Assembly: GCA_965218425.1 (NCBI GenBank)
Contig: OZ244621.1
Location: 480,001 to 544,000, forward strand
Source of the DNA: an uncultured Candidatus Binatia bacterium
Lineage (GTDB): Bacteria > Desulfobacterota > Binatia > UBA9968 > CAXXLF01
Reading direction: 5' to 3'
Length of the DNA stretch: 64,000 nt
Shown: piece by piece, positions 1 through 64,000 of the stretch
Layout: each line of letters begins with the position of its first letter
Numbering within the stretch: the stretch's first letter is position 1
Translations under genes and position numbers: made by a program
The notes under the pieces: model-generated
The model's database searches: none
What the model saw: only the letters and a program-made list of their open reading frames with translations
Told to the model about the DNA's origin: nothing

Positions 1-489
1 GTCAAGCCCATCGAGCCATATGATCGGCTGGTTGGTACCACCGCTGTGATCATGCCAGGTGAGCTGCGGTGTCAAGATAAGATCCCCTTCATCCATCTCG
101 CACTTTTGACCGTTGACCGTCGTAAAAGCACCCCGGCCCTCGATAACAAAGCGAAGCGCAGCCATGGTATGGCGGTGTGCCCGGGCATGCTCACCCGGTT
201 TCACGTACTGAATGGACAACTGCAACGTGTGGCTGGTGAATCGCCGCCCCTTGAGTCCGGGGTTAATTAGGCGAAGTGTGCGGCGCTCGGAATTTTCCAG
301 GTTTACAACCTCTCCCGCGCGCATGAGCATGGCGTGCACGTCTGACCATTTCCAAACATAGGGCAGTACGCTTGTGGCTGGGTAGGGTGAATAGTTCTCG
401 GGCCCTAAAAGCCAATAACCCTCGATGTTTTTCTCCGCCAGGTCATGGTCGAGACTCTCCATGCTATCGGTGGCACGCGGATTGTTCAT
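1..489 (-). CDS. Gentisate 1,2-dioxygenase-like cupin (3' end runs off the window)
   Basis: Manual translation, absent from the ORF track: MNNPRATDSMESLDHDLAEKNIEGYW...ARAHRHTMAALRFVIEGRGAFTTVNG...LILTPQLTWHDH...IIWLDGLD. HRH and WHDH cupin motifs; GGAGG RBS before ATG at 489. Confidence 0.85.
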   Translation of the reverse strand, partial: MNNPRATDSMESLDHDLAEKNIEGYWLLGPENYSPYPATSVLPYVWKWSDVHAMLMRAGEVVNLENSERRTLRLINPGLKGRRFTSHTLQLSIQYVKPGEHARAHRHTMAALRFVIEGRGAFTTVNGQKCEMDEGDLILTPQLTWHDHSGGTNQPIIWLDGLD

Positions 490-645
490 GATGATCCTCC
501 CGGGCTTGCCGATTACTGATCTATCTGGTCCGAACAAGTCTATTCAAAGCACCCGTAAGATGTCAACGCGCCCATGGCAGTGCATTGACAAACTCTACGT
601 TATTGGATACCTACGCTCCATCGCAACAACCAATAAAGAGACCTC

Positions 646-2277
646 ATGACCGCTACCAGATCATCTATCATTCCCGTTCTTATTGTAGGCGGAGGTCCGG
701 TGGGCCTGGCCCTGGCAGTGGAACTCGGAGTGCGTGGCATCAGGTGCATGCTTGTGGAACAGGGTGACGGCAAGGTCCTGGCTCCCAAGATGAGCCAACT
801 GACCACGCGCACCATGGAGTTCTGCCGGCGCTGGGGCGTCGTGGATCAGGTCAAGAATGCCGGATGGCCGCAAGACCAGCCGGGGGACTTCGTTTACCTT
901 ACCAGCCTGGTGGGCCATGAACTGTTACGCCGTAGGGTCCCCCCCTACGCTAAACAGCGCGAACTCGCATACACGCCTGAAGGACCCCGTCAATGTCCGC
1001 AGATTTTTTTCGATCCGATCCTGCTTCGGCGTGTCGCCGCATTATCGACAGTGACGCTGCGTCATCGGACTCGCTTCGACTCGTTCACCATGGATTCGGA
1101 GGGTGTCCATGTAGGTTTGACCGACATGACCTCAGGGGAGGTTGAAACCATCGTTGCTGATTATCTTGTGGGATGTGACGGGTTCGAAAGCCCCGTGCGC
1201 AGGGGGCTTGGCATCCCGTTTTCCGGTTCGGGGGTATTGAGCTTCAGCGTAAGTATATTTTTTCGATCCCCGGCACTCCCATCGCTACACAACAAGGGCT
1301 GGGCGCGTTTCTACAGGCCGGTGGACTCCACCGGACACTGGGGCGACTTGATCGCCATCGATGGGCGTGAACTCTGGCGATTGACTGTACTCGACCTCGA
1401 TCCGGACACGGACATGGGGAAGTTCGACGTGGCCGGATGCCTGCGTAGGGCGGTGGGAACTGACTTTCCTTACGAGGTTATTTCGGTCCTACCGTGGAAA
1501 CGACGGGACCTGATCGCGGATGGCTACGGTCAGCAGCGCATCTTCATCGCCGGTGATGCAGCCCATCAATGCTCCCCCACGGGCGGCATCGGCATGAACA
1601 CGGGCATCGGAGACGCGGTGGATATCGGCTGGAAGCTTGCGGCGGTCCTGGACGGATGGGGAGGCAAGGGGCTGCTGCAATCCTATGAAGTCGAACGAAG
1701 ACCCGTCGCTGTAAGTCACGTAGCAAGTTCAACCGAGCTGTACCGGCGGCTAACGGCATATTCTGGAGGAGCGGCCATCGCCGATGACACCCCCGAAGGT
1801 GAACGTGTCCGTCAACAATTCGTGCGGGAATACCACGAGTCCGAAGGTAAAATCGAATCTGCAAACGAAAACGTCAAGCTCGGCTATTGCTACGAGCGCT
1901 CACCGATTATTTCGCCCGACGGAACCAATGCGCCTGACGACTCATCCGGGGATTTTATCCCATCGGCTCGACCGGGGTCCCGCGCGCCCCATGCGTGGAT
2001 CGGCAACGGCAGGTCTACCCTCGACCTATTTGGCCAAGGGTTTGTGCTTCTCTGCTTCAGCAACGCCCCCACAGAAGCAGCGGGCTTTGTGGATGCCGCA
2101 GCCACCGTCGGAGTTCCGTTCCATGTGGTTAACATCAACAACACAAAAATCGCCGAGCTGTACGAACGCAGATTTGTACTGGTTCGACCGGACGGCCACG
2201 TGGCCTGGCGCGGCGACACCTGCCCTGAAAACCCCCGGGACCTATTGGATTTGGTCCGTGGCGAAAAATCATACTGA
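646..2277 (+). CDS. FAD-dependent aromatic monooxygenase (PheA/TfdB-like)
   Basis: GGGPVG Rossmann motif, DG motif (LVGCDG), GDAAH..P.GG.GMN, C-terminal LVRPDGHVAWR. Confidence 0.9.
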   Translation: MTATRSSIIPVLIVGGGPVGLALAVELGVRGIRCMLVEQGDGKVLAPKMSQLTTRTMEFCRRWGVVDQVKNAGWPQDQPGDFVYLTSLVGHELLRRRVPPYAKQRELAYTPEGPRQCPQIFFDPILLRRVAALSTVTLRHRTRFDSFTMDSEGVHVGLTDMTSGEVETIVADYLVGCDGFESPVRRGLGIPFSGSGVLSFSVSIFFRSPALPSLHNKGWARFYRPVDSTGHWGDLIAIDGRELWRLTVLDLDPDTDMGKFDVAGCLRRAVGTDFPYEVISVLPWKRRDLIADGYGQQRIFIAGDAAHQCSPTGGIGMNTGIGDAVDIGWKLAAVLDGWGGKGLLQSYEVERRPVAVSHVASSTELYRRLTAYSGGAAIADDTPEGERVRQQFVREYHESEGKIESANENVKLGYCYERSPIISPDGTNAPDDSSGDFIPSARPGSRAPHAWIGNGRSTLDLFGQGFVLLCFSNAPTEAAGFVDAAATVGVPFHVVNINNTKIAELYERRFVLVRPDGHVAWRGDTCPENPRDLLDLVRGEKSY

Positions 2278-2386
2278 ATTCACCGCAAGCGTGAGGCTGG
2301 CTGTTGACAGGTCCAGGGGAAGATGGTTTATGAAATCTCGATGACTTCGCTCAACCGTCCGATCGCTTCATGCAAGGAGGTTATTG

Positions 2387-3364
2387 ATGCTTACACTGAA
2401 GGGCGCGTTCTCTAACAACCCCAGGTCGGCCCCGTTGGTGGAAGGCGCCGTGCAGGTCGAGGGTGTCGACATCCACTGGGAAATATTCAAGAACCCGGGC
2501 GAATTGTTCGCAGCGCAGCTCCGGAACAACAGCTTCGACGTATTCGAATTTTCCATTTCCGATTACGTGAACGTTCTCTCCAGGCCCACCGCCCGTTGGG
2601 AGTGGACGGCCATCCCGATTTTTCTCAGCCGTGCATTGTTGCAGCTTAATACCTGGGTCAACGTAAAGTCGGGCGTCACGAGTGCGAGCGACATGAAGGG
2701 CAAGCGCCTGGCGGTGGGAGACTACACCCAGACCGCTTTTGTCTGGTTCCGAGCCATGGTTGACCGATTATACGGTATCCAGAGCCAAGACATCGCCTGG
2801 TATAACGCGCGCGTTGGGACCGACAGCCACTCGGTGCTGCTCGGTTTGAAGGATGAGCCTCCTCCAGGTGTTTCCATCACCTTCCTGACCCGGCTAGAGG
2901 AGGCCAACGAGATGCTACAGTCAGGCGCAATCGATGCCGCCAACGGCAGGAGCATCCCCATTGATACTCAATCACCCAATGTCCGCCCCCTGTTCCCCGA
3001 TGGCGGGCGCGGCTTTTTGGAAGAGTTTTACCGAACAGTGGGGTTCACTCCTGTAAACCACACTGTAGGAATCCAGCAACGGGTGGTAGAGGAAAATCCC
3101 TGGCTTCCGGAGGCTCTGTACGACGCCTTTGAGCGCTCGAAACAGGAGGCCTACCGGCGTGACCCCGCCAACAGGCTTATTCTGAGAGAAGAAGCCGGAC
3201 TGGAACTGGCCGAATCGGTTTTCGGACAAGATCCGTACGTGTCCGGACTGGCAAAAAACCGGGAGATGCTCACCATGACCGTTGACCAACTGTTTAAGGA
3301 CGGGCTGATTCGGGACCGGGTGGATGTGGACGCCCTTTTCTGGGAAAGCGTACGTAAATCCTAA
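2387..3364 (+). CDS. 4,5-dihydroxyphthalate decarboxylase-like protein (substrate-binding-protein fold)
   Basis: FDVFEFSIS, AIPIFLSR, GKRLAVGDYTQTA, PVNHTV and FGQDPYVSGL motifs; AGGAGG RBS. Confidence 0.7.
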   Translation: MLTLKGAFSNNPRSAPLVEGAVQVEGVDIHWEIFKNPGELFAAQLRNNSFDVFEFSISDYVNVLSRPTARWEWTAIPIFLSRALLQLNTWVNVKSGVTSASDMKGKRLAVGDYTQTAFVWFRAMVDRLYGIQSQDIAWYNARVGTDSHSVLLGLKDEPPPGVSITFLTRLEEANEMLQSGAIDAANGRSIPIDTQSPNVRPLFPDGGRGFLEEFYRTVGFTPVNHTVGIQQRVVEENPWLPEALYDAFERSKQEAYRRDPANRLILREEAGLELAESVFGQDPYVSGLAKNREMLTMTVDQLFKDGLIRDRVDVDALFWESVRKS

Positions 3365-3383
3365 TGGAGAAAAATATCACTCG

Positions 3384-3530
3384 CGCAAAGACGCAAAGCA
3401 AAATCAGCTTTCAGCCATCAGCCTCGGACAGGTAGCAGGAAAGCGAAGATCGCAATTTAGTACCGAGTCACAAGCGCCGAGTTCCAAGTGGGGAGGGATG
3501 AGAGCTGAGAACAGAGAGCTGAAGATTGAA
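3384..3530. repeat. Short intergenic tandem repeats (cgcaaag x2; tcagcNN x3; gagagct-like heptamers)
   Basis: Read directly at 3384-3424 and about 3500-3530. Confidence 0.45.
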
Positions 3531-3637
3531 AAAGAGCCAAAAAAAGATCCGGACGCCCTGCGCCTGCGCTATCGCTTTGCTTTTTGACGGTCCGCGAGAG
3601 TCTCTCTTGAGTAGGTGATATTCTTTTAGGAGAACAG

Positions 3638-4183
3638 ATGCCTAACAAACCGATCCCAATCGATGTAACCGTGGATGCGAGGACCACAGGCCTGCTGGTC
3701 CTGGATCTAAACGCCCGGTGCGAAGACCCCAAGGAACCCTGCCATAAACTCGTGGGGCCGGTGGCAAAATTTTTACCCAGGGCAAGAGAGGCCGGGATCT
3801 TTATCGTTTATACGGTGGCGGATCGCTACCAGGGAACTCCTTTAGAAAAGATGCCCACAGCGTTTCAACAAAAAGACGATGAGCCGGTGACTTTCCCGGC
3901 CGCTTTCGACAAGTTTTACGGTGGAGAACTGCACCACCTGCTGACGGCTCGAGAGCTCAAAACCTTGATCGTCACCGGTGCATCCAGCAATCAGGCGGTA
4001 CTCTACACGGCAACGGCAGCCGTCAGACCTTTTGGATATGATGTGATAATTCCTCTGGATGGGCTCATTGCCCGTGGGGACTACGAGCAGGAATACACGC
4101 TGCACCAGTTCACGATCTTACCCGCAGGCGCGGCTGAAAAGTTCAAGATCACCCAGTTCGACCGGATCACCATCGCACAGTAA
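3638..4183 (+). CDS. Isochorismatase/cysteine hydrolase family protein
   Basis: LLVLD, LIVTG...VLYTA, GYDVIIPLDG fold motifs; the nucleophile position reads NQAV rather than xxCV. Confidence 0.8.
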   Translation: MPNKPIPIDVTVDARTTGLLVLDLNARCEDPKEPCHKLVGPVAKFLPRAREAGIFIVYTVADRYQGTPLEKMPTAFQQKDDEPVTFPAAFDKFYGGELHHLLTARELKTLIVTGASSNQAVLYTATAAVRPFGYDVIIPLDGLIARGDYEQEYTLHQFTILPAGAAEKFKITQFDRITIAQ

Positions 4184-4196
4184 GGCAACCTGAGGG

Positions 4197-5162
4197 TCAC
4201 ACCTTGAAACCGTGCTCGAGATACCATTGGGCCGCCCCGGGGTGCAGGGGAACATCCAAGGGCGTCGCCTCGGTATCCTGTCCTAGCTGGCCGATGCCGG
4301 TGTAGGCGCCCTCTTCCCATGGAATCTCAGTTTCGCGCGCCTGTAGGGCACCGCAGACCTTGTAGGCCATTTCGTCCGGCAAAGATTCCCGCGTGTAAAG
4401 GGGCCAGCCACCGAAGTCAATACAGGTATGATCTGTCTTGAGACCGGGATACTTGCCCGCGGGGATTACGGCCCGCCGCCATCCAAGAGCTTCCATCTTC
4501 TGAAACGCCGGTTCCTCAAGAGTAACGGGCTCCAATCCCGCTTCCAGAGCTTTGGGAAACCAGGTTCCAAGTCCCTCGTCAAAGACCGCGTCCACTTCTC
4601 CCGCCTTCAGTGGGGACAAACGACGCTCATCACCGGGACCACCGGCTAGAATCAATTTACCCCCCCAAGACTCAAGGTCGGCCACGGTAAAGCCATAAAA
4701 AGATAACAGCTGGTCTATCAGTACGCGCGTCGAGTGAGTAACGTCCTCACGTATGGACAGCCGGAGCGGATATTGTTTTTCCTTGATCTGGCTCAGGGAG
4801 GTTAGTCCAGTGCGAGGATGGATAAGACAGGCGAAACGGTCCCAGGACGGGTAGTTTGCCACAACCCTCACGGGGAGCGGCTTGGAGAACAGACCCTTGC
4901 CACGATAGGCTTGGGTCAACATGCCCGACGGGTTAACCACCGCCATTTCCAGATCGCCTCGCACCACGGAGTGGGCCAATATGGGGGAACCCGAGGACAG
5001 GCGAAGCCAAGGGCGATAGTTCTCGCCGGACCCACTACCCACAGAGATACAAATATCGCGGTTCCCGAAATACGGTTCCTTTGGATCGCCTGCTATGTAC
5101 AACCCGATCTCCCAAAGCATCTTCGCGCGCCTAAAGTTCGCGCCACGCGGTAACGGTTCCAT
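4197..5162 (-). CDS. TAXI-family TRAP solute-binding-like protein without obvious signal peptide
   Basis: IPAGKYPG, LPDEMAYK and C-terminal VPLHPGAAQWYLEHG typical of TAXI proteins. Confidence 0.7.
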   Translation of the reverse strand: MEPLPRGANFRRAKMLWEIGLYIAGDPKEPYFGNRDICISVGSGSGENYRPWLRLSSGSPILAHSVVRGDLEMAVVNPSGMLTQAYRGKGLFSKPLPVRVVANYPSWDRFACLIHPRTGLTSLSQIKEKQYPLRLSIREDVTHSTRVLIDQLLSFYGFTVADLESWGGKLILAGGPGDERRLSPLKAGEVDAVFDEGLGTWFPKALEAGLEPVTLEEPAFQKMEALGWRRAVIPAGKYPGLKTDHTCIDFGGWPLYTRESLPDEMAYKVCGALQARETEIPWEEGAYTGIGQLGQDTEATPLDVPLHPGAAQWYLEHGFKV

Positions 5163-5383
5163 GGTCTACCTCCCGGTTGAACAAAATCTTTCTCAAGGCA
5201 CTGAAGGAGTCATCGGTAGTCCTCAGTTGAGAGCGCGTACATTACGTTCGGGAAGGGGCTGTTGTCAAGCCATGAGAAAACCAAGCTAGATTATGAGGTG
5301 TGACGTACATACCGGCCTCTCAAGGACAACGAGTTGAAGGGTTCCCCCCGCTCTGCTACATAGGAGCGGGTTTGTAGCGATCC

Positions 5384-5857
5384 GTGAAACGCGAGATACA
5401 GGTTAAAATTAACGGTCGAACATACCAGGAAGAGGTAGAGCCTCGTCTGCTTCTGTCTTACTTTCTGCGCGAGACTGTCGGCTTGACGGGAACCCACATG
5501 GGCTGTGTCATCGGGGAGTGCGGCGCCTGTTCAGTCCTGGTGAATGATAAGCTCGTTAAGTCATGTCTTCTCTTTGCCGTGCAGGTGGACGGAAAAGAAG
5601 TTTTGACGGTGGAAGGAATCGCGAAAAACGGTGATCTCCACCCCATTCAGGAAGCCTTTGTCCAGAAATACGGTCTCCAATGCGGCTATTGCACACCGGG
5701 AATGATTCTGGCGGCCCACCACTTGCTAGCCCATAGCCCGGACCCCACCGATGACGAGATCCGCAGGGGACTCTCGGGAAACCTCTGTATGTGTACCGGC
5801 TACATGCAAATCGTGGAGGCGGTTAAAGAAGCCGCCAGGAGCCTTAAGAATGGCTAA
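5384..5857 (+). CDS. Molybdenum hydroxylase small 2Fe-2S subunit (CoxS-like)
   Basis: GCxxGECGAC, QCGYCTPG and NLCMCTGY motifs. Confidence 0.95.
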   Translation: MKREIQVKINGRTYQEEVEPRLLLSYFLRETVGLTGTHMGCVIGECGACSVLVNDKLVKSCLLFAVQVDGKEVLTVEGIAKNGDLHPIQEAFVQKYGLQCGYCTPGMILAAHHLLAHSPDPTDDEIRRGLSGNLCMCTGYMQIVEAVKEAARSLKNG

Positions 5858-8267
5858 ATACGTCGGCCAATCCACAAGAAGCAAAGAAGGTCCACGGCAT
5901 GTCTCGGGGAGAGGCTTTTTTACTGACGATGTAAGATTGGCCGGGATGCTCCATGCCGTGATCCTGAGAAGCCCGTATGCCCACGCGCGCGTTTTAAAGG
6001 TAAACGATGCGGCCGCCCTCGCCGCCCCTGGAGTCGTCGCCACCTTCACGCCTCAAGAGCTGAAGGAAAAGACAAAACCCTTCAGGCCGGGTCGATACTC
6101 CGCCGGTTTAGCCCGGCCCATTCAGGAATACGCGGGCGCAACTGATAAGGTCCGCTACCTTGGCGAGCCGGTTGGGGCCGTTGCCGCGCGCACTCGTGCC
6201 GAGGCCGAAGACGCCCTCGAGCTAATGGAAGCCGAGTATGAACCCCTGACTCCGGTAATCCAAACAGCCGATGCCCTTCGAGCCGATTCTCAACCCATCT
6301 TTGAAGAGCTGGGTTCCAATAGAGCCTGGACCGGCACCCTCACCTACGGTGACATCGAGGGTGCCTTTAAACAAGCCGACAGGGTCGTCGAAGAGAAGCT
6401 CAAGATCCATCGCTACAGCTCCACCCCACTCGAGCCCCTGGCCTGTGTTGCATCCTTTGACGCAGCAAGCAAAAAACTAACGGTTTGGATCAACACCCAG
6501 GTCCCAGATAACATTTACGACGCCCTTAGAGATGCCTTCGGCCTGGACGATATCCGGGTGATCATCCCGGACATCGGAGGCGGATTCGGCCAGAAAATTC
6601 ACCTGATCAAGAACTACGCCGTTCTCATAAGCTTCCTGGCCATCAAGAGCAATCGCCCGGTCAAGTGGATCGAGGATCGAAGCGAGCACATGATGGCGGC
6701 GGGCCATGCATGCCAGCAGGAGTTTGAGGTTGAAGCCGCAGTCAAAAAGAATGGGACGGTACTGGGGCTCAGGTTCAAAGAGTACGATGACGTTGGTGGA
6801 TCCATGGGGACCCTCACCATCCACTTCACCAATAAACTAAACAACCTCACAAACACCTATAAAGTGAAGGCCATGTCCATGGAAGGTCATTCACTCATCA
6901 CAAACAAATGTCCCGTGATTCCCAATCGGGGCATTGGCAAGCCGGCCATGTGCTTTGTCTGGGAGCGGATCATGGACAAGATCGCCCAGGAATTGGATTT
7001 GAGCCCCATCGAGGTCCGCTCCGTCAATCTGGTGCAAGCATCTGAGATGCCGTACGAAACTCCCAACGGGAATATCTATGATAGCGGTGATTACCCGGGA
7101 CTCCTAAAGCGACTGCTGGAGAAGGTCGATTACGACAACCTCAAAAAAGAACAGGAAGAAAAAAGAAAAAAAGGAACCTATCTGGGAATTGGTGTGGTCA
7201 TCGGTGTGGAGCCGGGCGGCAGAAATGCAGCCCGTGACATGGCCGTCTTCCCGGAAATGAGACAAGTCCCGGGAGCCGGCGGAGTGAACGGCGCGACCAT
7301 TAAAATGGAAAAGAACGGTACCATAGCCCTTTATCTAGGTTCACCCAACTGCGGTCAGTCCCATGAAACCACCAGTGCTCAAATCACCGCAGACATCCTC
7401 GGAATTTCACCCGACCGTATAAGTGTTACAACCCCCTTCGATAGTGACCTAGCCCCCTGGGGCGTGTCGGCGGCAAACAGTGGCAACAACTTCCATCTCT
7501 ACGACGTCGGGGCCATCCAGGGCGCCGCACGGAAACTTCGGGAAAAGATCTTGACCTTTGCGGCCTACATCCTTGCCACATCTCCTGAAAAGCTCACCAT
7601 AGAGGATGGAGTTGTATTTATAAGCGGTTCACCAGGGAAAAAAATAAGCTTCGCCGACCTGGGAAGACTAGCCTATAGCAACCAATCGGTGATGCCTTCA
7701 GGCTTTGAAGGAGGTTTGCACACGACCTTTTACTACACCTACCCCCATGCTCAACCCTATTTGACGCCAGACGTAAACCGCAAAGTGCGAGCGCAGTTTT
7801 CTTTTTCGGCGGCAGCCCACGCAGCCGTGGTGGAGGTCAATGAGGCCACCGGGGAAGTGAAGGTCCAGCGCTACGTAATTGTCAGCGACAACGGAACCAT
7901 CCTCAATCCCAGTGTCGTGGATGGACAGGCCTTCGGCTCCGCCGCCCATGGGATATCCGTGGCCCTGGGCGAAGGCTTTGTGTACAGTTCGGACGGCCAG
8001 CTCCTGACAGTAACCCTCACGGACTATGGCAAGTCCTCAACGTTGGAAACGCCGAAGATCGAGTTGGAACACTACCCTGTTCCCTCCCCTTTCAGCGCCC
8101 TGGGTCAAAAGGCGGCGGGCGAGGGGGCAGCCATACCATCCCCGGCCGCCATCGCCAGTGCCGTGGAGGATGCGTTGAAACCTCTGGGGGTTAAGGTAAG
8201 GGAACTACCCCTGTCTCCGGAATCGGTCTGGCGTCTCATTCAAGATGCAAGGGGAACGTCAACATGA
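5850..8267 (+). CDS. Xanthine dehydrogenase-family molybdopterin large subunit (CoxL-like, not form I CO dehydrogenase)
   Basis: RSPYAHA, GGGFGQK, YDSGDY, GQSHETT, KAAGE; start taken as the ATG at 5850 overlapping the upstream gene. Confidence 0.92.
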   Translation: MAKYVGQSTRSKEGPRHVSGRGFFTDDVRLAGMLHAVILRSPYAHARVLKVNDAAALAAPGVVATFTPQELKEKTKPFRPGRYSAGLARPIQEYAGATDKVRYLGEPVGAVAARTRAEAEDALELMEAEYEPLTPVIQTADALRADSQPIFEELGSNRAWTGTLTYGDIEGAFKQADRVVEEKLKIHRYSSTPLEPLACVASFDAASKKLTVWINTQVPDNIYDALRDAFGLDDIRVIIPDIGGGFGQKIHLIKNYAVLISFLAIKSNRPVKWIEDRSEHMMAAGHACQQEFEVEAAVKKNGTVLGLRFKEYDDVGGSMGTLTIHFTNKLNNLTNTYKVKAMSMEGHSLITNKCPVIPNRGIGKPAMCFVWERIMDKIAQELDLSPIEVRSVNLVQASEMPYETPNGNIYDSGDYPGLLKRLLEKVDYDNLKKEQEEKRKKGTYLGIGVVIGVEPGGRNAARDMAVFPEMRQVPGAGGVNGATIKMEKNGTIALYLGSPNCGQSHETTSAQITADILGISPDRISVTTPFDSDLAPWGVSAANSGNNFHLYDVGAIQGAARKLREKILTFAAYILATSPEKLTIEDGVVFISGSPGKKISFADLGRLAYSNQSVMPSGFEGGLHTTFYYTYPHAQPYLTPDVNRKVRAQFSFSAAAHAAVVEVNEATGEVKVQRYVIVSDNGTILNPSVVDGQAFGSAAHGISVALGEGFVYSSDGQLLTVTLTDYGKSSTLETPKIELEHYPVPSPFSALGQKAAGEGAAIPSPAAIASAVEDALKPLGVKVRELPLSPESVWRLIQDARGTST

Positions 8268-9124
8268 TTCCCGGTGCTTTTGAATACTACGCTCCAAACT
8301 CTCTGAAAGAGGCCCTCTCGCTTCTTTCGGGTCATGGTTACGAGGCGAAGTTGCTCGCCGGAGGTCAGAGCCTGGTTCCCTTAATGAAGCTGCGTCTCTC
8401 CAAGCCAAAGGCGATCATCGACATCGGAAGGGTCCCTGAACTGGACTGGATTCGGCTTGAGGGCAGCGATATTCTAATCGGCGCCGCCACAACCTATAGC
8501 CGGCTTGAAGGGTCCGAACTACTCAAGTCTAGTTGCCCCCTATTGCCTCAAACCGCAAACCTAGTTGCCGACCTACAAGTACGGAACCAGGGGACTCTGG
8601 GTGGCGCCCTGGCTCATGCTGACCCGGCGGCCGATCTGCCAGCTGCCATTCTCGCCCTGGACGCGGAAATCAAATTGGCGGGCCCCAGCAGCGAGCGATG
8701 GGTCAAGGCGCAGGATTTTTTTGTCTCCATGCTAGCCACTGCACTAACACCCGAGGAAATAATTACGGAAATCCGCGTTCCTGTTTTGGAGCGGGCGAAG
8801 ACCGCCTATCTTAAAGCGGCCAAGCGGGCGGAGGGATTTGCCATTGTTGGTGTCGCAGCGTGCTTAAAGGTAAACCCAAGCGGGGTATGCGAAGATCTCC
8901 GTATCGGCCTCACAGGGGTTACGGACAAAGCCTTTCGGGCGGAAAATGTAGAACAAATGATAAAGGGTAAGAAATTGGAGGCCAGACTAATTGAGGAGGC
9001 TTCGGCACGAGTGATCGATGGTGTGGACGTGGCGGACGACATTAATGCTTCAGCGAAATATCGCTCCCACCTGGCCCAGGTCTATACTGCCCGTGCCCTT
9101 CAAACTGTGTCCGGAAACCCCTGA
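8264..9124 (+). CDS. Molybdenum hydroxylase FAD-binding medium subunit (CoxM-like)
   Basis: LAGGQSL and VRNQGTLGGALAHADPAAD; ATGA overlap with the large subunit. Confidence 0.95.
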   Translation: MIPGAFEYYAPNSLKEALSLLSGHGYEAKLLAGGQSLVPLMKLRLSKPKAIIDIGRVPELDWIRLEGSDILIGAATTYSRLEGSELLKSSCPLLPQTANLVADLQVRNQGTLGGALAHADPAADLPAAILALDAEIKLAGPSSERWVKAQDFFVSMLATALTPEEIITEIRVPVLERAKTAYLKAAKRAEGFAIVGVAACLKVNPSGVCEDLRIGLTGVTDKAFRAENVEQMIKGKKLEARLIEEASARVIDGVDVADDINASAKYRSHLAQVYTARALQTVSGNP

Positions 9125-9156
9125 GTTAAAGCGTCGCGGGAGGTGTTTTCCGAAGA

Positions 9157-9500
9157 TTACTTGCCCAGCTCTTCTTTGGCGTGCTTCATGCGGATACTGA
9201 TGGCGCGCTTGCCCACTTCCTTGGCCTCGCGGAAGCACCTCTTGTTTAGCAACAGGTAGCATACCCTCTCAGAATCAAACCAACCTGCGGGTGCTCTGAC
9301 CCCAAAGCCTTTTCTGAAATATTCAAGGCTCTCTTGTAGAGTGGCTCCGCCTCATCCTGCCTACCCTGGGTCCGGCAGAGATCAGCCGGATGATCGAGGG
9401 AAAGGGCTACTTGTGGATGATGCGGTCCAAACCTCTTTTCAGATATTTCCAGAGACCGCAGATAGAACGGTTCCGACTCAGTGCGCCCGTTAGACTTGCC
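9157..9500 (-). pseudogene. Frameshifted TPR protein remnant (kinesin-light-chain-like repeats)
   Basis: AEPLYKRALNISEKALGSEHPQV repeats; the tail EAKEVGKRAISIRMKHAK is in another frame; no intact N-terminus. Confidence 0.7.
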
Positions 9501-10403
9501 CGAACGGAATCCCCTGAGCCATTTACAGCCCGACAGGCAGTCAGTGAAATCTAAAACGGACATAGCATCAAACCCCTTGCACAGAATATATAAGCTAATA
9601 ATGCGCCAGCTTGTTGTGTCAGATTTGCAACGGAAGTATCTGGAAATACAAGGGTTTCTGGCGGGCGGGGATCCCATGGAGCGACAAAACCCGCAATGGC
9701 GCCGCACTTTAAGACGGGCCTGATGGTTTGTGGCGCACCCATGCCAAGCCCCCCATCCGGAGGCGAATTCCAGGGAGCGCATTGAGGTACAGTCCCATTT
9801 CAAATTTGTACCGCCCCATGGGACGCTGAAGAGAAATTTGAGACTTGGAACAAAATGCATATTCATCGTTGACACAAGGCTTAACACCTAAATAAAAATG
9901 AGCCGATTCGACTTCGAATCTCTACCCCAGGGGATTGCTGAAGGCCGCACCCGGTAGCGGGGAGAACGGGAAATGCTTGGTCCTATCAGGACTGCGCTGA
10001 AACGCTGGGGTCAACAGACGCTTACGAAATATCGCATCATGAATACTAAGATCCCGGTCAAATGGTCCAACTTCTGGAATAGCCGCGAGATGTTCCCTCT
10101 CCTGGTGGATCCGGCAATCGAAGAGGATCGCTTCATGTTCAATGATAATGAGGTTGCCTTCTTCACCGAACTTGCTGATCAAACCAAGGAAGGGATCAAC
10201 CGTTTCAACCGGCAAAAGTTTTTCCGGGGCTTTCCAAACATGTTGACGAAAAAGCGTTCCACCGACGGTTAACCTTCCGTGAACTCATTTCACTCGATCC
10301 TCAGTACCGTACCAGCCGGCCATCAAATCGAGCTTGAGGCTCTGAACTCTAAGGTATAGAATGCCCACGATTCGTCGAACTAACCTGAGAGGAAAGAAAA
10401 CCC

Positions 10404-11168
10404 ATGCCATTAACTCTAAACGACTTCGATAAACAGGTTGTGCTCATTTCCGGTGGGGCCATGGGAATCGGACGGGCCACTGCACAGTTGTTCGCCAAAC
10501 GTGGCGCTCAAATTGCATTCTTCGATGTTAGAGAGCCGGAAGGCCGAAAACTCGTAGATGAATTCCGCGCAGAAGGGACAAAGGCATCGTTCTACCCTTG
10601 CAACGTCACCCGCGGGGTGGAGGTGGAGCGAGGGGTTCAAGGAGTATTGCGGGACTTTGGCCAGGTGGATGTACTGGTGAACGTCGCCGGCGGTTCAAAG
10701 CTGACTCCCTTTTGGGAATTGACCGAGGAGGACTGGGATGCCCAGGTTAACCTGAATCTTAAGGCCGCCTTTTTATGCTCTCGAGCCGTTATCCACCATA
10801 TGATGGAGAGGCGACGCGGCGTGATTGTAAGCCTATCGTCGGGCCAGGGGGCCTCACCCGCGCCGGGTCGAGCACCATACTCCGCCGCCAAGGCAGGCAT
10901 CATCGGGTTTACCCGGACCGTTGCCGCAGAAATGGGACCCTACGGCATTCGGGTGAACGCCGTAGCCCCTGGAGCAACAAGAACTGAACGGACGTTGGAA
11001 CAAAATACGACCACTGGAGAGTTGGACCAACGGGTGGCCGCCATCCCTATAGGACGTATAGCGGAGCCCGAAGATATCGGGAACGTAGTGGTTTTTATAG
11101 CTAGCGATTTTGGTCGGCACATGACCGGGCAGGTTTTGTTTGTGAATGGGGGAAATCTGATGCCCTAA
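10404..11168 (+). CDS. SDR family oxidoreductase (FabG-like)
   Basis: SGGAMGIG, VNVAG, YSAAK, VNAVAPG. Confidence 0.93.
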   Translation: MPLTLNDFDKQVVLISGGAMGIGRATAQLFAKRGAQIAFFDVREPEGRKLVDEFRAEGTKASFYPCNVTRGVEVERGVQGVLRDFGQVDVLVNVAGGSKLTPFWELTEEDWDAQVNLNLKAAFLCSRAVIHHMMERRRGVIVSLSSGQGASPAPGRAPYSAAKAGIIGFTRTVAAEMGPYGIRVNAVAPGATRTERTLEQNTTTGELDQRVAAIPIGRIAEPEDIGNVVVFIASDFGRHMTGQVLFVNGGNLMP

Positions 11169-11212
11169 TTCCTGGGGATCGCCGGGACACCTCCTCCCCA
11201 GCTTCACGAACC

Positions 11213-12367
11213 TTACCCATCCCTCGTTTCCGGCATTACCCATTCTTTAAGCGGCCGTCCCTCAGCCAATGCCTTTAGCTCTCTTTGCCAAAGTTTGCGC
11301 CGTAGAAACACCGCACGATCCACCGCGCCCAGATGTTCCCGTGACCGGTCGCAAATTCGCCCCTGCCCTACTTGGGTGACGTAATCCTCCACACGAAACA
11401 ACTCATAGGTGCTCAGTTTCGGATCGAGTTCATGGATGGCCACCTTACCCGCTAAAACTGCTTCCCCCAGCTCCAGCGCCGGAGTCCCAGATTGAGCCAG
11501 GGCCCGCCGGCGGGACAGTTCGTAAGCCTCTGCATCCGCACCCGTAAGGTGAGCCAGATTGATCTCGAAACGGTAGCTGCTGTCGTCATCAACGGGCACC
11601 GCCCATACCATGCGGTCTTCCCAAGCACGATTTGCTTCTGTGCTGCTGGCGCTGGCCATACCAACCCGAACCGTCACCTCGAAGTTGTTGGGCATGATTG
11701 CGAGGATATATTCCTGCGGTTTACCCGAGACCGTGGCGGTCACCTTGACACCATAGGAGGTTTCCTCGCCCGTTACGGCGCGAAGATTTTGCCGGTCCGT
11801 TCTCTTGGCCCGTTTGACGGATTCATTGTGGGTGTAAAAGACATGTCCCATGTCGGGATCATTGTCCAGGCGATTGTAGTAGTTGCAAGGCCAGCTTTCC
11901 GGTGGAAGGGGGATGAGAACCCCTGGTTGGTCGAACTGAGGATAGCGTCTGAAGGGCGGCGGATCACCCTCGCCCAGGTAGGCAAATACGAGTCCCAGAT
12001 ATTCCTGTGTTGGGTATGTCCGAATTTTGACCTTCTCGGCGTAAGTGGCCTCCTCACCCGGCTGTTCCACACATTGGCCGGAACCATCGTATTTCCAACC
12101 GTGGTACCGGCAACGTATACAGTCCCCCTCCACCCAGCCGGTGGAGAGTTGGGTCCCTCTATGGGCGCAACGGAAAGCCACCAGGTGGCAGGTACCCTCC
12201 TCCCCTCGGTACAGGGTGAAGTCTTCGCTCATGATGCGTATGGGTATCGCCTGTCCAGGAGCCAAATCTTCGGCCCGGTAAACGGGTTGCCAGAACAGGC
12301 GCATGTATCTGCCCGCGAGGGTCCCAGGTCCCGTATGCTCGAAATCCGTATAGTCTCCGGCCGCCAT
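11213..12367 (-). CDS. Rieske non-heme iron oxygenase alpha subunit (phthalate 4,5-dioxygenase/O-demethylase-like)
   Basis: CAHR...CRYHGW Rieske motif; DMGHVFYTH and EDYVTQVGQG mononuclear Fe ligands; N-terminal GPGTLAGRYMRLFWQP. Confidence 0.92.
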   Translation of the reverse strand: MAAGDYTDFEHTGPGTLAGRYMRLFWQPVYRAEDLAPGQAIPIRIMSEDFTLYRGEEGTCHLVAFRCAHRGTQLSTGWVEGDCIRCRYHGWKYDGSGQCVEQPGEEATYAEKVKIRTYPTQEYLGLVFAYLGEGDPPPFRRYPQFDQPGVLIPLPPESWPCNYYNRLDNDPDMGHVFYTHNESVKRAKRTDRQNLRAVTGEETSYGVKVTATVSGKPQEYILAIMPNNFEVTVRVGMASASSTEANRAWEDRMVWAVPVDDDSSYRFEINLAHLTGADAEAYELSRRRALAQSGTPALELGEAVLAGKVAIHELDPKLSTYELFRVEDYVTQVGQGRICDRSREHLGAVDRAVFLRRKLWQRELKALAEGRPLKEWVMPETRDG

Positions 12368-12437
12368 ACTGACGCTCCTATAATATAATAATATCCGGGT
12401 GGCTGACTGGCTTTATATCAAACTCACCAAGGAAAGA

Positions 12438-13322
12438 CTACATTACCCTCCGTCTCAAATACGCGCTCAAGTAATCGACGATGGTCACAAGGACGTACAG
12501 AGCAATCAAGAGGGTCAAGAGTTGATGGCCCAGGAAGAGGCTGATGGCGATATGAATCCTCTGACCCAATCCGCCGGCACCAACAAACCCCAGTACCGCA
12601 GCCACCCGGATATTCACCTCCCAACGATAGAGAGTGTAGGAAATGAACTGGGGCATGACCTGGGGAAGAACACCGTATATAAGGATCTGCATTTTACCGG
12701 CACCCATGGACTGAAGCGACTCGACGGGCTGGGGGTCCACGTCCTCCAACACCTCCGCAAAGAGTTTCCCCAGGACTCCCCCCGTATGCACCCCCAGGGC
12801 AAGGACTCCTGGGAAGGGTCCCAGGCCAACGAGAAAAACAAAGATCAACGCCCAGATCATTTCCGGGACGGTGCGGAGAAAATTCAATATCCCCTTTGCG
12901 CACAGATAGGGAAGGATACGCGCCAGACGCTTCCAACGCCCATCTCCTTCCATCTCATAGAGGAGGCCTGAGTAAACCAGGTTACGGGAGGCGAAAAACA
13001 CCAGCAACAGGGCGATGACAGCAGCCATGAGGATTCCCACGAAGGATATGGCAAAGGTCTCCATGGCACCCATGGCCGCATCCACCAGCACGCCTTTGGA
13101 CAAGTCCGGTGGAAACAGCCCCTCGATGTAAACATAGATCTGTCCGGCCCCATCCCGGCTAAACAATTGGCCAAGGTGGATTTCCGAACCTTGATAACTC
13201 CAAACGAATAACGCGGCCACGAGAGCTAGAAAGAAATAAACTCGCAGCGACGACCCACGGGATACTCGATGTTGATTCCACGGCTGATCCGCGTAGGTTG
13301 TCCTCAAGGGGCCATTACTCAT
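12438..13322 (-). CDS. phnE: PhnE/PtxC-family ABC permease
   Basis: LRTVPEMIWALIFV..VGLGPFPGVLAL and YRWEVNIR motifs. Confidence 0.88.
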   Translation of the reverse strand: MSNGPLRTTYADQPWNQHRVSRGSSLRVYFFLALVAALFVWSYQGSEIHLGQLFSRDGAGQIYVYIEGLFPPDLSKGVLVDAAMGAMETFAISFVGILMAAVIALLLVFFASRNLVYSGLLYEMEGDGRWKRLARILPYLCAKGILNFLRTVPEMIWALIFVFLVGLGPFPGVLALGVHTGGVLGKLFAEVLEDVDPQPVESLQSMGAGKMQILIYGVLPQVMPQFISYTLYRWEVNIRVAAVLGFVGAGGLGQRIHIAISLFLGHQLLTLLIALYVLVTIVDYLSAYLRRRVM

Positions 13323-14158
13323 AACAGACCCCGTATCTTGGCGCTGATATAGTCCGCGGCTGACACCAAAATAAAAAGCATACCCAAGAGTGTCAGCACT
13401 TCGTGGAAGTTGAACATACGCATGGATATTTCAATCTGCTGACCCAAACCGCCCGCGCCCACCAGGCCTAAGATTGCCGACGTCCGCACCGCGCACTCCC
13501 AGCGATAGAGGGTATAGGAAACAAAATTGGGTAACACCTGAGGAAACCACCCGTAGAAAAAAATCTGCAGTTTGCTGGCACCTGTGGACTGGAGAGCCTC
13601 CAGGGGCCGGGTATTCACGGACTCGAAAATCTCTGAATAAACCTTTCCGAGCATCCCTCCATAGGCCACGCCAATGGCGAGAACCCCCGGGAAAGGCCCC
13701 AATCCCACGGCGCGCACAAACATGAAGGCCCATACGAACTCGGGTATGCAACGGAACAGGCTGAGTACGGCGCGGGCAAGAGAGTACACCATCACCCTCA
13801 GGCTGTAACGGGTTAAGGAACCCTGAACTTCGGCTTCATTGAGGACACCTCGAAAAACCAACGTACTGGTGGCCAGCAGCCCGAGGGGAAATCCGATCAT
13901 CACGGCAATCAGGGTCCCCATAACCGAAATCTGAACGGTTTCCATGGCAGGCCCGACCATAAAGAAGAGAAAGTCCCAGGAGAGCTCCGGTGGAAACATG
14001 CCGGTGATAAAACTCGATAGGTGTTCCCTTCCCTCCTTTTCAAAAAAAATTAGAAAATTGACTTCCGCCCGCCGCCAACTATCCACCAGCGCAACGAGAA
14101 AGAATATTCCAAAGATGTAGGGGAAATGAGAGGTTTGTCGTTTTCCCAGATCGACCAT
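13319..14158 (-). CDS. phnE: PhnE/PtxC-family ABC permease
   Basis: FRCIPEFVWA..VGLGPFPGVLA and YRWECAVR; overlaps the next gene by 4 nt. Confidence 0.88.
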   Translation of the reverse strand: MVDLGKRQTSHFPYIFGIFFLVALVDSWRRAEVNFLIFFEKEGREHLSSFITGMFPPELSWDFLFFMVGPAMETVQISVMGTLIAVMIGFPLGLLATSTLVFRGVLNEAEVQGSLTRYSLRVMVYSLARAVLSLFRCIPEFVWAFMFVRAVGLGPFPGVLAIGVAYGGMLGKVYSEIFESVNTRPLEALQSTGASKLQIFFYGWFPQVLPNFVSYTLYRWECAVRTSAILGLVGAGGLGQQIEISMRMFNFHEVLTLLGMLFILVSAADYISAKIRGLL

Positions 14159-14314
14159 GTTGAATCCGGAGGCTTACGTAGAAAAAAGGTCCGCGTCCTT
14201 GAAAAAGTCGTCCATCAGGAACTGGGCATTGCCTTTCTTAATACGGTCACGGTCTCGGGTCATGATTCTCGAGAACCATTAACTGACTAGCCTGGGGAAA
14301 AAGTGTATTGACCT

Positions 14315-15118
14315 TTAGCTACAGACACGGAGGGTATGCTCTTTGGTTGGAGATTCATCTTGCCCGTTTTCGGGAAGATGACCTGAATAGAGTTCCTCCA
14401 GCAGCTCGTCGCTCACCTTATCTGGGGTAAGATCGAATAGAGCGTTACCGTTCTTGATGCCGATGATACGGGGAAAGTTTGACAGGGCAAGGTCAATACT
14501 GTGAAGATTGACCATGAGGGTCTTTTGCATATTCTGACTGATTTCGATCAGTAATTTCACGATACTTGAAGCCAGGGAAGGATCCACCGAGGAAACCGGT
14601 TCATCGGCGAGAATCACCTCTGGATTCTGTACCAGCACCCGGGCAATGGCCACCCTCTGCTGCTGGCCTCCAGACAGCTCATCGGTACGGCTAAAAATCT
14701 TGTCTTCGATGCCGACATTCTTTAGCGCCTCATAGGCGCTCTCGATACCCACCGGCCGTACAAGCGACGCCATAGAACGAACCAGGGACCAGCGACCGAG
14801 ATGCCCGCAAAGGACGTTGTGCACCACCTTTAATCGCGGCACCAGGTTGTGCTGTTGATAGATCGTACCGATCTTTCGACGGACTTCCCTGAGCCTTGGA
14901 CCATGCAGGCCACCTGTGTCGTCCCCATTGATCCACAGCTTTCCGGAGGAGGGCCTCAAGGTGCAGTTGAGCATGCGAAAGAGGGTGGTCTTACCGGCCC
15001 CGCTGGGTCCGATGAGCGCCACCCTCTCCCCGTTCCTAACGTTCAAACTGATGTCGCCAACGGCAACCTGATGCCGGGCAAATACCTTTGCGACACCTTC
15101 CAGACGGTACTGGTACAA
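14315..15118 (-). CDS. phnC: PhnC-family ABC ATP-binding protein
   Basis: GPSGAGKT, LSGGQQQRVAIAR, ILADEPVSSVDP. Confidence 0.9.
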   Translation of the reverse strand: MYQYRLEGVAKVFARHQVAVGDISLNVRNGERVALIGPSGAGKTTLFRMLNCTLRPSSGKLWINGDDTGGLHGPRLREVRRKIGTIYQQHNLVPRLKVVHNVLCGHLGRWSLVRSMASLVRPVGIESAYEALKNVGIEDKIFSRTDELSGGQQQRVAIARVLVQNPEVILADEPVSSVDPSLASSIVKLLIEISQNMQKTLMVNLHSIDLALSNFPRIIGIKNGNALFDLTPDKVSDELLEELYSGHLPENGQDESPTKEHTLRVCS

Positions 15119-15133
15119 GGCCCTAGCTCAATC

Positions 15134-15997
15134 CTAGTTGGTTTTTAACATCCCCGCGGCAATGGCTGCCTTCTCGATCCCCTCCCACTGGGAATCCTTG
15201 GCGGGAACGTATCCTTTGGTTCGGTGTAACTTCAGCAGCTTCTTATGAGCTGGTTTATTATCATCGAGCTTGAGAAATGCCTTGGAGATCTTCTTGACCA
15301 ATTCCTGGTCGATCCCACCCCTGATGACCCAAACGTAATCCACGTAGTCAGGAGTGGTCCAAAACACTTCAACTTTGCCCGTGTCGACCTTCCTGTTCTT
15401 AAGCAGTTTGTCCCAGACCAAGAAGTTAAGGGCACCGGCGTCGACTCTCCCCGCTTCCACCCAGGCAGCCGTTGCATCGTGCGCGCCACTAAAGGCGAAC
15501 TTGGCAAAATCCTTTTCCGGATTGATCCCCGCCTGCCACAAAAAGTAACGCGGCATCAAGTGTCCCGACGTGGAACTGACACTACCAAAGGCGAAGGTCT
15601 TTCCTTCAAGGTCCTTCAAGGATCGAATGCCGGATCCCTTGCGGGTAATAAACTTGCTTTTGAACTTTGCGTCCTCCTTGCGCATGATGATTCGCTGGGC
15701 GTCCTTGGCCCGGCGAGCCGCTTGAACCGACGTGAATCCTCCGTACCACACCAGATCCAGCCGATTGGCCGCGAGGCCTTCCACCGTCGCCGCGTAGTCC
15801 ACCACGGGAACGAATTTAACGGGAATGCCGATCTCTTTGGACAGATACTTGGCAAAGGGCTTATAGATACGCAAGAGTTCCTGAGGGTTTTCGTCCGGAA
15901 TTGCGGACACCCTCAACTCGGTCAATTTTTCTTGAGCCGGAAGTTGTACGGCCACCAATAGAAAGGCAATTGCCATCCAACTGTGGCGAAATTTCAT
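15134..15997 (-). CDS. PhnD-like substrate-binding protein, resembles the putative selenate ABC transporter binding-protein subfamily
   Basis: Signal peptide; SAIPDENP, DYAATVE, WYGGFT, STSGHLMP, SGAHDAT; GGAGG RBS before ATG at 15997. Confidence 0.8.
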   Translation of the reverse strand: MKFRHSWMAIAFLLVAVQLPAQEKLTELRVSAIPDENPQELLRIYKPFAKYLSKEIGIPVKFVPVVDYAATVEGLAANRLDLVWYGGFTSVQAARRAKDAQRIIMRKEDAKFKSKFITRKGSGIRSLKDLEGKTFAFGSVSSTSGHLMPRYFLWQAGINPEKDFAKFAFSGAHDATAAWVEAGRVDAGALNFLVWDKLLKNRKVDTGKVEVFWTTPDYVDYVWVIRGGIDQELVKKISKAFLKLDDNKPAHKKLLKLHRTKGYVPAKDSQWEGIEKAAIAAGMLKTN

Positions 15998-16035
15998 AGG
16001 AGCACCTCCGTGGTTGGAAAACCACAACAGTTAAT

Positions 16036-16072
16036 TATGATAGCGCCTATATGTCAAATAGAAAATACCTAT
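16036..16072. promoter_or_regulatory. LysR-type operator (ATAG-N7-CTAT) adjacent to a TTGACA -35 on the minus strand
   Basis: ATAGAAAATACCTAT at 16058-16072; second CTAT half-site 22 bp away (16047-16050); tgtcaa at 16052-16057; lies upstream of the ABC operon. Confidence 0.55.
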
Positions 16073-16154
16073 AATGACCCATAACGTCCAGGTAAATCCT
16101 ATGGATCCTCAACAGCGAGACATCCACGCAGACCTTGCCAGGGCTCCGGCTGAT

Positions 16155-17069
16155 TTATGGCCGCTGTTTCAAAAAGTGAACGAACGCAAGTGAAACCGGC
16201 GAAAGAAGGTGGCTACGATGATAAACTTGATAGAAGTCCCGTTCTAGCTTGAATCCTCGAATAGGGACAACCTTGAGGAAACCGTCCTGGACGTCCCTGT
16301 GGATGGATGTCCTGGAGAGGATGGAAACTCCCAGTCCGGCAATGAGAGCCTCTTTGATGGCGGCAGTGCTGCCCAGCTCCATGGTCAGGTTGAGTAATTT
16401 TTCCGGCGCATATCCTTTCCTGGCCAGCTGGCTCTTAAAGGAACGTAGGGTCCCCGAACCTCCTTCCCGTGAAATATAATTCACCTGGGAGAGGTCTTTT
16501 ATTTCAATAGATTTGACGCGACTCCATGGATGGTTCTTGGGAACCACTAAAACCATCTCATCCCTCCAAATCCGATGGAAGGACAGCCTTCGGTCCTCGC
16601 CCTTGAAGCCCACGAAACCCACCTCCACCTTGCCGTCCATAACCTCTTCCAAGATCCCGGCGGAGTCGCCGATCCTGAGAACCGGTTTGACCTCGGGGAA
16701 CTGCCGGATAAAGGCCCCCAGTATGCCCGGCAGGATGTATTCCCCGGGGATATTGCTGCCACCCACGCGCAGCACACCCCTGACCTTCCCCTGGAACCCA
16801 TCCACGGCTGCCAAGGTTTCCCGCTTCAACTCGAGCAAAACCCGGGCTCTTTCCAAAAGGAGACGACCGAGATTTGTGGTGGTCACCTCACCCCCCACGC
16901 GGCTCAGGAGCTTCGACCCAAGACTCTCCTCTAGCTCACGGACATGCGCGCTTACAGTGGGCTGTCGGAGTAAGAGGTGCTCCGCGGCAAGAGAAAAGTT
17001 CTTGAGTTCCGCAACCCAATAAAACACCTCCAGTTTGTGGAGATCCAACTCGCCTTTGACTTTGGACAT
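16155..17069 (-). CDS. LysR-family regulator (CysL-like; resembles selenium-metabolism-associated LysR proteins)
   Basis: HTH FSLAAEHLLLRQPTVSAHVRELE; GGSNIPGEYILP; REGGSGT; start set at MSKVKG. Confidence 0.88.
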   Translation of the reverse strand: MSKVKGELDLHKLEVFYWVAELKNFSLAAEHLLLRQPTVSAHVRELEESLGSKLLSRVGGEVTTTNLGRLLLERARVLLELKRETLAAVDGFQGKVRGVLRVGGSNIPGEYILPGILGAFIRQFPEVKPVLRIGDSAGILEEVMDGKVEVGFVGFKGEDRRLSFHRIWRDEMVLVVPKNHPWSRVKSIEIKDLSQVNYISREGGSGTLRSFKSQLARKGYAPEKLLNLTMELGSTAAIKEALIAGLGVSILSRTSIHRDVQDGFLKVVPIRGFKLERDFYQVYHRSHLLSPVSLAFVHFLKQRP

Positions 17070-17161
17070 GCCCTTCACTTCCCCCTTGGACCTCTCTGCT
17101 AACAAAATGCACCCCATGAGCCCCAAGGGCGGGTTCACCGGACAAAGATCTCTTTGCAGAC

Positions 17162-17407
17162 CTATTGGGTAAGGACTTTTCTGGCGAGACCACGTACTTG
17201 AGCCGTAACGGGGCGCATGGAATACACAACCGTTTCCCAGATCTCATCGTCTGTTGCACCGTGCTTGCGAGCCTCCCCGAGATGACGCTTAACTCCCGAT
17301 TCATTTCCAATGGCCAGGTTAACCGCGAATCGGATCAATTCGCCCACCTTGGGTTCCAAGGAACCTTCCTTAAACTTGACTTCAAAAAATTCCGCTTCCT
17401 TAGCCAT
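17162..17407 (-). CDS. Small carboxymuconolactone decarboxylase/AhpD-like protein (81 aa, no Cys)
   Basis: GSLEPKVGELIRFAV...HLGEARKHGATDDEIWE pattern; AGGAGG RBS. Confidence 0.7.
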   Translation of the reverse strand: MAKEAEFFEVKFKEGSLEPKVGELIRFAVNLAIGNESGVKRHLGEARKHGATDDEIWETVVYSMRPVTAQVRGLARKVLTQ

Positions 17408-17601
17408 GGGTATGCCTCCTTTATTTTGGAAGTATTCTCTCTTGAGGGTAGGGTTTACCGCGTTCGCGCAGACAAGTCTACCCTGGTGACAAACTGAAAG
17501 TGACAAATTCTGAGGGCCCTCATCACACGCTAGAACCGAGCTAGTCCCTCCAGAGAACCCTCATTGCCTTTGTTCGCCGTGGCGGTTATCATCTTTGTAT
17601 T

Positions 17602-18693
17602 ATGTTCAGAACCATGGTCAAAGCCTCCCTCCTTGAGAACATTCATAAGGCCAATGGAGCCGAGTTCCGAGCTGAGGACGGTTGGCGCCTTCCACTCCAT
17701 TTCGGCGCTCCCCTCGATGAATACCAAGCCGTTCGCTCGCGGGTGGGTCTCTTGGATCACTGCAATCGTAGCCTTCTCCGTTTTACCGGTGAGGACAGGG
17801 TCCCTTTCCTCCAGGGCATGGTTTCCAATGATGTAACAAAGCTACGCCCAGGCCAAGGTATGTTCGCAACCTTTGCCGACGTCCAGGGAAAGCTACTGGC
17901 CGATACGGAAATATTCTGCACGGAGGACTCATTCTTGGTGAAACTCTTCGAATCATTGAGCAATAAGATACAGACTCATCTCCAAAAGTACCTCATTGCA
18001 GACGATGTGGAGATTGCCGACCTGGCGGATGAATATGGGATCATGTCCCTTCAGGGAACCGAATCAACCCCATTGCTGGAGGAACTGTCCGATTCAAAGG
18101 CCTTGCCCGACCAAGAGCTGAGTCATGGAGAGTTTCAAATGGGTATCCACAGTTGCCGCCTCGTGCGAGCGTCCCACACAGGGGAAACCGGATATGACCT
18201 TTGGATCACCCCAAATGACCTTCCCGCACTGGCGGCATTAATACAAGAAAAGGGCCGAGCCTTTTCCGCGCAATGGGTGGGCATGGAGGCCCAAGAGATC
18301 CTCAGGGTTGAGGCAGGAATCCCCCGTTACGGTGTGGACATGGACCAAGAAAACCTCGTACTGGAGACGAACCTGGAGGATTCCGTGAATTTTGACAAGG
18401 GCTGCTACCTAGGCCAAGAGGTGATCGAAAGAATCCACTCCCGGGGTCATGTGAACAGGAAGCTCGTGGGCATGGTCCTTGAGGGAGAAAGCCCAGCCCA
18501 GAGAGGGGATCCAATCAAAGCGGAAACCAAAGAGGTAGGAAGGGTAACGAGTTCTGTCTTTTCACCCCTGCTTAAACGGCCCCTGGCGCTGGGTTATGTC
18601 CAAAAGAGTTGTACCCCTCCCGGGACCTCCGTCATCATCGGAACGGAAAAACCCGTTACCGCCACCATTTCTCCCCTTCCCTTCAGCCGGTAA
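17602..18693 (+). CDS. ygfZ: GcvT/YgfZ-family folate-binding protein
   Basis: KGCYLGQE signature and GcvT-like N- and C-terminal regions; start may be 17614. Confidence 0.85.
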   Translation: MFRTMVKASLLENIHKANGAEFRAEDGWRLPLHFGAPLDEYQAVRSRVGLLDHCNRSLLRFTGEDRVPFLQGMVSNDVTKLRPGQGMFATFADVQGKLLADTEIFCTEDSFLVKLFESLSNKIQTHLQKYLIADDVEIADLADEYGIMSLQGTESTPLLEELSDSKALPDQELSHGEFQMGIHSCRLVRASHTGETGYDLWITPNDLPALAALIQEKGRAFSAQWVGMEAQEILRVEAGIPRYGVDMDQENLVLETNLEDSVNFDKGCYLGQEVIERIHSRGHVNRKLVGMVLEGESPAQRGDPIKAETKEVGRVTSSVFSPLLKRPLALGYVQKSCTPPGTSVIIGTEKPVTATISPLPFSR

Positions 18694-18802
18694 CACTTTG
18701 CCACCGCTTCGTACCTGACCGGTGTAATTTTTTGCATTCCCCGCTAGCTGCAAAGAGAGTATGATCTTATAAAAGCAGTTAATACTTGAGGAGGAAGTTT
18801 CA

Positions 18803-19801
18803 ATGGCAACACGCATCGCAATCAACGGATTCGGTCGAATTGGGCGCCTGTGCCTGCGTTCCATGCTGGAACGACACAGAGACCTATCCGTTGTGGCGAT
18901 CAATGACATGGCCGACCTGGAGACCAACGCGCACCTGTTGCAATACGATTCCACCTATGGAAATTTTTCCGGCTCCTTGAGCATCGGCGAGGGAGTCCTC
19001 AAAGTCAACGGTTCGAATATTGCGGTTCTTAACGAGAAGGACCCCACAAGGCTGCCCTGGAAAAAACTCGGTGTGGATATCGTTATCGAGTCAACGGGAG
19101 TTTTTACCGACGGGCTCAAAGCACGAATCCATATCGAGGCGGGGGCTAAAAAAGTTCTCATAACCGCACCGGCAAAAAATGAAGACCTCACCGTAGTTTT
19201 GGGAGTGAACGACAGCGCCTATAACCCCAAAAAGCATCAGATCGTATCAAATGCATCCTGTACCACCAACTGCTTGGCCCCTGTGGTGAAAACCCTTCAT
19301 GACAAGTTTGGCATAGCAAGAGGCCTGATGACCACCACCCACGCCTATACCAACGACCAGCGGATCCTGGACCTGATGCATAAGGATCTGAGGAGGGCGC
19401 GGGCTGCTGGGATGAATATTGTTCCCACCACCACAGGTGCAGCCGTCGCCATTGGACTGGTGATACCGGAAATGCGTGGGAAACTCGACGGTCTCTCGCT
19501 TCGGGTCCCCACATCAACGGTATCCATTGTCGACCTGGTGTTGGATCTCAAGCGAGCCACATCCACCGAAGAAATTAACAATGCGCTGAAAAAAACGGCT
19601 GAGAGTATGCTCCTGGGCATTATGGCTTACACCGACAAGCCGCTAGTTTCCAGCGACTTCCGCGGCAATCCGGCGTCGTCCATTGTGGATGGCCTATCCA
19701 CCACTGTACTGCATGGGAAAATGGCCAAGGTGCTCGCCTGGTATGATAATGAGTGGGGTTATAGCTGTAGGGTTGGCGACCTGGCCGCTCGCATGATATG
19801 A
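18803..19801 (+). CDS. gap: Type I glyceraldehyde-3-phosphate dehydrogenase
   Basis: INGFGRIGR, ASCTTNCL, WYDNEWGY. Confidence 0.98.
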   Translation: MATRIAINGFGRIGRLCLRSMLERHRDLSVVAINDMADLETNAHLLQYDSTYGNFSGSLSIGEGVLKVNGSNIAVLNEKDPTRLPWKKLGVDIVIESTGVFTDGLKARIHIEAGAKKVLITAPAKNEDLTVVLGVNDSAYNPKKHQIVSNASCTTNCLAPVVKTLHDKFGIARGLMTTTHAYTNDQRILDLMHKDLRRARAAGMNIVPTTTGAAVAIGLVIPEMRGKLDGLSLRVPTSTVSIVDLVLDLKRATSTEEINNALKKTAESMLLGIMAYTDKPLVSSDFRGNPASSIVDGLSTTVLHGKMAKVLAWYDNEWGYSCRVGDLAARMI

Positions 19802-19826
19802 CAGAATCCCTACAAGGAGAGATTCC

Positions 19827-20216
19827 ATGGTTGCCGTCGACATCATGACCAAGAAGGTGATTACCGTGAGCCCCACCACCAGTGTCAAGGATTTGGCCAA
19901 GGCGCTGACAAAAAACAAGATCAGCGGTGCACCGGTTACGGATAAAAACGGGAAACTTCTCGGCATCGTTTCCCGCACTGATGTGGTAGCTAAGAGCGGC
20001 GCAAAGGTCAAAGATATTATGAGCAAGGACCTTATCAGTGCCAATGAAGACACCCCCGTGGAGGAGATTGCCAACCTCCTTACCACCCACAGGATCAATC
20101 GCGTGCCAGTCCTACGAGGGAAAAAATTGGTGGGAATAGTGAGCAGGACCGATATCGTCAGGGCCATCGCCATGGGGAAGCACATCGCGCTGCACACCCC
20201 CATCTATGACCTCTAG
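19827..20216 (+). CDS. CBS domain pair protein
   Basis: Two repeats: ISGAPV...GIVSRTDV and INRVPV...GIVSRTDI. Confidence 0.9.
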   Translation: MVAVDIMTKKVITVSPTTSVKDLAKALTKNKISGAPVTDKNGKLLGIVSRTDVVAKSGAKVKDIMSKDLISANEDTPVEEIANLLTTHRINRVPVLRGKKLVGIVSRTDIVRAIAMGKHIALHTPIYDL

Positions 20217-20255
20217 CAGCGACCACTCCACGGAAACGAGTATTCCTTAGCTCGA

Positions 20256-20723
20256 TCAGCCCTTGTTGATCTTATCCAGCTCCGCGAGGAGGTCTTTATT
20301 GTCGGGGATCCCCTTCTCGTACAACTGCTGAAAGCGCACGACACCCTGCTTGTCGATGATGAAAACTGCTCGTTTGGGGTACCCCTGAGGCCTGAGGCAA
20401 TCGTACTTGGCAGTGATTTCGCCGTGGGGATAAAAGTCCGACAACATGGGGAAATTGATCCCCCCCATTTGTTCAGCAAAGGCTTTGTGTGAAAATACTG
20501 AATCGACGCTTACGCTCAGGACCTGAGCGTCTTTGGCCTCGAAGCTCTTTCGTTCGGCTTCGAAGTTGATGATCTCCTGTCTTCACCCGCCTGTGAAGTC
20601 CAGGGGATAGAACGCCAGCACCACGTTTTTTTTACCAACGAAGTCACTTAATGCAACTTTATCCTCTCTCGTAACCGGAAGAGAAAAATCCGGAGCCTTG
20701 TCACCCACGCTCGGCATCGCCAT
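20256..20723 (-). CDS. Peroxiredoxin (AhpE/BCP-like), predicted selenoprotein with Sec47
   Basis: [16 protein letters not shown]...[24 protein letters not shown]...[27 protein letters not shown]...[13 protein letters not shown] at 20583-20585 sits at the PxxxTxxC peroxidatic Cys; frame open on both sides; GGAG RBS. Confidence 0.9.
20537..20565 (-). promoter_or_regulatory. Candidate SECIS hairpin of the peroxiredoxin gene
   Basis: CUUCGAAGC-11 nt-GCUUCGAGG, a 9-bp stem starting 18 nt after the UGA. Confidence 0.55.
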
Positions 20724-20795
20724 ATCGATCTCCTTAAGATTTATTCTATTGCTCGTACCCTAGGCCCGTTAGCCCGTCGCACAGTCACAATGTGA

Positions 20796-21341
20796 CTAGC
20801 ATAGTATTGACTTACAATAAAGCTTGATGTAATCCTCCAGGGCCTCTCGTGTGCTGGGAAAGGCTAATTGTTCCCACGGAAGTTCGGAAGTGCTGAAAGA
20901 CTTAGCCTCAGTGGATTCGTCAAGGGGTTTCAGTTCACCACCCACCACCTCTGCAGAGTATACAACAATAACATCGCGCGCGCGTGGATATGAATAGACA
21001 CCAACAAGAGACCCGAGCCGTACGTCCATGTCAGACTCCTCCTTGGTTTCACGAACGGCCGCATCCCTCACGCTTTCCCCGCGATCCACATAACCACCCG
21101 GGAATACCCACTTACCCATGGCCGGCTCAATCCCCCGGCGCAACAGGACCACTTTGTTCTCGATAGTAAAAATAGCTCCGGCCACAACCTTCGGGTCTAG
21201 ATAAAAGACAAAGGAACACTTCCCGCAGACCAATCGATCCGGTTCGTTCGGTTTCAGCTTGCGGGATTCTAATCTAGCGCCGCAGCGGGGACAGAACCGG
21301 TATGGGTCATGTCCGTGATGGTGATGATTTTCGGCTGCCAT
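20796..21341 (-). CDS. NUDIX hydrolase with N-terminal zinc ribbon
   Basis: FCPRCG...CGKC; GGYVDRGESVRDAAVRETKEES Nudix box. Confidence 0.9.
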   Translation of the reverse strand: MAAENHHHHGHDPYRFCPRCGARLESRKLKPNEPDRLVCGKCSFVFYLDPKVVAGAIFTIENKVVLLRRGIEPAMGKWVFPGGYVDRGESVRDAAVRETKEESDMDVRLGSLVGVYSYPRARDVIVVYSAEVVGGELKPLDESTEAKSFSTSELPWEQLAFPSTREALEDYIKLYCKSILC

Positions 21342-21402
21342 TGGCTTTTCCTTCCCGTAGAACGAGTTGAAATAAAACAGTGGATCCGTTAACCCTAGGG
21401 AC

Positions 21403-22101
21403 ATGTTACGGGCTGTCATCTTCGATTTCAACGGCGTGCTCATCGACGACGAGCCGGTTCACCTTGAGATGTTCCAGAAGGTTCTGAAAGACGAGGGCCT
21501 ATCACTGGATGCAAAGGACTATTACGAGCACTATCTAGGCTTCGACGACCCCGGGTGCTTCAAGGCCTATTATAAGCGGGCCGGTCACATCCTTGGTGAC
21601 ACGACTCTCGAAGAGCTGGTCCAACGCAAGGCACAATACTACCGTGAGTCTATTGAAAACCGAATGGTTGTATTCCCTGGAGTCAAACAACTCATCCCGG
21701 AGCTTTCCGCACAAATCCCTCTGGCCATCGCCTCCGGGGCTTTGAGAAGTGAAATCGAATTAATTCTAGAAAAAATTAACTTAAAAAAACACTTCCGAGG
21801 TATTGTGTCGGCGGAAGACGTCAACGAAGGGAAACCCAATCCCGAAATATATAACAAGGCACTCGATCTGTTGAAACAAGCGGCAAAGGGCGCTTCCATT
21901 GAACCGTCAGAATGTCTGGCCATGGAGGATTCCCGTGAGGGCATTCGTGCGGCCCACGGCGCACGGTTAAAATGCCTGGCTATAACCAATTCCCATTCCG
22001 AAAACGAGCTCTCGGAAGCGGACTGTGTGGTCCAAAGCCTGGAACAAGTCAACCTGAACTTTCTCGACAATCTTGTGTCCACTCCGAAAAAGCCGGCTTG
22101 A
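21403..22101 (+). CDS. HAD-superfamily phosphatase
   Basis: IFDFNGV, IASG, GKPNPEIY, EDS. Confidence 0.9.
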   Translation: MLRAVIFDFNGVLIDDEPVHLEMFQKVLKDEGLSLDAKDYYEHYLGFDDPGCFKAYYKRAGHILGDTTLEELVQRKAQYYRESIENRMVVFPGVKQLIPELSAQIPLAIASGALRSEIELILEKINLKKHFRGIVSAEDVNEGKPNPEIYNKALDLLKQAAKGASIEPSECLAMEDSREGIRAAHGARLKCLAITNSHSENELSEADCVVQSLEQVNLNFLDNLVSTPKKPA

Positions 22102-22449
22102 CACCAATCACCACGTTGAAGAATGGCTAGACATCCCGCCAAAAAAACAGTCATTCCGATGTCGGCAAGCCGCTAAACCTCCATTACTAATCTGTCCTCC
22201 TCTACTCAAAGATGGCCATAGTCCTGAGCTGTGATATGCCGACATACAAGTCAGTGTTTGCCTAACTCTTTGGGTTTAATGATCCCTTTGTATCTCATTG
22301 AAAGTGGAGTAGAATTTTAACTGTACGTCGATCGGTAAAATTATAATATGCCGCCATAAGCCGGAAATATGCCGGTCAGCGTACTACTTGGCGTTAGATT
22401 GCAAACCCGCAGTTGGAGTCTTATGGAACATCGTAGAAGACAATCAAAA

Positions 22450-22863
22450 ATGCGTGATGAAACCTTACGCGAACATCCGATCATTTTCTTCGACGGTGTC
22501 TGTTGGATCTGCAATGGATTCGTTGACATGATCATAAGAGCCGATACGAGAGGCGTATTTCGTTTCGCGACACTTCAGGGGGAGACGGCAAAGGAGATTC
22601 TATCCACGCAACCTGAAAATACCAGCGACTGGTCGATGATCTATGTAGATGACCGTGGCATTCACGAGCAGTCGGATGCATCTTTGGAAGTCTATAGGCG
22701 TTTGGGAGGGTTTTGGAAACTTTTTAGCCTGGCGCAAATTATTCCGCGCGTAATTCGCACCCCCGTATACCGGGTCATTGCCAGGAATCGATATCGGTGG
22801 TTTGGGCGAAGAGACTCATGTCGAATTCCAAGTGAATCCGAAAAGGAGCGATTCCTACCCTAA
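22450..22863 (+). CDS. DCC1-like thiol-disulfide oxidoreductase (YuxK-like)
   Basis: FDGVCWIC and YRVIARNRYRWFG. Confidence 0.9.
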   Translation: MRDETLREHPIIFFDGVCWICNGFVDMIIRADTRGVFRFATLQGETAKEILSTQPENTSDWSMIYVDDRGIHEQSDASLEVYRRLGGFWKLFSLAQIIPRVIRTPVYRVIARNRYRWFGRRDSCRIPSESEKERFLP

Positions 22864-23130
22864 GCTGGACAACGAAAAACATCCGAGATCATGAGTTGAA
22901 CATCCATTTGTCGAGGATGGTAGCAATTTAAGTATCTTAATCGTCGGGGGATCTGGAAACCTGGGATCCCATCTGACCAAGTCCCTAACGAAAGGTTCTC
23001 GACTTTGAAGGAAGGCCGGAGCATCTGTTGAGGGTCAAAAGACGTAAATGATAACGAGAAAGCTTATGTTCGGACGGACGCCTCTGTACCCCGCCGAGCT
23101 TTAACGTCATTTTTTTATTCAAGACGGCAC

Positions 23131-23766
23131 GTGAACGAAACCTCCATGCCTGCGCCACTCACCACGACCAGATTGCTTCGAGGCGTCAAGGAGCTCAGCG
23201 CGAGAGATAGAGATCTCGCAGGAGTCGTTGAGCGCTTTGGCCCCCCGCCACTTTGGGCGCGACGCCCGGGCTTCGCGGCATTAGTCCGCATCATACTGGA
23301 GCAACAGGTATCGCTCGCATCCGCCCGCGCGGCCTACGCTCGGCTCAAAGCTGCGGCCGGCCGCGTTACGCCTCATCATATCGCAAGTATTAGTCATGCC
23401 CGGCTCCGCACATACGGTCTCACACGCCAAAAGGCAGCCTATTGTAGGAATCTCGCCAAATGCGTTGTGGGTCGTAATCTTACGCTCGGTCACCTCTCGC
23501 AACTTGATGATCTCGCGGCACGTTCAAAATTACTCCAGGTTTCCGGCATCGGACCGTGGACTGCGGACATCTACCTGTTAATGGTGCTTCGTCGCCCTGA
23601 TATTTGGCCTGACGGCGATCTTGCGCTGGCCAAAGCTACGCAGCAGGTTAAACGACTCCGCAGTTATCCAAGCCAGGAAAAGCTTCAACGTATCGCCAGA
23701 GCGTGGGCACCTTGGAGAGCCGTTGCAGCCCGCATCCTTTGGCACGTCTACCTATCGAGTAGATGA
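23131..23766 (+). CDS. DNA-3-methyladenine glycosylase II (AlkA-like HhH-GPD)
   Basis: IILEQQVS, GIGPWTAD, PDGDLAL, WAPWRAVA. Confidence 0.9.
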   Translation: MNETSMPAPLTTTRLLRGVKELSARDRDLAGVVERFGPPPLWARRPGFAALVRIILEQQVSLASARAAYARLKAAAGRVTPHHIASISHARLRTYGLTRQKAAYCRNLAKCVVGRNLTLGHLSQLDDLAARSKLLQVSGIGPWTADIYLLMVLRRPDIWPDGDLALAKATQQVKRLRSYPSQEKLQRIARAWAPWRAVAARILWHVYLSSR

Positions 23767-23772
23767 TGGTTG

Positions 23773-24127
23773 CTATTCGCCTTCCTTGCGAGAGGGCTCT
23801 TCGAGATGCAACCTGCCAATGAGTGTGAGAAGAATGGCGAATAAGGGGGCTAGACCTGAAAACCCAAAGGCGGCGGCCAGGGTAACCCTCTTGGTGATGA
23901 AGCCCAACACGAGTGGACCTATTGCATGTCCGGCGTCATATAACATCATATTCGTGGCGTTGGCACAACCCCACCGGCTGCGCGGTACGCGATCCAAAAT
24001 CATGGCTCGTAGGACCGGCTGTGTCGTGCCAAATCCCATATCCCAAAACAACGCCACCAGGGGCAGCGTCCATACTGCCTACGTAAATGAAAGCACAAGC
24101 GCAGCTAGCCCTACTTCTCAGCGGCAT
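23773..24127 (-). pseudogene. MFS transporter C-terminal remnant
   Basis: GFGTTQPVLRAMILDRVP..WG.ANAT...YDAGHAIGPLVLG helices only; frameshifted and lacking an N-terminus. Confidence 0.65.
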
Positions 24128-24214
24128 CGCGGGCGCGGCGTTCGGCTTGATAAACCTGGTGTTGACACCCCGGAGAGGGTCGGGTTTGAATAATCGAATG
24201 GAGCCTTGAATCGG

Positions 24215-25690
24215 CTAACTGCGAAAGACGAGGGATTTGATCACCACGGGAACGGCGCCCGAGGAATGAATCAGAGCACCGATATCAACGAAGTCAAACT
24301 CACGCAGATCGATCCCATCGATGGAGATAACAGGGTTCTCTAGATGCATCTCCTCTTTGAGATGAAGCCCGAGCACTCCCCCAACGTCACCATCACTCAC
24401 CAGCACGAGAGGGTTGCCCTTGGCTAGAATGTTCTTCAGGGCGTCTTTCAACCCCGAGCAAAATCCCTGCATGCGTGTAAAGGTAGCCGAGCCTTCCCAA
24501 TGAAATGCCACGGCAACGGGCTGGGTGGATTGAAGGAGATCCATCCGGTTCAACGCACGCTCAGCGGCACTTTTGATCTCCCCTTCACGAATCTCCTCAC
24601 CCTCCAGGGAAAACTCAGGGGTCACAACCGGCAGGCTTCGCACCGGCAAGATCTCGGCGGGATTGACAAAAATGGTACTGCCACTTACCTGGACCGTGTA
24701 TTGAGACGCGCCTATGGCCGTGGCGCGAATGCGGGCGGCCGGTTCGATGATGGGGACACCTGAACTCTCAACGCGCTTTCTCACTTCGGCTGCCAGTAAG
24801 GAGCCAAGGTCACCGTAGGAACCTGGTTCCTTGCCGTAGATGAATTCAGAGACGCCTCCAGAAAAGCTGACGGACTCAATCCTCCCCTTAAAGGACAAAG
24901 GAGGGAGGCGTAGGAGCGAACGCGTTTTAAAAGAGATATCGCCGGGAGCAATAACCTCAATGAGCCGGTCTGCCATGTTCGAAGACATGGTTCGCAAGGA
25001 CTCCTCGTCTACCCTTACCCCGAGAGTCAATTCCAAGCCTGCGGATGCCCCGTGTATCCTTCCGGCCTCCTCGATGCGAGTCAAAGTTTTGTCTTCGTCG
25101 AAGGCCACAAGACGCGCACCAACGTCAATGGCCGTCACCTCGCGCACACGACCCTCGGAGCACAGGGCTAGTTTGCTCGTTCCGCCCCCGATATCGATAT
25201 TCAACGTCATTCCGTTGGAACCGCTGGACCGCGCCACCGCACCCGAACCATGGGCAGCCATGGTGGCTTCAAGGCCGTCCCCCGCACTCACGGAGACGAA
25301 ACGTCCGGCTTCCTCAGCGAACAGCTCACCAATGGCACGCGCGTTACGTCGGCGCAGGGCAACACCGGTAAGAATTAGTGCACCCGTGTCCACCTGATCT
25401 CTCGTAAGGCCGGCTATCTGGTACTGCCTGTTGATAAACCCCTCCAACACCTCTACGTCGATCTTGATTTCATCCACATAGGGGGTCAGGAGAATTTCCG
25501 ATTCATTGAGAACGGTGCGACTCACAACGACGTATCGGCTGTGCTGTTGTTCCAATATGAGTCTGGAAAAGATGAGATGGGTAGTAGACGAGCCGATGTC
25601 CACTCCCACGCTTGTGAGCTGGATCTCCTCTTCCTCAACAATGTGCCTGGATGCACCGGTAAAACCGAGGCGTTGTCGTCGAGCGTCCAT
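24215..25690 (-). CDS. EutA-like reactivating-factor ATPase (ASKHA fold)
   Basis: SVGVDIGSSTT, TGALILTG, NIDIGGGTSK, SGGVSE, IRATAIGASQ, VPVVIKSLVF. Confidence 0.88.
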   Translation of the reverse strand: MDARRQRLGFTGASRHIVEEEEIQLTSVGVDIGSSTTHLIFSRLILEQQHSRYVVVSRTVLNESEILLTPYVDEIKIDVEVLEGFINRQYQIAGLTRDQVDTGALILTGVALRRRNARAIGELFAEEAGRFVSVSAGDGLEATMAAHGSGAVARSSGSNGMTLNIDIGGGTSKLALCSEGRVREVTAIDVGARLVAFDEDKTLTRIEEAGRIHGASAGLELTLGVRVDEESLRTMSSNMADRLIEVIAPGDISFKTRSLLRLPPLSFKGRIESVSFSGGVSEFIYGKEPGSYGDLGSLLAAEVRKRVESSGVPIIEPAARIRATAIGASQYTVQVSGSTIFVNPAEILPVRSLPVVTPEFSLEGEEIREGEIKSAAERALNRMDLLQSTQPVAVAFHWEGSATFTRMQGFCSGLKDALKNILAKGNPLVLVSDGDVGGVLGLHLKEEMHLENPVISIDGIDLREFDFVDIGALIHSSGAVPVVIKSLVFRS

Positions 25691-25731
25691 GCTGTTCCTT
25701 CAGTGGATAAATGATTGGCGAAGCGAGGGTA

Positions 25732-26919
25732 CTACTTGAAGATGGAGTCCACCATTCTGGACTCCACCCCTTCCTTCTTTAGCGTCTCCTCATATTCATT
25801 GCGAATATATGGGTCCTCGTCCCGGTACGCAATGGCGGTTCCGCCATCTTTGATTTCGATGGCACCGTAGTCGATAGCCTTTTCCCCCGGCCGGCCGGCT
25901 TCGCGACCTGGAGCATTGGGACCAAACCAGGCCATCAAACGAAAAGGGTCATGACTGGTGCCAAAATGTTGGTGGAACCAGTGTCCTCCCATGGGTGCGG
26001 CACTAACCATACCCACGGGCTCGTAGTCCTGTCTTTTTACCTCACCGGCTTTTCCGTCTCTCCAGGGAGTCGTGCCCAGGGTTGCGGGCCAGGTATAGGT
26101 GTACCCCTTGCCTTTAATACAGATGAGGACGGCCGCCGAACCATGGGCGTGGGCCTTCGAGTACCGACCCGTTTCATGCTGGCCGATCCAAAAATAAAAC
26201 TTGTTACCGGTCATATGGGGCTCAATCCTCCGGTAGCCCGGCGAACGCCGGTTATCGCGAGGCAATTCACAATCCACAATGTCCGAAAGGAGATTGGTCC
26301 GGCGCATGGCGAGTCCTCTCACCGGATCGGGCTCGATATCCTCCTTGGGCTTGTAGTAATCTTCGCTCGCATCGTAACGGTCCGTAAATGAATAGGGGCA
26401 GTTGAAAATGAAGTCACTGTTCATGTAAAGGTTCATGGCGTTTGGTGCGGTAGTTCCCCCGAGCAATAGAGCCGGGCTAGAAGCCGCGTTGACGATCCGA
26501 TGCCAGGCATTCATGGGAATGGAGAACAGGGAGCCCGCCTGCCACTCAAAGGTCTGTTTCTTATTGCTTCCTTCAGCCCAAACCTCAGTCGTTCCGCGTC
26601 CTTCCACGACGAAATACTGCTCTTCATAGAGATGGCGCTCCGGGTTCAGGGCACCTGCGCCTGGAAGCTCAATAACGTAACATCCCCAGAGGCCCTCCGT
26701 GCCAAAGAGCTGAATGAAGGTACCGTTGCCGCCCACACGCTTCCAGGGTTTGAGAGGTAGGTCCTGGATCTTCCTGACCCCAATGGCACGGTAAATAGGA
26801 ATCCCCTGTTCTTCCATAAAGGTATCGTAATGTGAATTGGGACGTCCCCATTTGCCGTAACCTGCCTTCTCGCTTTCCCCCGTCGGTTCGTGCCATTCTT
26901 GCGCGTAATTTTCAGCCAT
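25732..26919 (-). CDS. Bicupin protein (gentisate-dioxygenase-like)
   Basis: Two cupin motifs: PERHLYEE...PMNAWH and KAHAHG...WFHQHF. Confidence 0.8.
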   Translation of the reverse strand: MAENYAQEWHEPTGESEKAGYGKWGRPNSHYDTFMEEQGIPIYRAIGVRKIQDLPLKPWKRVGGNGTFIQLFGTEGLWGCYVIELPGAGALNPERHLYEEQYFVVEGRGTTEVWAEGSNKKQTFEWQAGSLFSIPMNAWHRIVNAASSPALLLGGTTAPNAMNLYMNSDFIFNCPYSFTDRYDASEDYYKPKEDIEPDPVRGLAMRRTNLLSDIVDCELPRDNRRSPGYRRIEPHMTGNKFYFWIGQHETGRYSKAHAHGSAAVLICIKGKGYTYTWPATLGTTPWRDGKAGEVKRQDYEPVGMVSAAPMGGHWFHQHFGTSHDPFRLMAWFGPNAPGREAGRPGEKAIDYGAIEIKDGGTAIAYRDEDPYIRNEYEETLKKEGVESRMVDSIFK

Positions 26920-26959
26920 GTCATCGCCTCCCTACCGATAATTACCCCCTAGCTTGGTG

Positions 26960-29419
26960 TTACTCATTTTCCTCATTTTTGTTTTCACTTCGGCGTTCCG
27001 AAACTGTGGACTGTTTTAATTTCTTAGAGTATTCTTCCAGCCGCTTTTCCACAAGTCCATTGATGGAGGTTGGAGGATAATGACCCTCACTATCCCTCTC
27101 ACCGGCGGGCGTACCGGTTAGAACTTCGATGCCCTCGTCGATGGTACTGACGGCAAAGATGTGAAAATTCCCTTGTTCAACGGCCTCCACCACATCAGGG
27201 CGCAGCATCAGATTTCTTAAATTGGAGCGGGGTACCACAACACCCTGAACCCCGGTCATTCCTTTGAGGCGGCAGATATCAAAAAAACCCTCTATCTTAC
27301 GGTTGATACTTCCGATGGCCTGGATGTCACCATTTTGATTCACCGAACCGGTGATGGCGATACCCTGTTTGATTGGGACCCCGGAGAGACTGGAAAGAAT
27401 GGCGTAGAGTTCAGTGGATGAAGCGCTGTCACCGTCTATCCCCTCATAGGACTGTTCGAAACAGAGACTTATGGACAGAGAAAGAGGCCGGTCCTGTGCG
27501 TACTTGAAACCAAGGTAGCCGCTCAGTATAAGAACCCCTTTGTCATGAGTCTTCCCGCTTAGTTTGGTCTCTCTCTCAATATTAATAATCCCTCCGCGGC
27601 CCAGGAAGGTCTTACAGGTTATCCGAGAAGGCTTACCAAAGCTAAAGCCTCCCATCTGATAGATGGCCAATCCATTGAGCTGCCCCACCACGGCTCCTTG
27701 AACATCCACTAGGATAGTTCCCTCGGCAATCATTTCTTGCAGCTTCTCCTCTATGAGGTTGAACCGAAAGGTCTTTTCATCCAATGCCTTTTCCACATGT
27801 TTACTCTTGACCAAGTCACTCCCGTCCTTCTTTGCCCAATAGTCAGACTCCACGAGGACATCCAAAATATCGCTAAAACGGGTCGAGAGCTTTTCCTGGT
27901 CTTCCACCAATCTCGCCCCATACTCAACGATTGCCGATACCCCGCCGGAATCGAAGTGACGGAGCCCTTCCCTCTGACAACAACCGCTAATGAAACAGGC
28001 ATAGGAAACGATACTATTGTTGGACTTATCGATTTGATAGTCAAAATCAGCCTTCACCTTGAAGGTTTCCCGGAAATCGGAGTCTGCAGTTGAGAGGTAC
28101 TGATACAGATGAGGGTCCCCGATCATAATTACTTTTGTGTCAGTTGGAATGGGCTCGGGTCTCAGACCCTGGGGAGGCATCCAGCCGAACTGGGAAGCCG
28201 GCTCTTCGATTCGATGTTCTTGATTCTTGATCACCCGCTTTAGGGACTCCCATACCCCCGGATTGGACAACACATCTCGATCGTAGAGAACTAAATAGCC
28301 TGCATTGGCACGATTGATGGAACCCGCCTTTACCTGAGTAAAGTCAGTGGTAAATCCCCCAAGGACCTGACGCTTCTCCACCACGCCGAACACGTTATGG
28401 TAGGTGGGATTGGTTTCAATGATGATTGGTGGTCCCTGGGTATCGCTGTTGTCCACAAAGACATTGACTCGGTAAGGTAGGAACGGATCGCTGGGATTTT
28501 CCGGAGGCTGAAGAAGGGCCAGTGGCCCCGTCCCGTCGGTGGCCTCGGTCTCTTTAAAATTTGCTAGGTTGCCTAGAATGTCGTCTTTCACTGCGTCAAG
28601 ATATTTATTCACCTTGGGATAATCCTCGTACTTGTCTTTGAGCTCCGACAACGGAATGCGTACCAGGTATTCTCCGGCTTGCCTGTCCAACGCACCTAGC
28701 TTTTCGGCGATTTCCCGTTCCAGCTTCTTTCCCTCACGTTGCGCCTGATCCACTCTCTTGCCGATCTCGTTTTGTTTCTCTTCCAATGCTTTTTCCTCTT
28801 CCACCGGTAGAGTCAGGTACTCGTCCTCCTGCATGGGCTTGCCGTCTTTTCGGAGCGGTATCATGACTATTCCTGCCGGAGAGAATCTAATGGCAAAACC
28901 GCCCTTTCGCCCCTCTTCCATTACGCCTTCCATGATTGCCTGATGGCGCTTTTGCATGTCCTCCACCAAGGTTTGTCGCTGGCGGGCATATTCTTCGCTC
29001 TCAAAAGTCGCCTTCACCTCCTTTTGAAGCGATTGCACGAATTCTTCCATATCTCTTTTGAGGATTTTCCCCCCGCCTCGCCGCACGTTCAATGCCAGCG
29101 GTCGGTCGGGGTCAGCGAAGTTATAAACGTAGCACCAGTCTTCGGGAACGGAAGAATCCTCCTCCGGATGAACCATTTCTGCGGTAACCTTTTTCAGAAA
29201 GGCTTTGATGATAGTGGTCTTCCCTGTACCGGTTAGTCCATTAACGTAAATGTTAAACCCCGGTTTGTTGACCCCTAAACCAAACTCAATGGCACGCATG
29301 GCTCTTTCCTGCCCGATGAAATCGGCCAGGGGAATCATGTCCGAGGTACAATCAAACGGGATTAGTGATGAGGCACATTTCCACCGGAGTCGATCCGGTG
29401 AAACCTCATAGGTTGCCAT
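26960..29419 (-). CDS. Lon-type protease (LonB/LonC-like, AAA plus S16 domain)
   Basis: GLTGTGKT, GSINRANAGYL, DGDSASS catalytic Ser, INRKIEGF Lys. Confidence 0.92.
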   Translation of the reverse strand: MATYEVSPDRLRWKCASSLIPFDCTSDMIPLADFIGQERAMRAIEFGLGVNKPGFNIYVNGLTGTGKTTIIKAFLKKVTAEMVHPEEDSSVPEDWCYVYNFADPDRPLALNVRRGGGKILKRDMEEFVQSLQKEVKATFESEEYARQRQTLVEDMQKRHQAIMEGVMEEGRKGGFAIRFSPAGIVMIPLRKDGKPMQEDEYLTLPVEEEKALEEKQNEIGKRVDQAQREGKKLEREIAEKLGALDRQAGEYLVRIPLSELKDKYEDYPKVNKYLDAVKDDILGNLANFKETEATDGTGPLALLQPPENPSDPFLPYRVNVFVDNSDTQGPPIIIETNPTYHNVFGVVEKRQVLGGFTTDFTQVKAGSINRANAGYLVLYDRDVLSNPGVWESLKRVIKNQEHRIEEPASQFGWMPPQGLRPEPIPTDTKVIMIGDPHLYQYLSTADSDFRETFKVKADFDYQIDKSNNSIVSYACFISGCCQREGLRHFDSGGVSAIVEYGARLVEDQEKLSTRFSDILDVLVESDYWAKKDGSDLVKSKHVEKALDEKTFRFNLIEEKLQEMIAEGTILVDVQGAVVGQLNGLAIYQMGGFSFGKPSRITCKTFLGRGGIINIERETKLSGKTHDKGVLILSGYLGFKYAQDRPLSLSISLCFEQSYEGIDGDSASSTELYAILSSLSGVPIKQGIAITGSVNQNGDIQAIGSINRKIEGFFDICRLKGMTGVQGVVVPRSNLRNLMLRPDVVEAVEQGNFHIFAVSTIDEGIEVLTGTPAGERDSEGHYPPTSINGLVEKRLEEYSKKLKQSTVSERRSENKNEENE

Positions 29420-29896
29420 AAATCCCTTCTAGCTTTGGCGGGAACGAACATATAACCTCACCAACAGGCTACAGTAATAGATATACGATCCAATTGCCAG
29501 ATACTCACCACTACATAAACCAGTAAATAATGAGTCCTTCTCGAGATTACAAGGATTAGCATTGGGAACCTTCTGTCCAGCTACGAACATCAGAATTCAC
29601 CATCGCCAAAAATGTGGACCCACTGCAAACTACTTACTAAACAGATTGAGAATCTATACATAACCCGTTGATATCATTACATTCTTATCCAACACAATAT
29701 TATTGGCAGGCCAATTTAGCGGGAAATCTTTGAAGCGATAAAAGGCCCTCGACTCTCGAAGACTCAGGTGGATACGACCGTTGAAAAGCTCAAAAACGCC
29801 CATGAACTCCTGACCGAACTCGAACGAAACCTAGAACTCAACCGTGACACCACACGACGTGAAGCAACCCATTCGAAGAAGTCATGATGCAGGATC

Positions 29897-30124
29897 TTAC
29901 TTCGTTGGCTTTAGAGCGATGACATACTTCTGAAAGCAAGCCACCGCATCCCCTAGCATTGCCGGCATAAGCCTTTTCTCCGGCTCAAGGAGGGTATTCC
30001 TCCGCTGGGTTTCCAGGTACTGATCTGTCAAAAGAGTGTCCGGTTGGAAGAGGGACGATATCCTATCATCCACGCTGCTAGAACCGGACTTTGTTGTCAT
30101 TGAATTTCTAATCACAATATTCAC
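29897..30124 (-). pseudogene. Probably truncated hypothetical protein (LFQPDTLL...EPEKRLM...DAVACFQKY)
   Basis: Resembles the N-terminal half of a hypothetical family I recall from deltaproteobacterial-like genomes; ends early. Not verified by search. Confidence 0.45.
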
Positions 30125-30142
30125 CTACCCTCTTACCGATTA

Positions 30143-30159
30143 CGCAAGGGGTATGCCAG
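30143..30159 (-). promoter_or_regulatory. Sigma-54 -24/-12 promoter candidate
   Basis: CTGGCATACCCCTTGCG (GG-N10-GC) just upstream of the 30124 ORF. Confidence 0.55.
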
Positions 30160-30313
30160 TGTTTTATCCTGATAATCTGGAACAGTTCAGCCAGAATTCT
30201 TCCAAAATTTGGTAGCCCGACAACATGAAAGTCTCAAAACAAGGAAGTGAACATGGGTAGAGCGTTATTATATTGGCGGCGGGAGGAATCAAAAGGCAAG
30301 GAAATGACCGGCC

Positions 30314-30718
30314 CTAGAACTTCGCCATCAGTTTCTTTACCTTTAATTCGATAAGGTCGCGTACGGAGCGAAAATCATTGGGTTCCATATTTTTCGGGTC
30401 CGGGATGTCCCAATCCTCCCGTTCCTTGGTGCGCACGAACGGGCACTCGTCTCCGCACCCCATGGTGGCCACGAAATCGAATTCAACGTCCGGAATTTCC
30501 GAGAGCGTCTTGGAGAAATGGCGACTGAGGTCGTAGCCCAACTCATTCATGGATCTTATGGCCTTGGGATTGATCTTCCCGGATGGGCGGGAGCCTGCGC
30601 TGTAGGCTTCCACCCTACCCGTCCCGTGCATACGCGCAAAGGCCTCGGCCATCTGGCTGCGATTGGAGTTTTCTATACAGACAAAAAGAACCTTTTTCAC
30701 TTTTTTCGATTCCTCCAT
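30314..30718 (-). CDS. arsC: Arsenate reductase, LMW-PTP fold
   Basis: VCIENSNRSQMAE, SAGS, MGCGDECP, WDIPDP. Confidence 0.9.
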   Translation of the reverse strand: MEESKKVKKVLFVCIENSNRSQMAEAFARMHGTGRVEAYSAGSRPSGKINPKAIRSMNELGYDLSRHFSKTLSEIPDVEFDFVATMGCGDECPFVRTKEREDWDIPDPKNMEPNDFRSVRDLIELKVKKLMAKF

Positions 30719-30754
30719 CCACCATAGAATCAGCTGGATTGGCTAAAAAGTGCT

Positions 30755-30909
30755 CTAAATAGTTTTGCTCAAAAGCCTCACCGGCAGAGCATTCTCGTCT
30801 TCGGCTACATTACGATCCGTGAAAGGAACCTTATTATGGAAAGAAACTCTTTCACCACGTTACAGGAAGCTCAGCCAGTCGCCGTATATACCGTAACTTC
30901 TTTTTCCAT
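30755..30909 (-). pseudogene. Glutaredoxin/NrdH-like UxxC selenoprotein remnant
   Basis: MEKEVTVYTATG-TGA-ASCNVVKEFLS; after a 1-nt shift HNKVPFTDRNVAEDENAL; the C-terminal half appears deleted. TGA at 30871-30873. Confidence 0.75.
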
Positions 30910-30955
30910 CACTAGCTTCTGATTTTATACTCCAGCAGAGCAATATCCAAAATAA

Positions 30956-31162
30956 TCAGGCCTCTTTCCTGCTTTTTGACCATCCATATAACGCCAGAAC
31001 CAAAAAGGCCGCCAGTACGGGGAACAGAACGAAATCAAGATATGGGTTAAGCGCTGCCAGTCCGAGCAGGCTTAGCCCAAAAACGAGAATCGGTGTGAAG
31101 CAACAAACTGCCGCAATGATCGAACCCCAAAGACCTGTCTTGAAACACTTACTTGCATCCAT
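30956..31162 (-). CDS. merF: Mercury transport protein MerF
   Basis: GSIIAAVCCFTPILV...YLDFVLFP two-helix signature. Confidence 0.9.
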   Translation of the reverse strand: MDASKCFKTGLWGSIIAAVCCFTPILVFGLSLLGLAALNPYLDFVLFPVLAAFLVLALYGWSKSRKEA

Positions 31163-31226
31163 GACACATTCTCGCTGGTTAATTGCCGTTGGCAGAGCAC
31201 CTCGCGATCAGATGTGTGTCAGAAGA

Positions 31227-31547
31227 TCAAAAATTTCCATGAACGTAAAAAACCCAAGTCATCGTTAAAGCAGTGGAAACCCACAGGGCGATGGTCGTCA
31301 TCCACCGTGCCCTTTTCCGAATCCCGCCCCAATAAATATAATGGGACCGAGCGACCAGGACAACGGCCAATAGAAAGAACACGCCCCGAAACGGCGCAAA
31401 CCAATCACGAAACGCCGCCAGACCGGCGGCTAGGCTAGTGCCTCCGCCCAACAGGGCGTAGGCCAGCGCTGCGATTCATCACCAACTCCCAGCAAGTGCG
31501 CTCAACACAGAACCTATTGACGCTCTAGTCGGAGATTTTCCTTCCAT
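31227..31547 (-). CDS. MerT-like mercury transporter, predicted tandem Sec23-Sec24 (106 aa)
   Basis: MEGKSPTRASIGSVLSALAGSW-TGA-TGA-IAALAYALLGGG...FAPFRGVFFLLAVVL... parallels the MerT pattern ASACCxxPL...EPYRPIF. TGATGA at 31476-31481; adjacent to merF. Confidence 0.8.
31440..31463 (-). promoter_or_regulatory. Candidate SECIS hairpin of the MerT-like gene
   Basis: GCCUaCGCCC-UGUU-GGGCGgAGGC starting 13 nt after the second UGA; GU in the apical loop at +24/+25. Confidence 0.65.
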
Positions 31548-31634
31548 AACACCTGCCTTTCTCTAACCAATAATTTCTAAATGCCTTCTCGGCAATTTCA
31601 TTGTTGTAAAAAACTTCAAGACGCTCACTTTGTC

Positions 31635-32558
31635 CTACACCTTGCTTGGAATTTCTTTAGGTGGATGTGATCGGACGGACTCTTCCTCGCGCGTAAACAT
31701 CCGGGCCACCAGGACGAGGATCGGAATCAGATACATGTGACCGCTCACCCACATGATCCCCCCTCCCAGCGCCTGGTCATTGATGGGACTCAGGTCCATG
31801 AGCCGGGGCATCGCTTCGTAGAAAGGATAGAGGACCTTTTCCGGCAAGGAAATCACCATACCCAGCACCGTATTCTGAAGGGTGGCTGCCACAAGATACA
31901 TGATTCGAAACCCGTAGGGAATTTCACCGTGTAGTCTTGGCGCCGGGTTCACCACCGGCCACCAGAATACAAGGGAAGTGGAGAAAAACATAAGGTGTTC
32001 GACATCATGGGCCCACCCGCTGCGCAGGGCCAATTGGTAAAGGAAAGGATGATGCCACGCCCACAGGCTGACAACATAGACAGTCCAGGCCACGGGCAGT
32101 AGGGTCAGGGTCCAAAGCAGGCGGCGGAAGGGAGACACGGGATTTAACAAACGGCAAAATGGTTTTCGCCACTTCACTGGAAGGCCCCACAAAAAACCCG
32201 GCAACGGGTTGGCCAAAAGGAAAAACAAAGGCGCAATCATCAGCAACAGCAGATGTTGAACCATATGCATACTGAGATTTGACCCCGACAGTGCGTCGAT
32301 AGGAGATAATAGAGCTAAAATGAGCGCCCCTAAGCCAAGCCAATAAAGGGAGATCTGCCAATGGGATACGGCGCGAGATGTACGCCGCCGGAGCTTTAGC
32401 CAACCGCGGGTGTAGACTGCGGCAAAAAGAGCCAGGACAAAAAGAATATCCGGACGCCAATGCCAGTCTGCAGTGGGATTGGCCTCGGACGGGATATGAG
32501 CATGGCCATGCCCCCCGAAGACCAACAGGACAAGAATCGAAAGGATTAATGCAGTCAT
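31635..32558 (-). CDS. Cytochrome c oxidase assembly factor, caa3-type CtaG family
   Basis: LLSPID, HMVQHLLL, WAWHHP.LY, EHLMF, DQALGGGIMW; ATGA overlap with the upstream gene. Confidence 0.88.
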   Translation of the reverse strand: MTALILSILVLLVFGGHGHAHIPSEANPTADWHWRPDILFVLALFAAVYTRGWLKLRRRTSRAVSHWQISLYWLGLGALILALLSPIDALSGSNLSMHMVQHLLLLMIAPLFFLLANPLPGFLWGLPVKWRKPFCRLLNPVSPFRRLLWTLTLLPVAWTVYVVSLWAWHHPFLYQLALRSGWAHDVEHLMFFSTSLVFWWPVVNPAPRLHGEIPYGFRIMYLVAATLQNTVLGMVISLPEKVLYPFYEAMPRLMDLSPINDQALGGGIMWVSGHMYLIPILVLVARMFTREEESVRSHPPKEIPSKV

Positions 32559-32929
32559 CCTAGCGCCCATAGGGCGATGATCCATGCGGGTAAGAATGCA
32601 ACAACTCCAAGTAGCCAGAGGGTTGTTGAGCCGCCTCTATTATCCTTGGCCAAAAGGCGCCTGTTCAAAACATCGGTAAAGATCACCCCAAGTAGGGCAG
32701 CCGCCGAAGTGATAAGGACTGATCGGGGTAAAGGAGTGTCGATGACCTCGGCCGGCGTATTGCCCAGCAGGGACAAAACAGCCATCAGCCAGGCGGGAGC
32801 CAGAGCTGCTAACCCCAGGAGCCAGGCATACTCCACCACTTGGAAATTTCCCCTTCTGCTATGAAAAACAAGGGTACCCGCAGTGGCAATGACGCCGATG
32901 AACCCCACCACCACGGACAAATAAATCAT
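32555..32929 (-). CDS. Hypothetical membrane protein (about four TM helices)
   Basis: Hydrophobic ORF translationally coupled to the CtaG-like gene. Confidence 0.6.
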   Translation of the reverse strand: MIYLSVVVGFIGVIATAGTLVFHSRRGNFQVVEYAWLLGLAALAPAWLMAVLSLLGNTPAEVIDTPLPRSVLITSAAALLGVIFTDVLNRRLLAKDNRGGSTTLWLLGVVAFLPAWIIALWALG

Positions 32930-33585
32930 TTAATACGACCTCTCAGTCTTTATCTCTAGATAATAAGAAACTACTCCAGAGAAGCAACGATGTCCATGAC
33001 CCGGTAGGCGATGGGCAAAACAGAGTGGCCTTTGTCGTGAAAAATTTTCAGTTGTTGACCCGCACGCCTGCGCGTATAATTGAATTTTGATGATAACGAG
33101 GTTTTGGCCTGTTCTATTAGCGGTATTCCTTTTCACCTGCTTAGCCTTCTCCCCCTTGGGTTGGGGTCAAGAGCGCGAGCATTTCCAGATCATTACTGGA
33201 TTTTCGTACCTCGAGGCACTGGTAGCACCGCCCAAACCGCATACATGCCCTTTACGTTCCGATATCTAACGGCAGTCCAGACTTCGCAGCGGGCTTCGCG
33301 TTGTCGAAGCGCTTCGGTAAATTCTAGGGCTTTCCAGACACATCAACCGACAATCCTTTTCCGTCGCAATTCTAATCTGTAGTCAATATTTGAGACATTT
33401 CGTGGCATATCACCTTCGCTCCTTTCACGAATAGTCGCCTCTCCCCTACTTCACGCCTTCCCGCGTGTGAATTTGTCCCGTAATGACCATGACTTGCTTT
33501 CCATCGGCGTCCTCTCGCCCAGTCGGCACCACTCCTGCACAAACAGGGCCGGTCAGTGAGAACAGCAACCCAGGAAGGCAGCAAA

Positions 33586-33960
33586 ATGAAGGCTTCGACA
33601 TTTAAAAGCAATTTAATTGTAACGACTTTGACCCTCCTCTTTTTGTTGGGACCGGGGACAGGCAAGGCCCAAGGCGACGTCAAAATCCGCGGAGAGAATC
33701 TCCCTCCTGACGTCTTGCAGATGGTGGACTCCCATTTACAGGATCCCAACAAAGACGTCGATGGAATCCAGTTCCGCGACCTAAATGCAGAGCGGGCCCT
33801 GGACTGCGGCCGAGACTGGGAACAGAAGATTCACAGCCGGATTGAACGTGAAAAACACGAGCGATTCGGGGGCGGGAATAATCGCGGGCGAGGCAGTGAT
33901 CGAATCGGTGCCTTGCGTGAGCGGGCTGAAAGATTCGTCCGTGAGAAAGTGGATCGTTAA
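33586..33960 (+). CDS. Hypothetical exported protein, possibly truncated
   Basis: Signal-peptide-like N-terminus; weak sigma-54-like CGGCACCACTCCTGCA at 33524-33539. Confidence 0.4.
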   Translation: MKASTFKSNLIVTTLTLLFLLGPGTGKAQGDVKIRGENLPPDVLQMVDSHLQDPNKDVDGIQFRDLNAERALDCGRDWEQKIHSRIEREKHERFGGGNNRGRGSDRIGALRERAERFVREKVDR

Positions 33961-34016
33961 GGAGAGGGGATAAAGACTTCTTCTGAACCAGGTACAAGAA
34001 TGACCGTCTGGCGCTT

Positions 34017-34727
34017 TTATTTAACTCTTATCCTAGATCTTCTAAACCAGAAAAGCGATACGCCAATCAATAAAACCAATGTCCCAATGCCAAAGTAAAC
34101 CATCCGTCCGTGACGGTCATTGCCGTATCCAACGGTATTTGCCGCAGCCATCACGGGTTGATGAAATGACGAATCATCCTTAAGGAGTGAACTGATTAGC
34201 TCACGAGTCTCCGGTTTGTACCAATCCTTGTAGCCCATGCTCCTAGCCAGAAGATTTCCATTGCGACCGATGAGGTAGGTCACAGGCAGCCCGTGAACGC
34301 CGTATTCGCGAGCAATCTCCCCTTTTTTATCCATCAGCACCGGAAAGGTAAATTCGTTTTCCGTAAGAAACGACGTGATGGGCTTTTCCCGCTCCATAAA
34401 ATTGATGGCCACCACTTCCAGACCTTGTCCTTTAAACTCCTGGTACAGCCTCTCCATGGAGGGCATCTCCAAGCGGCACGGAGGGCACCAAGTGGCCCAG
34501 AAGTTGAGCACCACCAGCTTACCCTTAAGATCATCGATTCCCATCTTCTTACCCCCAGGGGTCACAGATGAGAAACGAGGAGCCGGTCCCGGGTGGTCAA
34601 CGGGAGCGAGTCTTAAATTGCGCAAAGTCTTTTGCTCTTGCCCCTGAGCTGCCAAAGAGACAAGCAAAAAGCAAGCTACAGCGGCAAAAACAACCGCTAA
34701 TGTGGTTTTCATCACCCCAGGGGACAT
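34017..34727 (-). CDS. TlpA/ResA-family thiol-disulfide reductase
   Basis: LNFWATWCPPC, GLPVTYLI; signal peptide and C-terminal TM helix. Confidence 0.9.
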   Translation of the reverse strand: MSPGVMKTTLAVVFAAVACFLLVSLAAQGQEQKTLRNLRLAPVDHPGPAPRFSSVTPGGKKMGIDDLKGKLVVLNFWATWCPPCRLEMPSMERLYQEFKGQGLEVVAINFMEREKPITSFLTENEFTFPVLMDKKGEIAREYGVHGLPVTYLIGRNGNLLARSMGYKDWYKPETRELISSLLKDDSSFHQPVMAAANTVGYGNDRHGRMVYFGIGTLVLLIGVSLFWFRRSRIRVK

Positions 34728-35551
34728 CTTATGAGCTTAGCATATCAATCCGCAATATGCCTTGTTAACAACGTCTCTTATGGCTTAACCCCGTTGATTG
34801 CCTGCTTGTTCCCAACAATCCACCGACAAACCCTGTCTCCAAATCCTGTCTCCGTGCTTGAAATTTGGGTGGCAACGACGCCTTTATAGAAAAAGCAGTT
34901 CGCCAACAGCATGAGCCCATTCCTAAACGGACACTTTCTACGTCTAACCAATCATCAACCTTTCACGTGAGGGCCAATAGTCCAATCTCAATTTTTCACC
35001 CCACGGCAGTCTCCCCGGACTAACAATATGTACATTTTCTGGCATTTACCCTAGGAATCAGCTGCAATAATCAGCTCCTGGGGCCTCCTAAAATACACCC
35101 AATTCCCGGCATGATTCTGGCGTTTTATCAGGGGGGTCGCCCGTTAGAGCCCTGATCCTGGGGAGCATGGGAGACCCTCAAGGAATAGATTCAAACAGGC
35201 CGTATTGACCATCCTTTTGCTGGTTTCGCTTCTCTGCACGTCGGGCCGCGTCGCACCGCTCTTGTTGGGTGTCGGGGGCGCCATGGCTACCTCACCAAGA
35301 AGGGTGAAGGAGAGGATCGCAAGAGCGGTTCGTCCATAGAAGAAGTCCATCACAAGCATGCATCGGTAGTTACAAGTGGAAGGGGTGGGCAATTGGCCTT
35401 TGAAACGGGAGGGAGATCGCAATGAAAAAAATAGCTCTTCCCATAGCAATTTGTTTCACACTGTCAGCAGGATGCGCACAGCCCGAGGAATTGCCCGGAT
35501 ACAGAAAACCTCGCAAGAGGAATCAAGAGATCCATTTCCGAATAACCTCTT

Positions 35552-36727
35552 TTAGTTTTGTATTCCCTTCTTTATTAAAAAATACAACTTCCCCGTACTC
35601 TTCATATATCCCGCAGCGGCAGCGGCTTGCGGTCCGGCGCCGAAGAAAAGATCAACACGTTTTTTCCCACGAATGGCGCTACCCGTATCCTGATTGAGAA
35701 CAAACCGGCTAAAGGGCTCCCAACCGATTAACTTCCCATTTGAATTCAGAATCGGCCTCCGTGTAACTATAAAGGCAAGAGCACCTTTGGGGAAAAGTCG
35801 CCTGTCGGTGGCAATGGACCGACCTGCCGTCAAGGGAACACCGAGATTTCCTATGGGACCCTTTTCCACAATGCGAAAAAAGATATACCTTTCGTTCTTG
35901 GCAAAAATTTGATCTCGTTGCTCAGGGTGATCTCCCAGGTACCGGCGCAGGCTCTGCATGGAAATCTCTTCCTCCCGAATCCTTTTTTGATCCATCAGCA
36001 CCTTTCCAATACTCGTGTAAGGCAGGCCATTGGAAGCCGCATAGTTCAATTGTAGAACTCGTCCATCCTGCAATCGAAGGAGCCCCGATCCTTGAATGTG
36101 AAGAAAAAAGAGATCCACGGGATCCTTGGCCCAAGCAATCTCATATCCCTTTCCCTTTAGGAGCCCCACCTCGTCGATCTCGCGGCGGGAGAAGTAGGGC
36201 ACAAAACGATTTCCTTTAACCCGGCCCACAATGTTTCTTCTCTGGAGTTCGGGCGTGAAACGACCAATGTCCGCATCTAAAAGATCGCCAGGTCTTCCAT
36301 AAATCGGGAACCGGAAGATAGACGACTCCTCCAGGCTCCCCTCGATCACCGGCTGATAGTATCCAGTGAAGAGCACCTTATCCCCTGGACGTTTCACGGC
36401 TTTATAAATGTCAAATTGAGAGTGGACGGCTGCCATCAAACTCTCCTGTGTATCCAGACGATCCAACAGCTCCAGGAATGCGATCAGAGACTCCTTCACC
36501 CCCTGTGCGGTAAACGTTCGGGGCCACTCCCCTACTTTTCGATCAGCAGGAACCGCATCTAGATATTTAAGGCTATTGTGGATAGCGCGACGTATGGACT
36601 GGCGATCCAGGTCGTCGGTCAGCGCAAGACGCTCCACTGCGCCTCTTGAACCCACCGCCGGACAGGAAGAAAGAAACAGGAAAGCCAGCATCGGGACAAT
36701 GGTGAAGCGAGTATGCGAGAAGATCAT
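35552..36727 (-). CDS. mltA: Membrane-bound lytic murein transglycosylase A
   Basis: FTGYYQP, FFLHIQGSG, SIATD, QDTGSAIRG..RVDLFFG; lipobox LSSC; start uncertain. Confidence 0.9.
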   Translation of the reverse strand: MIFSHTRFTIVPMLAFLFLSSCPAVGSRGAVERLALTDDLDRQSIRRAIHNSLKYLDAVPADRKVGEWPRTFTAQGVKESLIAFLELLDRLDTQESLMAAVHSQFDIYKAVKRPGDKVLFTGYYQPVIEGSLEESSIFRFPIYGRPGDLLDADIGRFTPELQRRNIVGRVKGNRFVPYFSRREIDEVGLLKGKGYEIAWAKDPVDLFFLHIQGSGLLRLQDGRVLQLNYAASNGLPYTSIGKVLMDQKRIREEEISMQSLRRYLGDHPEQRDQIFAKNERYIFFRIVEKGPIGNLGVPLTAGRSIATDRRLFPKGALAFIVTRRPILNSNGKLIGWEPFSRFVLNQDTGSAIRGKKRVDLFFGAGPQAAAAAGYMKSTGKLYFLIKKGIQN

Positions 36728-36879
36728 GATCCGTGTTTTTCTCGATGCATTCTTTGTGGTGAGTTTATTCCTACACAAAATTCCACCATTTGAAAAGTAA
36801 AAATAGTTCTTCACATGTGCAATGAAAAAGGGGTAGACTTCAATCCCGCGCCTCCCGTAAAGGGAATCCAGCCGATTCC

Positions 36880-37005
36880 ATGAACGGCCTCAGTTTCCTA
36901 GACTACATCATTGTATTCATTTATCCCCTTGGGATTATCACCACGGGGGTCTGGATCGCACGCAAAGTTAAAACCTTCACATCCTCACCATTGAGGAGCT
37001 TTTAA
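36880..37005 (+). pseudogene. Sodium:solute symporter N-terminal remnant
   Basis: MNGLSFLDYIIVFIYPLGIITTGVWIARKVKT followed by a stop. Confidence 0.5.
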
Positions 37006-37065
37006 TCGTTATATTCCGTAGCAATTGTCAATTTTCTCGGAATCCAATAACCTCATTTTAAAAAT

Positions 37066-37482
37066 ATGAAGCTCCTCTGTTTTCAAGCCAAGCGATTTTG
37101 GTGGAAGACATACTCAAAAAGCCTTTCTCCGGTCCAGGATCAGGACATGGAAGAAGAGGTACAGGAGGGGCTGATCGTTTTTTTTCATGTTGAACCAGCG
37201 GATCAAGAAGAGTCAAGGAGAGGGTCGGTTCTTCGCCAGAGCTTAAAGCATATCAAGTGGTTGGCAAACAAGAGGAAGATTAAAAACATAGTGCTCCACT
37301 CGTTTGCCCATCTTGGCGGCAAGGACGCCTCGCCCCCGTTTGCTCAGGCATTAATCGACGAACTTGCCGAGCGACTGCGCGACACTGACTATCATGTGCA
37401 GATCACCCCATTTGGATACTTCTGCGAATGGGATCTCAGCGTTTACGGCGACAGCCTTGCCAAGGTATGGAAGGAAATTTGA
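37066..37482 (+). CDS. Stand-alone archaeal-type threonyl-tRNA synthetase editing domain protein
   Basis: VFFHVE, IVLHSFAHL, TPFGY, G.SLAKV.KEI match the archaeal ThrRS N-terminal editing domain pattern. Confidence 0.8.
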   Translation: MKLLCFQAKRFWWKTYSKSLSPVQDQDMEEEVQEGLIVFFHVEPADQEESRRGSVLRQSLKHIKWLANKRKIKNIVLHSFAHLGGKDASPPFAQALIDELAERLRDTDYHVQITPFGYFCEWDLSVYGDSLAKVWKEI

Positions 37483-37577
37483 CGAATCTTTACAGAGCGT
37501 GCCCCAGTAGGTAAAGTCCCAGGGGGCTATTTGCGCTACGGAACCAAAGCACGAATGAACCATGGAGGATCAAGAAC

Positions 37578-38675
37578 ATGATCTTTTTAACCAATGATCA
37601 CATCCAGGAAGTCCTGGACATGCGGGCATGTATCGAGGCCGTAGAGGAAGCGTACAGGGAGCTGGCAGAGGGAAAGGCCTCGTACCGACCGAGGATCGAT
37701 TTCTATGTTCCTCAGGAACCGCATTACTATAGATGGGGTACCATGGAAGGGGCTTCACGCAGTCTCGGAGTTTTTGCCATCAGGATGAAATCGGACATGC
37801 TGGTATGGAACCAGGAAGGCGAATTCAAAACCGAGGAAAAATACTGTATCGAGCCAGGCACCTACTGCGGACTGATTTTTCTCACCAGCGTGCGCAACGG
37901 CGAGCCGTTGGCCCTGATGAACGACGGGATCCTCCAGCACCTGCGGGTGGGCGCATGCGCGGGCCTCGGGGCCAAATACCTCGCCCGGAAGAACTCCAAG
38001 GTGTTGGGCATGCTTGGCTCCGGCGGTATGGCTCGTACCTATGCCGATGCCATTCGACAGGTTCGCCCCATCGAGCGGATGAAGGTTTTCAGCCCCACAA
38101 AGGCCAACCGGGAGAGATACGCCGAAGAGATGACCCAGCAACTGGACATCGAAGTTCAGGTAGTGGACTCACCGGAGCAGGCCGTTAAGGGAACTGATAT
38201 AGTAGCGCTGGCCACGGACTCTCTCATCCCGGTCATGAAGCCCGAATGGGTTGAACCGGGCATGCATGTCACCAACGTGCGGTCAAATGAAGCAGGCCCC
38301 GATTTGTTGGCAAAGATGGATGTGATCGGACGTCTCGGAACGGCCACCATGATGTTCGATCAACCCCCTCCAGGCACCGTTCAGGGTAGTGACGGCATGT
38401 TCGCCTATTGTGCAGGCACAACGGAAGAAAAAAAACGGATTCCCACCGCCCCCCACCGCAGCATCGACAATCCCAAGGTGGGTACCCTGCCGGACCTAAT
38501 GGCGCGGCGTTGGGGCGGACGAACCAGTGATCAACAGATAACTTTCTTAAACAATCAGGGCACCCAGGGCCTCCAATTCGCCGCCGTTGGCGCAAGGGCC
38601 TATGAGCTTGCCACCACCAAAGGACTGGGACACCCGCTCCCCTCAGAGTGGTTCTTACAAAATATCCGCGATTAA
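37578..38675 (+). CDS. Ornithine cyclodeaminase/mu-crystallin family protein
   Basis: GEPLALM, RVGA..GLGAKYLAR, LGSGGMA, PGMHV, GLQFAAVG. Confidence 0.88.
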   Translation: MIFLTNDHIQEVLDMRACIEAVEEAYRELAEGKASYRPRIDFYVPQEPHYYRWGTMEGASRSLGVFAIRMKSDMLVWNQEGEFKTEEKYCIEPGTYCGLIFLTSVRNGEPLALMNDGILQHLRVGACAGLGAKYLARKNSKVLGMLGSGGMARTYADAIRQVRPIERMKVFSPTKANRERYAEEMTQQLDIEVQVVDSPEQAVKGTDIVALATDSLIPVMKPEWVEPGMHVTNVRSNEAGPDLLAKMDVIGRLGTATMMFDQPPPGTVQGSDGMFAYCAGTTEEKKRIPTAPHRSIDNPKVGTLPDLMARRWGGRTSDQQITFLNNQGTQGLQFAAVGARAYELATTKGLGHPLPSEWFLQNIRD

Positions 38676-38714
38676 CTGTCCCTTCGCTACAAGCGGCTCC
38701 CGGAGGTGTAAATT

Positions 38715-39124
38715 ATGCTTAATTTTTTCAGCGCCGTACCTCTCGATACGTTGGGGCGCTTCTCCTGGTGCTACCTTTGGAGTCAGTCCTGGGCGATCAA
38801 ACAACCAACGAGATTGTGGCCGGATCGCCCATCCCAATACCCTCAGAAATGACCCCATCAACCGACCAGGGCATGGAGTTCATGGTTCCCGGATTCAAGG
38901 GCGGCCAGGTGGTCTATCAAGGCAAGGTGGAACCCAGGCAGGTGATCCGTTTTTATCAGAAAAATATGCCCCTCAATGGATGGCATCCCTATGCCAGCCT
39001 GGTAACGGGCGGCGGGCTTTTGGTTTTCACCAAGTCCAACAAAAGCATCCTCATCATGGTAAGTGAAAGCAACGGCAATACCACTCTTGCCATCCTGGCC
39101 GGTGTCATGCCCCCCGGTCCATAG
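38715..39124 (+). pseudogene. Hypothetical exported protein with apparent frameshift in a T-run near the start
   Basis: GGAGG and ATG at 38715 are out of frame with the 38768-39124 ORF; one extra T in aattttttca restores a signal-peptide-like N-terminus. Confidence 0.45.
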
Positions 39125-39140
39125 ATATCAATAGTGTGAA

Positions 39141-40205
39141 ATGCTCCCCGGTTCTAAGACACGACAAATCCGCCGCAGTCTCCTGCGCTGGTATGAAAAG
39201 AGCCGCCGGGATCTCCCCTGGCGTCACACATCTGATCCCTACGCCATCTGGATTGCCGAGACCATGCTTCAACAGACCCAGGTCAAAACAGTCCTGCAAT
39301 ACTACCGCCGTTTTCTAGCAGCCTTCCCTAACCTGAAGTCCTTGGACCGTGCGCGCAGAGACAAGGTCCTGGCTCTGTGGTCCGGCCTGGGCTACTACCG
39401 TCGAGCGGAAAATCTAAAAGAAGCAGCTCGAATCTTAGCGAGGCAATATGGGGGCAAACTTCCTCCCAACCATGAGGTCTTGCTTCGACTGCCCGGAGTC
39501 GGCTCTTACACCGCAGGGGCCCTCATGAGTATTGCCTTCAAACAGAGCTACCCCGCCCTTGACGGCAACACAAAACGGGTGATCTCGCGACTCGTAGGCT
39601 TGAGGACGGAATCCCAGACTTTGGAGACGGCACACCAATTGGTTCCTCGCTCCGAGCCCGGTCAATTCAACCAGGCGCTTATGGACCTGGGTTCGGGGAT
39701 CTGTCATCCCAAGAATCCTAACTGCTCCCATTGCCCTCTGTCTAACTATTGTGTTGCCAAAACCTCGGGGCGATCCCTTTCCAGACTGCGCCCCAAGCCC
39801 CACACATCAACTAACCTAGAGTGGCCCATGATCATCATTCACAAGGACGGAAAAATTCTCCTTCATCGTAGGAGCCGGGACGGACTGCTCAGAGGGATCT
39901 GGGAATTACCGGGCGGACAAAGGAGCGGAAAGGAGAATGTCATGGCGACAATGATTCGCCATCTCAGGTGTCTGGATGGGAACACACATGGGATCTTAAA
40001 AATAGGAGAGGTGCGTCACAACATTACGCGCTACAAAATAAGATCACCAATTTTCTTGTACTCCCAACCCAAATTTCCTAGTTCTCGTGAATCCAGCTGG
40101 CGTTGGATACCCCTTGCTTCACTGCACCGCTATCCCCTCTCTTCCCTGAGCCTCAAAGCGGTACGACTCTACGCCGAGCGTAGTGAAATCCCCATTCAGG
40201 GTTAA
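39141..40205 (+). CDS. mutY: A/G-specific adenine glycosylase
   Basis: RDLPWR, ETMLQQT, GLGYYRRA, LPGVGSYTA, C-x6-C-x2-C-x5-C Fe-S motif. Confidence 0.95.
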   Translation: MLPGSKTRQIRRSLLRWYEKSRRDLPWRHTSDPYAIWIAETMLQQTQVKTVLQYYRRFLAAFPNLKSLDRARRDKVLALWSGLGYYRRAENLKEAARILARQYGGKLPPNHEVLLRLPGVGSYTAGALMSIAFKQSYPALDGNTKRVISRLVGLRTESQTLETAHQLVPRSEPGQFNQALMDLGSGICHPKNPNCSHCPLSNYCVAKTSGRSLSRLRPKPHTSTNLEWPMIIIHKDGKILLHRRSRDGLLRGIWELPGGQRSGKENVMATMIRHLRCLDGNTHGILKIGEVRHNITRYKIRSPIFLYSQPKFPSSRESSWRWIPLASLHRYPLSSLSLKAVRLYAERSEIPIQG

Positions 40206-40345
40206 TTACCATACGCTTACTTATCTCACTCCTAGGGCATCTCTACTTTGGAAGGTGAGGGTTAAATGCATGTTCCCAGGGAACTTTTCGAGTTTTTGAT
40301 TGGTTATGTAAGTTGGGGACGTATCCAAACGGAAGGACCTTGAAA

Positions 40346-40860
40346 ATGAAGAGAATTATCAATCCAAGCTCCTTGTTTTTTCTGCTTACCCTCTCCGGCA
40401 GTTGCGCCACGGTACAGGTATCGCGTGAGGCGCAAAGCGGCCGCTCCGCATTGAAGTCAGGGCAACCCAAAGAGGCCTTCCAACAATTTGAGGCCGCTGC
40501 GGCTCAGAATCCCAACTATACGACCCGTTTTACCCTTTAGAACACGGGGATATGGACCTACGTCGGCAGGGCCTATTACCAGATAGGTGAGAAAGACAAG
40601 ACGCCAGCGAGCCTGAAGCGGGCGCAGGACAACTCTAAAAACGACTATGCTGGTAGAACCTAATCTTGGGCTTGTGATGGCACAGACAGGGAACAGCGAG
40701 ACGGGAAAGCGGAACTTGCAGCCGGACTTGAGGAGCTAGCAAAATGGCTCGAGAGACTGCCCAATGAAGGAACTGACGGGCAGTATTAGGATCCGGATCA
40801 TCATCTTGCAGACGGCACCTCTGTTTGCCACCTAAGCAGCGGAGCAACTGTCCCTAAGCG
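40346..40860 (+). pseudogene. Degraded TPR-like lipoprotein
   Basis: Lipobox-like LSGSC, then GIWTYVGRAYY and LGLVMA segments separated by several stops and frameshifts. Confidence 0.6.
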
Positions 40861-40908
40861 CTCATTAACTCGTAGAAAAACGCAAATCTGCTAAAAACAC
40901 CTTCCCTG

Positions 40909-42255
40909 ATGGATGAGCAAATTCCCAATTTTGAAGCAGTTGCGGCGCAACCCAAAGACCCATCCCTCTTTCCGATCCTAGCCGTCAACTTTATCGGAAC
41001 CTTGGGATACAGCATCATCCTTCCGTTTCTAGTATTCCTAGTCACCCGGTTAGGAGGAAATGCACTCATATACGGGATCGTAGGTGCCACCTATCCCGCC
41101 TTTCAGCTGGTGGGAGCCCCCCTTTTGGGGAAATGGTCCGATCGGTATGGCAGAAGAAAGATCCTCCTGTTTAGCCAAATGGGAACCCTGGTATCCTGGT
41201 TTATCTTCTTACTAGCCCTGTTTCTCCCCATGAGCTCCGCATGGAAAATCAACTCCGCAGTTTTTGGAACGTTCTCAATAAGCCTCCCAATTATTGTTTT
41301 GTTCTTCGCCCGGGCCCTGGATGGGATCACCGGCGGAAATGTATCCGTCGCCAATGCCTACCTTGCCGATATCACCGATGAGGAGCATAGAAATGAAAAT
41401 TTCGGAAAGATGGCCATATCCGCCAATCTTGGTTTTGTTCTGGGCCCCGCCCTGGCCGGCCTTTTGGGAGCCACCGTCCCGGGTGAAACCTTGCCCGTCT
41501 TAGCGGCACTGACTATTTCTTTCATTGCAACGCTGATGATCGCATTCAATCTCCCGGAATCCCACCCGTGTTTTCTCAATAGAGACCCTGAAACGGTCAA
41601 TGTGAGAAAAGTTTTCGGCCAGGAGCACAAGGAATGCTTTGAATTAAAGGGCGGTGAGAAGATAACTCTGAGAGGGATATTCCAGTTAAACAACATTCCC
41701 TATCTCATGACCCTCTATTTCCTGATCTTCCTTGGTTTCAATCTCTTTTATACCGCATTTCCATTCCATGCGGTGAAGAGTCTCAAGTGGTCCATCATCG
41801 ATACCGGAACGTTCTTTTCAGTACTGAGCCTAATGATGGTCATTGTACAAGGATCCGTTTTGAGTCGAGTCGCCAAAAAATGCTCAGATGGATTCTTGAT
41901 CGTCGTTGGAAGCCTGATCTTGGGGACCAATTTCGTGCTGCTTACCTCGAGGGACAACCTTATTATCTACCTAGCTGCCGGGTTATTTGCACTGGGCAAT
42001 GGACTCATGTGGCCGTCCGTTTTGGCCACCCTATCCAAGACAGCAGGTGAAAGACTTCAGGGCTCCGTGCAGGGATTTGCCAGCAGCTTCGGAGGTGTCG
42101 CTAGTATTTTGGGACTCACCATGGGAGGGATTTTGTACGAATGGTTAGGGCCCGGGATATTCATCGTATCGGCAGGCATTATTTACATGGTCTTCCTCAT
42201 GGCCCTTAGCCTTTTCTATATCAGGAAAGAGGTTCCAGCGGTTGAAGGACCATAA
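40909..42255 (+). CDS. MFS transporter (TetA/DHA1-like)
   Basis: GKWSDRYGRR motif A, ARALDGITGGN, about 12 TM helices. Confidence 0.9.
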   Translation: MDEQIPNFEAVAAQPKDPSLFPILAVNFIGTLGYSIILPFLVFLVTRLGGNALIYGIVGATYPAFQLVGAPLLGKWSDRYGRRKILLFSQMGTLVSWFIFLLALFLPMSSAWKINSAVFGTFSISLPIIVLFFARALDGITGGNVSVANAYLADITDEEHRNENFGKMAISANLGFVLGPALAGLLGATVPGETLPVLAALTISFIATLMIAFNLPESHPCFLNRDPETVNVRKVFGQEHKECFELKGGEKITLRGIFQLNNIPYLMTLYFLIFLGFNLFYTAFPFHAVKSLKWSIIDTGTFFSVLSLMMVIVQGSVLSRVAKKCSDGFLIVVGSLILGTNFVLLTSRDNLIIYLAAGLFALGNGLMWPSVLATLSKTAGERLQGSVQGFASSFGGVASILGLTMGGILYEWLGPGIFIVSAGIIYMVFLMALSLFYIRKEVPAVEGP

Positions 42256-42526
42256 ATTGTGGCTCAACATGGATATGTACAATTCATCCCCCAGAGGACC
42301 TTTATCACTGATGATTACTCTAAGGTTTCCCCATGACCCAGAGAGGGAATTCTCGGCTCCTAAGATAAATCTATGGATCGATCCGGAGCACCGACTTCCC
42401 ATCAAAGCTGAGTTCTTCGACTGGGATCTGAGAAAGGTGAAGTCCCACGGTTACAAAGGCTTGATGTTGAACCTCGGTTTGACCGAATACGACTTTGACC
42501 GTGATAGCAAATCCTACGGTTTCTGA
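42242..42526 (+). pseudogene. C-terminal remnant of a DUF1571/LolA-like protein
   Basis: KINLWIDPEHRLPIKAEFFDW...LNLGLTEYDFD...YGF without an N-terminus. Confidence 0.4.
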
Positions 42527-42713
42527 AGGAAGCGTCAAGAACTAATCAGAACCAAAAACGAACCGTAACATTTCTTGTAGGTCGCACTTGAAAACAATTG
42601 AATCTCCAGTATGAATACCTAAAATCAAACCGCTCGCTACGCAGGATGCCAATGACCACGTGTTGGGCCACGAAGAGATACAGAGTCCGGGAAGTTAGCT
42701 AACTCCACCCATC

Positions 42714-43691
42714 ATGCAAAAAACTAAGGAGGAATCCCGGGTGGAGACTCTTGAATACGCCAATCTTATTCTTGCGGTCATTCTAGCGGCCTTGGCCACA
42801 CCCGTGGTTAAGTGGTTGGTGGTGCACGGTGGTAAGCTGGGGATTGCAAACCCCAATGCGATCTCATTCTGCAACATACTTTTTGTTGGCAACATCTGTT
42901 CAGGCGCCGTCGTATTAGCCACATTCGGTTGGAGAAGAATTTGGCATGAGCTAAGGGAACTGGATTCGAGAACCAACTTGCTGCTGGCCGGCAATTTACT
43001 CATTGGAACCGTTGTTGCTCCAATTTTGCTATACACGGCATTGGAAACCACTACTGTCACTAATCTCGTCCTTTTGACGAGAATTGAAGCGGTGGTTTAC
43101 TCCGTCCTCGGGGTTTTCATTTTCAAGGACCCCATTTCAAAGTCCAACTGGGTAGGATTAACCTTTATTACGGTGGGGACCTTGGCGCTGGCCTTTTCCC
43201 AGAGTCAACTTATGAAGGGGGACGGGCTGGGCTTGCTTGCTGGGATCCTTTTCGCTGTGGGATCCGCCTTGGGAAGGAGCGTATTGAAACAGATCAGCAC
43301 CTCTTCATTTGTTTTTATTCGTAATCTCGTAGGGGGCATCATATTTTTTTGGTTCGCCGTCATTCTCTACGGAGCACGCCATTTTGCCGATGCTTTTTCC
43401 GCGGATCTCTGGTTGGTCATGACTGTTTATGGCGCAGGGGTCGTGGTCCTGGGTCAGATGACGTGGTTTCGAGCAGTAAGCGCACTCTCCTCAGGGGTGG
43501 TTTCCGCCTGGTCAACCCTGACTCCACTACTAGGCGTCTTGTTCGCTTATCTCCTGGTTCATGAAATTCCAGATATGTCCCAATGGATCGCCGCGTTTAT
43601 CATTATTGGAGGATTGACCATCACACAGATTCCCCCGGCACGGATTGCCGCATCTCCCAGAATAGTGGAAAGGGGATTGGCGGGCGCGTGA
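42714..43691 (+). CDS. DMT/EamA family transporter
   Basis: About ten TM helices in two EamA-like repeats. Confidence 0.82.
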   Translation: MQKTKEESRVETLEYANLILAVILAALATPVVKWLVVHGGKLGIANPNAISFCNILFVGNICSGAVVLATFGWRRIWHELRELDSRTNLLLAGNLLIGTVVAPILLYTALETTTVTNLVLLTRIEAVVYSVLGVFIFKDPISKSNWVGLTFITVGTLALAFSQSQLMKGDGLGLLAGILFAVGSALGRSVLKQISTSSFVFIRNLVGGIIFFWFAVILYGARHFADAFSADLWLVMTVYGAGVVVLGQMTWFRAVSALSSGVVSAWSTLTPLLGVLFAYLLVHEIPDMSQWIAAFIIIGGLTITQIPPARIAASPRIVERGLAGA

Positions 43692-43734
43692 TACATGTTT
43701 TCTGAATTCATCAAGTTGAAGGAGGGCGAACATC

Positions 43735-44205
43735 ATGGAGGTTAGAAATTCAACCCTCGGTGAGTTGACTGCAGGGATCTTGAAATGCCTCAAGCAATCG
43801 GAATGGATCCCCATCCTGCTGGTCCGGCTGTCCGTGGGATTGCTTTTCTTCGAATCCGGGCGGGGTAAGCTTTTTGTTAAGTTAGAGGAACTGACGGAGT
43901 TCTTCGTCACACTGGGAATTCCCTTTCCTCACTTTAACGCGGTCTTTGTTTCTACCGTGGAGTTTGTGGGGGGAATTTGCCTCATTCTTGGCCTGGCAAC
44001 CCGCCTATTTTCGGCCCAGTTAACCGTCATCATGCTCGTTGCCATTTTCGCTTCTGAGGTCAAAAAAGTAAGCAACTTGGGAGACTTCTTGTACCTGCCG
44101 GAAGTATCGTTGCTAATAATCTTCCTATGGCTGATGTTTTCAGGACCCGGTAAAGTCAGCATCGATCACCTTCTATCACGCAAGCTAGGGTTCGAGGTGC
44201 AATAA
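43735..44205 (+). CDS. DoxX family membrane protein
   Basis: RLSVG..F..SG.GK, GIPFP, EFVGG...LGLATR, GPGKVSID. Confidence 0.9.
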   Translation: MEVRNSTLGELTAGILKCLKQSEWIPILLVRLSVGLLFFESGRGKLFVKLEELTEFFVTLGIPFPHFNAVFVSTVEFVGGICLILGLATRLFSAQLTVIMLVAIFASEVKKVSNLGDFLYLPEVSLLIIFLWLMFSGPGKVSIDHLLSRKLGFEVQ

Positions 44206-44237
44206 AATTAAGTCTGCACCGAGCAATTGTCTTTCAC

Positions 44238-45092
44238 GTGTTCCGTAAACTCTCACACCACTGGCCCGAGTATCTGATGGAGGCTGCCGGACTCGGGATC
44301 TTCATGCTTTCAGCCTGCATCTTTGCCACGGCCCTTGAGTACCCGGGCTCTCCATTGCAACAATCCATTGCCAACCCAATCATCCGTCGAGCCCTGATGG
44401 GCTTAGCCATGGGGCTGACGGCAGTCGGCATCATTTACTCGCCCTGGGGCAAGCAATCGGGTGCCCATATTAACCCATCTATTACCATTGCCTTTCTACG
44501 TCTCGGAAAAATTGAGCCCTGGGACGCGGTATTTTATATGACCGCTCAATTCATCGGGGGATTGTCGGCAGTCTTGATAATTGCCTTCCTCCTTGGAGGT
44601 GCACTGTCCCACCCCTCCGTTAATTACGTGGTCACCATTCCGGGCACAGACGGGACGGGCATTGCATTTCTCGCTGAATTCGTTATTTCCTTCATACTCA
44701 TGTCGGTTGTGTTGGTTGCCACCAACACCCAAAAGCTGGCCCGGTGGACCGGCCTCTTGGCCGGGGTCCTTGTAGCCACTTACATTACCGTGGAAACCCC
44801 ATTCTCTGGAATGAGCATGAACCCTGCTCGCACCCTCGCATCCGCTCTTCCGGCTCATCTGTGGACGGCACTCTGGGTATATTTTACCGCCCCCCTTGCG
44901 GGCATGCTTTCGGCAGCAGAGCTGTATTTAAGAATAGGCGGGGCACATGAGGTATTTTGTGCAAAGCTCCATCATCAGAATAACAAACGCTGCATATTCA
45001 GATGCGGTTACCGCACCCATGGGGAGCCGGTGAGGGGGAGTAAGGTTTCCACAGGAAGCGGAAACAATACGAAGGCGGACTCTGGATATTGA
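44238..45092 (+). CDS. Aquaporin/MIP family channel with Cys/His C-terminal tail
   Basis: SGAHINPS and SMNPART boxes; tail CAKLHH...CIFRCG. Confidence 0.9.
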   Translation: MFRKLSHHWPEYLMEAAGLGIFMLSACIFATALEYPGSPLQQSIANPIIRRALMGLAMGLTAVGIIYSPWGKQSGAHINPSITIAFLRLGKIEPWDAVFYMTAQFIGGLSAVLIIAFLLGGALSHPSVNYVVTIPGTDGTGIAFLAEFVISFILMSVVLVATNTQKLARWTGLLAGVLVATYITVETPFSGMSMNPARTLASALPAHLWTALWVYFTAPLAGMLSAAELYLRIGGAHEVFCAKLHHQNNKRCIFRCGYRTHGEPVRGSKVSTGSGNNTKADSGY

Positions 45093-45115
45093 AGGCCTAA
45101 AGGGGAGGATGCACC

Positions 45116-46687
45116 ATGTCTCAGGATGAACATTATGATGTGATCATTATCGGAACGGGAGCGGGGGGAGGAACCCTCGCTCACAGGTTGGCACCCTCGG
45201 GAAGAAAGATCCTTCTGCTGGAGCGCGGAGGCTATGTGCCAAGGGAGAAGGACAACTGGAGCACCAAGGCGGTCAATCTCGACGGAAAGTATCAGACCAA
45301 AGAGCTATGGCACAACAAGGACGGCAAACCCTTGCACCCGCACACCAACTACTATGTAGGCGGTAACACGAAATTCTACGGAGCCGCATTGTTTCGACTA
45401 CGTAGAGAGGATTTTGGCGAGATCAAGCACCATGGCGGGGTCTCACCATCCTGGCCCATATCCTACGAAGACCTGCAATCCTACTACGCTCAGGCCGAGC
45501 AGCTCTACCACGTCCATGGAAAGCGTGGAGAGGATCCCACGGAACCGCAGGCCACCGATCCCTATCCGCATCCACCCGTAAGCCATGAACCGCGCATGCA
45601 GCACCTGAGTGATGACTTTGAGAGATCAGGCCTCCACCCATTTCATACCCCCCTTGGGGTGATGCTGAACGAGGGGAATCCAGAAAAGAGTCCGTGCATC
45701 CGTTGCGAAACATGCGACGGACACCCCTGCCTGGTAAATGCCAAGGCAGACGCACAGACGGTTTGTGTGGACCCAGCCCTCCTATACCCCAATGTCACGC
45801 TTCTAACCAACGCATACGTGAGCCGCCTGGAGACCAGCCCTTCAGGCCGCGAGGTTAGCAAAGTCGTGGTCCAACATGCGAATGACCTGCATGAGTTTTC
45901 CGCCAACATTGTGGTGATCTCCTGCGGGGCCATCAACTCGGCTGCACTCCTGTTACGCTCTTCCAACCAGAAGCATCCGCGCGGCCTGGCCAATGGCTCT
46001 GATGTGGTGGGCCGTCATTATATGGGACATGTCAATTCCGTGCTTATGGGGGTCTCCAAGTGTCCCAATCCAACCATTTTTCAAAAGACGCTTTCGCTAA
46101 ATGATTTCTACCTCCTCTCAAAGGAATGGAACTACCCCATGGGCCACATCTCCTTCGTGGGCAAGCTGGACCGGGACACTTTGCGGGCCGGCGCCCCCGC
46201 CATCGTACCGGGTTTTACCCTCGAGTTGATGGCCCAGCACTCCTTGGATTTCTGGCTCACCTCAGAAGATCTGCCGAACCCTAATAACCGGATTACTTTG
46301 GATGCCGGAAGTAACATCGTGCTTTCCTATCGCCCCAATAACGAAGAGGCTCATAAAAGGCTGGTGGCAAAGCTCAAGGACCTCATGAATCATCAATCCC
46401 AGTGTCCAGCCCACGGTCACCAATGCCACGTGGGTCTGTTTTCCAGGAACCTGTTTCTCGGTCAGCAAATTCCGCTGGCCGGTGTGGCACATCAAAACGG
46501 AACCATTCGCTTCGGACAGGACCCAAAGACTTCCGCCCTCGACAGCCACTGCAAAGCCCACGAGCTGGATAACCTGTACGTGGTAGACGCCAGCTTCTTC
46601 CCTTCCTCCGCCGCGGTGAATCCCGCACTGACGGTCATGGCCAACGCACTGCGCGTGGGGGATCATCTAATTGAGCGTATGAAATAA
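45116..46687 (+). CDS. GMC family oxidoreductase
   Basis: GTGAGG, VGGNT, CIRCETCDGHPC, AHQNGT, NPALT..ANALR. Confidence 0.92.
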   Translation: MSQDEHYDVIIIGTGAGGGTLAHRLAPSGRKILLLERGGYVPREKDNWSTKAVNLDGKYQTKELWHNKDGKPLHPHTNYYVGGNTKFYGAALFRLRREDFGEIKHHGGVSPSWPISYEDLQSYYAQAEQLYHVHGKRGEDPTEPQATDPYPHPPVSHEPRMQHLSDDFERSGLHPFHTPLGVMLNEGNPEKSPCIRCETCDGHPCLVNAKADAQTVCVDPALLYPNVTLLTNAYVSRLETSPSGREVSKVVVQHANDLHEFSANIVVISCGAINSAALLLRSSNQKHPRGLANGSDVVGRHYMGHVNSVLMGVSKCPNPTIFQKTLSLNDFYLLSKEWNYPMGHISFVGKLDRDTLRAGAPAIVPGFTLELMAQHSLDFWLTSEDLPNPNNRITLDAGSNIVLSYRPNNEEAHKRLVAKLKDLMNHQSQCPAHGHQCHVGLFSRNLFLGQQIPLAGVAHQNGTIRFGQDPKTSALDSHCKAHELDNLYVVDASFFPSSAAVNPALTVMANALRVGDHLIERMK

Positions 46688-46761
46688 GAACCCTCGAGAA
46701 CGGATGATTCAAATAGATAACATTATTCCGCCACCAACGGTTTTATTAAGGAGGTTTTCTT

Positions 46762-47622
46762 ATGGCAGAGTCTAAGAAGGATGAGCATCTACCCGATGTG
46801 GTCATGCCCGTGTGTGGAATCGAGAAAATATTGACTGGACAAAAAGCACTGGTTACGGGAGCCAATTCTGGCATCGGCAGAGGAATCGCTGAGGCGTTGG
46901 GGGAGGCAGGGGCAAACGTCGTGGTCAATTACTATTCCGGCGATCAAGCTGCCGAAGAAGTGGTGAAAGAGATAAAAGATCACGGTGGCAAAGCATTTGC
47001 TCACAAGGCCGATGTCTCCAAAGAAGATCAGGTTCAGGCCATGTTTCAACGCATGTTCAAGGATTTTGGCACCATTGATATTCTTATTAACAATGCTGGT
47101 CTCCAGATTGATGCACCCTTCGACGAGTTGACTCTGGAACAATGGAACGGCGTCATCAGTGTAAACCTGACGGGGCAATTCCTTTGTGCCCGGGAGGCCA
47201 TTCGTGAGTTCAAACGCCGAGGTGTGGTGGAATCGGTGTCTTGTTCTGCCGGTAAGATCATCTGTATCAGTTCCGTTCATGAGGTGATCCCTTGGGCGGG
47301 ACATGTGAACTACGCGGCTTCCAAGGGAGGCGTCATGCTCATGATGAAAAGCATCGCCCAAGAAGTTGCCCCCCATCGCATCCGAGTGAACAGTATCGCG
47401 CCGGGAGCCATCCGTACGCCAATCAATACTGCCGCCTGGAGTACCCCCGAAGCCTTCAACAAGCTGATGGGACTGGTTCCCTATAAGAGAATCGGCGAGG
47501 CAGTGGACATCGGTCGTGCGGCCGTATGGCTCGCATCGGACCACGCGGACTATATAACCGGCACCAGTTTATTCGTGGACGGAGGAATGACACTTTACCC
47601 CGGATTTGAAGAAGGTGGATGA
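46762..47622 (+). CDS. Glucose 1-dehydrogenase-like SDR
   Basis: TGANSGIG, NNAG, SSVHEVIPW..VNYAASKGG, DGGMTLYP. Confidence 0.9.
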   Translation: MAESKKDEHLPDVVMPVCGIEKILTGQKALVTGANSGIGRGIAEALGEAGANVVVNYYSGDQAAEEVVKEIKDHGGKAFAHKADVSKEDQVQAMFQRMFKDFGTIDILINNAGLQIDAPFDELTLEQWNGVISVNLTGQFLCAREAIREFKRRGVVESVSCSAGKIICISSVHEVIPWAGHVNYAASKGGVMLMMKSIAQEVAPHRIRVNSIAPGAIRTPINTAAWSTPEAFNKLMGLVPYKRIGEAVDIGRAAVWLASDHADYITGTSLFVDGGMTLYPGFEEGG

Positions 47623-48773
47623 TTGAAGAGAAGGCAGCTCAGCGCCTCGAAAGGCATGGACCAGAAGGCGCGCCAGCAGTGAAAATTCGCGCAATGTCTT
47701 ACAAAGTAACCACCTACGTCCGAATCCTCATAGTCCTAGTGCTGTGGACGGGGAGCACACCCGTTCAGCCATGGGCCGAAGACTGGCGAGTCCAGGCCGT
47801 AGATTCCGTGGAAATGACGGTTTCGGACATGGAGCGTTCAGTGGGCTTCTTTACAAAAGTTCTCTCCTTTAGGAAGGTGTCCAACGTTGAGCTAACCGGA
47901 CGCCCATACGAAAGGCTTCTGGGCCTGGTGGGTGTGCGAGTTCGCATGGTACGTTTGAAACTGGGCAATGAGTTTATCGTGCTCTCTCAATACATTGCGC
48001 CTCCCGGGGGCAGAACGATTCCCGAGGATTCCCGTAGTCATGACCTGTGGTTTCAACACATTGCCATTGTTGTCAGTGACATGGACAAGGCGTATCAGAA
48101 ACTACGCCGGCATGGAGTCAAACAGGTCTCCACTAAACCTCAAACCATACCAGAAACAAATCTTGCCGCCTCGGGCATCAGGGCGTTTAAGTTCCGGGAT
48201 CCGGACCACCACAATTTGGAGTTGCTCTATTTCCCTCCGGGGAAAGGCGATTCGCGGTGGCAAACCTCGAACCAACAACTATTCTTAGGAATCGACCACA
48301 CTGCCATCTCCATTAGTAATACAGAATCCAGTCTGAAATTTTACCGCGATTTCCTAGGACTGACCGTCGCAGGAGAAAGCTTCAATACCGGAATTGAACA
48401 GGAGCATCCGGACAACCTATTCGGGGCAACAGTCCAAATCACGGGACTCCACCCAGGTTCTCACCCTCCCGGAATCGAATTCCTTGAGTATGTAACTCCG
48501 CCGGGGAAACGACCCATACCGCCAGGCACAGAGGCCCATGACCTGTGGAGTTGGCAGATCCGGTTGGTGGGGAAAGATGTGAACTTAGCCGAACGACGAA
48601 TGAGCAGAGCGGGTTACCGCAAAGTATCATCGGCGGGTTCCAAATTCAGCGATCACAGGTCAGGATTCTTCAAGGGTCTCGTGATCCTTGATCCTGACAG
48701 CCACAGGGTTCTTTTAATCGAGAACCCTAGTTTACACGTGATAAAGTCCTCACGAACGGATTCCAGTGCTTAA
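47619..48773 (+). CDS. VOC/glyoxalase family protein (two domains, probably exported)
   Basis: FQHIAIVVSDM, FRDPDHHNLEL, IDHTAI; an alternative start at 47694 gives a signal peptide. Confidence 0.85.
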   Translation: MIEEKAAQRLERHGPEGAPAVKIRAMSYKVTTYVRILIVLVLWTGSTPVQPWAEDWRVQAVDSVEMTVSDMERSVGFFTKVLSFRKVSNVELTGRPYERLLGLVGVRVRMVRLKLGNEFIVLSQYIAPPGGRTIPEDSRSHDLWFQHIAIVVSDMDKAYQKLRRHGVKQVSTKPQTIPETNLAASGIRAFKFRDPDHHNLELLYFPPGKGDSRWQTSNQQLFLGIDHTAISISNTESSLKFYRDFLGLTVAGESFNTGIEQEHPDNLFGATVQITGLHPGSHPPGIEFLEYVTPPGKRPIPPGTEAHDLWSWQIRLVGKDVNLAERRMSRAGYRKVSSAGSKFSDHRSGFFKGLVILDPDSHRVLLIENPSLHVIKSSRTDSSA

Positions 48774-48891
48774 GGAAGACTTGGTCCGGGCTCCAGTTCC
48801 CTCTATACTATACCAGGCAATGGGAGTTGGCTCCCACCCAGGACTTTGATGCAAAAAAATTACATTATTTATGAATTAGAAAGGTAACACC

Positions 48892-50712
48892 ATGGCATAT
48901 CAACCAATTGAAGACTACGGAATCATAGGCGACATGCATACGGCCGCCCTGGTGGGGATGGACGGCTCCATCGATTGGTTTTGCTTTCCGAATTTTGACT
49001 CCCCCAGCGTCTTTGCAGCTATACTCGACGACAAAAAGGGCGGGCGATTTAAGATTACCGGAGTGGACAAAGGGATTATGCACAAGCAGTTCTACTGGCC
49101 TGAGACCAACATCCTGGTGACCCGGTTCCTTTCCACCGATGGGGTAGGAGAGATCATAGACTTTATGCCGGTGGGAGAACTGGTGGACGGTCACGGACAC
49201 CACCAGGTGGTCCGTAGAGTCACCGTGGTCCGTGGCAGCATGCTGTTTAAGATGGATTGCACCCCCGCTTTTAACTACGCCCGAGACAAGCATGAGGTAT
49301 CCTTGACCCCAGCGGGCGCCTGCTTTCATTCCCCGGCGCTCAGCCTGGGGCTGGTCACCACAGTGCCCCTGAAAAAGAACGGTTCAGGGGTCACCGCGGA
49401 GTTCTCGCTCCACGAGGGAGAGTCGGCAACTTTTATTCTTCAAGACGTAGATTCCAACACCGGTTGCGGGTTGGGACTTTCCGAGCCGGAGGCATTCGAG
49501 CTCTTCAAAAAGACGGTAAATTACTGGCGCCGCTGGATTTCCACGTGCACCTACCGGGGACGGTGGCGGGAGATCGTGCACCGCTCTGCGCTGGCACTGA
49601 AGCTGATGACCTTTGCACCCACAGGAGCCATCGTCGCGTCGCCCACCTGCAGCCTTCCGGAAGGAGTGGGAGGAGAGCGCAACTGGGACTACCGGTTCAC
49701 GTGGGTCCGGGATGCGGCTTTCACGATTTATGGCTTGATGCGTATTGGCTTTACCGACGCGGCTGCCGAGTTCATGCACTGGATAGAAGCTCGCTGCCAT
49801 GAGTTGAATCCCGACGGCTCTCTTAACATTATGTATCGCATTGACGGGAGCCATATTGAGTCCGAAGAGATTTTAAACCACCTGGAAGGCTACAAGAAAT
49901 CCCGTCCGGTTCGAATCGGAAACGGCGCAGCCAACCAGCTCCAGCTGGACATCTACGGGGAGCTCATGGATTCGGTCTACCTCTATAACAAATACGGAAG
50001 CCCAATCTCTTACGATCTCTGGACCCACCTGAGACAACTGGTTAACTGGGTTTGCGGAAACTGGCGACGCAAGGACGAAGGGATTTGGGAGGTGCGGGGC
50101 GGACAGCAAGACTTTCTGTACTCCAAGCTCATGTGCTGGGTTGCAGTGGACCGCGGCCTACGCCTGGCAGACAAGCGATCCTTCCCCGCCGACCGTGAGC
50201 GCTGGTTGAAAGTTCGTGATGAAATCTACGAGGAAATCATGAATCAGGGGTGGAATCCCAAACGTGAGGCCTTCGTGCAACATTACGGAAGCAGTCATCT
50301 CGACGCGGCCAACCTGATGATGCCATTAGTTTTTTTCGTCTCTCCCACCGATCCCCGTATGCTCAAGACTCTGGATGCCACAATGCAGCCGCCGGAAAAG
50401 GGCGGGCTACTTTCCAACAGTCTGGTTTATCGGTACGACGTGGAGGAAACAGCGGACGGGCTAAAGGGAGAAGAAGGGACATTCAATATCTGTACCTTCT
50501 GGCTGGTTGAGGCGCTGACCCGGGCAGGCCGCTTGGATGAGGCAAGGCTCATGTTCGAGCAGATGCTGGGTTATGCCAACCATGTAGGTCTATATGCCGA
50601 AGAAACCGGCCACAGGGGCGAGGGGCTGGGTAATTTTCCGCAGGCCTTTACGCATCTGGCGTTGATCAGTGCCGGATTCAATCTTGACCGAGCCCTTGGG
50701 ACTCGAGGTTAG
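48892..50712 (+). CDS. Glycoside hydrolase family 15 (trehalase/glucoamylase-like)
   Basis: [41 protein letters not shown]. Confidence 0.95.
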
Positions 50713-50796
50713 TCCCGAACCGTCAGAAACACTTGGATTTGCGCGACCGTGGAGTTCATGTTGCAAGAACTTTAGCCGTATGGGCAAAGGAGTTCA

Positions 50797-51204
50797 GTGA
50801 AAAAGAGATCTCCGGCTACTTCAAGCCCAATGGCCCCCCCTCTCTTGGATCAAAAATATGTTCAAGACGGTCTTAGGGGGTGGGCAAGTTGGAGACTGGA
50901 GGTTACGGGACAGGTCAAGAAACCCAGGAAATTTTCTCTGACCCATCTGAAGAGAATTGCCTCAAGAACCCAGATCACCCGTGACGATTGTGTGCAGGGG
51001 TGGAGCGCCATCGCGAAGTGGAAAGGCGTACCATTTTCTGAGGTCATGAAAGTGGTTCAGCCAAATCCAGTGGAAACGCAGCTGGGTTATAAGATGGCAA
51101 AGTATATCACCAAAATCGAATTTGTTGCTAGCATCGAAGAGATCCGCGGGGGAAAGGGAGGATAGTTGGAGGACTTGGGGTACGCATGGTACGCCGGGAT
51201 TTAA
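50797..51204 (+). pseudogene. Sulfite oxidase/MsrP-like molybdoenzyme remnant
   Basis: QITRDDCVQGWSAIAKWKG joined directly to VETQLGYKMAKY (internal deletion); TAG before LEDLGYAWYAGI. Confidence 0.75.
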
Positions 51205-51224
51205 TGGATGGGGTTTTTGAATAG

Positions 51225-52196
51225 ATGAAACACACAATTTCACAGACCGAGTTCGAAGGATTTAGGGCATACCGGATGAAATCGGAAGACGCCCTGGTCA
51301 CGGCGACGTTTGTCCCTGATTGCGGTATGGTGGGAGCATCTCTAACCCACAGAGGCGAAGAATTGCTGGTTCAAGAAGACGGTCTGAAGGCCTACGTTGA
51401 GCATGGTAAAACCTTCGGTATTCCTTTGCTACACCCATGGGGCAACCGGTTGCAAAGTGACGTCTATCGGGTTGGAGAAACAGTAGCCGACCTAAAGCCG
51501 GTGACCACACTCGTGGCTCGCGATCCCAACAGTCTACCCATTCACGGCTTAGCCGCAGGCCGCAAGGGGTGGACCGTGACGGAGCTAACTCCAGGCATGA
51601 CCTATGCACGTCTCAGTGCAAAATTAGAGGTGAATTCAGATTCAGAGATCTTCGCCGGTTTTCCGTTCCCCCATCGGTTAGAACATAGAATTACCCTGTC
51701 GGGATTCCGTGGGGGCGCCTCTCTTTCCATTGAGACAACGTTGACCGCCACCGGGGACCTGGGCGTTCCCGTTGTGTTCGGATGGCACCCCTATTTCCAT
51801 CTGCCCGGAGTAAAACGTGAAGATTGGATCGTTGACGTGCCTGTGCGCCGACATTACACGCTCAGCGAGCAGAATCTTCCCACAACGGACCGCGAACCTG
51901 TGGCCGTGAAAAAGGGACCCCTCGGTAACCGAATATACGATGATCTGTTCGATGAATTGGTATGCGCAAACGGTAATCGAGCCGCATTTACCCTGGAGGG
52001 AGGACAAAGAAACCTGGCTGTGTGCTTTGAATACGGCTATCCCTATGCAATCGTATGGGCTCCCGCGGGCCGGGACCTCATCTGTTTTGAGCCCATGACC
52101 GCGGCCACCAACGCCCTCGCCAGTGGATGGCCCGAATTGATTAGTGTGGAACCTGGTGATTCCTACGAGGCCCGATTTTCAATTCTCGTGAGTTGA
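51225..52196 (+). CDS. Aldose 1-epimerase family protein
   Basis: PLLHPWGNRL, IHG, FPFPH, GWHPYF, CFEPMT. Confidence 0.88.
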   Translation: MKHTISQTEFEGFRAYRMKSEDALVTATFVPDCGMVGASLTHRGEELLVQEDGLKAYVEHGKTFGIPLLHPWGNRLQSDVYRVGETVADLKPVTTLVARDPNSLPIHGLAAGRKGWTVTELTPGMTYARLSAKLEVNSDSEIFAGFPFPHRLEHRITLSGFRGGASLSIETTLTATGDLGVPVVFGWHPYFHLPGVKREDWIVDVPVRRHYTLSEQNLPTTDREPVAVKKGPLGNRIYDDLFDELVCANGNRAAFTLEGGQRNLAVCFEYGYPYAIVWAPAGRDLICFEPMTAATNALASGWPELISVEPGDSYEARFSILVS

Positions 52197-52393
52197 GGTG
52201 AACCGGAGTCTCGCCCATGCTTCGAATTGGGCCCGTTGTCTTGCCCCCTCCCGCCAAAGGACGAAAGCGGAAGAAATGCCTCAAAGCACAAGCAGAGACC
52301 GCTGAATAAAATGCTGGATGAGTAATAATTAAAGGGGCGATCCAACGGACCTTGATTGTTGGATTATTCAATTAAAAAGGAGAGTCAAAGGCC

Positions 52394-53267
52394 ATGAAAC
52401 GTGTTTTTCTGTTTATTGCTACCAACTTGGCCATCATTATACTGCTCAGTATAACGTTACGTATCCTGGGAGTAGACAGCATCCTTGACGAGCGGGGTGT
52501 GAACTTAAATATAAACGCCCTATTGATATTTTCCGCTGTGTTCGGCATGGGGGGCTCGTTCATCTCCCTTGCCATCTCCAAATAGACGGCCAAGCGGCTA
52601 ACAGGGGCCCACGTCATCAATCGGCCACGAAACGATGCAGAGGGTTGGCTCGTTAATACAGTGAAACGCAGCCGGAATCGGCATGCCCGAAGTGGCCATC
52701 TACGACTCACCAGACCCAAACGCTTTCGCCACCGGTGCACGCCGAAACAACGCCCTGGTGGCTGTGAGTACCGGCCTCCTGGACAGCATGAAGGCCGAGG
52801 AAGTGGATGCCGTGCTCGCCCACGAGGTGAGTCACATTGCCAACGGTGACATGGTAACTCTTGCCCTTGTACAGGGGGTTGTAAACACGTTCGTTATCTT
52901 TTTGGCTCGCGTCATCGGCCATATAGTAGACCGGGTGGTTTTCAGGAATGAACGTGGTTATGGCATAGGCTATTTCATTGTCGTCATTGTAGCCCAACTC
53001 GTCCTAGGCATGCTTGCAAGTGTGATCGTCTTCTGGTTCTCCCGGCGACGCGAGTTTCGGGCCGACGCCGGCGCTGCGCGCCTGTCAGGAAGAGACAAGA
53101 TGATAGCGGCCCTGGAGTCCCTGAAGCGTAGTAGCAAGCGGGCACAGCTTCCCGAGCAGATCGAAGCCTTCGGCATTTCGGGCGGAGAAAAGGGCGGCAT
53201 CAGGCGGTTGTTCATGACCCATCCGCCACTGAGCGAGCGTATCGCGGCCCTCAAACTGGGAGTGTGA
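52394..53267 (+). pseudogene. htpX: Protease HtpX, disrupted
   Basis: [42 protein letters not shown] at 52583-52585 (probably a former Trp codon) plus a frameshift near 52670. Confidence 0.9.
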
Positions 53268-53346
53268 AAAGGCGGGAATTGTTATTACCGCTGGATAGAA
53301 GTCAAAACGATCCCGTATCGTGCGCCAAGAGGAGGGTCCCCTCCTA

Positions 53347-53885
53347 TCATACGAGAAACAGCGACAGCGCGGGCCAATAGGTGATCATTATAACCGTCAG
53401 AAGCAAAATGACGAAAAAGGGGAAAGTCGCACGGTAGAGCTGCGAGATTGGCTTTTCGAATCGGTAGCCGGCAATGAACAGGCTCATGCCCACAGGGGGA
53501 GTAAAATAACCGATCTGCATGTTGGCCAGGAAGATAATTCCAAGGTGGACGGGGTCGATGCCATAGTTGATGGCAACAGGGAGAATCAGCGGGATAACAA
53601 TCACCAACGCCGAAAAAATATCGAGCATGGTGCCGAGGATCAATAGAAATAGGTTCAGCAGAATAAGAAATGTAATGGGGATCGATACATGCTGACTAAC
53701 AAAGTTAAACAATTTGATGGGCACCTCGGCGTCAACCAGATAATTCGTGGAGGCCAACGACATTCCAAGGATGATCAGGATTCCACTCACCAGGATCATG
53801 GACTTCCGCATGATCGAAATCAGATCGAAGAACTTAACCTCTCGATGAATGATCACCTCGACGGTCAAAACATAGTTGAGTTTCA
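53347..53885 (-). pseudogene. TRAP large permease (DctM) C-terminal remnant
   Basis: GIDPVHLGII...GYFTPPVGMSLF; the N-terminal part is missing. Confidence 0.75.
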
Positions 53886-53917
53886 GTTTTTCCAACACAA
53901 TCGGCGTGTATAGTTCC

Positions 53918-54650
53918 TTATCCGCGAGTCGGCGTGTCGCAGAAGGCAAGGTTTCCTTTGCACATCGATACACCCACTACATTCACCGTGCGTGCCGCAG
54001 TGGCGGTATTTCCACTGGAATCCGTCACTTTGAATACCACAGTATAACTCCCATCCACTCTCGTGTTGACGTTGGAAGTTACTACGACACTTTCTGTCAG
54101 ATCCCCTCCGAGGTTGTCTCTGGCTGTCGCCCCCTTGTCCGTATGGTTCGTACCGATCTTTACCGTAATCGGGTTTGATCCCAGGACCTTGATTACGGGT
54201 AACTTCAACTCTCCCCCCACAGCGGTTGTGCCCCCTCCGCCTGTGCCAAATCCGATAGTATCCGCAATCTCGGGCGTCACTGCTTCGATCACATCCACGG
54301 TTGAGGTGGCTACCTCGGACTGGTTTTTCTTCCTCCATTGAGGTCGCACCGAAAACAGGCCCCCCCCCGGGGGATCATCCCGTTGGCATCGGTTAACACC
54401 CAGACGTCATTAAGGTCAACGCAGGAATCAACACACTCCGTCTGCTCGGCAAACACAATCATACGGTTGCTGGCCAGATTATTATTATAAACCGAGGTGT
54501 GGCTACCACGTCTACTTGGAGGCCCGTCAGTGGTGGAGATTTCCGACCACGCCGGAATAATCGTTCGTCCATTTGAATCGAGCCCATTGGTAGGAGGATC
54601 GTAGATGGCTGCGTGTAGGTCCCGCGCACCTGGTTCGGGTACCATTTCAA
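53918..54650 (-). pseudogene. Remnants of surface proteins: Ig-like (DUF5011-type) domain and kelch-like repeats
   Basis: PVIKVLGSNP...DKGATARDN..GDLT...VTDSSGN; HTSVY...RMIVF...LNDVWVL. Confidence 0.55.
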
Positions 54651-54919
54651 ACCTCGAGGAGGAGGTTAACCAGGCACCTCAAAGTTGCTGATTTAGTAGA
54701 GTCTCAATCCGCTGTCAATAGACGCTACCAATTGGCGATGAATCGTTGTCTTGACACCAGTGTTCATCATAGAGTATTTTCCATTCGAACCACCGATAAT
54801 TGTCGTCCCATTTCCTCTTCAAGATAGCCTTAGGGACAATAGGCGTGTAACGACAAACCAGTCAATGACTGTCGCTTCACAGCAACTGCACTCTCCGCCC
54901 TGAGTGAAGGGAGCCACGG

Positions 54920-56101
54920 ATGCCTGAGCAACCCATAAAAGATAAGACCGCTATCGTAGGGATCGGCTGGACAGCCTTCTCGAGGCGGTCCGGATCAACT
55001 GCCATGAACCTGATTCTGGAGGCGAGCCTCAAGGCGGCTCAGGACGCAGGCCTTTCAGTCCAAGCCCTCGATGGGATTGTGTGTCATTTCCACAAGCATA
55101 TGGACACCGTGGCGCCACGCGAAATGGTGCACGCTCTTGGGATGAAAAAATGCAACTTCGAGGTCTTCAATTCTACAGGCGGCACGTGGAACTGCGCAGC
55201 GACGCTGACAGCAGCCTCCCTTGTCCATAGCGGGATCTGCACCTCCGTGTTGGTTTACCGTGGCATGAACCGTTACAGCGAAGGGCGGGCACAACGGGCC
55301 AGGCGCGCTGAGGAGGTTACAGGGCCCGACCAGTTCACCACCCCTTTCGGATCCCATCACGCAGCGGCTACCTTTGGCCACCGGGCCACAGCTCACATGG
55401 CCCGCTACGGGACCACCACCTTGGATTTTGCTCACCTTGCGGTGACGGAGCGTCAGCATGCCATGCTCAATAAGAAGGCCATGATGCGAAAACCCATGAC
55501 CATCGACGATCATCAAAACTCGCGCTGGATCGTTTACCCATTCCGCCTCTTCGACTGCTGCCAGGAAACCGACGGTGCTGTGGCGTACATCGTCACCTCC
55601 GCCGAGCGGGCACGTGATCTCAAGCATCCGCCGGTTTATATCATGTCCGGAGTTGGCGGTTCGGGACCCACCGAAGGGTTGTGGGAAACCAACGGGGTCA
55701 ATGCCGCGCCGCTTCTCTACGGGGGAGCCGGCGTCACTCCGAAAGACGTGAGTCTGGCCGAGATCTACGATCCCTTCACCTTCATGTGCATGAGCCACAT
55801 CGAAGACTATGGTTTGGTTAAAAAAGGTGAGGTTGGCGCGTGGGTACGAGAAGGTCATAACAAACTCGACGGCACCTGCCCGGTGAACACCCATGGCGGG
55901 TTGCTGTCGGAGGGACATATCCACGGGCAGAATCACGTCATCGAGGCCGTGCAGCAGCTCAGGCCGCAAGGTGTAGTAGACGACCTGTGCGAAGGAACCC
56001 ATAGTTATGACCGGAGCCAATGCCGCCAGGTGCGAAATCCACAGATCGCACTGGTGTGCGGCGAGGGCGGCGGCAGCGCCATGCTGCTACGGAGGACGTA
56101 A
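54920..56101 (+). CDS. Thiolase-like protein (SCP2/Ltp2 type)
   Basis: AIVGIGWT, FDCCQETDGAVA, EIYDPF, PVNTHGGLLSEGH. Confidence 0.9.
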   Translation: MPEQPIKDKTAIVGIGWTAFSRRSGSTAMNLILEASLKAAQDAGLSVQALDGIVCHFHKHMDTVAPREMVHALGMKKCNFEVFNSTGGTWNCAATLTAASLVHSGICTSVLVYRGMNRYSEGRAQRARRAEEVTGPDQFTTPFGSHHAAATFGHRATAHMARYGTTTLDFAHLAVTERQHAMLNKKAMMRKPMTIDDHQNSRWIVYPFRLFDCCQETDGAVAYIVTSAERARDLKHPPVYIMSGVGGSGPTEGLWETNGVNAAPLLYGGAGVTPKDVSLAEIYDPFTFMCMSHIEDYGLVKKGEVGAWVREGHNKLDGTCPVNTHGGLLSEGHIHGQNHVIEAVQQLRPQGVVDDLCEGTHSYDRSQCRQVRNPQIALVCGEGGGSAMLLRRT

Positions 56102-56104
56102 CAC

Positions 56105-56530
56105 ATGACGGAATATGCCAAGCCACTACCGGCACCCGATTCGGATTCCAAGCCTTTTTGGGATGCGTGTAAGGGACACGAGCTTCGGGCGCAACGGTGC
56201 ACGGCGTGCCGGCGCTTTCGTTGGCCGCCCCAGGGTGTGTGCCCTTCTTGCTATTCCTGGGATTACGAGTGGGCAAAGCTGGCGGAGACCGGTATCGTGA
56301 ATTCCTTCGTGGCGGTGCACTACGTTTCTGTGCCCACATTCGCTGACGACGTTCCTTACGTCATCGCCCAGATTACCATGGACGGCACCGATGACCAAGT
56401 CACCCTGACCAGCAACGTCATTAATTGCCCATGGGAAATAGTAAAGGTTGGAATGGCGGTGAGTGTGGTGTACGACGACGTTACACCGGAGTATACTCTA
56501 CCGAAATTTCGCCCCATCGCATCATCGTGA
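56105..56530 (+). CDS. DUF35 Zn-ribbon/OB-fold protein
   Basis: PFW...QRCTAC...PP..VCPSC; VGMAV. Confidence 0.92.
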   Translation: MTEYAKPLPAPDSDSKPFWDACKGHELRAQRCTACRRFRWPPQGVCPSCYSWDYEWAKLAETGIVNSFVAVHYVSVPTFADDVPYVIAQITMDGTDDQVTLTSNVINCPWEIVKVGMAVSVVYDDVTPEYTLPKFRPIASS

Positions 56531-56576
56531 CCCACACCCGATTAACAAATTCTCAAGGTCATGGAGGTAAACCCTG

Positions 56577-57737
56577 ATGGCTGGACCCTTGTTTGGAGTA
56601 CGAGTGTTGGATCTCACCCACGTCCTCAACGGACCCTTCTGCACCATGCTGCTGGCTCACATGGGAGCGGAGGTCCTAAAGGTAGAACACGGCTCGGGAG
56701 ACCGTTTTCGCCACGCCTGGATGCCCCCCGATGCCAAGCATGACGGCTATGAGTTTCTCATGGTGAACAGCAACAAGAAAGGAATCACCCTCAACCTCAA
56801 GCATGACAAAGGCGGTAAACTCTTTCGCGAGCTAGTCAAGAAATCCGACGTGTTAGTGGAAAACTTCACGGTGGGTGTGATGGATCGTTTGGGCTTCGGC
56901 TACCATGCCTTGCGCGAACTCAACCCCAGGATCATCTATGCGTGCAGCCGGGGTTATGGGGAGAGCGGGCCCTACAAACATGTGCGCGCCAACGCCGCTA
57001 CGATCATGGCCATGTCCGGATGGCAGTTCGCGGCGCAAGAGTTGGCTGGAAAACCCGGGTTCAAAGCCTTGGGCATCGGCGACGAGGCAGCCGGATTTTC
57101 CATGGCTCTTGCCGTTTGCGCGGCTCTGTATGCTCGGGAGCAGACAGGGAAAGGACAAAAGATCGAAATCTCCATGCAAGAAGCCCTCATGGGCTTCATG
57201 GTGAGCACTTTCCACACCCTCTTCGAGGGTCGCAAGGTCGGCCAGCCACCAAAGGAATGCGCCGACGGGCATTACGCCTTTCACCTGCCCGATGTTTCTG
57301 ACGAGTTGTGGGGAAAGCTGTGCACGGCCATGGGAACACCCGAGGTGGCCAAGGACCCGCGATTCGCAACAAACAAGGCCCGACGGCGGAATTATGAGGA
57401 CGTGGAAGCCCTGGTCTCCAAGTGGGTCCGTGGTAAAACTCGGCAAGAGCTGTGGGACATGTTGAGCTCCTTCGGACTCTCCAGCGGTATGGTCCTGGGT
57501 CTGGCAGAAGTCCTGGATAATCCACATATTCAGGAGCGCAGGGCCTTTGTCGATATCGAGCACCCAGAGGCCGGTGCCGTCAAACTGCTCGCGCCTTGGA
57601 TGCGCTTTTCCGAAACGCCAGGGGCAATCACCAGTGCGGCCCCTTTGATCGGACAGCACAATCATGAGGTGTACAATTCCATGCTTGGCTTGAGCGAGGC
57701 CGAGGTGAACCAGCTTGCGGAGGAAGGCGCCATCTAG
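56577..57737 (+). CDS. Family III CoA-transferase (CaiB/BaiF)
   Basis: VLDLTHVLNGP, NSNKKGITLNLK, DVLVENF, catalytic Asp in IGDEAAG. Confidence 0.92.
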   Translation: MAGPLFGVRVLDLTHVLNGPFCTMLLAHMGAEVLKVEHGSGDRFRHAWMPPDAKHDGYEFLMVNSNKKGITLNLKHDKGGKLFRELVKKSDVLVENFTVGVMDRLGFGYHALRELNPRIIYACSRGYGESGPYKHVRANAATIMAMSGWQFAAQELAGKPGFKALGIGDEAAGFSMALAVCAALYAREQTGKGQKIEISMQEALMGFMVSTFHTLFEGRKVGQPPKECADGHYAFHLPDVSDELWGKLCTAMGTPEVAKDPRFATNKARRRNYEDVEALVSKWVRGKTRQELWDMLSSFGLSSGMVLGLAEVLDNPHIQERRAFVDIEHPEAGAVKLLAPWMRFSETPGAITSAAPLIGQHNHEVYNSMLGLSEAEVNQLAEEGAI

Positions 57738-57834
57738 CCATTCAGGATGCGGAGCGTGCAATTGCGGTGGGTATCGACCGTACGAATGTAGACGAATCGG
57801 CCTGCGCTAAAATCAGCCCAAACGGAGGGTCATT

Positions 57835-58998
57835 ATGAATCAAGCCCTGGAGGACGTTCGCGTCGTCGATTTAACCCATGCCCTCAACGGGCCGTTTTGC
57901 ACCATGGTGCTCGGCCACTTGGGAGCGGAGATCATCAAGGTGGAGCCCCCCAAGGGAGACAACTTCCGTCGCTCCTGGATGCCACCGGGGTCCCCCGTGG
58001 ACGGCTACGAGTTCATGATGGTCAACACCAACAAAAAAAGTGTGGCCGTGGACCTCAAGACCAAAGAGGGGCGTGAGATCGTCCGTAAGCTTATTGCCGT
58101 CTCGGACGTGCTGGTGGAGAACTACCAGAAAGGGACCATAGAGAAATTTGGCCTGGACTACGAGTCGGTGAGGAAGATTAATCCGAGGCTGATTTATGCC
58201 TGTTCGCGCGGCTATGGTGAGACGGGGCCATACTCGCCCTATGGGTCCAACGCCGGGGTCAATAACGGCATGAGTGCCTGGACCCACGCGTCATGGCAGT
58301 ACAACGGCGCCCCTGGGACCAAACCCATTGGAATAGGTGACGAGGCGGGGGGCATCAGCATGGCAGTGGGAATTTTAGCGGCTCTCCACGCCCGCGAGCG
58401 AACCGATAAGGGACAGAAAATCGAAATCTCCATGCAGGAGGCTGTGTTGGGATTCATGGCCAGTACATACCACGAATATTTTACGGGCAACAAGATAGGC
58501 TCCCTACCGACCCAAGTGGGCGACGGTTATTTCACCCTGCGACTGCCCGAGATCACCGATGCGAACTGGAGGAAACTCGCGGCGGCAATGGAGCGCGAAG
58601 ACCTGCAAGACGATCCGCGGTTTGCCACCGCGCAAGGGCGACGAGCGCATCGTAAAGAGCTAAGCGAAGTCCTCTTTACCTGGGCGCGGCCGAGGACTCG
58701 GCAGGAATTATGGCTTAAGCTTCGCGATCTCGGCTACTTTGGAGCGCCGGTGCTTTCCTTGGAGGAAGTACTTGAGGACCCTCATATCAAAGCGCGTGAG
58801 GCTTTCGTCCAGCGAGAACATCCAGTGGCCGGGCCAATCACCTTGTTGGCGCCATGGATTCGCATGTCCGAGACCCCATCCGGCATTCGCCAGATGTCGC
58901 CAAGAGTAGGCCAACACACAGACGAGGTGCTGCGGGGCCTGCTCAACTGTACGGACGTGGAGGTCGAACACCTACGTGAGGAAGGGGTCGTACGTTAG
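57835..58998 (+). CDS. Family III CoA-transferase (CaiB/BaiF), paralog of the upstream gene
   Basis: VVDLTHALNGP, NTNKKSV, IGDEAGG; many identical blocks with the previous ORF. Confidence 0.92.
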   Translation: MNQALEDVRVVDLTHALNGPFCTMVLGHLGAEIIKVEPPKGDNFRRSWMPPGSPVDGYEFMMVNTNKKSVAVDLKTKEGREIVRKLIAVSDVLVENYQKGTIEKFGLDYESVRKINPRLIYACSRGYGETGPYSPYGSNAGVNNGMSAWTHASWQYNGAPGTKPIGIGDEAGGISMAVGILAALHARERTDKGQKIEISMQEAVLGFMASTYHEYFTGNKIGSLPTQVGDGYFTLRLPEITDANWRKLAAAMEREDLQDDPRFATAQGRRAHRKELSEVLFTWARPRTRQELWLKLRDLGYFGAPVLSLEEVLEDPHIKAREAFVQREHPVAGPITLLAPWIRMSETPSGIRQMSPRVGQHTDEVLRGLLNCTDVEVEHLREEGVVR

Positions 58999-59086
58999 CA
59001 AGGTCTGCATCCCTCCACCCTTTGGAGCCCGGGCATAAATGGGTTTCCATCCGCTTCCGGAACAATCGTTCAGGACCCTATCAGGT

Positions 59087-60160
59087 TTAGGGCCATGGTA
59101 TAGGTCCGGCTCCGGCAATCTGCTTAAAGACAGTGATAACCTCAGGGTCTTTGGACAGTGATCTGACCGCCGTTGTTTGCTCATCCGCCAACACAGGAGC
59201 CGGAGGCTCTCCCGTCAATTTTTCCCATTCCTTCGTCAACCGAGGATCTTTAAGGGTCTTGTCGAAGGCCTCCTTCAGAATTTTAACGCGATCCGCGGGA
59301 ACCCCGGGAGGAAGCAGATAGGGTGAACCCACCAAGCGAATGTTGCGGCGAAGCTCCAGCGCTTTCCGCTGCGCTTTCGTTTTCGAGAACTGATCCAAGG
59401 CAGGAACGCCCTTAAAGGCCGGATGAGAAATCCGGTGCCCCTTGGGAACCTCCATCACTGCGTGAAGATCGATGAGCTTGTCGCTGATCCATTCGGGGTT
59501 TCTTCGGAGCATGGTTGCGTTGTTATTAGACCGCGCGTCCAGTTCCCCGCGTATGAATGCCACGTCCATTTCAGGCCCCGAGTAGCCCACGACGAAACGA
59601 GCGTTTCTTAGGTCCAAGATCCAAACAAAGAGCCGTGCCTGGGTATAGACATCGTGGCCGATATTCTGGCCGCCGACCCTGACCCTGGGAGCCGCCCGAA
59701 GCTTGTCCAAGGTGTCGAGACCCAGGTCTTTTCGGGTAAAGAACGCATAGCTACCCTTGCTGTTGCCCGAGCCGAGGTAGGCCACCTTCCGAACATCGTA
59801 GTTTGCACCGGGCTGACCCAATACGGCATTCATTAAAAAACCACCGCCAATGTTAGCGATGGTAAGACCGTCGGGGCGTGCCGCTCTGTAGAGGTGGTTT
59901 GCGGCCAGTCTCCCACCGCCTCCGGGCATGTACTGTGAGAGGATGCCGGGGTGTCCCGGAATGTGGTCCGAAAGGAACTTCATTATGCTCCTCACCCGCA
60001 TATCCCCCGCCCCGCCGGGCCGGCGTGCCTGAATCAGCTTGATGGTTTTACCCTTAAAAAAAGGTTCGGAATCCGCACGGGCAGGTGAACCAACGGGGAA
60101 AGTCAACAGGGTTACAATTGCGATGGGACCTAGCCCCCGCAGAGTTCGCCTTTCGTTCAT
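59087..60160 (-). CDS. TctC/Bug-like tripartite tricarboxylate transporter binding protein
   Basis: Signal peptide; FFKGKTI, PGG..D, MPGGGG, PDGLTI, PPGVPADRV. Confidence 0.82.
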   Translation of the reverse strand: MNERRTLRGLGPIAIVTLLTFPVGSPARADSEPFFKGKTIKLIQARRPGGAGDMRVRSIMKFLSDHIPGHPGILSQYMPGGGGRLAANHLYRAARPDGLTIANIGGGFLMNAVLGQPGANYDVRKVAYLGSGNSKGSYAFFTRKDLGLDTLDKLRAAPRVRVGGQNIGHDVYTQARLFVWILDLRNARFVVGYSGPEMDVAFIRGELDARSNNNATMLRRNPEWISDKLIDLHAVMEVPKGHRISHPAFKGVPALDQFSKTKAQRKALELRRNIRLVGSPYLLPPGVPADRVKILKEAFDKTLKDPRLTKEWEKLTGEPPAPVLADEQTTAVRSLSKDPEVITVFKQIAGAGPIPWP

Positions 60161-60323
60161 CTTGGTGCTCCTCCTCTTGCCTTGCTATGGTTGATCAGGA
60201 TTGTGTCAGGCAATATTCTCTGATAGTCGATTTGAGAGCTTACTGAAACACGACGCCCCACTCATTGTCAAGGAAGGATGAACCGGGTCCTTTTCCTTAG
60301 GTTGGGGGAGCGGGAGGATGCAT

Positions 60324-60545
60324 ATGACTATAGGAGACACACCAATCATCGACTTCGACAACCACCTGGTGGACGACCTTTCCTCCTAGGGGCAATGGGT
60401 GGAAGAGGAGTGGAGGTCTGTTCTACCAAAACAAATGCCCGGCTCAGCGGATGAACGACCGCGGACCTTGGTGGGGGAGCAGGTAATGTTAGGCAGCGAA
60501 CCTGCTTCGCCTGAGGGTCGATTAAGCACCAAAACGGATTTGGAT
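60324..60545 (+). pseudogene. Amidohydrolase N-terminal remnant
   Basis: GGAGG RBS; MTIGDTPIIDFDNHLVDD (DxDxH), in-frame TAG, truncated at the tRNA 3' end. Confidence 0.6.
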
Positions 60546-60566
60546 TTTATTCTGACTTGTTCGTTC

Positions 60567-60656
60567 TGGTGCCGGGAGCCGGACTCGAACCGGCACGGGC
60601 CTTGCGGCCCTCGGGATTTTAAGTCCCGTGTGTCTACCAAATTCCACCATCCCGGC
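60567..60656 (-). tRNA. tRNA-Leu(TAA)
   Basis: GCCGGGA/TCCCGGC acceptor stem, anticodon loop CTTAAAA, long variable arm, GGTTCGAGTCC, encoded CCA. Confidence 0.96.
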
Positions 60657-61018
60657 GTAAAAGGATTCAATAACTTACTGCCCCGAACTCGTCAACCTGT
60701 TCAGATTAATCATGTCCCAATCATTTTCTGAAGGGGGGCAGGATACCACCGCTCCTCTCGATCAGATCCAACCCTTCCTTCGTTGCTGTAAAAGGATTAA
60801 AGTTGACCGCACGGCCCCGACACTTCAACACGGTTTTGGTTTTGCGGAGCGTTACAAAGTTATAACTTCTTGATCACTCCAATTTTATCGCCAGTGGCTC
60901 ATGGTTGATCCCAAGGAAAGCCCCTCTGAAGCTTCCTTTCATTTAAGAAAAAAGCTTGCAAGCAACCAGAAATTAGGCTATTTATCTATCTTAAAACTTA
61001 CTCTAGGAGGTTTTCCGC

Positions 61019-61387
61019 ATGATGGAGTGGAAGAAAAAGGTCTTAACTTTGGCATTGGGCCCTGCCTTAGTGGCATTGACTGCCCATGGTTGTGCCCTTC
61101 TTAACCATACACACCCAGACCTTCAGGTGGATACAAAGGCGGTTGAAGAGGCCACACGGGCTGCCCGGCAGGCAGCATCTAATGCGGATTCAGCAGCGTC
61201 AAGAGCCAATGCGGCGGCAAGAAAGGCTGAATCAGCGGCGTCCTCTGCCAACTCGGCCGCATCCCGTGCCGAGCGAGCGGCCACCAAGTCCGAGCGAGCG
61301 GCCACCAAGTCCGAGCGAGCAGCCACCAAGTCCGAACGGGCAGCTGATAGGGCCGAAGCGATATTCAAGAAGACGCTCAGGAAGTAG
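61019..61387 (+). CDS. Alanine-zipper lipoprotein (Lpp/OprI-like)
   Basis: Lipobox AHGC, Ala-rich heptads, C-terminal FKKTLRK. Confidence 0.75.
   Translation: MMEWKKKVLTLALGPALVALTAHGCALLNHTHPDLQVDTKAVEEATRAARQAASNADSAASRANAAARKAESAASSANSAASRAERAATKSERAATKSERAATKSERAADRAEAIFKKTLRK
61271..61333 (+). repeat. 21-bp tandem repeat x3 (ERAATKS heptad)
   Basis: gagcgagcggccaccaagtcc twice exact, third copy with one mismatch. Confidence 0.95.
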
Positions 61388-61494
61388 ATCCACAATTTTT
61401 GTTTACAAGCTATGGATAAGTCAAAATAGACCGGAGCCAGAGGGCGAGAAACAGCGGGGGGGAACAAACTGCCTAAGTTGTGATCCCCTCAAAG

Positions 61495-63174
61495 CTATGA
61501 AGACCAACCACTTGGATGTTTTTGGTTAGTTAATCTCCTAGTAATAGCAGAGGCGGCTCGGACGATGACATGCCGCTCTGGACTTCGCGATATATAACTT
61601 AGCGCAACGTACAAAATAACCCCTCCTACCAACGTAAATAAGAACAGTGCGCTCGGGGTAATCGGCGATCCTTCCAATCCCACCCAGTCAATTCTACGAA
61701 CAATCAAAGAAAGCGGAAGGGCCATGAGCAGAGCGTTAAAGAGGCTCCGGAGGAATGAAATTGAAAACTCCTTCCAGGGGAATCCACCTATCCGACCTTG
61801 CAAGATGAGAAGCAAGACCAAGAACTGACAGGTTGATGATATAGAATTGGCCAGGGCCAGGCCCCCATGGGAAAGAGAAAATATCCCCAAAGTTTGCGAT
61901 ATCCCTGCGATGGCACCGCCAAACCCACCGGCATCCCAACCTGCGGAAACCGGACCCATCAAGATCAGGCTCAACAAGAAATTCAGCGCGAAGGTAAACA
62001 ATGCAACCGTGACCGGCGTCTTGGTATCTTCCAGGGCGTAAAAAGCGGGCACCACGATTTTCGTGCCGGAAATTCCCCATAACCCAAGGGAAAACAATAC
62101 CAGGGCCTGGGCTGCTAACATTGTTGTATGGGCGTCAAACGCCCCACGTTGAAATAACAGCGCAAAGACCGGAACCGACAAGACCATGAGACCTAAAGTC
62201 GCCGGAAGAGTAATAAAATTTACCAGTCGAAGAGAATAGGAAAGTCCATCCTTCAGCGCCGTGAAATCTTTCCTGGCCGCCAAAGAGGAAAAACTGGGCA
62301 AGGCCGCAGTTCCCATGGCGATGGCGAAAATTCCGAGTGGGAACTGGAGCAATCGATCCGCATAGTAGAGGCTAGAAACGCTTCCTTCGGCAAGCATGGA
62401 AGCCAGGACCGTACTCACCAGGACGTTGACCTGGTAGACCGCCGCCCCAAGCACGGCCGGTCCCATGAGGAGAACAAGGCGTCTTAGAGCCGTATGTTTA
62501 AAGCGAAAACACGGCACAAAGGACAGGCCGTAACGGGAAAGAAAAGGAATCTGTAAGGACAGCTGGATTATGCCACCCAGCAACACGCCGTAGCCCAGAC
62601 TGACCACCGGTTCAGATAGCATGGGTGTGACCATGAGGGCGCAGACGATGATGGAGACGTTAAGCAGAACCGGGGACAACGCAGGGGCCATAAAATGACG
62701 AAACGAGTTTAAAAACCCCATGGCCAGGGCCACCAGGCTGACGAAAAAAACGTAAGGGAACATCAATCGAGTCAAGAAAACCGCAAGGTCGAACTTTTCC
62801 GCATTGGCAAAAAACCCAGGGGCGAAGAGATAGGTCAAGGGAGATGCGAATAAGATCCCAAGAACTGTGAGCACCCCCAGGACCAGGGCGGCGAAGGTGA
62901 AGACCAACCGGGCAACCTCCAGGGCCTCCTCTTTGGTGCGGTTGGTCAAATAGTCCGTAAATACAGGGACAAAACCCACGGAAAACGCGCCCTCGGCGGT
63001 CAAACGGCGCAGGAGATTGGGAATCCGAAAGGCAACAAAAAAGGCATCGGCAGGCCCCCGGGCGCCAAACAGGTAACCAATGACGATGTCACGCAAAAGC
63101 CCGAAAACTCGGCTAAGGAGTGTAAAAAAGCCAACCACTCCTGCCGCCCGGGTAATTTTGCCCACCTCATCCAT
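61495..63174 (-). CDS. murJ: Lipid II flippase MurJ (MviN)
   Basis: SRVFGLLRD, DAFFVAFRIPNLLRRL.AEG, LYYADRLLQFPLG, AFYALEDTKTP. Confidence 0.96.
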   Translation of the reverse strand: MDEVGKITRAAGVVGFFTLLSRVFGLLRDIVIGYLFGARGPADAFFVAFRIPNLLRRLTAEGAFSVGFVPVFTDYLTNRTKEEALEVARLVFTFAALVLGVLTVLGILFASPLTYLFAPGFFANAEKFDLAVFLTRLMFPYVFFVSLVALAMGFLNSFRHFMAPALSPVLLNVSIIVCALMVTPMLSEPVVSLGYGVLLGGIIQLSLQIPFLSRYGLSFVPCFRFKHTALRRLVLLMGPAVLGAAVYQVNVLVSTVLASMLAEGSVSSLYYADRLLQFPLGIFAIAMGTAALPSFSSLAARKDFTALKDGLSYSLRLVNFITLPATLGLMVLSVPVFALLFQRGAFDAHTTMLAAQALVLFSLGLWGISGTKIVVPAFYALEDTKTPVTVALFTFALNFLLSLILMGPVSAGWDAGGFGGAIAGISQTLGIFSLSHGGLALANSISSTCQFLVLLLILQGRIGGFPWKEFSISFLRSLFNALLMALPLSLIVRRIDWVGLEGSPITPSALFLFTLVGGVILYVALSYISRSPERHVIVRAASAITRRLTNQKHPSGWSS

Positions 63175-63227
63175 TGCGTTGACTCCTCAACCAGTTAGTG
63201 CTAGGTTTGTGGCTTAGGAGGGATACC

Positions 63228-63500
63228 TTGGCCGTACACAAATCCGTTATCAAACGCCACCGCCAGAGCTTAAAGCGAAGGGCAAGAAATCAGGAAATCA
63301 AATCCAGGGTAAAGACCCTGATCAAGAAGGTCCGACTATCCATCGATAAAAAGGATCACGCCACTGCCGCGACCCAATTAAGGGATGTCAACAAGATCCT
63401 CGATAGCGCCGTGAACAAAGGAGTTCTCAAGCACAACACCGCATCCCGCAGGATGTCTCGATTGGCCCGCGCCGTTCATGTGGTGTCCAAGGCCAACTAA
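63228..63500 (+). CDS. rpsT: 30S ribosomal protein S20
   Basis: TTG start after AGGAGG; HKSVIKR.RQS.KRRARN...KGVLKHNTASRRMSRL. Confidence 0.95.
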   Translation: MAVHKSVIKRHRQSLKRRARNQEIKSRVKTLIKKVRLSIDKKDHATAATQLRDVNKILDSAVNKGVLKHNTASRRMSRLARAVHVVSKAN

Positions 63501-63576
63501 CGATCCGCCGAGTGAGCCTCGTCCCAACCCATACCCAATCGTAGGCCCAACCATAGTGCTTATCCATGGGCCCTAA

Positions 63577-64000
63577 TTAAAACATCTCAATGATTTTCTG
63601 ATGCATCTTACGCGCAAACCGGTTGACTAAATCGGCTCTGGTTTCCCGACTCATGGTCTCTGTAAGCTGGACGTCCGTGAACAAAGGGATATCTGTTGCG
63701 TTCAATGTTCGCCTTTGAAAAGCGGACGAAGTGGTCACAACGGCCCCCCTGGCGCCCACGAAGGTTTCTTTAATGCGGCTACCCTCGGTACGCCACAGGA
63801 GCTCATTGGGAGAACGGCGCCGGAGGGTCATGTCCACCTCCAAAACGGCCTCATATTGCAGCACCTCGTCACTGGCGTTTACCGAGACAACGTTGGTGTC
63901 CAGGGAACGGACCACCCCGCTGAGTACGGCATCCGCCTGATCCAGTTGACTCGCGGGTCGAACCATACCCTTGCGTCGAAACTCACTTTTCAAGGCCAGG
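63577..64000 (-). CDS. lptE: LPS assembly lipoprotein LptE-like (5' end outside the window)
   Basis: ADAVLSGVV...VLQYE..LEVDMTL...LLWR pattern and position next to rpsT/murJ. Confidence 0.65.
   Translation of the reverse strand, partial: LALKSEFRRKGMVRPASQLDQADAVLSGVVRSLDTNVVSVNASDEVLQYEAVLEVDMTLRRRSPNELLWRTEGSRIKETFVGARGAVVTTSSAFQRRTLNATDIPLFTDVQLTETMSRETRADLVNRFARKMHQKIIEMF

Follow-up and report, generated by a model that had tools for sequence, protein, structure and literature searches.

In MerT proteins of the Tn501/Tn21 type (PF02411, NF010314), Cys24 and Cys25 of the first membrane helix accept Hg(II) from MerP and deliver it by way of a second, cytoplasmic pair, Cys76/Cys82, to MerA, as set out in the accessible part of PMC5715351. 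Short MerT proteins of the RC607 type, described by the 97-position model NF033560, also carry a pair in helix 1. Selenocysteine (Sec, U) has been described in this family one residue at a time: in a small CU group of MerT selenoproteins (accessible part of bioRxiv 10.1101/2022.07.06.499078), in a MerT entry with a C/SxxU motif (PMC13188914, Table 1), and in a further published family, the MerT/CopZ fusion NF045683. Two Sec residues separated by a few codons, for which a single hairpin probably suffices, occur in the UxxU metal-binding protein NF041115, which has a soluble HMA fold. In bacteria, Sec is inserted under the direction of a hairpin that sits at a fixed spacing from a single UGA; in the bacterial SECIS model (PMC13188914, section 5), an apical loop of 3-9 nt with a G in its first two positions lies 16-37 nt from the UGA on a stem of at least 4 pairs.

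The window analyzed here is a stretch of 64,000 nucleotides from an uncultured Candidatus Binatia bacterium (genome G000). It contains a MerT-like gene, called the UU gene below, that resembles published single-Sec MerT selenoproteins in having predicted Sec at the helix-1 Cys pair and a SECIS-like hairpin downstream within the coding sequence, and differs from them in that both residues are UGA-encoded and the product, of 106 aa, has no HMA fusion. An earlier reading of the sequence, the original prediction, had remarked that Sec-containing MerT-like proteins were already predicted and that an adjacent pair is very unusual. Single-Sec (CU) forms are indeed published, and no UU motif appears among the 119 families in the 2026 table of PMC13188914. 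Our literature search, with supplements and subscription journals outside its scope, turned up no bacterial protein described as having adjacent Sec residues. A term search of the deep-Sep main text found no mention of MerT, and the accessible part of the Olavius paper reports no adjacent-Sec MerT. One-Sec MerT is already known; the adjacent Sec-Sec form predicted from these sequences would be new relative to the 2026 catalogue of prokaryotic selenoproteins. The UU family provides test cases, with three hairpin types, for one SECIS serving two codons, and could inform the engineering of proteins that carry vicinal selenocysteines. With CC, CU and UU all occurring at a single metal site of a single membrane fold, what selenium contributes to soft-metal binding and release becomes testable.

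Tandem in-frame UGA codons in a short membrane protein gene

The features of the gene are as follows.

31227..31547, minus strand: gene for a short MerT-like membrane protein, 106 aa, predicted Sec23-Sec24 (translation; NF033560 at E 7e-10, below cut-off; helices and hydropathy)
31476..31481, minus strand: in-frame TGA-TGA, codons 23-24, at the MerT first-helix Cys-Cys columns (translation; alignment; read contigs)
31548..31562, minus strand: purine-rich stretch ahead of the ATG, a likely ribosome-binding site by its sequence
31429..31472, minus strand: single SECIS-like hairpin (folding; criteria from PMC13188914, section 5)

The frame begins with ATG at 31547-31545, continues for 22 codons to TGA at 31481-31479 and TGA at 31478-31476, and then runs through 82 open codons to a TGA stop at 31229-31227. 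Translation confirms this layout, purine-rich upstream sequence included, as originally predicted, and places it on the minus strand; the plus-strand frame over 31227..31547 is closed. The 106-residue product has no Cys at all, again as predicted, and the TGA-TGA are the sole internal stops. Contigs from four of four sequencing runs, belonging to three studies, span the TGA-TGA and show no other letters there; the window sequence may itself derive from one of these runs. Because the letters are identical across these runs, assembly error is dismissed.

By hydropathy, the protein has three hydrophobic stretches, the second and third of them separated by a basic loop. Two AlphaFold models agree on the helices and place the Sec pair inside a helix spanning residues 7-34 or 8-45, at low confidence (pTM 0.37 and 0.36). 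Foldseek with the first model found no match at E 0.001 and, because of this and the low confidence of both models, our structural claim is limited to helicity. A PDB sequence search with the UU protein found no real match, BLASTP of the UU protein against the neighboring MerF gave no alignment, and a single-sequence protein search scored none of 301 candidates. At the locus itself, an Rfam scan returned nothing, and a promoter and terminator scan returned nothing usable.

Genome G000, a single contig 97% complete, has the full Sec machinery on which the prediction depended. Its selA, selB and selD score above their cut-offs, ARAGORN finds a tRNA-Sec(TCA), that is selC, and selD itself carries an in-frame TGA. 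TGA is otherwise an ordinary stop, terminating 159 of 449 ORFs of at least 500 aa, and the only tRNA-Trp found by ARAGORN is tRNA-Trp(CCA). A 96-nt call of tRNA-Gly(TCC) looks like an artefact. Elsewhere in this genome (L059, G000:C1:2282215-2283537:+), a PRK06370-family FAD oxidoreductase (NF004992, 770 bits, cut-off 629) has a TGA at the second cysteine of its redox center; this Sec form is absent from the 2026 selenoprotein table.

Relationship to MerT

Family searches of the UU protein, run with U read as C, match only mercury transporters, all below cut-offs. The short MerT model NF033560 scores best (E 7e-10, residues 9-102, 39.2 bits against a cut-off of 130), with Pfam MerT PF02411 at 15.7 bits (cut-off 32.9) and the MerT/CopZ fusion selenoprotein NF045683 at 12.6 bits (cut-off 375). 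The likeness to the RC607 type extends to similar length and a pair in helix 1; the differences are a score of 39 bits against 130, Sec-Sec in place of Cys-Cys, and MerA not found in the genome of the UU gene. The likeness to the Tn501/Tn21 type lies in residues 23-24 opposite Cys24-Cys25 (PMC5715351), in the MerP-type neighbor seen in relatives of the UU gene, and possibly in three membrane segments, as suggested by the three hydrophobic stretches. The UU protein differs in lacking the second, cytoplasmic pair, Cys76/Cys82, and no merA occurs in the neighborhood.

The family label of the original prediction therefore survives as MerT-like rather than MerT proper, the scores being far under the cut-off of every MerT model. 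The protein is filed as a MerT-like selenoprotein because it falls below the MerT cut-offs, lacks the second pair, and has no merA detected above cut-off in its genome. Placement of the TGAs at the MerT Cys pair is borne out by the model match and by a 69-sequence alignment, in which, with U read as C, the columns of C23 and C24 are among only four that are at least 90% invariant. The predicted Sec-Sec occupies the position of the vicinal thiol pair in the first membrane helix of MerT. The Hg-binding role ascribed to that pair would be one inherited from the family, since MerA was found neither here nor in eight of the nine other UU genomes.

UU, CU and CC forms across genomes

In-frame TGA-TGA occurs at the equivalent site in ten genomes: G000, G001, G004, G717, G673, G049, G009, G029, G775 and G080. 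The UU protein of G001, which is of the same genus as G000 and its closest relative, is 76% identical to the window protein and that of G004 is 70% identical, while those of G717, G673 and G049 are 21-30% identical. No UU gene among the ten has a further internal stop. Single-Sec forms occur in nine genes, seven CU, one RU and one AU, always with the UGA at the second position. The count of 19 Sec genes (10 UU and 9 single-Sec) leaves out one further match with one TGA, G029:C91. A survey of CC, CU, UC and UU homologs, proposed with the original prediction, thereby yields CC, CU and UU, and no UC among the 19 Sec genes. The last class-wide search found a family match in 53 of 401 genomes and the UU form in 8; a phylum search, the source of G080, found a family match in 27 of 401, and G004 came from a search of relatives. 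selA scores above cut-off in all nine other UU genomes and in all nine single-Sec genomes; among Cys-Cys genomes from the clade of G673 (n=2), one has selA and the other has none.

Cys-Cys homologs run continuously across the TGA site. Protein-database relatives P0005-P0007 and P0010, one of them from an Acidobacteriota genome, begin after it; because gene callers cut these genes, the UU family is largely invisible in protein databases. The original prediction had held two chance nonsense mutations at the two Cys codons to be unlikely and had called for homologs with TGA at this site. The pair is kept in nine other genomes, at the same aligned columns, and in the window gene these are the only internal stops. 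Because the same pair recurs in this way, the adjacent UGAs most likely encode two neighboring selenocysteines, a prediction we hold with high confidence.

Several flagged loci did not survive inspection. The single locus from a metagenome scan proved spurious when read, as did one of three from a genome-contig scan, the other two being the G001 and G004 genes. In the first phylum search, a second match marked with two TGAs (L016) was noise, as were L013 and L018. L074 is a MerF, L073 is an unrelated protein, and the two-TGA flag on G323 had counted the terminal stop.

Two of the single-Sec proteins, Arg-Sec in L038 (G674) and Ala-Sec in L050 (G045), have lost the first ligand and retained the Sec codon. 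In L041, L042, L048 and L051 (G776, G017, G053 and G025; two were scanned), a Cys-Sec MerT-like protein is fused to a CusF-like C-terminal domain, and this fusion in four CU relatives suggests Cu/Ag handling.

A single SECIS-like hairpin

The lowest-energy fold begins 3 nt past the second UGA. It has an upper stem of 5 bp (31458-31445), an apical loop of UGUU (31453-31450), and an energy of -24.2 kcal/mol. The loop lies 22 nt from the second UGA and 25 nt from the first, and the hairpin fits the bacterial SECIS model. Because both distances fall within 16-37 nt, one hairpin could serve both UGAs. In such a scheme, one SECIS would bring in SelB.Sec-tRNA on two occasions, once for the codon at the usual spacing and once for its upstream neighbor. 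Chen, Fang and Inouye reportedly found in 1993, with an E. coli fdhF reporter, that tandem UGAs are still decoded, at a reduced level.

The hairpin is only modestly stable against dinucleotide shuffles (z -1.95, 12 of 200 as good) and stands out more against synonymous recodings (z -2.9, 2 of 300 as good). The lowest-energy fold fits the SECIS model in 10 of 10 UU genes, at 17-27 nt, where the looseness of the model allows a chance fit of 0.25-0.44 per gene, as estimated from synonymous recodings of six UU genes. In an earlier set, 10 of 13 Sec genes fit the model and 3 failed, against 5 of 25 Cys-Cys genes that fit, with a Fisher p of 0.0013, too strong a value since related genes are not independent. 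The four UU genes with PSUU, which come from two families, have near-identical hairpins with a GGC loop at 17 nt. The SECIS-like hairpin originally noticed after the TGAs is accordingly a single hairpin that fits a loose model.

The single-Sec genes bear on a variant in which only the second UGA is read as Sec, the first being decoded by near-cognate tRNA-Trp or tRNA-Cys or acting mainly as a selenium-dependent brake on expression. All nine have Sec at the second position, which would make that position the best target of the hairpin, and in the RU and AU forms the first position has indeed lost its ligand. Yet TGG or TGY is one change away wherever Trp or Cys is wanted, and TGA is kept in 10 of 10 genes; both spacings, moreover, fit the SECIS model. 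We consider this variant very unlikely and retain the reading of two Sec residues.

Selection and evolutionary history

Downstream of the TGAs (codons 25-73), dN/dS in three pairs is 0.28, 0.17 and 0.10. These values indicate purifying selection where the original prediction would have been damaged by its relaxation. Upstream (codons 2-22), dN/dS is 0.35 for G000/G001, silent sites being saturated in the other two pairs. Changes specific to the G000 lineage number 5 silent and 7 replacement over 57 + 153 sites, too few to exclude recent relaxation.

These values, with the preceding results, bear on explanations that dispense with Sec at this site: a pseudogene, a sequencing error, general recoding of UGA, or a 22-codon leader followed by a separate 74-aa gene starting from TTG. 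Gene callers do start after the site, in P0005 as well, and the cluster in G000 is reduced relative to that in G001. Against this, the same letters occur in four runs, TGA is a normal stop in G000, none of the ten UU genes has another internal stop, Cys-Cys homologs are continuous across the site, and homology with dN/dS below 1 is found on both sides of the TGAs. These explanations are largely refuted, and we give them the least credence of any considered here.

The phylogeny comes from a quick tree and a 29-row tree, neither of which includes G009, G029, G775 or G080. In the 29-row tree, the clade that holds the G673 UU protein otherwise consists of CC, CU and RU proteins (support 100/98) and is separate from that of the window protein (99/95); the G717 and G049 proteins form long branches without firm placement. 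Forcing the G673 UU protein and the window clade together is rejected (p-AU 0.02), for a grouping picked after viewing the first tree. Because the G673 and window proteins lie in separate clades, UU was either gained more than once or lost many times; by these sequences it probably arose more than once, many losses being the alternative. Since Sec is always second in single-Sec genes, the simplest path would be CC to CU to UU. Cys-Cys would then have come first, giving way to Cys-Sec and later, more than once, to Sec-Sec.

Gene neighborhoods and the metal

Three neighbors in the window give the immediate context.

30956..31162, minus strand: merF, Cys-Cys form, 65 nt downstream of the UU gene (NF033565, 82 bits, cut-off 50)
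30314..30718, minus strand: ArsC/LMW-PTP-family gene, downstream context (PF01451 above cut-off; arsenate reductase models below)
31635..32585, minus strand: Caa3_CtaG-family gene, upstream context, found upstream in G001 too (profile matches)

The neighboring MerF does keep its CC, as the original prediction stated. It has the helix-1 Cys-Cys and one N-terminal Cys only, without a C-terminal cysteine pair. The G001 cluster runs arsR, UU gene, Cys-type merT, HMA gene with UxxU, merF, and CsoR-like repressor. Compared with L084 (G001), the window at 29900-31640 lacks three blocks: arsR; merT with the HMA gene; and csoR with about 7 kb before the ArsC-like gene. No MerP, second merT, matching arsR or csoR was found in G000, and its one HMA match lacks the Cys motif. 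What remains in G000 of the G001-type cluster is the UU gene and merF, both intact. A 153-aa gene of G001 is represented in the window by a truncated version, the 75-codon ORF at 29897-30124.

Eight of the nine relatives carry an HMA-type gene next to or close to the UU gene, and in seven its metal motif includes a TGA; only that of G001 was scanned by HMM, the rest being recognized by motif. The G001 gene, which adjoins the UU gene, scores 94 bits against NF041115 (UxxU_metal_bind, cut-off 95) and resembles that family in having two Sec codons a few codons apart; the adjacent codons of the UU gene contrast with its UxxU spacing, and the membrane protein with its soluble fold. Plain ORF calling misses these UxxU genes beside UU genes, at L006:3721-4035 (G001) and L052 about 2436-2790 (G673), and it also misses two in G717, at L049 about 1350-1715 and upstream of 4117 (minus). 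Metal-responsive regulators (ArsR/SmtB and MerR families) flank the G001, G673 and G717 clusters. None of the flanking MerR-family proteins reaches the MerR, CueR, ZntR or CadR-PbrR cut-off, so the regulators do not name the metal. We infer that Hg(II) is the single likeliest metal, with Cu(I), Ag(I) and Cd(II) as close rivals.

MerA scores above cut-off in one of the ten UU genomes, G775, on another contig. It was not found above cut-off in G000; most UU genomes are fragmentary (G004 is 81% complete), which bears on absence elsewhere. The six best MerA matches examined lack the C-terminal Cys pair. Since MerA is found in one UU genome of ten and the cytoplasmic Cys pair is missing from the UU protein, classical mercury reduction is unlikely. 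Mer-type transporters unaccompanied by MerA suggest that mercury, or another soft metal, takes a route that is still undescribed.

The neighborhood of G717 includes a MerB-like gene and a Sec-glutaredoxin-like gene, and a Sec-redoxin and a CcdA-like gene lie upstream in G004. In-frame TGAs in redoxin- or glutaredoxin-like genes next to Sec-type MerT-like genes are seen at L007:373-981 (G004), at L049 about 480-690, and upstream in L130 (G080) and L122 (G372).

Proposed role of the UU protein

Taken as a whole, the comparisons favor a predicted Sec-Sec protein of the inner membrane that binds and relays a soft metal, likely without mercuric reductase, and we regard this reading as probable. In relatives, a MerP/CopZ-type (HMA) protein, usually a selenoprotein too, would hand the metal to the selenolate pair of helix 1. 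With no cytoplasmic Cys pair in the UU protein, a partner would have to take the metal onward, and the neighboring Cys-type MerT or MerF could be one.

The same missing pair, together with MerA not found in 9 of 10 UU genomes and the great stability of Hg-Se bonds, would also suit a stoichiometric trap, in which a real Sec-Sec pair holds Hg or another soft metal in the membrane without handover. HMA chaperone-type genes and Cys-type MerT or MerF adjoin the UU gene, however, which suits a relay, and decoding of two UGAs would presumably yield few copies, a poor design for a sink. A trap therefore appears unlikely, if less so than the other departures from a relay. The redoxin genes raise a different use of the pair, as a vicinal diselenide or selenol pair that carries electrons from redoxin to redoxin across the membrane. 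Oxidoreductases make up the majority of selenoproteins (PMC13188914), and the Sec-redoxin and CcdA-like gene upstream in G004 and the Sec-glutaredoxin-like genes nearby in G717 and G080 would fit. But all family matches are to mercury transporters, and HMA-type genes neighbor the UU gene more often (8 of 9) than redoxin genes do (3 of 9); a redox role is decidedly improbable.

Extending the preferred soft-metal relay further is tentative. The Sec-Sec dipeptide may have evolved repeatedly, by CC to CU to UU and with one SECIS, within an all-selenium relay that runs from a UxxU/UxxC chaperone to the UU transporter without mercuric reductase. The fate of the metal would be an undescribed one, for example capture as metal selenide or delivery of a scarce metal. 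We offer this fuller scheme as a possibility that is somewhat more likely to be wrong than right.

Two further genes of the window lie apart from the cluster. A LonB/LonC-like AAA protease gene lies at 26960-29419, and 37066-37482 encodes a stand-alone archaeal-type threonyl-tRNA synthetase editing domain (PF08915, 127 bits), here in a bacterium.
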